A stretch of 64,000 nucleotides of DNA from Convolutriloba macropyga (taxonomy: Eukaryota). A program made the position numbers and the translations under genes. The stretch covers positions 20,336,001-20,400,000 of the forward strand of contig NC_134478.1 of NCBI RefSeq assembly GCF_964194025.1, read 5' to 3'. The stretch's first letter is position 1, and each line of letters starts with the position of its first letter. This document shows positions 1-64,000 of the stretch, in pieces. The notes beneath the pieces are model-generated. The model was not told where the DNA came from, ran no database searches, and worked only from the letters and a program-made list of their open reading frames with translations.

Positions 1-8
1 GAATTTTC

Positions 9-1768
9 AATCAGTACGATAGTGGCCATCAGTACCCTTGTACTCTTCAACATCTCTGTTAGAACGTTCAGAGAGAACGATGTCAATGCTGCTAAAAATA
101 AGCTGGGCAGAGGTTGACCAGAAACCCTACTTGTTCAACGAATACATGGCTAGTGAAAAGAAACCTAGAGGAGCGAGAAAAGAACATCAGAATGGGTTAA
201 AAGAGACAAGCAATTTCGAGACAAGTTGTGCGCCCATCAGTGGTGCGCATTGGTGCGCCCATCAGTGTTCAGAAATCCCAACGGGTTGCTTCCAGTTTTG
301 TCGGCAGTGGAGGCTGTGCGAAGATCAGCATACCCTCAGTTAGAGGGGAATTCTAATGCGAAATCAAGAAAGTTCTATGTGGGACTGACTATTGTTCAAA
401 CCTTCTATCAGTATCATGTCTTGTGGGGAGCTGCAGTTTTTAGCACTTCAAGGATCAGAAACTGATGCAAGGTACAGAATTTAAGCTATTGATTAGCTTT
501 TCAAATTTGTTTGTTTATGGTTAATCAGTATGATAGTGGTCATCATTACCCTTGTACTCTTCAACATCTCTGTAAGAAGGTTGAGAGAGAACGATGTCAT
601 TTCTAATAAAAATAAGCTTGGCAAAGCTTCACCAGAAGCCTTACTTGTCCAACGAATACATGGCTAGTGAAAAGAAACCTAGAGGAGCGAGAAAAGAACA
701 TCAGAATGGGTTAAAAGAGACAAGCAATTTCGAGACGAGTTGTGCGCCCATCAGTGGTGCGCATTGGTGCGCCCATCAGTGTTCAGAAATCCCAACGGGT
801 TGCTTCCAGTTTTGTCGGCAGTGTAGGCTGTGCGAAGATCAGCATACCCTCAGTTAGAGGGGAATTCTAATGCGAAATCAAGAAAGTTCTATGTGGGACT
901 GACTATTGTTCAAACCTTCTATCAGTATCATGTCTTGTGGGGAGCTGCAGTTTTTAGCACTGCAAGGATCAGAAACTGATGCAAGGTACAGAATTTAAGC
1001 TATTGATTAGCTTTTCAAATTTGTTTGTTTATGGTTAATCAGTATGATAGTGGTCATCATTACCCTTGTACTCTTCAACATCTGTGTAAGAAGGTTGAGA
1101 GAGAACGATGTCATTTCTAATAAGAATAAGCTTGGCAAAGCTTCACCAGAAGCCTTACTTGTCCAACGAGTACATGGCTAGTGAAAAGAAACCTAGAGGA
1201 GCGAGAAAAGAACATCAGAATGGGTTAAAAGAGACAAGCAATTTCGAGACGAGTTGTGCGCCCATCTGTGGTGCGCATTGGTGCGCCCATCAGTGTTCAG
1301 AAATCTAAACGGGTTGCTTCCAGTTTCGTCGGCAGTGGAGGCTGTGCGAAGATCAGCATACCCTCAGTTAGAGGGGAATTCTAATGCGAAATCAAGAAAG
1401 TTCTATGTGGGACTGACTATTGTTCAAACCTTCTATCAGTATCATGTCTTGTGGGGAGCTGCAGTTTTTAGCACTGCAAGGATCAGAAACTGATGCAAGG
1501 TACAGAATTTAAGCTATTGATTAGCTTTTCAAATTTGTTTGTTTATGGTTAATCAGTACGATAGTGGTCATCATTACCCTTGTACTCTTCAACATCTCTG
1601 TTAGAAGGTTGAGAGAGAACGATGTCATTTCTACTAAAAATAAGCTTGGCAAAGCTTCACCAGAAGCCTTACTTGTCCAACGAGTACATGGCTAGTGAAA
1701 AAAACATTGAGGAACAAGAAAAGAACTTCAGAATGGGTTATGAGAGACGAGCAATTTCGAGACGAGTT
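9..1768 (+). repeat. Tandem array of a 514-bp chimeric unit (~3.4 copies visible; the array may continue upstream of the window)
   Basis: The unit start aatcagta(c/t)gatagtgg recurs at 9, 523, 1037 and 1551. Each unit is ~220 bp of segment A (also at ~3033-3248 and ~3694-3900) joined to ~290 bp matching the Copia protease region at ~5063-5335. The repeated ORFs in the track (38/594/1108/1622; 226/1254) reflect this. Confidence 0.95.
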
Positions 1769-3032
1769 AGGGTAATGGTTAACCCAATAGGTCTACAAAA
1801 AAAAGATGCTGTTTTGAATCCATCAATGATCCATTTTCATAACATCAAAACAATCAAATGCTATTAATTTCTCAGATTTTTACAGAAATAAAAAATACAT
1901 TGTCTATTTTTTGGATGCAGCGAAATTGTAAAAGTTTTGAAAATTTCATGCAAAGCTGTTTGCGACGGAACTAGTTTCACAAACTTCTCGTTATTGAGAT
2001 TTGAATTAAGGAGACGTTATATCAATCAGCAGTGCTTGCATAAAAATTTATGATAAAAATCAGTAATTGAACGAAAAATATCCAATTTGCAAACTAGAGG
2101 ACAATTAGTAGTGAAAAGAATACTCCGGGCGCGTTACTTCACATTGCTATGCTCCTACTGAAATTCTGTGTTATCGCAAAAAAACTGCTGACAACGCCGA
2201 AGGAACATCACTAGTGCAGGTTTTTGCATGTTTAAAATCTGCTTCTTCTTTAAGTGTCTCCGAAGATTTCCAAAAATTCATGTAGTTCACTTTTTTGGGA
2301 TTTCAATTTTTCAAATGGATTTCGTTTTATCACTCTGTGTATCGATTAATTTTGAAATCTTCAGTTTAAACTATTTGTGGTTGATTGAGCATTCGTGAGT
2401 ACGATTTTCATCAGTTAACTGCTGAATGCGAAAAAACTCATATTTCAGTACTTTCTGCGAAAAGGTTTGAGATTTCGTCATATAAGGATAGTTTTCAAAT
2501 AGTTTGGAGCCATTTCGGATTGGAAGAAACGCTCATGAATTTTTTCATTTCACAACTACATGAAGTATTAAAGAGGTACCGAATAAAATTGAAAATCAAA
2601 TCAAATGTAGGCAGGCGATGAATGGAACCTTTTTATTGAGACAAAGATGTTTTTACATGGGTAGGCTTTGAAACATAGTTCTCTTGTTTCGAAGCCCCAA
2701 CCTTAAGACTAGACTTATGGCAAGACAACTTCCAGACAACAGTTTCTTCTAGACCATTTTAAAAAAAATTTGGAACCTATCGGGACAAGTGTTGACCTCG
2801 ACTCGTGCTATGGTCACTCCGTCAACCCCACCGATCAAAAATTAACTTTTCCATTTTATTTTAAAAATTCATATTTGTACGTAGTTCTGCTTTCAATATG
2901 TTTTGCTGCAAGAGAATGATTCAAGAACTGGTTTCAATTTGATAAGCTGATGAGAGCAAAATAAAATAATTTTTAAAGTTTGGCAAATTGTGCAGTAATA
3001 TCAAAGTTAACTTAGAGAAGACTGAACTTTCA

Positions 3033-3970
3033 TTCAGTACGATAGTGGCCATCAGTACCCTTGTACTCTTCAACATCTCTGTTAGAACGTTGAGAGAGAA
3101 CGATGTCAATTCTGCTAAAAATAAGATTGATAAAGCTTGACCAGAAACCCTACTTGTTCAACGAGTACATGGCTATTGAAAAGAAACCTAGAAGAGCGAG
3201 AAAAGAACATTAGAATGGATTATAAGAGACGAGCAATTTCGAGACAAGTACAGTGGGAAGCGTCACGTAGATATGGCATTCAAATGACAAAAAGATGGAG
3301 ACCATATTGAATCCATGGTGTTGAGCCCAACATTGGCTACACCAGAGGACGAATACGGGGAGAACATAAGCCAGTGAAGACACTAGACATGTTAGGAGAT
3401 ATTTTTAATACAGATCACATAATAATTTGCTTTGGTGCGCCCATCAGATTTCAGAAGTCCCAACGGGTTGCTTCCAGTTTTGTCGGCAGTGGAGGCTGTG
3501 TGAAGATCAGCATACCCTCAGTTAGAGGGGGATTCTAATGCGAATTCAAGAAAGTTCTCTGTGGGGCTGACTATTGTTCAAACCTTCTATCAGTCTCAAG
3601 TCTTGTGGGGAGTAGCAGTTCTTAGCACTGCAAGGATCAGAAACCGATGCAAGGTACAGAACTTAAACTGTTGATTAGCTTTTCACATTTGTGGCGATAG
3701 TGGCCATCAGTACTCTTGTACTCTCCAATATCTCTGTTGGAACTTTGAGAGAGAAAAATGTCAATTCTGCTAAAAATAAGCTTGGCATAGCTTGACCAGA
3801 AGCCCTACTTGTTCAGCGAGTACATGGCTAGTGAAAAGAAACCTTGAGGAGCACGAAAAATACTTCAGAATGGATCATAAAAGACGGGCAATTTCGAGAC
3901 AATTTGGTGTAATGATTAACCCAATAGGTGTGAAAAAAAAGTTTCGAATTCATCAATGATCCATTTTCAT
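3033..3970 (+). repeat. Dispersed A-Copia-A chimeric duplication related to the 514-bp unit
   Basis: 3033-3248 is segment A. 3246-3690 copies Copia 4874-5320 (aagtacagtggg...ttttcaca). 3694-3970 is segment A again, including the extension also seen at 1769-1840. Confidence 0.85.
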
Positions 3971-6900
3971 AGATTTGCATCTGCTTGCAACCCTAACAGG
4001 TTATGAACCCAACAAATTTCTAAGTAAAAAAAATAGATTTAAAACAAAATTAGTAGATTAACGTTGACATTCATCATCTTTTCCTAATAGTAACTTTTCT
4101 TCAACCAATTGGTTAACCAAGTCAACAAACAATGACGCAGGAAAGGACTACACAGAAAAAACTGATGAATTTCAAATCTGGAGCTCGAGATTTGTGGCCA
4201 TCATGCAGACGAAGGGCTCTACATAGCACTACTGGGGACAGAGGACCAACGCAATGAGCATGCGTCACTGGCCAATAAAGCAAGATATGAGGACACGAAG
4301 AAGCACAATGTGCTGAAGGATGCAAATGAGAGGAAAGTGAGATCATTAAGGAGAAACAAAAAATTGTGTAGTGCCATCTGGTACTGATTCTAGATGCAAC
4401 AACCCTCATGCTGATGACAATTGATTTTGTGCCAGATGACGGCATTGCGGATGATGCCAAAGTTTCAAAACTTTTGCAAGAGATTTTAAAGTTTGGTGAA
4501 ACCAATAGTGATGATTTTGGTGGCACGGTTGGCTCTTCTACAACTCGGAGAAATTAAAGATCTGGACAAATTTTTCATCAGAGGCCAAATCTCACAAGGA
4601 TTCAAAAACCAAGGCCTCGGTATTCAGTGGTCGACCTATGAGCTTTTTGTTATACAAGAAGTGTTCAACCTTCAACTTAGCAACAACTTTCAGAGAGCTG
4701 AGGAAAAACCTGCAGATGTTTCATGAAAGCACAGGGAGACAAAAGAGAAAGTGGATCAGTTGCAATAGATGTGAAGTGTGAGTTCAAAAAGGGTGCCAGG
4801 AAATAAAACTGCTTTGTGTGTAGGATAACTGGACACTTTGCTGACTGCAGGAGGAAAGAGAAACGCAATCCAGCAAGTACAGTGGGAAGGGTCACGTAGA
4901 TATGGCATTCAAATGACAAAGAGATGGAGGCCATTTTGATTCCATGGTGTTGAGCCCAACATTGGCTACACCAGAGGACGAATACGGGGAGAACATAAGC
5001 CAGTGAAGACACTAGACATGTTAGGGGATAATTTTAATACAGATCAAATAATAATTTGCATTGATGCGCCCATCAGTGTTCAGAAATCCCAACGAGTTGC
5101 TTCCAGTGTGGTAGGCAGTGGAGGCTGTGTGAAGATCAGCATACCCTCAGACAGAGGGGAATTCTAGTGCGAATTCAAGAAAGTTCTGTGTGGGGCTGAC
5201 TATTCTTCAAATTTTCTATCAGTCTCGTGTCTTGTGGGGAGCAGCAGTTCTTAGCGCTGCAAGGATCAAAAACTGATGCAAGGTACAGAACTTAAGTTAT
5301 TGATTAGCTTTTCACAGTTGTTTGCTTTTGGTTAAACAGTCTTTATGAAGTCAAAAGACAGAGAACACAACTAATTTGAACTCAAGGCAAAAAATGGTAG
5401 GGATCTGGGGATCTGCCACCCAGATGATGGTCATCAAAACTAATGCAACAAAGAGAAACAGAGCACATCTACTGCAATATAGGAGGAGGAGTGACATGAT
5501 GCAGAGAACGTGAACACACAAGAAACAACAGTGAGACAAGATGCTTCGGGAGTTGAGGATTGAACCCCAAAGGAAGAATCTAATGCAACAAGATGACACA
5601 GAAGATTTCTCACAGTCAGAGACAGACGTATTCATTAAGATGCATTGGAACAAGCCGAAAGAAGAGAGCCCAGTCAAAGGACAAGAAAAAGAAACACTCT
5701 GCAAATGTCTAGCTGTGCTGCTACTGCGGGCAGCTACGATGAACTCAGGACAGTCTACGAAGCCAAGCAAGGCGATGACTGGTATCAGTTGTACCCCGCA
5801 ATGAAAAACGAGGTCAAGGTACTCAAAGAAAACGAGACTTGTGACCTTGTGAGACCACCAACAGACAGGAACCACATTCCGGTCAAATGGTTATGCGAGC
5901 TTCAATTAGGACCCAGTGGTCATGTCGGCAAATACAAAGTACGCTATATGTCTGAAAATGTCCAATAAATTTGAAAGGAGTCATCCATTATGAGACTTTT
6001 GCGCCTAAAAGTAAGCAAGAGATGTTTGGTATTCGACGCAGCTGTCAGCAAAACAAAGCTAAGTGTTGCACCAGTTTGATGTCAAGACCACGTTCCTTCC
6101 TGCACTCAGCAACAAAAGAAGAACTGTATTAGAATAAGCAGCCACCGGATTATGTAAAACGAGGATAATATGAAAGAAAGTTAGTATGCTGACTGAATAA
6201 GTCAAATTATGGTATAAAATGAGCTGCTAATAGCTAGTACAAGAATTTGGTTAAATTCCTATTCCAGAGGCAACATTTCACATTGAAGACAGAAGGAGAC
6301 TAAATTTTTTTTCTGGCCTTAGAAGCAGACGAAAAGCAAGCCAAGTCTCTGTCTATCGAAATCGCTAGATAGAAAAATTGCTTGAGCGGTCTCAAACAAA
6401 TCAGCGCAAATCCTGAAGGACACCAGCTGACTTGAACTTGGAACATGTGGCAGCACTGAATGATGATGAAAAAGTTTGTCAAAAGATCCGCAAGAGCTTC
6501 TTTCGATGACTACTTTACCTTGTAAAATGGACGCGAACAGACATCATCTTAACAGTCTTTATTTTCTCCAGACATATGTAGGGACCTATCAATCAACCTT
6601 AGCTGAAACGACTCTTATGTTATTTTCTATTCTTAAAAAAATTCAAAAAACTTGAACAAAAGAGGCTGGTTATGATTTAGTGGGCGGAAAGTAATGAAGA
6701 ATGGGCTGGTGATATGAAAGACAGAACAACAACAATAGGCTAACCCTTCAATCTCAACAAATGTGGCAGGGCGCTAATCTGTGGTGTCAAGGAGCGCATC
6801 AAAGTCAATCTTTCTCCATTAGAAGCAAAATATTAAGCATGGCAGCAGCAGTTAAAGAAGCACTGTACTTGAACCAGATTCTAGAGGGTTTGGCATCCTA

Positions 6901-7305
6901 CAGTACCATAGAAGAGGTATTTGAGAGTACAACCGGAGTCTTATCAGACTTCGCCAAAACCCAGTGATGCAAAAGCAAGAGAAGCAAGCACATCGACACA
7001 AAATTTCACTTCTTTGGGACAAGATGAAAGATGGGTCTAATTAACTACATTCCTACTGAAAAATTGGCAGCGCACAATTTTTCGAAACCGTTACCCTTAT
7101 CGAAGGCAGATTAAACTTTGAGTGGGGTGTTAGAAATCGACTTCAAACAATATTACTTGAAGAGAGTTTGTTTTAACGGAATTCCTACAGCGAAACCGAA
7201 TTAAGCTAGCAAAAAGTTTGAAGAGAAATCCTGATAATGCAATGCTCAGTTCAGTTTCAAATGATTTAAAATATTAGAAATAAAACTGTTTTATCTTTTT
7301 AGATT
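3971..7305 (+). mobile_element. Degenerate, internally deleted Ty1/Copia LTR retrotransposon
   Basis: LTR end ...CTAACA (3998) is followed by the copia-type PBS GGTTATGAACCC (3999-4010; cf. GGTTATGGGCCC). Gag zinc knuckle CFVCRITGHFADC (4810-4848). Protease-end motif ...KVLCGADYSSNFLSVS (~5180-5227). RT motifs AMKNEVKVLKENETCDLV..VKW (ORF 5645-5968), ETFAP (~5992) and HQFDVKTTFL (~6069). RNase H KHIDTKFHF (~6986-7012). PPT ttgagtgggg then TGTTAG at 7128. The integrase core and the YVDD region were not found. Confidence 0.9.
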
Positions 7306-8639
7306 TCTGTCTAATTTCTGTCAAAGAAGAACAGTCTGAATTGTGGGGAATAATAAGAAAAAGGGCAGCTGAGAACAGGCCGCTGTGGCCTAATGCTGTT
7401 CCGCTGCGAATACGCAGGAACAAATTATTATTATTATAATTTCTCCCACCACGCGCTTAATGTTTTTGTATGATCATGATATCCCAGAAGGGCGATTGAT
7501 TTCTGTGAAATTTGTAATAGCCATCCATATTTGATAACCCTTTCTACCCCCAATGTAAATTTTGAGTGAAAATTATGCTTTTTTCCACATTTGTTTTCTA
7601 GTTTTTAGAAAAATGCCTGTCAAAACCGGTCAAATCGGCCATCTCTTAGGTTTAAAAACGCTTAAAATCTACTGTCTTCTCGAAATATTGGTCTCAAATG
7701 GTCATTCCACAGTTTTAGGGAGGCTCAAAAACGCTTAATATCCGTTCAAAGAGAATAAAAATACCGTTCATAGGGTGCCGCTCAAAAAACAGAAGGGATA
7801 TGAGCACTTTCCCAAAAATTACGGCCAAAAACGGCCAATTTCCTGTTTTTCGGACAAAAAATTAAGTTGAGGGGACCTCCTTATTTTAATACAATCATTG
7901 ATGATGTTCGTTTTTATCGCGTGGAATAAACGGAAGCTATTAAAAGTTACTTGGGCGGAAGATAGTGGTAAATACTCCTGCGACATTGTTCCAGCAGTCA
8001 ATGGTAAGAAAAACGTTCACATTTTGTATTCACGTTAGAAAAACTTCACACAAGTCTTTTATGTGCTAAATGTGAAAAAATAAGAGATTAAAGAAGCTAA
8101 AGTGTGATTACATGAAGTAATTAAAATGTGAAGAATTGAGCTTTTAATCAACCAAAATTTCTGCGATGCAACTGCCGTAAAATTAAACGAAAGACGTGGT
8201 GTTGTTTGTGACTATTTCTTGTGAGACAGTAATTCGCATTAGCTATTTTTTGCCAATCATGTTATTACAGATATTTGTAACAGATAACTCTTTGTTTTTA
8301 GTAGCTTGGTCATTTTCACAATCGTATTTAACTACCAGCTTATTTAAATCAGTGCAAACTAGTAATGCAAAACCGTCCATCGCTGAAGTTACTTAATCTG
8401 AGTTGATATTGAAACTAAAAAAGAAAATAAAGATAAAATTGGAGTTTACAAAATTGCGCTGGAGCAAAAGAATTATGTAATTTGATCTACACGCGCCTAA
8501 TTGATCCATCAAATATCTAAGAATGGGGAGTTTCAAAAAAATGGACAAAAACGTTTCAAATGGACAACACCGAAATTTTGTATCAATAGAACGACAAAAA
8601 CATTAAAACCTGAAAAATCTCAATATGCGCTCATAATTT

Positions 8640-8910
8640 AGTCCGAGTTGACGGACTGGTTGGCTTCGCCACGATAACCGGCACGTTGTTTCCGGATTTG
8701 ATCTCACAGTTCGAGAAACAGTGGCCATGTTCAGTGGTCTTCAATTCTCCACATAATTCTTCCTTTCTTATCTCAGTTTAGTTTATTCATTATAGATGCC
8801 TGTGACTAGTCAAAATGTCAATGTTTAGCGACGATTAGCATTGAGAATACATGCAATTGTCGTCCAGTTGAAACAAAGTTCAGTGTCGGAATGAATGAAT
8901 GAATGAATAA
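8640..8910 (+). mobile_element. Possible tRNA-derived SINE remnant with (GAAT)n tail
   Basis: GC-richer tRNA-like head (gtccgagttgacggactggtt...tccggatttgatctc) and a (gaat)5 tail at ~8888-8908. Pol III boxes are degenerate. Confidence 0.3.
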
Positions 8911-11149
8911 AGTAACGAACAATAATTAGTACCAGCTAATTTCCAATTTGAGTTTTAGTTGTTCCGACCCACTTGGGGGGGGGGGGGGGGGGGGCTTCGG
9001 AACACCGAACACCATATACTCAAATCGTTTTTTTGTTCAGTCAGTTTTCGCCAATCGATATATTCATAGTAGAGGGTTGTGAGTGCGATATCATTCGAAA
9101 GCCCTCCAGCGTAGAATATGGGATTAGATTTTTTTAATTTTCCCCTTTTTTACATGGAGTTCACATCGAGGTTAAAATTCTTGTCAATTCAGCTAGAATG
9201 TCTTAAAAGTGTTAATAACAACGTTATTGATTTTACCTTTAAGGACAGAGAAGGCTTGTCAAATGGTTTTATCCGAGTGTTTTGATTAATAATTCTACTA
9301 AATATTTTGAATTTCAAAATTTTTAATCGAAAACTCAAAAATTACACAAAATGCAGCCTTTATTTTTGTTGATTGAATTATTTCATTTGTTAATTATTTT
9401 TTTACAAATTTATGGAATAAAAAAGCATTTGTGTTCGACTCGCAGTAAAAAAGGGGCTCGGATTGGACTCCACTTGTTTTCTCACAATCAATAACTTTTA
9501 GGATATCGGGGCGTGGTCTTTTTCAAAAGATTTTTGCAGTTTGTTAATTTGATTTTCGTTAGAGACGCGAATAATTTCAGGTCAAGGCCCAAGTTTTGAC
9601 AGCAGCTAAAAAACAAAATGAATTTTTATTATGTTTCCAGAGAAATTTTTGTAGTTTTTCTGGCTTTGATAATGTGGTTTTGTAAATTTCAATTGATTTT
9701 TAATTGATATTCTTCATTTATCATTCTTTTCGCAGCTGCAAGACTTCGTCCTAATAATCGAAATATAGATTGGGTTCTTTAAGAGCAACTGTTGAACCTA
9801 TTCAAGGCTTTCAGTTATGTTTTAGAGCCTCCTAGGAGTCTGAATATCTTTGTTACAAAACAATTCATTGAGGTTTTCATGGTTGCCAATTTCTTAATCT
9901 TAATTCCGTCCTAATGTAGCTTAGTCTCAAGATAAAAGGCAAGGTTTATTAAGTTATTCAAAGTTTTGAAACAAAAAAAAATCTTTATAGTGGTGTGATT
10001 CTTAACTATTAGTCTCTCGGCTTTCTCACTACAAATTTTCGCATATTTGCCGTATTTGAGGTTGTATTTTTTAAAATTGTCAATTTAAAGTTAGCTCAGT
10101 TTTAATGATTTCAATGTAGCGCACACATTTTAACGGCTGCGAAACAGTTGTCTCGCACAATTTAATAGATTTTTAAAAAAAATTGCTTCTAGTTGTCGTT
10201 ATTTTTTGTGACAATCAAAACCTTACTTGCTTGTTTCGATATTTAACTGTATCCATTTGCCGATTTCAGTTTTTTGCATAGGAATTTTATTACTTTCAAT
10301 TAATTTTTCTCAGAGAAATCATTTATGTAGTTCCCAAGTTTTGTTTTCATTGCCGTGAACAAAAAATTTTTTCAAATAATCACAGTGTTCATCATTTTAC
10401 AAAATGATTTTTCTTTAAATATTTCGTGAGTTTGTGTTAGTGGTCAATCATTGTGGTTCCTATTGCGCCCTATTTTACAAAGACACTTTGCAAACAACCC
10501 TCATTTAAAACCACAGGACATCCAAGCAAAGAGTTCAAATCATTTTTTTTTTCAGTTTAAACACTTCAATGATTTCAGTGTCGTACATGTTCAGTGCTGT
10601 TTTACGTGCAAACTTTTGATCTGTTTGAACTTTTGAAAATAACTGATTCAATAATATCATTTGATTTCTTAGCTATGTCACTTTATCTTAATTCTAGTAA
10701 CTTTGTAGCATGAATTTCAATTCTGCATTAACATTTCTCATCTACTTTCTAGTTAATCAATATCCAATCTAAACAACTGTTTTATTTCCAACCAATGATA
10801 TCTTGGCTTTAGTACTACGGAAATTTATAAGAAAGATATGATTTTTGGATATTTGGCCGCTTTTGAGTTTTTCGGTTTCCTTGCCAGATTATCGTACTAA
10901 TGGAATAGCCCAATTAGCGTTAAAAAATGCAGTTGAAGCTGTTTAATTTTTCTGTGAATAGATTATTGTTTTAACGTTTTCAGCAGTTTTGACTTGATTT
11001 TTTTGCAGTTTAATTGTTATTTTCTGACAAATTATGGATAATAACCGTCTTAATTGCTTCATAGGAGTCATAAACTAAACTTTTGAATGAGTCAAGTTTA
11101 GTTTTAGAGTCATTTTGAGATTGTTTGATTTTAAAAATAGAAACGTACA

Positions 11150-13972
11150 TATGAACTTTGCTTTTTTGCTTCTCTTCGTCGACCTTTTGTCAAATCTCAC
11201 TATGGACAGGTCACATATCTTATCTTAAGAAGTGCAGGTTTTTTTGTTTAGTTCCAGTTTTATATGAGTTCGTTTTCTTACTGCTTCACTTAGTTGTTTT
11301 TTAAACGCTGAATGGTCGGAATGTTTTCTATCTCTTCCTTATTTGTTAATTGAGCGGGGTCGGAACCTTATGTGCAAACGCACATTGCTGAGCCTCCTTG
11401 TTTGTTTTAAGTTGCATAGATATTGAGCAGCTATAGTTTGCTAAGTACTGAGAAGTTTTTAATTGTTTGAAAAAGATCAAAATTGTAAGCCTGGCAAACT
11501 TTAGGAAAGGTTGAGTGTGAGTTGAGTGTGTATCCTCTATTACTGCATCCCTGATGGCCTTGGGGACAGCATTCCATTTGTCTAAGCAATTACGGCAGTA
11601 ATAAACGCTCATTTTCCTCCAGTAGGATTATATTTAGCGGATTATCTCCTGTCGAGTTTCATCGTTTTGCAACACAGAGTTCCTGACCTCTTTTAATATG
11701 GCGTATCTTCCGGTAAATATAGCCAGCATTTTTTTCACTAAAGATTTTTTAATGTCTGCCAGTCCTTGGTCCTGTGCAATGGTTGAGAGGGCGTTGTGTC
11801 AGTTGTTGAAATAATGTTCGTTCCAGGTGTTGTATTAGTAGGCCAGTCATCTAGTTCGGGTCGGAGTTGAAATTTTTGATGATATTTCTCGAGTCATTTT
11901 TGGTAGTAACGATTTCATGTTTAGTTTTGGGTTTTTTATGTTGGGGAGATCTTTTGGCGAAAAACGAGGTGCTTATAGTTGGAATTTTATTTTTCCGCTT
12001 ATTTTGGTTATTTGGAACTGATCTGTTGATTTGGTGTCAAATATGGTGTTTTTTGGGCTTAATTAATCAGATTGTTCACATTCTTTACTGTCTGACTTTT
12101 GCAAGGCTATTGAATTTAATTTGTTCTTGGAATCTGACTTAATTTAAGTCTTAATAACTAATGCAATTTGCTTTTCAAATATGGCAATGAAAATTGCGGT
12201 GCAATTGACTTATTTGTATTGTGTACAGAAGATTATTGGGAAGTGTTAGTGAAATTTCAATTAACAGTGAAAATTTTGAGTTTGACGTTTGTGGTGTTTT
12301 GCGATATATGTATCAACTGGTTATCGTTATTGTTTAAATTCTGCTTAGTTTTCTCCTGATTTTGGGCACCATTTTCGATATGGATGGCTTTCTTAAAGCT
12401 ATAGCTGGAGTTACTGTTTCTTTAAGTAGTTGTTTTTCTCCCTCATAGTCCAGCACATTCAGTATGAAGTTGTCGCGAATGAGGATGGCCTCAAAATTAC
12501 CAATACTGCAGATTTAGGCTTGTTCAATCAATATTTTATAGAAATATACAACAGACTCTCCTCTTTTTCTGTTGTTTAGAAGGGAAGAAGACAAATCTAT
12601 CTTACGTGTTATTACAAGCTCTGATGAAAGAGTCTTCCATGACCTTCTATAATTCTTTCATTTGTTCTTTTCTGAATAGGAAGTGTGGATGCTCACTCTT
12701 GAAGATTCTACGTCCTCCCGTTCCAATACAAAGGTAGAGAAAATTTTTCTGGTCACAAACATCCAACGGTTTGTCTCTACAGAGTTTTCTGAATTCATCA
12801 ATTCCTTTTAACGATATTGCCAGTTGACCTTGGTTTGCTGATTTTGGATTTTGCGGTCCTTTTCTGTTGTTTAGGTATGGTTTCCGTCAGATACTTCATA
12901 TACTGGCTCTGGGGAATATACAACTCCTGTAGGTGGTCCTTTTAAGAGGATCTCTAGTTTAAACTCTTCATTTACTAAAAGAGGAAGTTTACAATAGTGG
13001 ATTTACTTTACCATGACAGAAGTGGAATGATTGTAGCTTTGGCACAGACGGCATCCCTATGAAGAAGTGTTTTCCTGGGGTCCGTTTCTGATTGCGCCAT
13101 GTTATGTTGGTTGATTTACTTTTTAGATCAACTGCACTGCGAAAAAATTTTATCCAATTAACGAGTGGAGTTTGCTCCGCGTTTGCTATTTACCCTTAAG
13201 TGATTATCAATTTTTTGTGATTGTTTGAATTTTGCATCACTAATGACAGCTAAGATTTCCAATCTCAATATTGGAGTGTGAACGACAAAGTTTGAATTAC
13301 AAGTGAAAATAAGAGAAATAAAGTATTAAGATTAATTGCTCAAAAGAAAGTGAAGATGATCATAAATTGATCACGAAAAACAACAGGAACAACTGTTTTT
13401 GTATTGGTTTTAGTTGGAGGCTTTCGTTGTGCGGTTGTAGTTTTGTCTTTGTTGTCGGAAGTTTTTTCACGGTTACAATTTGGGTTGTCGTTGACTATAT
13501 TTACCGACTGGGTATTGTTTCTGTTTAACTTCTGATTATTTTTTTTTGATTTTGTGTACCCATTTCTATATGGGTGGCTGTCTTTCATCAGACTCTTTTT
13601 TTCCATTGTTCAGAAGGGAAAAATACTAATCTACATTTTGTGATAATACGAGCTTTGATGATGGAATCTTCCATGACTTTCTACAATTCCAACAGTGGCT
13701 CTTATCCGATTAGGAAAGGAAGATTATCCGTCCTACCGTCCCTATACAAAGGCAGAAAGAGATTTGCTGGTCACAAAGACTCTACGGTTTGTCTTTAGAG
13801 ATGTTTTCCGTTGTTTGTGTATGGTGTTTGACAGATTCTTCATAAACTGGCTCTGGCGTGTAGACAACTGTCTTAGAAGGTCTATCAAAGAGGGTTTGTA
13901 ATTTTTGTAGTTTTGTCCGAGAAGGCTTCTATTTTAAGAGCCGTTTTTTGCCGCCCATTGCTGACTGCGCCA
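11150..13972 (-). mobile_element. Fragmented Ty3/Gypsy remnants (PBS-gag, partial LTR, gag, integrase zinc-binding region), same family as 13973-22118
   Basis: PBS/gag start TGGCGCA(G/A)TC at 13972 and 13099. Partial LTR at 13100-~13392. Gag-like text at 12360-13099 and 13580-13972. ORF 11346-11612 reads AVPKAIRDAVIEDTHSTH, homologous to STPKAINDAVLEDIHST in ORF 25627-26355. Confidence 0.8.
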
Positions 13973-14423
13973 TGTTATTCCGATTGATTTACTATTAAGA
14001 CCAGTTGCACTGCGAACGAATTCTATGCAATTAGCAAGTGGAGTTTGCGTCACTCTTGCTGATTATTAGATTTCTTTAATTGAGTTTGGATTTTGCGTCG
14101 CTAATGATAACTTAAATCTCTAATATCAATTTTCAAGTGCGAATGTCAATGTTATAATTATAAATGAATTGTACCAGTGAAATTAACAGGATGAAAGTTT
14201 TTGCAAATTACTGCTAAAAAATGAATGTGATCATAAGTTGATCAGGCAGAACAACAGAAACATCAGAATGTTTACTATATGAAGTAAAAGTTTCTTGTCT
14301 AGTAAAATTTATAAAATAATTTTGATCTCAAGTTTTGAACTAGATTGGAAAAAAAGGTGAAATTGGTGCACATGATCTAAATACGGTATGGAATAAGGTT
14401 CCCATTATTCAGCCCGTATAATA
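13973..14423 (-). repeat. Gypsy LTR shared between two tandem elements (PPT on one side, PBS on the other)
   Basis: On the minus strand, the PPT gggggaa (14430-14424) precedes TATTATACGGG...GAATAACA (ending at 13973), which is followed by TGGCGCAGTCAGCA. Homologous to 21648-22118. Confidence 0.8.
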
Positions 14424-15920
14424 TTCCCCCATTAGCAAAAAATTAATTTTGTACATAATTTAAAAAAAAACAGATCTTTAGTAATTATGCACTGGTTAAA
14501 TGGCAGTGTTATTTTAATTCATTAAGTAAACATATAGCTTTGTAGTCAGACTCATCATCTTCATAACGATCTGCCTCGTAGACAGTCTTTTTGCCTTACA
14601 TTGGTATCTTGGGATGGAGGCTGAACTTGCATCTCTCATTTGGGCTGCGAGAGGAAAATGCGCCAATAAATGCAGTGCTTTTTTCTCTAGTAAGATCATT
14701 ATACCCTTTTGTAATTGTAAATTTTCTAAATAATAGGTTGTGTTTGTTAGGTTTTCTGATATCTGGGAAAATTCGTTTCTTTTTCCGCAAAAAAAGCATT
14801 GATTTTGGCGCAAATGGCGTTGAAGTTGATGAGTGAATTGGTGGCACGGTAATTGACTGTTCCGGATCAAAAAGGCAATTTTTGGTTAAGTCTGGCCCAT
14901 CTTTGAAAACTTCGTCATACTGTGAATTCCTTTTTGAAATTCGCATCTTTAGTGCTCGTGCGAGGTTGCTGGTTGTGGAAAAGCAGGAGCGGGCAAAATA
15001 TATAATGCTATTATCTTCAGCTTGCTTTCGGTTCAGTTGATGTTTTTTTTTGCTACGGATGTTTCTTCTGAACAGATCTTTCTTGTGACTCGTGTTTTTT
15101 CTTGTAATGTTTTCTTGTTTACATGTGGTGGTTGTCTGTCTGCATTTTGGGCTAAATCCGTGAACCGCTTGTCATTAGTCCCAAGTTTTCCAGTATCTTG
15201 AATCCTAACTCTTACTTCGGGTTTATAGGGCTCTTTGATAATGCTGGTTGTAGGACTTAATTTGCGTACAGTACTACCGGACGCAAATACTTCAGACAAA
15301 CCATCAAGATTGCGTTTTTTGTCATGTGTTAGTGTGTTTTTTTAAAGCAATTTTGACTTGTACACAAATTACACAAATTTTGACATTCTATTTGTGTAAT
15401 GGGAAAAAAATTCCTCTGACCAAGTCTATTTGTTTTCGCTCTACTTTATCTTTTTTAGTTGTCAGTGCGCTTTTACTTTGGCGACGCAACTTACTTTTTC
15501 CACTTCTAAGTTGCTGCACTTTTCCGTATCTGTCTATATTTTGTCTGTGAGTATTTCATATTTGTCTAAATAATGTTTAGTTATCTTTTCGCAACTAAGG
15601 TTCTTTTTGTCTGGTTTAGTTGTGATGAAAGAAGCTGCTGTATTATTTTTTCTACTAACGTGTGCCTTATATGGTGTTTAATTTGTTGTTCTTTTTGTGG
15701 TCTTTCTTTGTTTTGTGTAACTGCATGTGTTGCTTGTAAAAATTTTTAAAGAGCCTTCATGCAAAATAATTGTCTTTTTACAGTTTGAAATAGACGTTCA
15801 AAAAATCCGGTTGCCCAATGTTAAATTGCCGCTGCGTAAATAGGTCAAATTCTATTTTAATGCAAAATTCTGCAAATCTTTTTTTGTTAAGCACCTTGCT
15901 GTTTTTAATCTAATAGATTT

Positions 15921-16120
15921 NNNNNNNNNNNNNNNNNNNNNNNNNNNNNNNNNNNNNNNNNNNNNNNNNNNNNNNNNNNNNNNNNNNNNNNNNNNNNNNN
16001 NNNNNNNNNNNNNNNNNNNNNNNNNNNNNNNNNNNNNNNNNNNNNNNNNNNNNNNNNNNNNNNNNNNNNNNNNNNNNNNNNNNNNNNNNNNNNNNNNNNN
16101 NNNNNNNNNNNNNNNNNNNN
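15921..16120. other. Assembly gap (200 N)
   Basis: Run of n characters. Confidence 1.
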
Positions 16121-19100
16121 AACCCTTGGACTGGATGCATTGTTTAATTTTTTCGATATGAGTCATTTAGAATATCTACCAATGACTATTATAAATTTTT
16201 CTTCAATTCTCTGGCGCCGCCAAAGTCTGTTTGTGCTGCATCGTTCGGTTCTTTACATTTATATAAAGGTGACCATTTGCTTTGATGAATCACTGGTTTT
16301 AAATTCTTGCCTAAATCGTTGCATTCTTTACAATCGCTAGCTTTCACTAGTATATAGCGGTTAATGTTTGTCCACCGGATAGTATGTTCTAACGAAGGCA
16401 TCCCGAACCTGCACTGGTGGTTGGAGTGTTAATCCTTCAAAAATGCATCTCTGATGGCCTTGTGGACAGCAATCCATTCTTCTTAGCAATGACAGAAGTT
16501 CTTAACGCTCATGTCCCGCCTCCAGTAGGAATGTATGTAGCGGCTTATATCCTTCATTCGAGTTTCATTGTTTTTTAATACACATTCCCTGACCTCTTTT
16601 AGGGTGGCATCTTTTCCGGTTAATATCGCCAGAAGCTTTTTGCTAAAGGTTTTGATGATGGTGTCTGTCAGGACTTGGTCCTGAGCAGTGTCATGTGTGT
16701 TGGTTGAGGGGGTTGTGTAAGTTGTTGAAGTTTTGTTAGTTCGAGATGTTGTATTGGTAGGCGAATTATCTACGAAAGGGTCCCTAGTTCGGGTTGGAGT
16801 TGAATTTTGTTATAATTTTCCTCGAAGCATTTTTGATAGTGACAATTTTATCTTTAATTTTAAGTAATTATGCTTGAAAGGTTTGGGGTCGAAAAGCGAA
16901 ATGGATTTGGGCACTTGGTGTTTATAGTTAGAAAATTTTATTTTTCCGCTTAATTTGTTCACTTGGAGGTGATCTGTTGATCTGTTCTCAAATATGGTGT
17001 TTACCGGGCTCAATTGTTCTGATTAATCACATTTTATACTGTCTGACATTTGCAAGGCAAATGCACTAATTTCGTCAATATAAAGTGACTGATTTGAAGT
17101 CTTTAACTAGTGCAAATTGCTTTTCAAAAAAAGCAATGGAAGTTGCGGTGCAAATGGTTTATTTGCGTTGTTATAATGTGATTATTGGGAAGGGTTAGTT
17201 ACGTTTCAATTGTCAATGAAGATTATTTGGTATTTGTGATGCTGTGAAATTTTTTAGTTGTATTTTTTCAGTTGCAATGAAGGGCATTTTGGTGCAAACC
17301 TATTTTTGAAATTTGAGTGGGAGATTGCGTTGTTACATGTTGCTGAATTTTTCTAAGACTGGAGATTTAGATTGGTTAATTTGTTTAATTCATTGTCTAG
17401 TTTTTGATATAGTTGCCAATAAGAAAAGTTCATCATATTCAGAAATTATCGTTCCGTTCGCAAAAAGATTTCAAGAAAGGTATTTGACTAATCCCATTTT
17501 TGCTCCTGGAATATGTTCGATGGTAGAATTAAATGAGAGTAATCTATCAACCCACTTTAAAAGCCAGCTGTTGTTTGATTTGTTTGATCAATAATCTCTA
17601 AGCATCGAAAATAATGCTCGGTAAACAGTGATCACTGTGAGTATTTTGTCATTCAGTTAGTATTTGAAGTACTTGATAGACAATACGATTCTCAACAACT
17701 CTAACTAAATTACGCTCTACCGTTCTTGTGTGGTGTTTGGAAACGAGAGGCAAAGAAAATTGATTTTTACCCATCTGAAGTGCCGCACCGAGTCCAATTC
17801 CAGAAGCATCACTCTTATCTCATTAAATTGTTTGACATGTGTTTGAATCCAGTTGAGTTCAGTAGATTTACTGGGTAATGCTGTTAATGGGTGGCAAAAC
17901 TAATAAATTTAATTGTTGCAAAACTGGTATGAACTTACTGAAACTGTGTACAGAAGCAAAGAACAATTTTTATTGTTTAAGTGTTTAACCTCCAATACTG
18001 CATCTTTGATGGCCTTGGTGATAGCAATTCATGCATCTAAACAAAAACAGCAGATCCTAACGTTCATTTTCCTCCGGTAGGAAAGTATTTAGAGGCTAAT
18101 GTCCCTCAGTCGAGCTTCATTGTTTTGCAACACACACACTCTGAGCTCTTTTCTTATGACGTCTTTTCCGGTCAGTATAGCCCAAAGCTTTTTGCTAGAG
18201 ATCTTGTTAATGGTGTCCGTCAGGTATTGGTCCTTCGCAGTGTCATTTTTGTTGGTTGAGGGGGTTATGTCAGTTGTTGAAGTTTTGCTAGTTCCAGGTG
18301 TTGTTTTGTTTTGCGAATTAATTAAGTATGTGTCCCTAGTTCGGGTCGGAGTTAAAATTTTTCATGGTTTTACTCAAGGCATTTATAATAGTGAAGATTT
18401 TATACTCGATTCTGTGTATTTATGTTGAAGAGATTCATGGGCAAAAAGCGAGTTGGATACAGTTACTTGGCACAAATAGTTGAATTTTTTTGCGCTTAAA
18501 TTGGGAATTTGGAATTGATTTTTTGATATGGCGTCAACTGTGGTGCCTTTTGGACTCTATTGCTCAGAGTGCTCACAGTTTTTAAAATCTTACTTTTGCA
18601 AGACATTCGCACTAACTTGGTTTAAAGAGTGTGATTTATTTGAATGCTTAATAACTAGTGCAAATTGCTTTTCAAATGTGGCAATGGCAATTGCGGTGCA
18701 ATTCAATTATTTTCGTTGTTTTTAGTGTGAATTTTGGTAAAGTTTTAATTAAATTGCAACTGACATTTAAAGTTTTGAGTTTGTTTTTTGTTGCGCTGCT
18801 AATTTTGTCCGTTGAAGCCTTTTTGTATTTTGAGTGGAGAGATTGCGTTTTTATATGCTTCTAAGTGTTTCAAGGACTGGATATTTAGTTTGGATAACTT
18901 GCCAACATAATGGTCTTACTTTTGATATAGTTGAAAAACGAAATATTCATCAAATTGTGAAATTTTTTTATGTTTTAAAAAAAATTTCAAGAAAGGTAAT
19001 CAACCAAACTCATTTTTGCTCCTGGCATATGTTCGATTGTGAAATTATATGGGTTCAGTCTATCAACCCACATTGAAAGTCAGTTGTTGGATGATTTGCT

Positions 19101-22100
19101 TAACCAATGCCCTGTAAGCATCGACAATAATGCTCGGTGATCAGTGCATACTGTGAAATGTTTGCCCTACAGATAGTATATGAAGTAGTCGGCATACCAT
19201 ACTATTTTAAACAACTCTATCTCATTTACACTATAGCGTACACATTCCATGAGTTATACTCTTAATGGTTGACAAAATAGTGTACAGAAGCAAGGAACAA
19301 CCTTAATCGTTTAAATGTATTTGAATGTTGATTTGTTAAAATAGCGGCCGTTTTGCTTTCGAGTGGCAAAATATCTAATTGAGCGAAATAATTTGTATCC
19401 GAGCCTTTCTGTCTTTTAGTAGGCAATGCAAAATTTTCATAAATTGATGTGCAAATGGATATAATTGATTTTTGACAGTTATAATGTCGTTGAAGAAACA
19501 AAATATATTTTGCAGACCTTTATGTGTATAATGCATTGATTTCTGGAAATTTGCTGGCATGTCAGTTGGACTGGAGAATCCAATTTTGAATTTCTAGGTT
19601 CCAGTTGATTTACCACAAATAAAGTTAAAATTGCAGTTTCTAGCTGTATCTATGTGTAACTGTAATTTACTGCATATTTAAGATCTATGGTTGAGAAATA
19701 TGTTTGTTGTCGGCTTTGTGTTTCTGTTAGATGTTGTGAGAATGACTCAAATTACATTTTTATATTAGATTTTTTGTATTTATTTTTATAAGCTGAATTG
19801 TTTAAAATTTTAGAACATAACTCTAATTTCCTCGCACAAACTTTTTTTAAATGTAATCACGACAGCAGAAGTGAAATTTATGTCTGAACAACTTGTTTGT
19901 TTCTAGATAGGGCCCTCTTTTTGCAATCTGTTGAGTTCGTCAGTAATTCTGGTGGTAAATTAATTGGGTGGTGATGACTTTTTTGGTGCTTTGCTGTGTT
20001 TTAATGAAATTTTGATTTAGAGATATGAATCTAAGATAATCCAGTTTTTTACACTGATTTCGGAAATTGCGACGACATTGCCTGTTTAATTTTGTATTTT
20101 GATTTTTCTATATTACTAACTCATTTGCCCCCTTTTGATTTCGGTTGCACAACTGCCAGTCCAAAGCTATTAACCAAGTCAGCCCTGCGATGTTCTCCGC
20201 CACTGTGAGGGATGCATTGTTGCATATCCAGTCATTAAAAGCGACATTTTTAGCCAGTTTTTTAAAGAATTTGCTATCGTTTTTAAGACTTTCTCGTGAG
20301 TTTTAGCTTTTCATCGAGCTGTAGGGGGAGTTTTCAGCATGTTTTTGGCAAACCTTTTGTTGATTCTCCTGCAGACATACCTGAGTCGAACATTTTTATA
20401 GAGTAGATGTTAGCAAACTGAATTTTGCGTTGAAAGATTATAACTTTTTTCCGTGTCACAAGAAAGGCCTGCAATGTAGTTATCAGAGTTACCATCATAG
20501 TTAGAGTTATACACCTGCTCATACAGTGTCTATAGCTGGCGATGTAGTTAACTGATTCTCCGTCACACGTAGTTCGTTCAATTTGGTTGAAATTAGTTTG
20601 TTGTGGTGGTGATGTTTGAGATTGTATCCGTTTTGGTTTTGTGCATAATTTGCAGAGTGGTTAGCAATTCTGCAAATGTTACAGTTTTGCCTTTTGCTGG
20701 GCAGTTTTGTCAATGCTTGTAGTTCCAACGTTGTCCATAGTTGCGACAGCTGTTTTGTATTGGTGTTGGTTGGCGACATTTGCAATTGTAATTTTGTCTT
20801 TGTTTTTGGAGTTTTGTGTTGCGATTACGATTTTGTTAGTTTTTGACTATCATTACCGACTGATTTTTGTTATTATTTTAATTGTGGTTGATATGTCCTG
20901 ATTTTGTGCACCCTTTTCTGTATGGATAGCTACTTTTAAAGCTTTAGTAGGTGTTACTACTTCTTTAAGTAGTTCCCTTTAGGTCTAATAACCCAGCACA
21001 TTTAGTATGAAGCTGTCGCGAATGAAGATAGACTCTTAATCTCCAAGACTGAAGTTTTCAGCTTGTTCAATCAATAATTCGTAAAAAATTTCAACAGATT
21101 CTCCTTTTCTTCTGTTGTCTAGAAAGGAAAATGACATATTTATCTTACGTGATAATACGAGCGTTGATGAAAGAGTCTTGCATGACTTTCTACAATTCTT
21201 TCATTAGTACTTTTTCGATTAGGAAGTGTGGATGCTTGCTCTTGAAAATTCTGCGTCCTACCGTCCCTACAAAAAGGTAGAGGAAACATGTAGCTTTCTG
21301 GTCACAAAACTCAAACGGTTCGTCTCTACAGAACAATCTGATTTTATCTATTCCTTTTTTAACAATTGACCTTGAGTTGTTGCTTTTGGATTTTGCGGTT
21401 CCTTTCCGTTGTTTAGGTATGGTTTTTGACAGGTTCTTTAAATACTGGCTCTGGCGAATATGCAACCCCTGTTGAAGGTCCACTTTAGAAGGTCTCTGGT
21501 TTAAATCCTTCTTTTTCTAAGAGAGCAAGTTTTCACTGCTGCGTCCACTTTACCATGGCAGAGGTGAAGGTGAAGTGATTGTAGCTTTGTCCCAGAAGGC
21601 AATTATAAGAAAAGGCGTTTTTCTGGAGTCCGTTGTTGATTGCGCCATGTTATGCTGATCGACTTACTTACTTTTTGGACCAAGTGCACAGCGAGCGAAC
21701 TCTTTTAAACTAGCGAGTGGAGCTTGCTTCGCCTTTTCTCTTTACCCTTAAGTGATTATTAGATTTCTTATTAGTGTTTGGATTTTGCGTCGCTAATGAC
21801 TACTTAGATTTTTAGTCTGAATTTTGAAATGAGATTGACAAAGTTTGAATTACAATTGAACTGTAGCAGTGAAATTGACAGAATGGAAGTATTTACAATT
21901 TACTGCTCAAAACAAAATAAAGATGATCATAAGTTGATCACGCCGAACGATAGGAACTTCAAAATGTTTACCAAATGAACAGAATGTTTCTTGTCTAGTA
22001 AAATGCAAAAAATGAGTCAGTTCCAACTTTAGAACTAAATTGGAAATAAAGATAAAAATGGTGCGAATGAACTTAATACGGTGTTGAGTTTTGTTCCCAA

Positions 22101-23378
22101 TATTCAACCCGTATGATAGACTCCTGCATAATGATCGAGATTATGATCTTTCTCACGACATCCCTTAAATCGTATACATCATCCATGTTCTATGACTACC
22201 AGGATTTTCGCCAGGTAGTCAACTCGCGGTAGAGTGCAATTATTAATTCACAGTGACTCAGGCAATAAGAAACATATCGCAAAGTCCTCTTTGGTATTCC
22301 TTTCACGAATTGTTCAGTGAGTCACTGTCTGCTTTTTTAAATTAATTTAAAATTGTGGAGGTTGTTCACAGCCGCAATTCATCAATTTTGTTTTCAAAAA
22401 CTTCGTGAGAGAAAAATCTTTCAGTAAAAACATAGCGGCAAATTTTACCAGCTTAGATTTTGCTTCATTATACTAAATTTTCAAAAGCAGTTTTGAGAAC
22501 ATAGCTACTAATAAAAAACGGTTAGCGGACTATGATGTCCCAAAAATTCTAATAACAATTTTCATTTTGTAGTTATGCTCTCAAAACTGCTTTGAGAAGT
22601 GTGTATCATTGATTTTAATAAGCAAATAATGGCTAGCGGATTTTGATGTCCCGAAAATTGTAAACTTTTATCTACTCTCAATCAGTCCCGCCTAATTTTG
22701 TACGAAGCAGTTTGATAAATGTACAAAATCGGAGAGATTATTGAAATTAACAGAACATCAAGCTGCTGAGAGTTGAACGTGAGTTTTATCTGTTCATATG
22801 CACAGCGTATAGACGGCCGACCGTGATTGTAATTTTATTTTGAGTTTGAGTTGTTTTTTAATTGTAAGTACATTCAATTAAAAAGCTTTGAACGCTCGTA
22901 TTTCATCGTCAATTTTGGCTGTTATTTATACGCCAGCTCTCGGCATAGAAATCGAGATGCAATTTTGTAAATGAATTCTTTTTTATCTCCAGACCTTCTC
23001 TGCATCTCAAAGCCATCTAATTCTACAGCATGTCGGATAGACGTTCATATGGCCCGGTAAAACCTAAATCATTGTTTGAGCAAAAATTATTAACAATTAT
23101 ATTTACATCTATTACAGGTATTTATCATCATAATATCTAGCTCATTCACTCACTCACTCACTCACACACTGACACTTCACAAAAACGCACACTCCCTTAT
23201 CGAGAGTTTGACCACATTAAAATTGTCATTGTTGATAAATAAGGTTTTGTTTAATTAAAATTGCGTTTTCGTTAGCGTATTAATATCGTCAGCATGTTCG
23301 GTTTTAAAACCTCAATTAAAATCTTTGGTATGTTCTCTTTTAAACGAAAGAAACTTTTGGCATATTTGCTTTGAAATA

Positions 23379-23858
23379 TGTTATACTCGATTGCGATAGA
23401 TTGTTCCAATCGAGTCGCGAATGCTTATAGTTCAAATCAGTTTCAGCAGTTCAATGGCACTTCAATAAACTACAATTAGAATTTCTAATTGTCAACTTGG
23501 CTAATCGCGGTAAGATTGGCGCTATTCTATTTGACTGAGTCCGATTGAAGAACAAATTACTAGATTTTAATTAGAACTGATGTTCAGCAGTGCAAATTAC
23601 CGAATGATTAAATTAAAGTACAATTTAGGAAATGAAAGTTTTGTTCATAACATAATCACAAGACAGGAAGGAACTGCAAGATTTGTTTATAAGCTGAACA
23701 GACAGTTTCATGCACAGACAGCATGAACAGACAAGAAGTGATGAAGATTTGGATGATGTGAAATTAAACTAAATAACACTAGCACTTGCCCTTCAAATGG
23801 GTAAAACTGAACTGAATACGGTTAAGGATGTATGATGGTTTATCCATACCGTGTGACA
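23379..23858 (-). repeat. 3' LTR of the Gypsy element
   Basis: Direct repeat of 29963-30448 (offset ~6590). Begins TGTCAC after the PPT and ends TATAACA. Confidence 0.95.
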
Positions 23859-23990
23859 TTTCCCCCTGTTGGGAGAAAAGAAAATTAGTTGGTAAAATCA
23901 GAAAATTAATTAATATTCACCGGTTACATAAGTAATAAAAAATTAAATAATATGTAAAATATAAAGAGTTCATAGAGTTTCAATGAGTTT

Positions 23991-25462
23991 CTAATCGGAT
24001 TCTGAGTTCTCTTCATTTTCTGCCTGCAAGACCGTCATTTCTCTTGGGAGATTTGGGTTCGGGTCTGCTGTCCAACTTTCGTTAGGGTTTCGTGGCGAAA
24101 CATGTCCAATAAAGTCACTAATAGACTCAGGGATTTCCGTTGAATACCCTTCTGTATTTTGAATTTTCTCCATCAACGACTGTGATGACTTCTTTCGTTC
24201 AAGAGTCCTTTTGCTCTTTCTCACGGAAGACGTATCGGAATCAGACGTATCGCTTATAGTTAACTGTCGTTTGCTTGTTTTCCGTAAAATTGGAGTGGGT
24301 ATTTGCAGAGAAGCCATTTGTACCGCGGATGACCCAGCTTCATTTGGATTAAGCGGTGGCGGCGCAATTGGAGCAGGTGGGCTGAAATGTAGTTTTTGAG
24401 TAAGATCAGGTCTATTGATGAAAGCTTCGTCATGTTTTGGATTGCGCTTCGGGATTTTCATTTTTAGAGATCGTGCCTTATTACCAGCTGAAGAGATACA
24501 AGATCTTCCTGAAGATAGCCCACTAATATCATCCGCCTGTTTTCTATTTCTCTGGATCTTTTTGTCCCCGGTGTTTTTTCTTATTAAGTCTCGTCTATGT
24601 TGGTTGATTTTCTGCTCGTTCGTTTTTTTTTGTATATCTTCTTTGCTCTTCTCTCTCTGTACAGTGTAAGCTTCGTATCTCGTTCTGCTCTTGTGCCAAA
24701 CTTCGCGATATCCGAATTTCGTACCCCAACTTCTTGTCCATTCGGCTCTTTAATGACGCTCGTGGTCGGGCTGACTTTGCACACTGTACTTCCTGGAGCA
24801 ACCACCTCGTAAAATCGAGATTCTTCTTTTGTCGCTGGCTTTCGTGTATTTTTCTGGCTAGTTTTAATTGGGTGCTTTTTTCCGAAAACGGAATTGGCCT
24901 GAAAACTCCTTCTGATTTTTATCAATCGTTGCTCTCCGTCTTTCATTTTCTCCTCTTCTTTTCTTGCGCGGGCATTTGCGGCACAGATAACTTTCTCAAT
25001 CTCAGTGTCCGAAGAAAGAGCTGTATCTGCCCATTATTCCTCCGTTAAATACGAACGGCCTGGTATCGTGTCTTCATCTAAATAATGTTTAATTATTTTC
25101 TTATAATTTAGATTTTTGTTATTAGGTTTAGTGGTGATGTTAGAAATAGTTGTATTACATTTTCTACCAAAGTGGGCTTCGAATGGTGTGATGTCTATTG
25201 TTTTTTGTTTTAAAATTCTCAGTCGTTTTATAATTGCATATAGTGAATTTTCTAAGTTAAATTTTTCGTTTAGTTGTGTTTTCATGCAAGATAATTGTCG
25301 TTTAATTGTTTTAATAAGGCGTTCTACTAGACCAATTGCTCTATGATCGTTTGCTGGTGCAAGTATAGGTGTAATGTTATTTTCTATATAGAATGTTTCA
25401 AACTTTTTTCCTGTAAAACATCTAGCTTGATCTAATCTAACTGTTCTAAGTACCCCGTGATT

Positions 25463-25528
<66 letters not shown>

Positions 25529-28500
25529 TTATATATATTTTTAGGAATTTGATTACATTTGTACCGGAGGCGTTATTGACTATTTCTGCTGTGGGATATT
25601 TTGATTATCTTGTACTTGTAATGAAATTACAAGTAAGGAATTACTACACTTGTAATGAAATATTGTTCTATGCCTTTTTCATTAAGTATTAGTCCACCAA
25701 AGTCTATTTGTATTTCGTCATTCGGTTCGACGCATTTTGGTAAAGGTGCCCATTTGCGGTGCGAAACCTTTGATTTAAGATTCTTACTAATTTCTGTGCA
25801 AGCTTTGCACTCACTGGCTTTTGCCAGTATATCCCAATGGATATACGGCCACCAAATGTTCTGCGGAAGTGAAGGCATGGCAAAACTCCCGGGTTGCGTC
25901 GAATGTATATCCTCAAGTACTGCGTCATTTATGGCTTTCGGGGTTGATATTCGATCGTCAAGACAGACACAGCCATGTTTCAAACTAAGATCACGCCAAT
26001 AGGAGAAAAGGTAGGGAATTATTTCTCGAAGTCTGTCGGGGTCATCTCGAATTACGCAGTCTCTCACCTCCTTGAGAATCGCGTCTCTCCCAGTTAGTAT
26101 GGCCAAAAGCTTTCTGCTAAATGTTTTATTTAGCGTTTTGGTGAAGTAGATGTCATCTGCTTCCTCAATCAAACTGCCTGATGGGGTCTCGGTGTTAGAG
26201 GAGGTATGTGTGCCGGGTGTGGAAAGAGTTGTATCAGAGAATGTTACTCTTGCCTTTGTTGGGGTAGATTTTGATCGAGTAGCTTTAGTTTTAGGCATTT
26301 TGTTGATAGGGTTGACTGATTTACTTGTGTGAAGCGATTTGATAGAATTAATCAAAGTTAAGTGAGTTGTGGATCTATTTTGGGAAAAAAGCGAGCGATT
26401 CTTGTGCGAGTGGTATTTATACTTTGGAATTTTGTGTTTTCGCGCTTAATTTAGTAATTTTAGGTGGATTATTTGTCTTAATACCATTAATGAGCTTTAT
26501 TGGGTATAATTGTTCAGAGTGTTCACATTCATTACTGTCTGACATTTCCACCTCTTTTGCAGCAAATTCGTTAATGGAATGTGAACTATTCACTTTACAG
26601 TTATTTAGTACAAATTGTGATTTTCTAACTTTAAGAGGTATTTGCGATGCGAAAGGAGGATTTAAATGCGGATCAACTATTGAATTTGATAGTGTTAATT
26701 GCGACGCGAATTGTACTTTCTTTTGAGAAAGCAGTAATTGTGGTGCAAGTGGTTTAGTACTAATTTTTGAATTAATATTTTGTGGTGTATGCATTTGCGG
26801 TGCAAATGACTGTTCTGAATGAAATGAAGGCGAATGTAACTTTAATATGCTATTAAATTTTTGTAATGTGTTCTGTTTTTTTAATTAGAGGTTTCAATGA
26901 GTTGCGAATTTCAAATTATGTTGTTATTACAAAGTGTTTGTCATATGTAGATATTTTTTAGCTCTTCCGAATGAGTTTGTAGATATGTAGTCTACTAAAC
27001 CCATTTTTGCTCCCGGCATCTGTTTAATTGTGAAGTTGTACGGAAGTAATATATCTATCCATCTAGATAGTCAACTATTGTACGATTTGTTCGATCTGTG
27101 CTCTTTTAGAATGTACAATAGTGCTCGATGGTCCGTTACTAGAAAAAATTGCCAAATAGGTAGTATTTGAAATAGTCAATTGGCCAGACTATTCCCAATA
27201 GATCTAGTTCGTTAACACTGTAGCGTTCTTCTGTTGAGTTGAGAAATCGTGACGCAAATGCTATCGGTTTCCAACCTTCGGATGTAGTTTGCTGTACCCA
27301 ATCCAGAAAGTGAGGCGTCACACTTAACTCGAACATCGAATTTTGGATTGTAATGGCTATTTTCTGTGCTGTTGGCAATTTTTTCTTTGATTAAATTAAA
27401 ATGTTAGGTGTGTTCTTCCGTCCAAACAAATTTTATGGATTTTTTGAGAAGTGGTCAAAGTGGATGGCATAATTGTGCTAAGTGTGGTATAAATTTACCA
27501 ATATAATGTACTGACACGAGAAAGGATCGGAGACGTTTTAGTGTTGTTGGTGGTGGCATTGTTAATATTGCTGTTAATATTGCTAGTTTTGCTTTCTGAC
27601 GGTGATAATCCAGTCTGTGTAAACTTATATCCTAACCTTTGAATTTTCGTTTTTGCAAAATGGCATTTTTGAAGATTTACTCTTAAATTATCTTCGTCTA
27701 ATTTTTTAAGCATTTTGTAACATATGCCAAATGATCTATTTCAGTGCCGGTACTAACGATTATGATGTCGTCTAAGAAGCAATAGTTGTTTTGTAAACCT
27801 ACTAAAGTGTATTCCATTGCTTTCTGAAAATCTTACGGCATATCAGTAAAACCGTAGAATCCAGTTTTGAATCTATAGGTCCGGTGGATTCCCCACAGAT
27901 AATGTTGAAATTACAGTGTTTTGCGGTGTCATGGTGGAGTTTTAATTGACTATATGCATATGTTAGGTCTAACGTGGTGAAATTTGCCTGTTGGCTATTT
28001 TGGGTGTTAGTAAGATGTTGTGATATTGTATCAATTAAAATGTCAATGTTGGGCATTTGATATTTGTTTTTGTGTATTCCTTTATTTAGTACTTTAGAAT
28101 CTAATGCTAGTTTTATAGATTGGAAAGCATCAGAAAGGTCGGCGCGTTCGTCAGAGTAACTAGATAGTTTTTCGATATGACCTTCCCTCTGTAAGCGTTC
28201 TAATTCCGCCGTGACTCTAGGTTGGAGATTTATTGGAACTCGCCGACCTTTCTGATGCTTTGCTGAGAACTTTTGATGAAATTTTGATTTCGCTACATGT
28301 GTCTCTGAAAAACCAATTCTATAACTAAAATGTAGAAATTGCACCGCGATTGTCTCTTTAATGTTACATGTAAAATTATTAATGTCATTGACACATTTAC
28401 CATTTTTTGGTTGTTGTTGCTGTACAACTGCAAGACCGGGGCTTGTGAAGAACTCTCTGACAATGATGATTTTGTGACCGTCTTCGACCACTGTCAGACT

Positions 28501-28799
28501 GGCTTCTCTGTCTATCCAATTATTGTATGCAACCGTTGTCTCAAGATGTCCGAGGACTTTTATCGGCTCATTGGAGAATGTTTTTAGGTCCCTCTTTACC
28601 CTCTTAAGATTCCATTTCGCAGATTGTGTAGTTCGAATTATTTGATTTGCTGATGTTTTCGTTATGAGATTAACAGCTCTTCCAGAGTCAATCATAGCGT
28701 TTGCTTTTATTTCTCCGAATTGTGTTTTGACGTTTAGAGGTTCGAGCTGATTTGCCGAATCATATGAGATTGGCGCCACATAGTCGTCAGAGTCATAAT
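23991..28799 (-). pseudogene. Gypsy pol (protease, RT, RNase H, integrase, C-terminal extension), disrupted
   Basis: Protease AMIDSG (~28690). RT YQMPNID, FTTLDLTYAYSQL and YCFLDDII (~27760-27785). RNase H WKPIAFASRFLN..YSVNEL...TDHRAL. Integrase H..H..WWP..C..C, IQIDFGG, VRLDQARCF and HRAIGLVERLIKTIKR. Confidence 0.93.
25462..25537. repeat. (AT)n microsatellite inside the Gypsy integrase
   Basis: Near-perfect AT run. It produces the YIYIYI start of ORF 25034-25528. Confidence 0.95.
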
Positions 28800-29963
28800 T
28801 CGAATCGTATACTTGCTCGTAGTATAGTTTCCGATAACTAATTATGTAGTTAAGGGATTCCTCGTCGTCACTTTTTTCGGGAGACTTATCAATTTGATTG
28901 ACGTTTGTTTGCGGGGCTTTATGTGTTTGTCCCTGTGATCGTTTTGGCTTTCGACATTTTCTCCTAAAATGGCCAGTTATTCCACAATTATTACTCTTTT
29001 TTCCATTTGCGGGTTAAATCTGTCGATGATTGTGACTCCATCGTAGGCCGCAATTCATACAGATGCTGCTGTATTGGTAGTTTTGGGGCACAGTTGGGTA
29101 TCGCGTGAAATCTCGTTTGGGTTGTTGGGCACTCGCGTTGCAATTGCGTGTCTGGTAATTGTTGACTACATTTACTGAGTTTGTAGTTGACATCAAATTC
29201 TGATTAATCTTTTGCTGATTTTGTGTCCCCATCTCCATCTGGATTGCTATTTCGAGCGCTTTGGATGGTTCAACTGTTTCCTTGAACAACTCCTTTTGGG
29301 TTTCATGATCTATCATGTTTAGTATGAAAGCATCTCGATTTAGGGTAGTTTCCTCACTTCCTAGACTACAGTTTTCTGCTTGTTCTATTAAACGACCATA
29401 GAAACTTTCAACAGATTCACCTTTCTGTTGTTTATAAGAGTAGAAGACAAAGCGTTCGCAAGTTATATTTCTCAATTTTGTAAAGGAGTCCTCCATTGCT
29501 TGCCATAGTTTTTAAATGGCTCTTTTTCTATTTGAAAGTGATGATGTTTGCTATTAATTATACGTCGTCCCTCCGTTCCAAATCTCAAATACAACAAAGA
29601 TATCGATTTTTGCTCACAGATCCCCCAAGGTTTATCTCCGCACAAGATACCGATTTGCTCAATCTTTTTGCAACAAAATTGCCAAATTACCATGAATTGT
29701 TTGTTACGGATTTTTCTATCCCTTTCCGTCGCTTGCGTGTGTTTTTCCACTGGTTCCTCGTAAGTTGGCTCGGGTGGATTTGTTACCGCTGTTGGTGGAT
29801 CGTTTAGAAGGTTATCGAGTCGAATTCCTTCTTTTGCTAGCAACGCTAGCTTCCACTGTTGAGTACACTTATCCCACGTCAATGAAGGGGTGGCAGTAGG
29901 CTTCTCCCAAAATGCATCTACATGAAGAGGCGTCTTCTTTGATTCAGCTGCTGACTGCGCCAT
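28800..29963 (-). pseudogene. Gypsy gag (frameshifted) with two zinc knuckles
   Basis: ORFs 29472-29993 and 29014-29496 (ERFVFYSYKQQKGESVESFYGRL..AENC). Knuckles CMNCG..H...*P and NNCGITGHFRRKC (~29060-28950). Confidence 0.9.
29948..29962 (-). promoter_or_regulatory. Primer-binding site complementary to the 3' end of tRNA-Ser
   Basis: Minus strand TGGCGCAGTCAGCAG. The plus strand ctgctgactgcgcca matches the 3' end of invertebrate tRNA-Ser (..CCTGCTGACTGCG-CCA) as recalled from known sequences. Confidence 0.8.
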
Positions 29964-30448
29964 ATTATACTCGATTGCGACAGATTGATCCAATCGAGTC
30001 GCAAATGCTTATAGTTCAAATCATTCTCGGCAGTTGCGCCACAAATGGCACTTCAATAACTACAATTAGATTTTCTAATTGCCAAGTTGGCTAATCGAAG
30101 TGCGATTGGCGCTATTCTATTTCACTGAGTCCGATTGAAGAGCGAATTACTAGATTTTAATTAGAACTGATTTTCAGCAGTGAAAATTACCGAATGATTA
30201 AATTAAAGTACATTTTAGGAAAAGAAAGTTTTGTTCATAACATAATCACAAGACAGGAAAGAACTGCAAGATGGTATTATAAGCTGAACAGACAGTTTCC
30301 TGCACAGACAGAATGAACAGACAAGAAATGATGAAGATTTGGATGAAATGAAATTAAACTAAATAACACTAGCACTTGCCCTTCAAATGGGTAAAACTGA
30401 ACTGAACACGGTTATGGATATATGATGGTTTATCCATACCGTATGACA
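29963..30448 (-). repeat. 5' LTR of the Gypsy element
   Basis: Begins TGTCATACGG, ends TATAATA, and is immediately followed by the PBS. Confidence 0.95.
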
Positions 30449-31475
30449 AAATATAAGAAAGTGTTGCTATAATCAAACTTAAACGCATGAAACCGTCACA
30501 GGAATCCGTTTTTCAATAGTACGTTTGGTTTTGATCGCAGCAACGTTATGTATTCTGACTCTCTGGCTCATGTTTGAGCTTCGGCTTTTATGTCTGGACC
30601 ACCTGCAACCCAAGTTCTTCTGGCCGAGACCTGTCTTGGATACCGAACTTCAGCCTGAGTAGAGAATGAGTAAAATCTTACCTGTTAGAGGGTAGAGAGA
30701 ACAACCTAAAGTAAATTACTAATATCTTTCTTCTTTAATTTTTAGGCCGAGCACTTAAAACTCTTTGGAGTGGTGAATTACGGTTTTCTTCTCTTTAAAA
30801 CGACGAAATGATCTCAAAAATTTCATCTCTTTCTTTCTCTCTCTTATAAACTAAGAGCCTTCAGAAAGTTACCTTTGTAATATGTATTCATTGAATATTT
30901 ATCTGGATTCAACATAAACATATATGGGCATTGAGTGCAATAGTTTACAGCTTTGAAAAATTAACAACAAATATACATGTATAATTTAGAGGTACGATTG
31001 AAGAAACGTAACTTAAAATGACAAAATGTCTATTAGCTCTATGGCCATCAAAACAATCATTTTAGGACTACCTGGTATGCCTGACAGGATATCACAAGGA
31101 TATAACTCCTTGATATCCAACAATATGGCTAACTTTTTCGCTTACATCAGTTTCTTTTAAAAATTAAATGACCATAAACAGCTACAAATATATGTCATTA
31201 CACCAATTTACGACAGTTTAATTGAGTCCAAAAGTCTTAACAAATAGTAATGAATGATTTTTAGAACTTTCAAATAAAGAAGGATAGACATTTTTTCAAA
31301 TGAACAACTAACACATTGACTTCTTCGAAGTCGTTAATGGAGTTAAGTTTTTGTATTACAGGCATACATGAGCTCCACTCTATGAGTTTTTCCTCCGTTT
31401 CAATATCAGGGGCTCCAAAATTGTTTTCCGATTTGGAAGTTTGCATGACAACATTTGCTCGCTTTTCTCAATTAA

Positions 31476-31493
31476 CTCTCTTTCTCGTTCTCT

Positions 31494-31546
<53 letters not shown>
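31476..31546. repeat. (CT)n microsatellite
   Basis: Imperfect CT run. It gives rise to the spurious ERER/SLSL ORFs. Confidence 0.9.
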
Positions 31547-31639
31547 CAGCTTTTATTCGAACGTGACTTCTGTCAATTATAAGCATTGGTTTGTCTGGAT
31601 CTTTGTTTATCGAACTTCAAAGTTTTGGACTAAACGACG

Positions 31640-32900
31640 TGCAGAGCTAAATCTGTGATAAGGATACATGCATAGTAAGCGCAAGGTCAATGCAACTATG
31701 AATGATACCACTCCCATCAGCAGTGCGTAATTAAACGCCATAGAGCTCTCAAAGTTGTCACCCAAAACGTCATTTGATAGGCGATGTACTTGGCTATTTT
31801 TGCAAAATTTTCCGTTATTCTCCTTGAAGGCATTTTGATCATTTTTTCTTGTATTTGTATAATAAGAGTAGGACTGGCCTGACTTTATTGTTGAATCATG
31901 GAATTTGGTCTATGTCTGGCACTTCAGTCAATAAATATTTGAGAGGGCCAGAAAATTCTACTTGATCTTTAATTAATGGAATCTTCTGACAGCTTCATAG
32001 GTTAGATCTAAATTTCAAATGCCGAGTTGTGTTTTGCTTGCCACATTCTAAAGTGATAAGAGTTATTTGGCAACCTCGCTAATTTCTGATCTTGAGAGCG
32101 TTTGAACAATCCATTCAACTCTCGCATGGTATATGTGTCCGTTGCTGACAATATTAACCAGATTCCTTATCCTAGGTTTTCTGCAGCCTCTATTTTAGGT
32201 GCCTCTTCTGCTGACCCTAAAAAAATTTTCGGTTTGACAAGATAATAACGCATTCATGTTTGTTTCGAAAAAGAGTTCGGCTAAGCATGAAGAGTGTCCC
32301 AATTCCGCTGGAAAAATCTCATGACAAGTTCTGTGCTGGGAAATTCCTAAACAGTTTCCTAGTTGATCTTTGAATAGCCCTGTTTTTTCCATAGAGTACT
32401 CTGATACGGCTAAGTTTGGCCTCTTTTTTCCATCTAATTGCAATTCAAGTGTCCTCTTGTGGCATTTGCGGTACAGTTTTTGCGGCACAAAACTGTGAAG
32501 GTCTCGACAAGATGCGAACGGGATTGCGAGGGTTAAAAATAGTCCTTCCCTAATCGATCCACCAATAGTTTTGCTTTGTAGTAAGACAAGAGATCATCCA
32601 TGCAATTTGCTGGGGTCAATCGGCCAAGAGCATTCATTTGTTCGCGAGCACTTTGTCTAGAATTTTCATTAGGGAATCTCGCGGTACAAAGGACATCTGT
32701 AATCTTTTCTGTAACAATGTTGGTATTGAGTTAAGTAGATAGATTCATGTAATATACTGTAAGTGCAGCTCTATTGTGCTTGTCATCTGAATTTATCATG
32801 TTGCTCAACGATGCCGCAGTGTCAAAATTAAACTTTATTTGCTGGTTTGAAAGAATTCATTGATCACAATACTGGAGCAATCTAATGTTTTTGTTGAAAA
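31640..32900 (-). pseudogene. Decayed env-like type I membrane glycoprotein (putative fusion protein)
   Basis: The minus-strand translation across stops and frameshifts gives a Cys-rich ectodomain (NLAVSEYSMEKTGLFKDQLGNCLGISQHRTCHEIF..GHSSCLAELFF..ALLSCQTE; NLG*GIWLILSA; GCQITLITLECGKQ..FRSNL*SCQKIP). A C-terminal hydrophobic helix YALLMGVVSFIVALTLRLLCMYPYHRF follows (~31730-31650), just upstream of the 3' LTR. Confidence 0.6.
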
Positions 32901-34072
32901 TTTCGAACTGCCCTCTATTTATTCCCCTGTTTTTTTTTGGTTCTCGATAAGTTCATTTTGAATCTGAATAAATGATCTTATTTTTACTATGCTGTAAACT
33001 ATTGTACTCAATGCCCATATATGTTTCTGTTGAATCCGGATATATATTTAGTGAAAACACATATCAAAAGTAACTTACTGAAAGCTATTAATAAGAGAGA
33101 GAGAGAGAGAGAAAATAAAGACTTGAGAACAGTTGTTTGTTTTTAAGAGAAGAAAACCGTGATCCCACTCTGTCACCAATTAATATTTTTCTTCTCTAAT
33201 TTTTAGACTGAACTCTTAAGGCTCTTCGGAGTGTTGGATCACAGTTTTCTTCTCTTAAAAACTAACAACGTTTCTCAGGACCTTATTCTCTCTCTATCTC
33301 TCTCTCTCACACTCTCTTATTATTAATATCTTTCAGTAAGTTACTTTTGTTATTTGTATTCAATAAATATTTAACCGGATTCAACCGAAAAATATATTGA
33401 GCACAACAGAAATATATATTCAACAGAAATATATATTGGGTATTGAGCACAATAGTTTACAGCAGAACGAATTTAACAACAAGTAAACCTGTATAGTTCA
33501 AATGTACTGCTTAAAAAACGTAACTTAAAACAACAAAATATTTTTAGCTCTATGGCCATCAAAACAATCCTTTTTAGTACTACCTGATATTCAAGGATAT
33601 CACAAAATTGTGCATAAGTTATGCTTGACGCTACTTGACGAGAAGCTCTTCTTTTTCAACGTATACTTGGCTAGAGTGTTGAATCCTCGAAGGAAGAAGA
33701 AGACAGAAGACTAGACTGAGTTAAAAAAGATGCCCAAATTCGAGATGTGAAGACGTGGTGCTGTAATAGTTAGCACACAAGGATTGCGAGTAAAAAATTA
33801 TCAAATCCTCTACTTCTCCAATTTCATGTTACGCCTGATTAGACCCCCCTACATTAGCAACTGTTCGGGTACATTAACTCAATACTATCTTCCAAACATA
33901 GGGCAACTAAGATGAACTGGACCGATAATTGACAACTGAAGATGAAACTTACCTACTCCTAATCATACCAACAATTCTTTAGAATTGGAAAAATATATCG
34001 GCCGGGCTGTTTTTGTTCCTCAGTAACGTCCACAACACCTTTTTTTATTTTTTCGGAAGTTAAGAGGGGTAC

Positions 34073-34975
34073 CATTCCAGGTTGAATTTTTCTGCCCAAA
34101 ATGACGTAAGAAGGAGGCTGCAATGGGAGGATTTTTTAGGAAAATGCAGCTCAAAACTCTTACATTTTTTTGGGCTGCATTGGGCTTCAAACAGGGGTAA
34201 AATGATGTAAGAGTGAGGGGGTAATGGAGAAATTACCCCCGAACTCTTACATCGTTTTATCTCCCTTGACAGACCAAAAAGATGTAAGAGTGGGGGGTTA
34301 ATTTGTCTTTTACCCCATCACTCTTACCCCATTTTACCCCCCTTGAACGCCAATGAAGCCCAAAAAGATGCAAGAGTTTTGAGCTGTATTTTCCTAAAAA
34401 ATCCTCTCATTGCAGCCCCACTCTTACATCATTTTACCCCCTCAATCTTACGTTGTTTAAACGCCCATACCTGAAGACTGCCAGCCCTGGACCCAGAACC
34501 TCTGTACCATGAGCTGCGTCGCCTTAACCTCCAGACCATCAATGCTTGTTCAACTCTTGATAGTCTATATATTCGAATAATACTTGTTAGAATTGCCCCC
34601 TCTCAACAAATTACCCCCACACTCTTACATCAATTTACCCCCTTAGAACAAATTACCCCCTCACTCTTACACCATTTTACCCTCCTTTGCAGCTCAACTC
34701 TAGCTCATTTTAACCCCCTCTGGACAAATTACCCCCTCACTCTTACACCATTTTACCCTCCTTTGCAGCTCAACTCTAGCTCATTTTAACCCCCTCTGGA
34801 CAAATTACCCCTTCACTCTTACACCATTTTACCCCCCTTGGCAGCCCAGCTCTTACATCATTTTACAACCTCTGAACAAATTACCCCTTCACTCTTACAC
34901 CGTTTTACCCCCCTGGCAGCCCCCCCTCTGACAACAAAATGGCAGGATTTTAGGGAGGACATTCGACCCGGGATG
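34073..34975. mobile_element. Non-autonomous TIR/foldback-type DNA element with internal palindrome and minisatellite
   Basis: Imperfect ~30-bp TIRs (cattccaggttgaatttttctgcccaaaat / attttagggaggacattcgacccgggatg). ~340-bp imperfect palindrome at 34098-34435. 76-bp tandem units at 34648, 34724 and 34800, all built on the motif ctcttacatcattttacccc. Confidence 0.7.
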
Positions 34976-37774
34976 TTAAAAATCTTGATCAGTAGATTTC
35001 ATTTCCAAAAGAAATTCCCTACCTCCAACCAAAACCCAATCCCACCGCAATAATTTAGTTGGATTTGTGGACGAGTTCGGTTTTCGTTCAAATTTTACTG
35101 ATTGATAATTATTTTGCATTTGAAATTTCTAATCATTACTTCATTAGTTTTTCCTTTTCATCTCACTATGTTCAGTAACTTATAAATCTGACCATTAGTT
35201 TCAAAACTTTTGTCGAATTGTTTTGTTAATATAGCCCAAAGATGGATAACATAGAGACATTATTTAATAGTAAACTTATAGCTAATTTTTATCCAATTTT
35301 ACCCAGATAAGCCCAGTTAATTTGCAAATTCAATCAAACATTTTTTTTTCAAAATTCTCTTTTGTAAAATTAGATTGTTTTATCTATTTGTTTCTGATGG
35401 CAACTGTGCCATTTTGGTTTTAAATTTGATTTCGATGACCGTTGCTAATTTTTAACTGCTTTTGAAGTAGGATGTTTTTCCAACGTAAAATGTTCTCAAA
35501 GGTTGTACTTAAGCTCTTCATTTCTATTTCTCCCATATCTTTTATAGGTCCAAAGAATTTTTTTTCAAATTTACACATGGAAGAGTGAGACACTCTTTCA
35601 TAATCCATTTTGGATCCTGGTGCTGAGACTCTTCTTGCCTCTATCTATTACATACTTATCAAAATGTTCCGTTAACTCAAATCTTCATTCTTCTTCAACA
35701 TTTAGGAGGTATCTTAGAATCAGCACGACTTTGAACTCACACTTTCCGGCAAAATAGATGTCTATATAGTAGGTTGTCAGTGAAGAAATGTTCGTGTAAA
35801 ATTTCACCAAAGCTATATCCTCAAACCACAACAGGCAAATTAACTTTCAAAAAGACTGTAATTGGAAAAAAATAACTTTAGACAAATCCTTTTTATCAAT
35901 TTATTTTTTGTTTGATTTTTTTTTGATTAAACAGCTGTGCTATTATGCTAGTTTTTGTTGAAAATCTTTTAATATCTATTCAATCTTTTTTCGTTTTCAA
36001 TTGGAATAGCATGTGCACAATTTCAAAAGTTTTCCCATTGCTGGGAAATTTTCTCGCCATGAGTTTTCCTGAACCTTTTCAAAAAACGAGCTTTTGGTCT
36101 TTGGCTATAAACTGATATAAAATTTATCTATCTGTATAAGCGACAGCATAACATGCATCCTCAACCAATAAAGAATCAACTAAATTATTTTCTAGTCCTC
36201 GCTGGTTTTTTTCAATCTAACCGCCATGCTTACACTGGCTTGTAAATTGAAATTTTCTGAATGCAAATTTCCTGTAGGTCCTGTTTGGTTTTCCAAAATG
36301 CTTTAGCCCACTGGTAGGTCTCTTGTGTTGATTATAACTGATTACTTTTTATTGAAATCTGAGATTTCTCAAAACTAAAAAGCGTACTTAATGTACAAAA
36401 AAAATGAATAAAAAAGGACAGTTCAATAAAAAACAGTTAAAGTACAAATTAATGTGCAAATTAATAAGTAGTTTTCTTCAAATGGAAAACAATTATAAAT
36501 TGGTTGAACATATAAAATACTATTTTTGGAATTTTGAGCTTCAGCACGCAAAACCAAAATCATACAATTCGTTAATTTGAGGATCCCATTAGGTATACTA
36601 CTGGAGCATGCTATTTTTGTGGCGCTCTATCAATTTCGTAAGACGCCAATTTATTGGAGTAACGGCTGTTCTTACACTTGTGACAATGCAAGAATTACAA
36701 CGCCCAATTTATTTAAGCGGTTTCAATTGTTTCCGGATATTGAAATTTTGCTGTCCGCTTCTTTAACTGTATATATGCTATATTCCTTTACTTTAATTAC
36801 ATATTTAAAACGAAATTGTTAAGGTTAGTTTTTCAATAGGAAAATTGACTGGATTTTCAACAGGTTGAATAACTCAGTTTCTTTTTTTGTATACCAGTTC
36901 AATCTTATAGGGATACAAATTGAAGGCAGAGATAAATAACAACGGCCTGTGTTGTCCAAAGTTAAAAAAAATTGAATTTTTGCTGTCCCCACAAGTTAAA
37001 TTACAGCACATTTTAGGTTGCAGAAACAAAACAAAGTAACAAATAATTTACTGCTCAAGTAATTTTCTGAAACGAGACTCCCTAGTCCCTTTACTGCTTG
37101 CTATTGATTACCGATACAAGATGGTGTATCAGCAAACAGTAAAAAAAAGTAAAATCTGAGTTTTGTCCAATTTGCTGATTTTGATGCGTAATCACTTTCG
37201 AAATGGTTTCATTTGATTGGCCGTAATTAGTTATGTCAACTTTATTTTGATCGTTTCATTGATCCATACGGGTATTTAATCTTGGTCTCCCTGCTGAGAG
37301 ATGTTTTTGCTCTAAGCAAAATATATGATGAATAAAAGAAGTCGAATTTAGTGTTTAAGTGCTCTTTTGATAATTCATGAACGGACAACAATATGGTAGA
37401 GCCAGCACAAAAAAATAGATTAAGAGTTCAAAAATAAGACGTCTGTCTTTTCTTCTGTCTATGTGATTAAAACGAGAGCTACTTTTGGCAGTGGTTGTTT
37501 AAAAAAAGGAGCACATCTTTTATAAAAATGAGGTCAAAAATGGAAAAGAGAAGGTCTGTTTGTTATTTTCCACCTTTAATCCAACGTATCCACTGCTAGT
37601 GTTCATCTTCATATTTTTCCACTTTTTTTCCCACTCTTTATGCTAAAAAATGCATATGTTTCCCCTTGTATACACGATTAAAATTCGTTGAACTCCAACG
37701 AAAACTTTTTTTACACTATTTCAACAATTTTTGTGCAATCGACGTCCTGACCCGGGTTTCTCTTTACGTTTTAG

Positions 37775-38449
37775 GCAAGAACTTTTCCTGATTCGTCGGA
37801 GCCAAATGAGTTTGGATTCTTCTGCAAGATATGTTTAACCAAAATCACCCGATCGCAATGGGAGCAGTCACACAAGACGGATGACCATAAAGTTGTTCCC
37901 ATTGAATTCGTGGAAAGTAGTCTCTTTCAACCTGTCATGGCGGGTGATTTTCCAGATAACTCCCGAATGTACTACTCTACTCCGTCGGATGCAAATACCT
38001 TATACACGGAACGAAATTGGCAACGAACGCGGACCATGCCTGTTGGCCGAACCGATGAAGCCAATTTGAACAGCCATGTTAACCAACTGATAGCAAAAGT
38101 CTGCAACTTGGAATCAAAATTTGGCCAATCTTATCAGCAAAGAAATCATCAAATACTGCAAATATTACAAGAAGACCAAAATATTCAAACCACAACTGCA
38201 TTTCGAGGTAATGAATTGTATTGTTTGAGAGAGGACCTCAAAGACATGTTCCAAAAACTGAAATATCTAGAAATCAGGCTGAACAAAATTGAAGAGGTGG
38301 TTAAAAATGTACATAGGAATCAGGAGGAATTTAAACACGAGAGTTCCAGTGTCGGAAGAGGAGGCGTCGAGTACGAACTTGTTCCCAGAAACAGTGAGGA
38401 CTTGTCAAAAACGACGCTATATCAACGTTTTTCTTTTCTCAGAGATTAA
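37775..38449 (+). CDS. Putative exon encoding a degenerate B-box-like zinc motif followed by a coiled coil
   Basis: The frame of ORF 37910-38449 stays open back to the acceptor ttttag|g at 37775, giving ...FFCKICLTKITRSQWEQSHKTDDHKVVPIE. The downstream heptad-like segment is LREDLKDMFQKLKYLEIRLNKIEEVVKNV. Gene ends are unresolved. Confidence 0.45.
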   Translation, partial: ARTFPDSSEPNEFGFFCKICLTKITRSQWEQSHKTDDHKVVPIEFVESSLFQPVMAGDFPDNSRMYYSTPSDANTLYTERNWQRTRTMPVGRTDEANLNSHVNQLIAKVCNLESKFGQSYQQRNHQILQILQEDQNIQTTTAFRGNELYCLREDLKDMFQKLKYLEIRLNKIEEVVKNVHRNQEEFKHESSSVGRGGVEYELVPRNSEDLSKTTLYQRFSFLRD

Positions 38450-38454
38450 GATTT

Positions 38455-39025
38455 CCCAGGCTGAGGTGTGTGCTCGAAATCGTCCTGTTCCAGACCGACC
38501 CAGACCGAAACCGCCCTGGTCCAAACCGTCCCAGGCCAAAATTGCCCTGATCCAGACTCAAGCGCGCTCGACAGTCTTTATGCGCTCGTAGTGTGCTCGA
38601 ATCCGCCTATGATCAGACTCAAGTAAGCTCGAATCCGCCTATGACTAGACTCAAGTGCGCTCGAATCCGCCTATGATCAGACTCAAGTAAGCTCGAATCC
38701 ACCTATGATCAGAATCAAGTGCGCTCGAATCCGCCTATGGTCAGAATCAAGTGCGCTCGAATCCGCCTATGATCAGACTCAAGTGCGCTCGAATCCGCCT
38801 ATGGTCAGAATCAAGTGCACTCGAATCCGCCTATGATCAGACTCAAGTGCGCTCGAATCCGCCTATGATCAGAATCAAGTGCGCTCGAATCCGCCTATGG
38901 TCAGAATCAAATGCGCCCATTCTGCCTTCCAGACCCTGTAATTTCAGACCCGAGCGCGCAAAGGTCAGGTGTGTGATCGCAATGGTCTGGACTAGGACGA
39001 TTTCCAGCGCTCACCTCAGCCTGGG
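38455..39025. mobile_element. Non-autonomous CACTA/EnSpm-like (CCC...GGG) TIR element
   Basis: 42-bp TIRs cccaggctgaggtgtgtgctcgaaatcgtcctgttccagacc and ggtctggactaggacgatttccagcgctcacctcagcctggg. Flanking TT/TT is consistent with a 2-bp TSD. Superfamily assignment is inferred from the termini only. Confidence 0.75.
38591..38910 (+). repeat. Minisatellite, 10 x 32 bp (gtgcgctcgaatccgcctatgatcagactcaa)
   Basis: Units start every 32 bp from 38591 to 38879. There are no spacers. Confidence 0.95.
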
Positions 39026-40238
39026 TTGTATGCCACTGTTAAACTTTTTGATTTTCAAAAGATTTTGTTTATTGTAGGACACCATTGAAAAAAACCGCGT
39101 CACTTTTCCGTGGTGTATAAATATAAAGCAATTTTTTCTAGCTGAAAAGGAATTCTGACAATTTTGAACAGGATTACAGCTGAAGGATACTTTTTGCACG
39201 TTACAATCCTCCTCCTCACTTATAACCCTCACTTCCGTTATTGGATATTTAGGGTAATTAGGGTGGGGGGTATGCGTGACCACTCAGCGGGGGGTGGGGT
39301 GGGGGTTGGGTTGTGGTGGAAAATGCCAATGAAGACAAGTATATATATTTTTTTCGGCCAATAATTTGTCGTTGAATGCATGCAGTAAAAAAAACGTTGG
39401 AATGATTTCTCTTATCCGAAGGCCCAATTGAGCCTTCTTGCTCAAAAAATGCAACAAATAATGCATTTGGAAGATTGGAACCATCTGTCTATGGCGATTG
39501 TGACCATTACAGCATCTACTATCCAACTGCTTATAACGAAGTCGGTTTCGGATTGACTGTCAAAGCAGGAGAAACGACCAACTTAGGTTTACCTCACCCG
39601 TCATCAGACAACCACATCAAAATTAAACAAGACGACTCGTTAAAATCTGTGCGTGACACTGATAGTTCCAACATATAGTCATTGGCCTCAGTGGACATTG
39701 GTTTAGCGAGCACACTAATCAAACGACAAATCTTGAAGATTTTTAGTGTCTATAAATTTTGAAAGAATTTTATTATAAAATTCTGGCCGTTGTAATGAAT
39801 TTTCACATAGTTTTTTGACATGTTCTGTCCGTAAACTTCCTAAACAAAAAAAATCCATTTTTTTCCTAAATTTTAAAGGTTCTGTAATGACTTAACTGAC
39901 AAAATTATGGATTTCAGTACAAATTTTTGCCGCGCAACAATATTAATTGGCGATTTCGTTGCGCAATTTTTGAGCGATATAATATCAACTTCAAAAATCC
40001 GTAAGATTTAGAATTGTCTCAAAAACTCGATGAGTATAAAATACTACCACAAAACTGCATATGCAAGCTGTTTTAGATTTACAAGGTGCGTATTCAGTAT
40101 TCAGTTCTCATTACTGCTTCAATTTGAACAGTTCAAAGGCCTCAGCTCTCAATGTCCCAGGCAAAAAGTTGAAAACAACTTGAAAGAGTCATAGTAGAAG
40201 TGCAAATAATCAAACACAGAAAAAACTATATCTGTAAC

Positions 40239-43197
40239 AATTCAAACAATATAAAGTCAACTATATACTCAAAATTCTTAAATTGTTGTGTAATGGATTT
40301 AACTACAAAATTCAGTCTTCATAAACTCAAATGCTCAAATAGGTTCCTCCCTATTCTTAAGCTCTTCAACCACAAAATAACATGAACCAAAACACTTGAC
40401 AAAAAAGCTCTTCAACATGAACAGTCCTTGAATATCAATCATTGATGCTTAAGAAGCGGATTGTAATAGATTTCAAGAATAAGATTTGTCAGGACACAGT
40501 AACGTTGACCTACTGCTTCCTAGCTAAAATATAGCGGAAAACTCGAAATTTAGAAGTCAAAAGTGGCCTTTTAAAAAACATAACCAGCAACAACTTGAAG
40601 TGTCGGACTTTCCCAAACAAAACAGTAGCTGCAACCGAAACCATTATCTGTCGCTTGAAAACAGTTATACGTTGCCTCTCCCTAGTGACTTAAGGAAATT
40701 GTCAGAAACTCCAACTCCAGTTGCAACGAGAAAATTTTTAGCATTGACATCATAGAAGCAAGCAAACATAAAAACAATGACATTAAGAAACAACAAAAAC
40801 GCATAAATTAAAACAAAAACAGAATACGACAGAAAATACTCTGTGAAGTCTGTAAACCACCAACGATTTTTCTAAACAAACATACGAAATATTTAAAAAT
40901 CGAGCCAAAGTTTACAAGATACAATAGATGTGATCATCTCAAATAACTAGCTCGCTCAAAAAAATTCACAAAATGATCTGCTTCAAAAACACAAAGTTTT
41001 TCGATTAAAAACACACATTGCGGAAGAAAATGGCCCATATTATTCTTATGGACTAACTAAGCTCTGTTAAATAATTGAAAAACTCAGATTCATATCAAGA
41101 AATATTCTGTTTTGGCGTTGCAGCATTTCAAAAAACTGATTATGTTAAGCCCTATTGTTGGGGATAACTTTACAATAAAGAAATTCAACCTTTTTCCAGA
41201 CTATTAATGACTTTATCAGAAAAAAATTCAAACAATATAAAGTCAACTGAATACTCTATACTCTTAAATTGTTGGGTAATGGATTTAACAACAAAGTTCA
41301 GTCTCCATAAACTCAAATGCTCAAATAGGTTCCTCCTTATACTGAAGCTCTTCAATCATAAAATAACATGAACCAAAACATTTGATAATAAAGCTCTTCA
41401 AAATGAACAGTCCTTGAATAACCTTCATTGATGCTTAAGAAGATGATTGTAAAAGATTTCAAGAATAAGATCTGTCAGGACACAGTAACGTTGACCTACT
41501 GCTTCCTAGCTAATATAAACCTGAACACTCGAAATTTAGAGGTCAAAACCGGCCTTTTAGAAAACATAACCAGAAGCAACTTTTAGTGTCGGACTTTCCC
41601 AAACAAAACAGTAGCTGCAACCGAAACCATTGTCTGTCGCTTGAAAACAGTTATACGTTGCCTCTCCCTAGTGACTTAAGGAAATTGTCAGAAACTCCAA
41701 CTCCAGTTGCAACGAGAAAATTTTTAGCATTGACATCATAGAAGCAAGCAAACATGAAAACAATGACATTAAGAAACAACAAAAACGCATAAATTAAAAC
41801 AAAAACAGAATACGACAGAAAAAACTCTCTGAAGTCTGTAATCCACCAACGATTTTTCTAAACAAACATACGAAATAATTAAAAATCGAGCCAAAGTTTA
41901 CAAGATACAATAGATGTGATCATCTCAAATAACTAGCTCGCTCAATAAAATTCACAAAATGATCTGCTTCAAAAACACAAAGTTTTTTGATTAAAAACAC
42001 ACATTGCGGAAGAAAATGGCCCATATTATTCTTATGGACTAACTAAGCTCTGTTAAATAATTGAAAAACTCAGATTCATATCAAGAAATTTTCAGTTTTG
42101 GCGTTGCAGCATTTCAAAAAACTGATTATGTTAAGCCCTATTGTTGGGGATAACTTTACAATAAAGAAATTCAACCTATTTCCAGACTATTAATGACTTT
42201 ATCAGAAAAAAATTCAAACAATATAAAGTCAACTGAATACTCTATACTCTTAAATTGTTGGGTAATGGATTTAACAACAAAGTTCAGTCTCCATAAACTC
42301 AAATGCTCAAATAGGTTCCTCATTATTCTGAAGCTCTTCAATCATAAAATAACATGAACCAAAACATTTGATAATAAAGCTCTTCAAAATGAACAGTCCT
42401 TGAATAACCTTCATTGATGCTTAAGAAGATGATTGTAAAAGATTTCAAGAATAAGATTTGTCAGGACACAGTAACGTTGACCTACTGCTTCCTAGCTAAT
42501 ATAAACCTGAACACTCTAAATTTAGAGGTCAAAAGCGGCCTTTTAGAAAACATAACCAGAAGCAACTTTTAGTGTCGGACTTTCCCAAACAAAACGTTAT
42601 CTGCAACCGAAACTATTATCTGTCGCTTCAAAAGAGTTATACGTTGCCTCTCCCTAGCGACATAAGGAAATTGTCAGAAATTCCAACTCCAGTTGCAAAG
42701 AGAAAATTTTTAGCATTGACGTCACAGAAGCAAGCAAACATAAAAACAATGACATCAAGAAACAACAAAAAACGCATAATTTTAAACAAAGACAGAATAC
42801 GACAGAAAAAATTCTCTGAAGTCTGCAAACCAACAAGGACTTTTTAAAACAAACATACGAAATATTTAGTTATCGAGCCACAATTTGCAAGATACAATGG
42901 ATCTGATCATCTCAAACAACTAGCTCGCTCAATAGAATTCACAGAATGATCTGCCTCTAATCGCAAAACAATTTGTTGCGATTAGAAACACACATTGCGG
43001 AAGCAAATGGCCAATTTTATTTTTATGGGATATCTAAACTCGGTTAAATAATTGAAAAACTCAGATTCAGATCAAGAAATTTTTTGTTTTAGCGTTCCGG
43101 CATTTCAAAAAATTGAACAAGTTCAGCCCTATTGTTGGGGATAATATTACTAACATTAAATTCAAACTATTTCCAGACTATTAATGACTTTATCAGG
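40239..43197 (+). repeat. Tandem triplication of a 986-bp unit, probably derived from a decayed non-LTR (LINE) ORF2
   Basis: aattcaaacaatataaagtcaac occurs at 40239, 41225 and 42211. Faint RT-like residues are present (AHIILMD(L)TK resembling D..KAFD; ggcgtt..ccctattgttgggga..attaatgac resembling GVPQG..LGP..IND). The repeat is certain; the LINE origin is moderately supported. Confidence 0.85.
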
Positions 43198-44220
43198 AAA
43201 CAAAACAATGGAAAAATTACAATGCAAAGACAAAAACGGGTGTTCATTAATACCTAAGGACGAAAAGAATAAAATATTCTAAATCGTTTTACAGTTCACA
43301 AAGACAGATCAATTAAAATTAATTGTTTTTTATAACATCTCAACGTAGAAATTTGAGATGAACAAAAAGTGTCGCATGCTAGAATGCGAAGTATTCATAA
43401 ATCTGATATATTTTAACATCGTCATAATCGAAAAAAACTTCCATCGAATTTAAAAATGGCTTAGAAAATAAGAATATTTCGTTACATAGTGTTAAAATTC
43501 ATCTGGAAATCTATAGATTCCTTACTGCCAAAAAAGAAGCAGACTCCAAGACAATAAAATATTCTGCTATTTTGCCAATATATCAAACAATTACTAAAAT
43601 GGAAGTTATGAGACAAATTTGCATTGAATTTGAAAACACTTGGCAGTAAAAATGTTTTAATGATCAATAATGGGGAACTATATTCTGCTCAGGAGTTCGT
43701 CTTCTAGTAAAGGAGATTAAAATACAGCGAAGAAACTATAAAACCCGGAAAAAAGCGCCAAGTCTGATTAGGATATATACAAATTTTTAAAATGAAAACT
43801 CCTAACGTCGCAAACAGTGCCATTCAAACACATAAATCAAAAGGATCTCGCCATGTATATTGACGTGGTGTGGCTCAAAAATTAATTATACCGAAAAATC
43901 AAGCTCAAGTGAAAAAATTGAGACAAATGGTCAACGTATTGAGAGAAAAAGAATTCAGCGGTAAGTAACAAATTAGGGAGAAATTGAACGAAAACTTCCA
44001 AATATTAAGCCAATTCAATTTAGATTTGGTTGGAATGGGAGATTCAAACGTTCACATTTGCAATTTTTTGGAAGTGAAACCTGTCAGATTTTGATACTGC
44101 CGTTTTAAAACACGTAAGAAAACATTGTGAACTTCATCCCAACAGAGAAAACAGCGAGAGCTTTGAGTCTAGATTTCTCCACTTTGTTTGAAAATGTTGG
44201 AACGATCTCATTATTCTCAG

Positions 44221-45102
44221 TTGCACATTTACGTGTTTCAATCAGTTTGGTCAAACTGTAAGCCAATAGAAAGCAAGCTGAAAAAGTTCAGTGTACGGGA
44301 CAACCATCTCTACCTTCAGGCCAAATGGAAGTGGACTCCCGAAGAATCATCTGGATTGATGCCAGTGGGAATTGGTTGGCAGAAAGTGCCAGTTGACTTT
44401 GCTATCTGCAACAGTGCTCTGTATTTTGTTATTTGTAATAGGAATGCATTATACAGTGTCGAAAAGTGGAGCAAGATTACAGACGGCATTGAAATGGTCA
44501 TGAAGGTGGCCGAGGAAGTTTCTTTAGCTGATGCAAATATTGACCGTCAAAACACTTTTTCGCTGGAGAGCGCGGGGAGTTGCTTGCTGTTTTTACAAAG
44601 GATTGATTTTGTGTCATCCCGTCTCACAGTCATGGAAAACCATATCGTGCGATTCAGCTGTATTTTGGATGTTTCAGTGGATCGCCAGCCAAAGTTTTCT
44701 GTCGCCGGGGACTACTTAGTATTTCCTCACAAGAGTTCGTTCCATGTTGTCAAATGGAAGCAGGGTAGTGTGGTCATAAAAGATGCCTCTGGGAGGACAA
44801 CGCGTTCTGTGGAAGTCGAGGGAAGCGACTGGGTGATTGGAAGCTTCTCACTTGGGAAAGGATTGACATACCTGCTCGAACTCCACAACGACCAAGAGAA
44901 AAAGTCAGTTTTATTCGCCGCGGAACAACTTAAACCAATCACGTTAGACCAACTGGTGATAGAACGACTCCAGCTGCCCATTCTTGGGTTGTTTGGATGT
45001 TCTATAGATGGAGTTATGCTATATTATGACGGACAGTCGTTGGGCATTCTACACCTGACCGAGACAAGGAATGAATACCTTCCGAGTACTGGATTTCACT
45101 AA
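44221..45102 (+). CDS. Uncharacterised beta-strand-rich protein, probable terminal exon (possibly beta-propeller)
   Basis: The 304-codon uninterrupted ORF 44188-45102 has coding-like composition in an AT-rich background. An in-frame acceptor ttctcag| lies at 44220. Upstream donors gtaagt (43961) and gtaag (44113) suggest further short exons, but these contain stops or a frameshift. Confidence 0.55.
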   Translation: MHIYVFQSVWSNCKPIESKLKKFSVRDNHLYLQAKWKWTPEESSGLMPVGIGWQKVPVDFAICNSALYFVICNRNALYSVEKWSKITDGIEMVMKVAEEVSLADANIDRQNTFSLESAGSCLLFLQRIDFVSSRLTVMENHIVRFSCILDVSVDRQPKFSVAGDYLVFPHKSSFHVVKWKQGSVVIKDASGRTTRSVEVEGSDWVIGSFSLGKGLTYLLELHNDQEKKSVLFAAEQLKPITLDQLVIERLQLPILGLFGCSIDGVMLYYDGQSLGILHLTETRNEYLPSTGFH

Positions 45103-46099
45103 GACTTCAAATATATTTACAATCGTTGTTAATTTTCATTTCGTAACTAATTTTTGTTGATTAATTACTTCGAGTGCTCCAAAACGTTGAAATTACATCT
45201 CGAATTCAATTTCCTAAATGTGAGTCTAAATGAACAAATACTTCTTTCTTAAAATCTTTATTTATTCAGTAAGCCTCGTTAGACACCTGAAATCATCTAG
45301 CTCATGTGATTTTCATATAAAATTACCTGACCCCTATAGTTCACAGATACAGTTGACGAGTTCTTTGCAGATAAATTGTGAGCTTAGCTCAGGTTGAGAT
45401 CTTCGTTCAAAATAACTTGTGAAAATGCCAATCCATACCAATTTTGCTAATGAAAATTCCCAGGCAGACCCAAATCACCTATGAACAAGATTTTGGCTCG
45501 TTCAACGTTTCCCTGCGTTCCTGTGATCGTCCAGGGGTTGGTATGAAACAACCCATTCAGACATTAAAAAGGATATGGGCCAAATTTTAGCACGTTTAAC
45601 TTATGGAAAGAATGTTGTGACCCTTTGAGACAAGGAGCTGCTCAATGCTCTCTATACTAATTTTGTTGTATATCCTATCCGTAACGATTGAGAATTGTAA
45701 AGAAAGTTGTGTTTAGTTCCTTTGGTTAAACGTTGAGAGAGTGATTTCTTTGGAAAAAGAAATATTTTTGTTTTTGTCCTTCCCTTCATTTTGAACTTAC
45801 AGGGACCTACCTTCTCATATGGGCTGCATAATAATTAAGCGTTGTTTCTTTGCTATTGTGATGTGTTTTGAATTCTGACCTATCCTCGATTTCACTTAAA
45901 GACTTAAAAAGGAAGCCGTATAAAACAGCCTGTTTTTTCTTTGGCTGCACTGATATAAAGCAAAATTTCTTGTGGCCCAGGACAATAAAAATAACTCAAG
46001 AAATAGATTTAAGTACCTCAGACAATAGCCCTGCAAGAAGGTTGTTTGATGCAATAACGTGTGATAAAAGGAGTGAGTGATGAAAAAAAGTGTATGGTG

Positions 46100-49000
46100 C
46101 ATACTTTTACCTGATCGTACAATGAGTTGCATGTATGTTCCTCGTTTAAAAAATTCTTTTTGTACGCAAGAACCCATCTGAATGAAGAAGGTGCACCAAC
46201 TCCTTTGATCTACTGAGAGCCCCCTTGGAGGACTCCAAAGAAATCAAGTAATCGTCCATGTAAATTTTTTCTAGGACAGCTTCGGTTGCTTCTGGTATTG
46301 ATTTTTATTGACTCGGGCCCTGCGTTGTAATGCATCGTAAACACACACGTGTGGGAGAGTCTTTAGCCCCAAATAAATGGCACGTGTACTAATGCACTAC
46401 AGGATTTATTGGGGGTTCTCCCGCCGCAAAAACGCAATGATGATTTTTCATAGTCAGGGAAATAAACCTGGTGGAACATAACCAAAATATCTGTGGACAC
46501 GGCAAGTTGATGTTGATGGAACCTTAGTAGCAAAAAGAATAAGTCTTGCGCAGGTCGTGCTTAGTGAGCAAAGATGCGTTTCAAGAAGTACACTGGGACT
46601 TTGCTGCCATATTCAGCACCCTGCTTTGTTTGTTCGGGTTAATTACAGCGAGATGCGGTCGGTATCATTCTTTTTCCGCTTTTCAATCATGTGAGCGTTA
46701 GCAACTATTATTATTTATCCCTTTTGCGATCATCGCTAATGGTTTTGGCGTAAATTTTTCTCAGTGCCGCGTCTTTAGAGAGACACTTTTCGAGATATTT
46801 TATTTCTACCTTTGACGAAAAGTGGATAATCGGGAGCTTGATGCAGTCATCAGACCAGAACATAACAACATCGTATCTTTGACAAATGAATGGTTGTTAT
46901 TTCAAGTTTTCCATTAGAAAGAGGAGCCGCTGTCAATTGTGGGTCAACTTGCATGTTGCTACGTAGTATTCCTATCGCACCAAGACAGCCTGGCAAGGAA
47001 TTTAACAAATCGTTTCAAAATTGGGTTCAAAAAAACGTTCGAAAGACTAAAACTGAAATTGACGGACATGGGCCACTGAGAACACAACCTATGTGCAAGC
47101 GAACAGCAAACAGTGAGCAGTTTTTGTCGGCTGCAAATTTCTCTAACGGACGGATGGCTTGGTACACATCCTGTTTAAGTATCATCTCAATGTCTCCATA
47201 GCAGCATCTTAATGGTAGACTGGTATATGGATTACTATTATCTGAAATTGTCTTTGAGTTACTTGGGTTAATTGTTGAGGGCTTAACTGGAAATGCCTGT
47301 GGCGCAAGGTGTTATGGGAGCTGTTGCAGCCATCTTTTCTACTTTTACGGGAGTGGTACAATGCCTAACATGTTTTCATCACCCAAACACACTATTAGCC
47401 ACGACTTTAGCCCACTGAGTGGGATTTTTTGCATTCAGGAAACGGCATTCTTACATCCAATGCCTAAATTCGCATGCAATGCAACTAAGGATTGATATTG
47501 GCCAAAAATTTGTTGTGGCTTCCTGTGATTCTTTTGTTGGGTATTTGCAGCAATTGCCTTGGATGCTACTCTGGTACTTGTAACAGAGTTAACGGTATCC
47601 TCGTTTTGCGTCTTAAAGAACGTATTTTTCATTAAAATGTGCGTTTTTGACTCCTCCTCAAACCAGCCGTTGAAATCAAGAAGAGATGTATTCACAGTGT
47701 TCTCCTTGACAGTGTAATGTGACCATGACTTTTTCATATTGAGTGGAAGCTTCTGCACGGCAGTGTTGAGAAGCGCAGCACTACTTAAATCTGAATCATA
47801 TGAGAGCGATTCATAAACCCCGACAAAACTTGAAATGCGACCTGAATAATTAAAGATATTATCTGTATTTAGCGTCTTCAATGATGGAAAGTTGCTGAAA
47901 TGTTCCAAATGGGCACTTAAAACCACCTGTGAGTGACTAAATTTATGCTCTAAGGATCTCATTTTGTGTTTGTGCATTACACCTCAGTAGGCGAGCTAAC
48001 CGATAGCTGTTTTAGTTTTGCTAGTTTCGATAGCCTTTAGGTATGTCAGTTTAACATCATCATTTAGAAAGTTTGAGTCAATCGCGCTTCTAAACTGACC
48101 AGACCAATCGTGTCACCGTAACAGATCCCCGTTGTTTTGGTAAAACTTCAATTTGGGTAGCAGTCGTTCCTCTTGCTATTTATAGCGTCAACCATTGGCT
48201 TAAAAGGACTTACGCTTTCTGCTTAAAAAAGGTATGCGTTTTCCGATTTGCGTTTTCAGCAGATACGGTGGGCCACACCTGCACAATGGTGTAAGAGCAT
48301 TACGACCGTGCACTAGTTTGGCGTGATGAAAGGTGATGCAAATTTAGTTGCCGTACTCAAGGTGTTAACTGGTATATAACATGTTGCTAAATGGTTTCTA
48401 TCAACTATTTGTGGCGAAGTCGATTACCAAATGAGATTTCTGACGACGGTTTTAGCAGTGCCTGATCGTAGTACGATATGAGTGATTTTCCCCTGATTGG
48501 CCTTTGGGGGGCTGTTTCTCGGAAAACACAACAGTTTCAAGTCAAGATGAAATTGTGTTCTGAATGGAACGTTAAATTGAGGTGAATTCTCCTGCTGTGA
48601 AAAATGAGGGTTACGCAGATGCCACTGACTGGGCATACTAGAACTTGCCCGTCTCAAGTGAACAGCGGATTGACCCGTAATTTTATTTGCCGGTGGCTTT
48701 CTTAATAGATCAGGTTCAAAAAGTTTGGATTCGGTGGTGTCTGATATTTTGCACGATGATTTTAACTTGCTTCCCTGGATATTTAACAACACCACCTGAG
48801 AATTTTTTTGTGTTCCAAACTTTGGTCAATGCGAGATGCCTGCAGTTGAGCATGCAAGTGTTCACGAGAAAGCGCTTCTTGTTGACAAAATGGAATTGCA
48901 ACGTTCGTGGCAATATGTACTGAGACAACATTTGAATATGGTTCAAGTTAATGGAAATATTACCTAAGTCTTTACTCTGTACAGCATTATCATTCAAGTC

Positions 49001-49700
49001 TGAAGAGAACATCGCAGTTTGATTGATTGTTTCTGCGAGATGATTTTTCTCCGGAAAATCTTGAAAGGGAGAGTGGGTGGTAACTGAACCATTACGCAAC
49101 AATTTTACTCACTTGAGGCGGTCAGTGAATAAACGGCGAAACTAATTTACCCAATCCAGTACAATTTTTCACTTATCAGCCATCCTTGAGGAAATTTAGT
49201 TCACTTGAGTGATGACTAAGCAATGAACAATATTTTTTGTTTAAAGTACTAAAGTACCCTCGGCCCCATTTGCATTTTCAGCTCCTTATGGCAATTTCGT
49301 GTTTTTGTTTGAAAAACTGCATGGCAGCTTGCTCCTGTTGCCCAGCTTCCTCATGTTTCACTTGCCACGAGAAAATTATACTGTGTCCTAGTCATGAACC
49401 AGTCAATATAATTTCTAGCCGCTTGCAAAAATTTGTCATTGTTCTTAGTTACATAATTCAATCACTACTCAAGGACAGGATACATTGATTCTCGTTTTCT
49501 TTTCAGCGTTTTTAGTTTTATCAGCCAAAACAAAGAGTTCTGCGTTCTTCTCCAACAATCTACTGAAGGACTCTTTCAACTTAGAAGGCGAGTAATCGAG
49601 AAACGAAATGCAACTGACGCAAACTCCTGGCAAAAAGCACGTAAACAAGAAGAGCCGTAATAGAACGGGCGCAGAAGGATTAACCAACAAGCGAGGAGGC
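46100..49700 (-). mobile_element. Degenerate BEL/Pao LTR retrotransposon fragment (gag to RT)
   Basis: Gag LLPKLK..DWSGQFRSAID..DDVKLTYLK (~48160-48040). ORF 47435-47977 contains AVQKLPLNMKKSW. RT motifs YRPHLAVINPNK..RVLNMAAK (~46670-46600), HLFGAKDSP (~46380-46350) and IYMDDY (~46265-46248). Confidence 0.85.
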
Positions 49701-50689
49701 CGGCAGAACTATGGTAGCAGACCAAAGCCACAAAAGTCACAAAATACAAAAGTATTTAATTAAATCTGCTTATAATATTTGGAAGAATGATTTTTCAATA
49801 TTGAGAATTATTTTTCTAAATTTTTTCAAATTGATCTAAAGTGACCAAATATTTTCAAAATTAAACAATTTAGCATAATGCTCTCTCTCATTTTTTTCTA
49901 TATCAGTGGTTATCTTTGATATAGAAACCGGCTTGATCAGTTTTTTTGCGAATTTTTTCATAACTCTACTAAAATTTCAAAATCGATGTTTTTTCATCTC
50001 AAAGATTAATTTTGTGGGGTTATTGGAGACCGGTTTCCCATTTTTATTGAAGCACTTTGATTCTGAGATACTGTGATGCCCAAAATTTTACTTTCTACAC
50101 TGTCAAATTGAGTTGAAATTGGGTTTTGCTGTCAAATTATGACAAATAAGTTAGCCAGAACTCAATATTTCACTTTTACAGTTTTTGAAGCCATTTGTTC
50201 TCTGGTCGTTGATTTGTCTGATATCGTTTCATCTTTGACTTTTGACCGGGTAAAACACATCTCCATCTCGGGATACTTTTGAGGCTGTGAAGTCGGAGTC
50301 ACAGTCCTCTAAAGATGACAATGTCTGGGACTGTGACGATGTCGGACTCATTAATGGTAGAAGTAGAAGGGTCAAAGATACATGCCCTGATGCTCACACA
50401 CCGTACAATGTCACCGGACTTCACAGATCGCACATTGTGTCTCTCTTCTTATTCTCTTGAATTAGACTCAATTAGAATGAGAGAATGACAATATACATCC
50501 AGAATCGGTTTCTTGTCGTTATTTTGGATAAACTTGTCCGCATTTGTGTAGTTAAACATGTGGTACCTCATATACACTGCATACTTCATTGGTAAGAAAA
50601 GCTTTCATAGATTAGGTATTTAAATATGATAGATAGATAGATTTAATTTATTAGCGACCAAAATAAACCACAAAATAAACCAAAGATTG

Positions 50690-51650
50690 CCAAACACTAT
50701 ATTAAACGATTATTTTTGAAAGAATTGAAAAAATTGACTGACGAGCCCTGAGACTCAATTTTGGGCTACCATTTTCTTGCAAGAAAGGAGGAGAAAGGCA
50801 ATTAATGATAGAACCGACTGATTGAAGATCAGAATGTTGATTTGATATTTATTTTAATTAAATAGTTGTTATGCAAGACAAATATCTTTTTTGGGTGACA
50901 CTCTACAATTTCCTTCGAATCCCTATGATTGAAGATGCTAAGCCCAATAACGTTCAAAAGTGTTTTAAGAAAACACATTTTCGATTTTCATGGTAACAAG
51001 TTGTTTTGTGGAAGTCAATTTGGATTTCTCGGAAGTCAAATAGGAAGAAAAATTAAACCATAGTAGACAGATACTGCAAAAAGTTCACCAGAAGTAAGAC
51101 TGATAAATCCTTGTATGTCTCATGTGCTTGACTTTTAAAAAGCATTTGATTCCATCGACTACAGAATATTGGACACTAAGTTGTTAGGTCTAGGATTTAG
51201 AAAAATCTCACCATGAAAGACTAATCAGAAGTTTTCATAGCAACCAGAGCTCAATGGTTGTCCTCCATGAAGCTCATTCGGGAAAATGGTCTTGAGAATT
51301 AGGTCAATCTATGCTACACAATTATGTAACACTACACGATTATCCGTCGAAAATGCGACTCTGGTCATACACTACTTCCAATCGAACTTTTCTTGCAGAC
51401 CGAAAGATTGCAATAATTTGATTGATAAAAACAAGAATTGCATCTTGCGGTAAAATCGTTATACCTGCAGGTTTCTTTGCTGAGTTCTATTTTCTGCACG
51501 CAGAAACAGTACTTTGGTCATACGTACTCAAAAATTTGTATCTCAGGTTATGCTTCTATGAAAAAGTTTTGTCATCTTATTAAGAAATTTCAGTTTTAAT
51601 TGAGCATATTGGGCTTCTCGTGCGTTCAAAATATGCGGAAAATGTTTTCA
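50690..51650 (+). mobile_element. Decayed non-LTR retrotransposon (CR1/L2-like) RT remnant
   Basis: QFGF (~51017) and VLDF*KAFDSIDYRILDTKLLGLGFR (51124-51201), the canonical LINE RT motif. Confidence 0.75.
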
Positions 51651-52454
51651 AAAAGAAGTCCACAGGGCAAATCTATCTCATTTGGAGGTGGCGCATGTAG
51701 GATAAGTACTTAAAATTTCTACTGGTAGAAAACGTGTTATTTAGAATTTCTATATATGTCATTTTAATGCATAGTCTTCTGATATACTACTAGAAAGAGT
51801 CAATCCCAAGTGGAAAAATCTTTTCATTCCAGTTTATTGTTGTTTCTGTCAAACCCAGACTCAGATCGAGAAATACAAAACCATGATTTTTGCAATTTAC
51901 TATGCTTTTCCCGTTCTACTCAATGATTTAAATGAAAGTGAAATTGCACTAACTTGTATGAGCGCTGCGTCGTATTACATGTGGTATGAACAGAACTCGC
52001 ATTTATGAACCGGTAAAATTTGTTACTTTTTAATTTTAAAAGGAATTTCAATTTACTAATTTGATTTAAACTCTTTCAAGTTTCCGTCAGATTACGTTTC
52101 AGTTGATTTCATTTGTAGTTCTTCGAAAACATTTGTTTCGTGTCCTCTAAGTTCGCGTATTCGTTTTACCGACCTTTAGTTCTTTATCTTAATGAAAAAC
52201 TCTTTTGATAACAAACTTTTGATAACAAATTTCTTAGTTTTTAGGCTTCTTGTCTAATTTTGCACAAATCTAAACTAAAGCCAAAAGGCGGAGCTGTTTT
52301 CAATTTTACTATTCTCAACTGCATCGAGAGTTTCACTGTTAAAAATGTTCTGTTTTCAAGATATTAATAACTTTTTTCGATAAAATATTCAGTTGTGGCT
52401 AGATATCTTTATGTTCCGAATAGTTTGCATCAATTGCTTGGTTCAAATGGTTGG

Positions 52455-55400
52455 TTCAAATGCTTGGTCATTGCGTGGTGTTACAGTCAGTTCAAACAAC
52501 TTAGTGTCTACAACCTCCTCAGTATTTATACCCTTGACTGTTAGTTTCAATGGAAGCAAAGACTTTTTGTAAGACTATTGAACTTCTGGACTAATGGACA
52601 ACGTTTGCTAGTGTTGCGCATGAACTTATTTCGCAGCACCGGAATATAGGTGAAAACACTCTATCGTAATCTTTATTCGATGCAAGATAAGGCAACACAA
52701 CTGTCAGTAACGTATCAGATTCACACAACTGGCTCAAAACCGGCGAATCTAGCAACATTTTTTGGCAGGTCTCAGTCTAAGATCGGTCACCGATAATTTT
52801 TGAAACATAAAAATATTCAGACTAAGACGAGCGCAATCGATTTAATTTATTGGTAGGTTCAACAAAAAATATGTTAAACGAACATTTTCTGAGCTTTCTA
52901 TGTATATTAGAACGGATATAAACAAAACTTACATGATTAAGAGTATACGTAATAAACTTTCTTGCTTTCATTTGTCGCCAGATAGATTGCTCATTTCAAT
53001 TAATTAGAGAGTTGCTCATTTTGCTACTTACTCTGCAACATCCTCCGGCCCGTAAAAAGATGTTGGGAGGATCGGTACAAGCTAAACGAGTGGGCGGACG
53101 AGGATCCGGATGACGTGCGTACGATTGCGGAGCGAGATCTGAAAATTCCGACGAACAGTGAAGTAGAATGCGCCAAAGTAATCAACCCCGGTATTGGTAA
53201 TGGCAGAAGACTCTTGTGCAAGTCTCTCACTTGGGGGTACGTCATGATTGGTTGAAAGGTTGCCACACAGAAATTTCTCCACAAAACGCAAATTGACTTG
53301 ATGGTACGCAGTGAGAAACGCTGTTTAAGGATGGCATAGCGTTCCTGTACCTTTGACCGTAAGTAATCAATGCCCTGATGACGGCTTTTCAAGTGAGTCT
53401 GCCGCAGGAACAGTTTAACAAACGTTAGATGCGCTTACAGTGCGATAGGATGCTTGGTGTCAAAGCCAATTTCCACCAGCCGGTGTCGACCAGAAGAACG
53501 AATCAGACCATGAGGCTCAAGAACCGGCAAAGAAAGCAATGCGGGTGCTCCTCTTAACAGGTTTCTTGTCAAGAAGGTCCCTTCTTTCAGTACTAAAGGA
53601 GTCGCCTGGAACACTGGAGACGACGCTCGGCTTCGTCAAGCTCAACAGGGTCCGTTATGCTGCCGTTTACGGTCTGGTAACTTTCATGAGATGGTAAAAG
53701 ACCGAGCATAAATGCGCTGACACGAAGTAATTTTTGAAAAGAACTGAACTTATGAAAAGTGATTAATGGCTCCTTAGATCTTTAAGGGGCATGGTTGCAG
53801 ATGCGGATAAACAAGAAGTGGAGTCAACATCTTATTCCTTGGTTACAACGCCGAGCTTGATGTCATCGACGACGTCAGTATTTGGTACGAAGGGGAATTG
53901 CTTAGTTCTCGAGAAGTCAGGACCCCTCACCCAGCTAACGAAATGCAAAACATCAGCGAACATACCACGCGTGTCAGCATCTGCCGGATTATCACATTGG
54001 TGACATGGTTCCATTGGTCAAAGCTGGTTTTCTCCAAGATTTCACTTACGCGATTTGCGATAATGATTGGATGTTTATTTGTTGAGTTTATCCATTGCAA
54101 GGCATTGACACTATCTTTCCGCAAGAATACTTTATGCACAGTAACGGTTAATGCTCGACAGATTTCGCTTTTTAAACGTGCAGCGAGGAGAGCGGTTTGT
54201 AATGCCAACTTAGGAACTGTCATTACCTTCATATGCGTGACGCGGCACTTGCCCAGGACAACCCTCAGCTCTGTTGTAATCTCCCCGGAAGCGCATTTTA
54301 CCTGAGCCGTAAGAAAGCCTATTTCACTGACTACGTCTTGCGATCTATCACCAAACATGTGGAGTTCAAGATGTTGGATCGGTCCTGAAAAGTAACTTCT
54401 TGGTACAGTGATCTTAGCCAACTGCGGCAGTTCATTACACCATGCAATGAATCTGTCAACTGTGTCTTTGGGTAACTCGTCACCCCAGCGTTGTCCATTG
54501 ACACGCCAAATGTCTTACCAGATTAACCGAGCACCTACAGTAAACGGTGTAACAAGACCAATTGGGTCGTGGAACCTTGACACACGAGTCAAGACCAAGC
54601 GCTGTGATAAGCTTTTCGTGGCGATGCTGTTAGAACCCCTGCTTACAACCAGAGTACCGTTGTTGTGATCCCACTTAAGTCCAAACACGTGCATTGATTC
54701 CTCTTTGGATGAAACGATGACTTTTGACTTAGTGGATTGAGCAGACCCGTCAAATTGGTCAGCCAGATCTGCATACAAACTTAGTAAGCTTGAACTCACT
54801 CAGATGAAGACGATGTACCAATTCCGAGCTAATGAGGGCTCTCTTGGGGGATTCCACTGAATTTAAGTGATAGTTCATGTAAAAGTTCCTAAGGACGGCT
54901 TTCGCGGCTTGCGGATACTCCTTAGCATTATCACTTGCCGTGCGCCGAAGCGCGTAGTTGGCGCACGTGGGCGAGTATTTTGCCCCGTAAACATGGCGTG
55001 TATACTGGTGCACCACAACATCTGATGTTGGTTCCTCCTGCCTTAAAACGCGCAAAAACGGCTGATCACATGGTTAATACTCCAACTCGGAGGAACATTC
55101 CCTTGATGCCGGCGGATACGGCAATTGGATGTTGTCTGAACCGTATATGTACATAGATTTGGTTTTGTAGCTAACCAGTTCCTGTGAGTAATGACTTACT
55201 AAGAGATGCTTATTATTAGGAGATGGAATTGAGCTGCTCTGTTTAGTACCCTACGAAACTCACCCGGCTTGTTCGGGTTAACAACCGGATGGTTTAGTAG
55301 TGCCATTCTCGTTTCGAGCGATTTTCGTTATGAGCATCATTGACACTTACTACGTAGCCCTTGTCTAGGTCCTCTTTGATGATATTCGAATATTTTTTGT

Positions 55401-56524
55401 CTTGAAGGCTGGTCTTTCGTAAGCCGTTTTTCCAAAGATTTTAATTGAACCAGCGCTGAGAAAGAATTGTTGGCAATTTGATGTTACCTTCGGCCCATAG
55501 CATTCCGACATCATATCTTTTTCCATTATGCACTGTGGTGTTTTTAAGAACATCATGAGCACGTGCATCTGCAGCAGATCGTGGGTTTACTTGATTAAGT
55601 GCGCCATACGACTCCATGTCGTACCAAGATTTTACTTGACTGGGGAGTTCAAAATTCTGCTCCATATTAGTTTTAAAACAAGTTGAGATTAAACCTGAAG
55701 ACGACAGTAGAGGGACTCTTAGAACCCAGCCTATGGGCAAGCGAACAACGAAGGGCGAGCACCTCTCGTCGGCAGCGAAGCACTCTAGCGGGAGGATGGC
55801 ATGATATACATCCTGTCCAAGTATCATTTTAATTTTTCCATAGCAATATGTAACCGGGTATTTCTCTAGAAGTGCTTTGATGTTGATCACGTCGACACCT
55901 ACATTCAAATCTTCCTTCACGTAAAAACGAACTTGAAAACGTTCAAATGCTTGGTTATTGCGTGGTGTTACAGTTAGTTCAACCAACTTAGTGTCTACAA
56001 CCTCCTCAGTGTTTATACTTTTGACTGTTAGTTTCAAAGGAAGCCAATTCTTTTTGCAAGACTATTGAACTCCTAGACTATTGGACAACGTTTGCTAGTG
56101 TTGCGCTAAAACTTATTTCGCAGCACTAGAATAAAGGTGAAAACACTCTATCGTAATCTTTATTCGATGCAAGTTAACGGAAGACAACTGTCAGTAACGT
56201 GTCAGATTCATACAACTGCTTCAAAACCGGCATATCTAGCAACATTTTTTAGCAAGTCTTAGTCTAAGATCGATCACCGATAGGTTTTTGAAACATAAAA
56301 GAATTTTAAGCCTAAAGCGAGCGCAATCGATTCAGTTTATTGGTAGGCTCAACGAATTTATGTTACTTTTTCTTTTTCTGAGCTTTCACGTATAATAGAA
56401 AGGTTATAAGACACACATGGTTAAGAATTTACGTAATAAACTTTCTCCTTTTCGTTTCTCGCTGGATGGATTGCTCATTTCATTCAAATAGAGCGTTGCT
56501 CATTTTGCTATTTACTCTGTAACA
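52455..56524 (-). mobile_element. Internally deleted BEL/Pao element flanked by ~580-bp direct repeats
   Basis: Repeats at 52455-53040 and 55941-56524 start TGTT(G/A)CAGAG on the minus strand. PPT cgggccggagga at 53041-53052. Protease-region ILGQDVYHAI, RT HVYGAKYSPTCANYAL, Pao RNase H LELHMFGD..PKLALQTALLAARL, and integrase N-terminus HQGIDYL..TGVDYFG. Gag, PBS and the integrase core are absent. Confidence 0.9.
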
Positions 56525-57079
56525 TCAATAATATGAAAAAAAAAACACAGTTGATAATTTAAGATCAAGAATTTTTTCATTTGCCGATTACTCAATATTT
56601 CACAAATTTTATGAGAATTAGAATTCTATCGGTCTTCTATCAAAAGCAATGTCACAGAAAAAAAAACTTTAAAATTATAAAACTGTTAAAATGTTCTGGC
56701 CAGTTTTGCCTCTAAAATTTATGGCCAGTCATGATGAATACGTTCTATATTTCTTTTTTTGTCTGAGTACTAATTCAAGTGTTTTGTGAAAAATGTTCCT
56801 CGGTTCTCCAATCTTTTTGACCGTGTTACGCAGTGTTTCTTCTTAGTTAGCAAAAATGAGCACAGAAAACAAAAAGCTAGTCAAAACATTACAACACACG
56901 TAAACACACGTTGTTAAACATCGTTTGTGATCTTCTAAACTCAGTTAGTATAAATTGTTAGTGCTTGCAACAAAAAATTATTTTTTAACGTTCTCATGTT
57001 CAAATTTTTATTTTTCCGATATTAAACATTGTTAAGAACACGTTGCTTTTTTTCTATTTTTAAGGTAGGTTCATACTTT

Positions 57080-57500
57080 TTCCGACGAATGGATGTCAAC
57101 GAGGAGTGGAATTAGAATTAACGAGACTGAGTCATGCCGGAGTAATAAAACGACAACAAAGTGACTTGTTTCAGAAAAGTGCTTTTTTCCAGACCACTTT
57201 TGACGTGAAGGAGAAAATTGTCTTTGAACAAACTGCTGGTAATGTGACCTCTGCTCTTCCATTTTTACTGTTTCTTCAATTTGAATGTTATAAGGAATGT
57301 AATATATGGGCTTCAACTTTTCCAATTTGCAAGAATTCAAATCCCTCATCGGGAAGCGATTGTTTTTATGACTTTTGTTGTTGTAAAAAACATCGACTTT
57401 TCGATTTTTCTGGACAGTATTCTGGACTGAATCTTCTGTTCTCATTTTGATTTTTGACCTTTTCGTTGTTTTCTTACCCAATACCTCATAAATGAGAACC
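57080..57500 (-). mobile_element. Possible hAT (GTF2IRD2/Charlie-like) transposase N-terminal remnant
   Basis: Mixed-frame translation gives K..KRSKI.NENRRFSPE and KWS.K..F.E..FVV.L..HDSVS...R.H, resembling the ENRRFQ.EW...CLLC..SVS...RH zinc motif of this family. Weak. Confidence 0.3.
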
Positions 57501-58251
57501 AACCTCGTTTTCCAGAAAAACTCAAGATTCCCTGATGGAGTTTATAAAAATATATGTTATGAGATTTGGTTAAGAATTTTAATACATTTTTACGCAGCTG
57601 TGTTTTGTTAATTTTTGGTTGTCGATGAAGTTATTGACCATTTGTATTAAGTCATTGACCAATTATACGGACTCTATACACTTGTGAATTTTTGCACTTT
57701 TAGGCAATTTTTGAATTCAGTTAATAAATTAAATAGGTTCTTGTTATTTGTGTTTGAGACAAGGACAAAGGTATCCAGACAACAGATGGACGGACAAGAC
57801 TCATCTGCAGAATGCTGAGCCCTGTGTACTGTGTGGATCATGTTCTTTGCGGCGACATTGTGTATAGTAGAGAGAAGACAAAATCAGAACACGGTACCAT
57901 CGAGTAACTACACTTAACATTTTTTTTCTTATTTTGCGCAGCAAGACGTAATTCTTAAACTTAGCTTTATGCGCCCCATGCAATCCTGTTAATGAGATCA
58001 GAGATGTAATTCAAAATTATGTCCCAGTTTTTTGTCCTATTGGCTACACTCTAAAAAAATCGGTTTCGTTAAAATACTTGGAACATACATTTGATTAAAG
58101 AGAGCGCATAGCGGGGGATTAGTATACATATTGTAATAATACATATGCATTATTATTATACATGATTATATAATATGAGAGAATAGTTTGAAGTCTGTCC
58201 TTGATTTGCATTCATTTTCTCATCACACTACTTGAGCTAAGGTGAGTTTGT

Positions 58252-61200
58252 TCACTCGTCTGCCTCCACTGGTTCTGGTTCCGGTTCCATGTCTTCGCTT
58301 TCACTCTACAAACAAATAAACAACTAGAATATTAAAAGAAATTGTAAACAAACTCAATACGCAAAGTAGGGTGGAATTGAAAACCAAACTGACGCAGGGA
58401 TATTAAAAAGTTCATGGCGTGTCTGTGGTCAACAGTTCCTTTCACTTAATTCCAAAAGTACAATTCCTATCCGATATACTAACTATATAGCTGGTGATAA
58501 GTACTACGTTAGCAAATCCAATTTGTTGTGTGCATTCTTAGAAAAGACGATATACAGCAATACCTGGATTCATTACAATGTTATCTTGTGGTTTTTGATG
58601 ATTCTATTCTGCAATTTTATGATCAAATTTTGCAATCTTTTTAATGATTTATAAACCAAACAGCATGGTCTGTTCAATAAACCTGGTTAAGATCGAGAAG
58701 AAATCAAGTTATTTGATTTACAACATGCAATTACAGAAGTAGAGAATTGACTGAGAGTAAGACTTACGGTTTGTTTTTTGGGTAGGTCGATTTTCTTGGC
58801 GGGTTTCTGTTTGTTCTTTTCCTCCACTATGTTCATGTACTTGTCAACCATTCCCTTCACACCCAGGAACGACTTCTCGTTCTAAACCAGACACAAACTC
58901 AATCCACACACATTTTCATAAGAGTATAAATGATCCGCTCTGATAGTTCAGGTGAAATTGAGCCCCTCGCCACTTAGCCGCAATTCCGAAATTCTTTGCT
59001 TTTAAAGAAAAGAAAATGCAGTACAATTTCTCAGGCTACCCTCTCATTGGGTGAGTTGCTTTTGAGTCAAAATCAGTTAAATCATGCCCTGACTGAGTGG
59101 GCTAACATTGTATAACAAAAATGAAAGCTGCTATTTTTTTAATGAATTATATAATCAATTCGAATCCCTGTTAAATGATATGAGGCGATAAAATCAATAC
59201 CCACAATTATCACACTTCAAAATTTCTTCTTCAAAATGCTATGTTCAAAATTCTTCCTTTGGTTCTACAAATAAACTTATTTCTCTTTAATAATCAGCTG
59301 AGCAGATTGTCGGCTCAGTTTCACCTGACCCGAGGACTGAGTTTTTAACTCTCAAGTTAGTTAATTCGTGCAATGATGAAACACTTGCCACTAGCAATTC
59401 ATAATTCCAAATTATGTCCGAATCCAAAACTAATAAATTCAAACGGCTCAAAATGAATCTTTTTTAATGATTGCACCCACCCTTCTCATCTCTACAACTT
59501 GGTAAGATTCTTCTCTTTTTTTCCAAAAAAAAAGGATGCATTCAGTTCTTTTTTCAAAAAAATAGAAGTCAGTAGAACATCGAAATTGCGCTTTTTTCTT
59601 TAACATTTTTCGATTTTTCAAGACAGGCGTCCGGATCGTGCATCCTGCAAGATAGGCGTCATTTGCAAGAATAAGCGTCATTTGCAAGATCTTGCAAGAT
59701 AAGCGTCGGAGGTCGTCTAGGGAAGGTTGCTTTGAAAAGATTGGAAGTAAAAACATTGGAAAGTTTTTTTTTTAATATTTGGTCATTTAGAAGATTCGGA
59801 TGAATAATCACATCAAATGGGCCTCAATTAAACCGTTATTAACTTTGAAGTTAAAGGTGGGAAGGGTGGGGCAAATCAGATTAAGATGTCTACTGTTAAC
59901 CAAATTAAACTAAGGATCAAATCATAAAACATTAGAGTAAATAGTGACTATATGTAGTATGTATTGTATATCTAATGTAGTATGTTTTGTAAGTGCACAA
60001 CATAAGTAGTTCACCCCAGCTGATACCTCGTCTTGCTGCATTCTGAAAACAACAACAAACAACCTATCAAAACAACAACAAACACACACCTCACTATTTC
60101 CTCTTTGACCTATGGAGCAAGTATTTCACACCATCTGTTCCAACTACCCAATAACAAAACTTACGGTTTTCTTCACAAGAACAAATGAGTCTATCCCCAC
60201 ACAGCACTCCCGTGAAATTAACCCCCCTTCATCGTGGTGTATTAAGGTTAATGAGGGTAGATATCTAAGGGTATCTCTACCCCTTAATATGGGGGATGTG
60301 ATAAAGAAAACCCGAATAAAGAATTATTTGCGCATTCTAGGGTGTTAAAAAAGTTCTGCGGGGTCATATTCAAGCATCAGGCGGGGTACATGGAACAGAT
60401 CCGATTCAAAATATAAGCATAAAAACAATCGGGTTACGAAAGCAGTTTTTCATTTAACTCGATCCGGATGATGTGAAAAGCTTTGTATTTGAAAAGTGAA
60501 GAAATTATGAGCTTTATATAGCTATAATTCTTTGAATTAAATAATCAATTTGCGAAAAGCGTTCAGAAAGCAAGCTTTTGCTTATTATGTCGATTTGCTA
60601 AAAGCAAGTAAGCATTGCTGACTCGAATTGTTTCTTTTTTGTCTGAATTTCAAACTTGCAAGTGTCATCTAACAACTACTCTTTTGAACTGTCTGTTACT
60701 CAGACAATAAGACCCGTTTAAGATTTCGATGATTAAATTGAAGGCAATAGCGTGACGTCATCTTCGGATAGTTACTTGATTGGCGGCTCCGAATCTCTTT
60801 TCACTAGAAATATCATAACTGAGAAAACCTTCAGAGATCTAAGAACCAGACACGTTGCTGACCATTGACATTTAAATTACAATTTAAAGAGTAAAAGATA
60901 ATGCTTTTTTTTCTATCGAGCAAAATATTTACTTTGATAATATCACAATTTTCAATATTTTTGGGGTAAAGAGCAACAATAACCACTTGGGATTTGACAG
61001 AATTTCCATAACTTCATGAAGAGGAATTCAGAAGTGGAATAGGTGGATTACCTTCGTGATCCACCCAGGTGGATTGTCTTCCTTCGTCGCCTGGTGATTT
61101 CGTTGATACGGACTAGCAACTCACGGATCTGTCACAAAAACAGTACAAAGGTTATAAACAGATAAATTTGTCTCAAAGTACGAAAAAACAACTGTTTAGG

Positions 61201-63802
61201 GTGTCGAGTTAGAGCAATGTTTGGAGAAACTGTTGTCAATAGAAACAATATAGTAGGACTTTAGAAACAATTTAAGTACTTTAAAAAAATACTTTTTAGC
61301 TATAATGCGAACCAAATATCGAATTAAAATTTTCTAAAATGTGGTATTAAATTTACAGATTTTTTTTGGTTTTAGAACAAACATTTTACCGGAGAACATG
61401 TATATACTTAAGCGTCTGGTTGCATGTTATGAATTTAATGTTTGGAATCCCAAAAGAGGGTAAAAAAAACATTCCGTTTTTCGATCAAATTATCTTATTT
61501 TTTGTTATGGAAATACAGGTAGTGTCCATAAGTAATAACGAAATTCGGGTGAGGGGTCTAAGAAGATGAGGAGTTACTACTAAACATACGTCGTAATCCT
61601 GTTTCTTGAATGTCATTTCGATGTCATACTTCTCTCCCTCCAGAGACATCCATTTAGCTCTCAACTCAGTCGCTTTGTCAACCAAGTCACCCTCCCCTGC
61701 AATGATTTACACGTCAATTCATAGAAACATTATAAAACAAGATACAACGAACAAATATTATTAGTTGTGGCATAATAAGTTATCAGATATACAATCAGGC
61801 ACTGACTTTATTCTCTTAATGTTAACATGAGAGCCGATGAAAGAACAAGAAAGCCACCATAATTCTGTGCATGGCGAAGAACGTTACCTCATTCGCATTT
61901 GACTGCATTAAATGAATAAAACTCTTATTTTCTGCCTTTAAATTTAAAATTAGCTTTTTATTAAGTTCAAGAGAGAAAGAGTTGATGTCTAACTCATTCG
62001 GTCGAATCTCTCGTCGTAATCCTGGCATCGGCGCCTCACTGCATCTTCCCTCTTGGCCGCTTTCTCCTCCTCTGTTTGGGCCTTCTTTGCAGCCGCGATC
62101 TCCAAGTTTTGCTTAAAAAGAAATACACATATCCAAGCTGTTAAAAACAAAACAAACTCTATGATTGGGTGACGAAAATAGAAAAAAATCAATATCATGT
62201 TTGCAAAAAATTTCGTTCACTAGTTTTTGATTGATAAATTTGGCACTTGTTAAAAACTATAAATCCGTTATTTGTATCAAATTTGGTTACAATAATTCTC
62301 AGTTTCTATAAGTTTACAAATTCCGCTCAGGTTGGCGTTTGCGAGACATCACAATTTCAATTTTCGATTTTTTGAAACTGTAATAAGTTAATAACAGTGT
62401 GTGCAAGTTACAAAGACGGTCAGCTATGATTGTCTCGGGTGACAATTGAATTGTTGTTGTTTACAAGGCTATATTTATTGCGTACAAAAACAGTGACTGA
62501 CTACATTACTGAGTTGTTTGTGGTGGTTGGTGTGGTTCTACTAATCAGGACTACTAACAACAGATACGACTCTTGATTCTCACATTCAAATTGTAGCAAA
62601 GTCAACGGGAACTACTCAAAAGCATTAGCAACAAAGGTAATATTTTTGTTGATTCAATCGATTGTTGTACTTGCTACAGCTATGATCAAGATATCCCGTA
62701 AATTGATGCAATCGCTGAACCAATTCAGATTTTTCAAACAAGCAAATTTTTTATTTATCTTTTATTCTGATGGTCTCTGTATTCCAAGAATCATCTTTGC
62801 TTATGTTTTCCGAACAGATTATGATTTATGTTATCAAGAGTCGTATTTGTGGTAGTGCTAAAATTGGACTATAGGTTGCACTGTAACATACCTGCAGTTC
62901 AGACAAATGCTAGTAATAACCATTTTTGAGTAATAAGAGCCAAATGAAGTGAATTTTTATTCATTCACTGATTTCTCTCACATTCAAACCTTAGGCACGG
63001 CATCCCATACACTTACCTTCTGACGTCACGCAAAATAAACAAGATCATTTCAACTATATGCCACGTGACTGTAATGAAGTCAATGAGAACTTCTGGACTA
63101 CTCGAGAACCAGCTAACCAATCCAGATTTTAACCAGAACTTCACAGTGACTTTGACAGCGTCACGCAATTGCTTAGAGACACGCTGTGCAATAAAATCAG
63201 GACTTTCGTTATATCAAAACTTGCACTTGCGTGTTTTAACTACAATTATTACCCATCAGTATTTCCATTATGTGCCACAAAAATTCAGTCAATTGCCAAA
63301 CTTCGTTATAGACTGCCATAACCACTTGAAAATTTGAGACTGTCAAATGGAATACAACAGCAAAATTGTAGCATAATATGTCAAGAAGTGATGAATTTTG
63401 TTTTAAACTTGGTTTTACAAGCAAAGTAGGGAGGTGTTTTTTCACACACGGTGGGATAAGACAATCTTAATTGTCACAATACCATCCGTTTAATATCTTT
63501 GTAATAGCATATATAAACTGTAACAGCTAATCCTTCCTCATATTAGGCTATGCAAACCATTTTCAGTTCACAAACGCGCGTTAGTTGGTCTCTGCATTAT
63601 AATGGAAACAAAAATTTCATAATTTATCGATTGGGGAAAAAGGAAGTAGATCCGAACGTAGAATGAAAATGTGAGAATATTTTGAGTGGGTTACCTTGAC
63701 GATGTCGAGGGGATTGACTCCTGTGGAGACAGCATTCTTCTGTTTGTCAGCCTGTGCCTCTTGCAACTGCTTCAGTTTCTCCTCTCTCTCACGTTTCCTC
63801 GC
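58252..63802 (-). CDS. TnT: Troponin T-like gene, 3' portion; coding exons 63802-63695, 62111-61994, 61696-61590, 61128-61052, 60042-60027 (or 60015), 58881-58768, 58305-58252; 5' exons lie beyond the window
   Basis: All introns are GT-AG with consistent phases (0,1,0,2,0,0). Spliced protein: ARKREREEKLKQLQEAQADKQKNAVSTGVNPLDIVK|QNLEIAAAKKAQTEEEKAAKREDAVRRRCQDYDERFDRMR|EGDLVDKATELRAKWMSLEGEKYDIEMTFKKQDYD|IRELLVRINEITRRRRKTIHLGGSRR|MQQDE|NEKSFLGVKGMVDKYMNIVEEKNKQKPAKKIDLPKKQT|SESEDMEPEPEPVEADE*. KA.EL...LE.EKYD.....K.QDYD..EL..R is the invertebrate TnT IT-arm signature, and the C-terminal tail is acidic. Confidence 0.88.
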
Positions 63803-64000
63803 CTACACCACAACATACAAACATTTTAAACACTCAAGGTCAGTTTATACCCACAGTATCTACACTATCGAGGTTCATATTTCTTTGAAAGTTCAAATTT
63901 TGATTTTCTCTGTCAGTCAAAAAGAGATTGCCTTGATATGAGACATAAATCTGTATAATGCTCATTTCAAGGGGAAAGTTTTCACAATAATTGTCATAAA

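Follow-up and report, generated by a model that had tools for sequence, protein, structure and literature searches.

A dead env-bearing Ty3/gypsy insertion in Convolutriloba macropyga, its probable origin by failed second strand transfer, and its complex parents

We consider it quite probable that the element in the 64-kb window (the whole 64,000-nucleotide stretch of Convolutriloba macropyga DNA analysed here) is a dead, single-copy insertion from a large clade of Ty3/gypsy elements with env, that a failed second strand transfer is its likely source, and that its parents are complex elements. Its anatomy, its family and its F-like fold are established by the comparisons below. What is biologically unusual is the accessory cassette that the parents carry and the window copy has lost.

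Read along the minus strand, the insertion runs from an LTR through a tRNA-Leu copy, an inverted LTR piece and the 3' part of env to a second LTR, and is framed by a 5-bp target duplication (Table 1). The two LTR-type direct repeats that an earlier note on this DNA had described are present, and so is its decayed env with a Cys-rich part and a C-terminal hydrophobic helix. The termini that it gave, AGTTA..TAATT, were mistaken: the actual 3' LTR ends are TGTGA..TAGT, TAATT extends past the LTR end into the target duplication AATTT, and AGTTA belongs to a short duplicated stretch preceding the 3' LTR. An A-rich GAGGGAGCTAG precedes the 3' LTR in siblings. The 5' LTR of the window copy contains an internal duplication of ~40 bases. 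The inverted piece (~185 bases), which sits between the tRNA tract and env, had been absent from that first description. The copy is old, with an LTR pair 79% identical (373 ungapped columns; 69% by blastn with gaps included). As had been claimed, it carries no gag or pol; neither these genes nor the Macro and JmjC genes of the parent clade were found anywhere in the window.

Table 1. Parts of the insertion, in window coordinates
Feature	Position	Strand	Remark
Target-site duplication AATTT, 5' side	33605..33609	-	Identical to 30713-30717
5' LTR (TGTGA..TTAAT)	33179..33604	-	73-84% to 11 family LTR copies (ungapped columns)
Copy of host tRNA-Leu 3' end including CCA, 17/18 bases, one G missing	33162..33178	-	
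Inverted copy of inner LTR part	32983..33165	+	83-91% to family LTRs
~16 bases at LTR/env junction	32967..32982	.	Resemblance to the LTR stops at 32983, and that to env begins at 32966
Dead 3' two-thirds of F-type env, ~residues 236-770 of sibling	31312..32966	-	tblastn E 1e-129 to sibling env
Predicted env transmembrane helix (ORF-track piece)	31664..31723	-	Translation; helix 648-675 in sibling env model
3' untranslated region, decayed purine tract, small duplications at LTR start	31097..31311	-	
3' LTR (TGTGA..TTAGT)	30718..31096	-	71-82% to family LTRs
Target-site duplication AATTT, 3' side	30713..30717	-	Identical to 33605-33609

Contigs of three public runs (one study) covered the internal junctions with 0 differences, and the structure is therefore no assembly artefact. 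An assembly chimera was rejected on the same bridging contigs and on the difference of ~15% between the arms. Contigs of paralogous flank repeats join the flanks without the element. A Penelope/DIRS or DNA-transposon origin of the inverted repeat was likewise rejected, given the complete LTR parents and the 5-bp duplication.

The tract after the 5' LTR is complementary to host tRNA-Leu, as the earlier note had proposed for its primer site; the overlap with the LTR end that it also proposed was not borne out. The primer site abuts the LTR, because sibling 3' LTRs end in TAGT and TGG directly follows this end in the 5' LTRs. Host tRNA-Leu genes end in ..ATCCCACTCCTGTCA and do not encode CCA. The window tract reaches base 18 and includes this non-genomic CCA, while only 9-10 bases match tRNA-Leu at the sibling primer site (8/8 distinct gag-bearing junctions). 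The tract can also be read as a 10-base primer site followed by inverted LTR with a 2-base deletion, since the LTR site resembles the tRNA.

The length of the tRNA copy and the fold-back both suggest that a second strand transfer failed, and a probable route in four steps would account for the window copy. Plus-strand strong-stop DNA would have copied 18 bases of the tRNA-Leu primer, leaving an unpaired tail because the family primer site matches so few of them. The tail would then have folded back onto a similar stretch of its own LTR, pairing GGAGTGG with CCACTCC and, past a 2-base bulge, GAT as well, and primed the inverted LTR copy. The strand would next have jumped to the minus strand inside env, skipping gag and pol as well as the accessory genes and the 5' third of env itself. 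Finally, integrase would have inserted the product, as the normal ends of both LTRs suggest, and decay would have come afterwards. When the fold of a naturally occurring LTR-tRNA locus was predicted, the tRNA tail paired with the LTR site at which the inverted copy starts; the stability of this stem was not above that of shuffles (z -0.27), and the stem was not predicted from the decayed window sequence.

The window copy is not alone in its pattern of LTR, tRNA copy and jump, which we also found at four other loci. A pattern search for the LTR end followed by the 18-base tRNA copy returned six matches at four loci, all aberrant. One is a second env-only element, in a sister lineage, with the order LTR-tRNA18-env 3' part-LTR twice in tandem and the duplication ACAAT; its junction was unbridged among the run contigs listed. 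Another aberrant locus has an LTR, 43 tRNA bases and antisense env, and two further elements, of other families, have LTR-tRNA18-inverted LTR. Such errors may be more frequent in this family owing to its short primer site.

Five changes are common to the 5' LTR and the inverted piece and missing from the 3' LTR, three of them at a microsatellite edge and two clean. Shared changes of this kind are not expected of one reverse transcription, unless they came from later correction between the arms. The two clean ones would suit a different history, in which normal insertion of a full-length provirus was followed by a DNA-level deletion with a fold-back inverted duplication (replication template switch), as would the age of the copy and the later tandem duplications and deletions in other siblings. 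However, the break falls exactly at the primer site, with tRNA bases absent in 8/8 sibling junctions, and the same pattern recurs at the four other loci, so that we think this history unlikely.

Far less probable still is descent from a non-autonomous family of env-only elements that relied on complete ones for the copying enzymes, a possibility that the earlier note had raised. The LTRs, primer site and target duplication are all present as such a family would have them, and a second env-only element is known, but that element has another junction and occupies one locus. The window junction itself has a single match in 1.18 Gb with 2 mismatches allowed (it was also single in a DNA search), and thus no env-only family is indicated; the env without its 5' third, decayed evenly across codon positions, argues the same way. 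The window copy is best read as a one-off error of reverse transcription.

What is left of env begins near residue 236 of 770 (sibling numbering), and so lacks the signal peptide, furin site and hydrophobic (fusion) peptide that sibling env, a naturally open frame, combines with a membrane helix. Over the 455 codons compared it has 13 frame-changing indels and seven stop codons, and a GA repeat is expanded in its tail. Its differences by codon position are 0.17/0.14/0.19; those of two young sibling env are 0.027/0.015/0.061. A 100-codon frame holding the membrane helix is still open, as might be expected had the host retained the piece as a domesticated membrane-protein gene, but the indels, stops and lack of codon-position bias make this extremely improbable and, for the ectodomain, refute it.

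Kinship with baculovirus F, to which the earlier note had pointed, was supported by structure comparison. A model of sibling env (pLDDT 75) matched RSV F (Foldseek E 1.2e-6) and baculovirus F (E 2.4e-18), so that the env family is modelled as folding like these class I fusion proteins, pneumovirus F included. Sequence searches were less informative: env alone found no match in Pfam or, as a single sequence, in PDB, PF12259 matched 3 of 117 env homologs, and an env profile found only weak coiled-coil and haemagglutinin HA2 matches in PDB (E 0.005 or worse).

The genome does host the env-bearing Gypsy lineage that had been supposed, and a search for relatives recovered parents with gag, pol and env but no dispersed copies with the window junction. 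These parents are complete Ty3/gypsy elements of an env-bearing clade; the window copy itself has no intact gag, pol or env. Among 1766 env candidate loci, 150 were scored, and gag/pol frames lay upstream of env at 13 of 17 env loci. The layout, with predicted splicing, reads LTR-gag-PR-(dUTPase-like)-RT-RH-IN-Macro-[antisense, spliced: JmjC or OTU-like gene + small membrane protein]-env-LTR. Gag has a CCHC knuckle, and pol has a weak dUTPase-like match, the Pfam domains RVT_1, RT_RNaseH, Integrase_H2C2 and rve in that order, and an RH-IN bridge of ~210 residues; the closest solved RT is that of Ty3 (E 2.4e-26). Sibling LTR pairs are 94-99.7% identical. Target duplications measured 5 bp in all eight scored siblings (six perfect, two with one mismatch; two further loci unscored), and further ones are CTTAA and ATACA. 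LTR ends are TGTGA..TAGT in the window lineage and AGTCA..TAGT in a sister lineage.

Between pol and env lie ~3.4 kb. Here, a Macro domain follows pol, and next to it lies an antisense, intron-containing (predicted) cassette of a small membrane protein and a KDM7-like JmjC gene; in sister lineages the same slot is taken by another, second type of JmjC or by an OTU-like gene. A short exon and a predicted GTAAG..TTTAG intron precede the large JmjC exon. The JmjC gene occupied the same slot in 20/20 divergent loci, with env adjoining in 19, and the cassette is swapped between backbones. The JmjC metal ligands (HxD and a second His) were kept in 18/18 open frames, which came from 17 of 29 loci; the other 12 had no open frame of 150 aa. 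The K of the co-substrate GxK motif is nearly invariant. Between lineages, the two closest pairs short of saturation gave omega values of 0.08 and 0.12, and the sole near-identical pair gave 0.85; the gene appears to be under purifying selection. No JmjC relatives were found in JGI metagenome or IMG/VR contigs. In a profile comparison with this genome's OTU domains, the Cys exon of the OTU-like gene reached a probability of 86% over 23 columns and the His exon 13%, compared with <1% for the middle exon and two controls. The OTU-like exons had no Pfam or PDB match and their loci were absent from this genome's 27 PF02338 matches; a search with the exon found no homologs of greater length.

What the JmjC protein does can be approached through its relatives. 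The top eight PDB matches of its profile were PHF2, KDM7A and PHF8 (E 1.5e-6 to 6.3e-5), and five of the eight longest matches among the nearest cellular proteins carry PHD+JmjC+JHD. For the gene of the window lineage the function we favour is removal of repressive histone methyl marks, which would oppose silencing; we give this slightly under an even chance. Viruses also use Macro and OTU-like domains against immune signalling. This use would fit the alternative that the JmjC gene is a real enzyme gene whose product leaves repressive chromatin alone and either targets something other than histones, such as RNA, a protein of host defence or one of the element itself, or works without catalysis. 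The alternative would also fit the scan of the large JmjC exon, which matched only JmjC/cupin families and no PHD (or CXXC) reader or JHD, the Pfam scores at or below cut-offs for most members, JMJD6 as the next PDB match (E 0.08), and the HxE ligands of the second JmjC type, for which no solved relative was found. The structure model of the JmjC protein reached a pLDDT of 45. Against this alternative stand the domain makeup of the nearest cellular proteins and the KDM4-like JmjC genes of endogenised giant viruses, which PMC11244446 proposes to counter silencing and which resemble the element gene as stand-alone, intron-containing JmjC genes in a mobile element; we regard the alternative as a serious one, with rather less than an even chance.

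A broader reading, which we hold tentatively, is that the clade was recently active and keeps a fixed slot of putative host-mark erasers (Macro, which would act on ADP-ribose, and the exchangeable KDM7-like histone demethylase, second JmjC or OTU-like deubiquitinase) next to a conserved small membrane protein. Swapped between lineages, these would undo the silencing of the element in an arms race. Plant VANC proteins are transposon-borne counter-silencers, and TET enzymes of fungal DNA transposons are proposed ones. No LTR-encoded JmjC appeared in literature titles and abstracts, a coverage outside which subscription journals and Repbase Reports fall. With a selected JmjC gene in a fixed, exchangeable slot, anti-silencing encoded by a retrotransposon could be tested directly by biochemistry. 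With their antisense, predicted spliced accessory genes the parents reach retrovirus-like complexity outside retroviruses.

Among known systems, the earlier note had seen the hallmarks of insect errantiviruses (gypsy, ZAM, 17.6, Idefix). These have AGT..ATT LTR ends, a primer site overlapping the LTR end, a 4-bp target duplication and a gag without knuckle. The F-type env beside the 3' LTR and a right end other than that of TG..CA are shared, a sister lineage here starts with AGT, and some insect errantivirus clades are described as using tRNA-Leu. However, the AGT..ATT ends, the overlap and the 4-bp duplication were each sought and none was found: the window lineage has TGT..TAGT ends, an abutting primer site and a 5-bp duplication, which do not fit insect errantiviruses, and the parents add a gag knuckle and the dUTPase-like match.

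The 'ancient errantiviruses' of Chary and Hayashi (PMC13524379), env-carrying Ty3/gypsy elements with F-type env, share with the parents the LTR-gag-pol-env order, Ty3-like pol, tRNA primer site, recent multi-copy insertions and the build of env, in which a signal peptide, a furin site and a fusion peptide are combined with a membrane helix. The parents differ in having the ~3.4 kb pol-env stretch with Macro and the predicted antisense spliced cassette; the words macro, JmjC, dUTPase, antisense and accessory are absent from the main text of that study, which at its first filtering step accepted pol-env gaps of 1000 bases.

Conserved post-pol genes, some antisense, and a dUTPase between PR and RT are known from other LTR elements: the antisense aORFs of Grande, RIRE2, Retand and Boty, which have no clear homologs (PMC7264820), ORF3 and dUTPase of rotifer elements (PMC5408684), and the extra ORFs of Burro (PMC6431247). 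Fungal DNA transposons carry TET/JBP dioxygenases proposed to act against silencing, and no retrotransposon with a TET enzyme was found there (PMC12730594). The passages of these papers drawn on here mention no slot after pol and before env for a JmjC, Macro or OTU-like gene. With the KDM7 family (PHF8, KDM7A, PHF2) the element JmjC shares the HxD..H ligands, the GxK lysine and its best profile matches, but it has ~250-270 predicted residues, no PHD or JHD in the scanned exon and an antisense position in an LTR element.

The window copy itself resembles defective HIV-1 proviruses, in which tRNA primer sequence after the 5' LTR accompanies a downstream jump that deletes 5' genes; PMC12657518 describes such deletion junctions, with 7-54 bases of inserted tRNA sequence, as products of delayed second-strand transfer. 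The window copy differs in being fixed in the germ line and in its extra fold-back inversion. Together with the four other loci, it would be a record of a strand-transfer error known from HIV, through which a single step, without selection, can give rise to env-only elements.

The env-only insertion lies on the minus strand of the window, and its parts are listed in the following table.

Layout of the env-only insertion, in minus-strand reading order
Feature	Coordinates	Strand	Remarks
Target duplication AATTT		minus-strand reading	Outermost, on both sides of the element
5' LTR	33604-33179	minus	
tRNA-derived tract TGGTGACAGAGTGGGAT	33178-33162	minus	Directly after the 5' LTR
Inverted piece of the same LTR	33165-32983	opposite orientation	After the tRNA tract
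Unassigned bases			~16 bases, between inverted LTR piece and env remnant
Env remnant	32966-31312	minus	
3' UTR		minus	Between env remnant and 3' LTR
3' LTR	31096-30718	minus	

This feature is genuine, and we conclude that it is a dead env-only insertion that arose as a single event. Its two LTRs are 79% identical (373 ungapped columns). Contigs from public sequencing data (three runs, one study) span with 0 differences both the junction between the tRNA tract and the inverted piece (X2, X4) and that between the inverted piece and env (X1, X2, X4), and a genome-wide search found the window junction once, with no second copy in this genome. The insertion sits within a high-copy repeat (flanks 33616-33700 and 30600-30712), with run depth above 20000 on the 5' flank; in contigs from paralogs of this repeat, the two flanks meet without the element. 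Next to the insertion, at 34098-34914, 34/42-base units form an array that includes inverted copies, and a separate decayed Gypsy-like element occupies 23378-30448 (LTRs 23378-23858 and 29962-30448, 91% identical), with gag/pol pieces and no env seen.

The env remnant begins near residue 236 of 770. Because it carries 7 stops and 13 frame-changing indels across 455 codons, with differences spread evenly over codon positions, its sequence indicates a dead env that evolved without selection. Open-frame sibling envs begin with a signal-like segment; after RKKR comes a hydrophobic, Gly-rich peptide, and long helices, a Cys-rich part, and a membrane helix are also present. PF12259 was carried by 3 of 117 env homologs. 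The relationship to fusion glycoproteins proposed in the earlier note was upheld by structure comparison of a family model (103 sequences; pLDDT 75, pTM 0.60), whose PDB matches included RSV, Nipah, and parainfluenza F (best E 1.2e-6, RSV F, at TM-scores of only 0.2-0.3). In BFVD the model matched baculovirus F (E 2.4e-18 for a nucleopolyhedrovirus F) as well as glycoproteins of invertebrate RNA viruses.

The gag-pol-env relatives expected from the window alone were also found. Used as a DNA query, the remnant had 21 matches in its own genome, and 10 of these were further near-full-length copies (77-81%). Gag and pol frames lay upstream in 13 of 17 env loci; of the other four, one had gag farther up, one had only Macro and JmjC pieces, and two were empty within 10 kb. 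The parent pol comprises PR, RT, RH, and IN, with a weak dUTPase-like match (E 0.007) between PR and RT, and the closest solved structure to its RT is Ty3. LTR pairs among siblings are 94% to 99.7% identical. A 200-residue env query returned 1766 candidate loci in this genome, and the 150 scored were 54-100% identical, many with long open frames. Integrase and env trees for 26 loci (4 of 30 were dropped for short matches; the env tree used a quick method only) were concordant in their main groups.

Two structural details of the first reading, AGTTA..TAATT termini and a primer site overlapping the 5' LTR, did not hold up, because LTR ends are TGTGA..TAGT in the window lineage (AGTCA..TAGT in a sister lineage) and the primer site begins immediately 3' of the LTR without overlap at sibling junctions. 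Elements of the family duplicate 5 bp of target: of 8 loci scored, 6 were perfect and 2 had one mismatch, with 2 further loci left unscored. The tRNA-Leu-like tract did hold, matching 17 of 18 bases of the host tRNA-Leu 3' end, and the match extends over only 9-10 bases in all 8 distinct gag-bearing sibling junctions. Host tRNA-Leu genes (AAG, CAG) terminate in ATCCCACTCCTGTCA, without CCA; they occur in tandem arrays (G000:C11:45.16-45.22 Mb, C1:80.69-80.73 Mb), and their 3'-end pattern has 174 matches across the genome.

In normal replication, as outlined in PMC12657518, plus-strand strong-stop DNA copies 18 primer-tRNA bases and anneals to the minus-strand primer site. A 9-10 base site would leave the last 8-9 copied bases unpaired, and this tail would prime on a look-alike site in the LTR, which contains ATCCACCACTCC, after a 2-base bulge, yielding the junction GAT-CACGG. 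That junction is present in the window. In the predicted fold of a natural LTR plus tRNA locus, the tail GGAGTGG pairs with CCACTCC (minimum-energy and centroid), with a stability no better than shuffles (z -0.27). Counting against a reverse-transcription origin are five changes common to the 5' LTR and inverted piece only, two of them clean; no change is common to the two LTRs only, and one to the inversion and 3' LTR. A later DNA-level event could explain the five, and so could later correction between these two arms. On balance, we consider a reverse-transcription error the likely source of the window copy.

A search by pattern for LTR ends followed by copied tRNA sequence returned 6 matches, distributed over 4 loci. 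L128 (G000:C9:5046300-5050300, minus; target duplication ACAAT), a second env-only element from a sister lineage, has an LTR, an exact 18-base tRNA-Leu copy, a jump into the env 3' part, twice in tandem, and a third LTR. At L129 (G000:C8:62240489-62242900) an LTR is followed by 43 bases copied from tRNA-Leu, after which the sequence changes strand and runs through the env 5' end and cassette in antisense, then 3' UTR and LTR, partly repeated. L130 (C4:27.83 Mb; LTR pair 100% identical) and L131 (C11:38.59 Mb), from other LTR families, have an LTR, an 18-base tRNA-Leu copy, and inverted LTR pieces.

The parents carry a Macro-like frame 3' of pol (E 0.001, under the cut-off) and, downstream of it, an antisense frame of ~205 aa with 83 matches in the genome. 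Of 20 divergent loci picked from these, all 20 had integrase upstream, 16 had Macro upstream, and 19 had env downstream. HxD and the second His are kept in 18/18 open JmjC frames (from 17 of 29 loci), the top 8 PDB matches of the profile are PHF2, KDM7A, and PHF8, and the Atlas assigns the protein to JmjC clusters (0.94; recognition value under the Atlas bar). PHD, JmjC, and JHD occur together in 5 of the 8 longest of 87 JmjC-profile matches; many other relatives (P0207-P0251; E 1e-17 to 1e-4 against the cassette profile) are JmjC-like proteins that stand alone, are 200-300 aa long, and have basic tails. Since 16 of the 18 open frames start directly after TTTAG, and at least three lineages have, 70-80 bases upstream, a short piece of conserved coding sequence that ends in GTAAG, the gene is predicted to be spliced. 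An antisense intron would stay in the genomic RNA, which would explain its survival through reverse transcription.

In comparisons between lineages, JmjC synonymous sites are saturated or nearly so, while pN is 0.12-0.52; the two closest unsaturated pairs give omega values of 0.08 and 0.12, five distant pairs 0.26-0.47, and one near-identical pair 0.85. Identity between two sub-lineages is 97% for integrase and 95% for env but 60% for JmjC and 39% for the small membrane ORF, and the JmjC label requires at least three changes on the integrase tree, which together show that the cassette is exchanged between backbones. Tandem duplication has multiplied the JmjC region within single elements (L028, L025, L030, L033), and an element at C2:27.1 Mb has ~11 copies.

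A survey of 20 further env loci (3 not typed) found the first JmjC type in 1, a second, HxE type in 5, a degenerate JmjC in 1, and a multi-exon zinc-finger/OTU-like gene in 10. The second type is one long frame with HxE..H ligands (L140, L141, L144, L145, L146); the Atlas value is 0.97, and its profile matches that of the first type at 81%. The multi-exon gene (L137-L139, L142, L143, L148, L150, L153-L155) combines an H..H/CxxC zinc-finger-like part with Cys and His motifs faintly suggestive of OTU. OTU domains also occur within ~2500-aa open frames in several dispersed copies (G000:C4:51.23-51.25 Mb, C2:35.7 Mb, C10:43.2-43.6 Mb, C807), probably another mobile element family. Immediately ahead of env is a conserved antisense ORF of ~75-125 aa (L041, L045, L071, L017, L084, L138-L155) that combines CCxNG[ST] and a third Cys with a membrane helix; of 46 loci, 36 had the motif in any frame, and the ORF had no family match. 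It loosely resembles sORF2/FAST proteins (PMC11952523) but differs in being antisense.

The window insertion is of an element type already known, produced by an already known type of error. Ty3/gypsy elements with F-type env are described as widespread among animals (PMC13524379), in a main text that has no mention of macro, JmjC, dUTPase, antisense, or accessory genes. Plant and fungal LTR elements are reported to carry additional antisense ORFs whose function is unknown (PMC7264820), endogenised giant viruses JmjC cargo (PMC11244446), and fungal DNA transposons TET enzymes, with none reported for retrotransposons (PMC12730594). Judged by titles and abstracts, no paper on an LTR-encoded JmjC was found. 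What is new is the parent clade: a complex env-bearing Ty3/gypsy with an exchangeable cassette of predicted enzymes.
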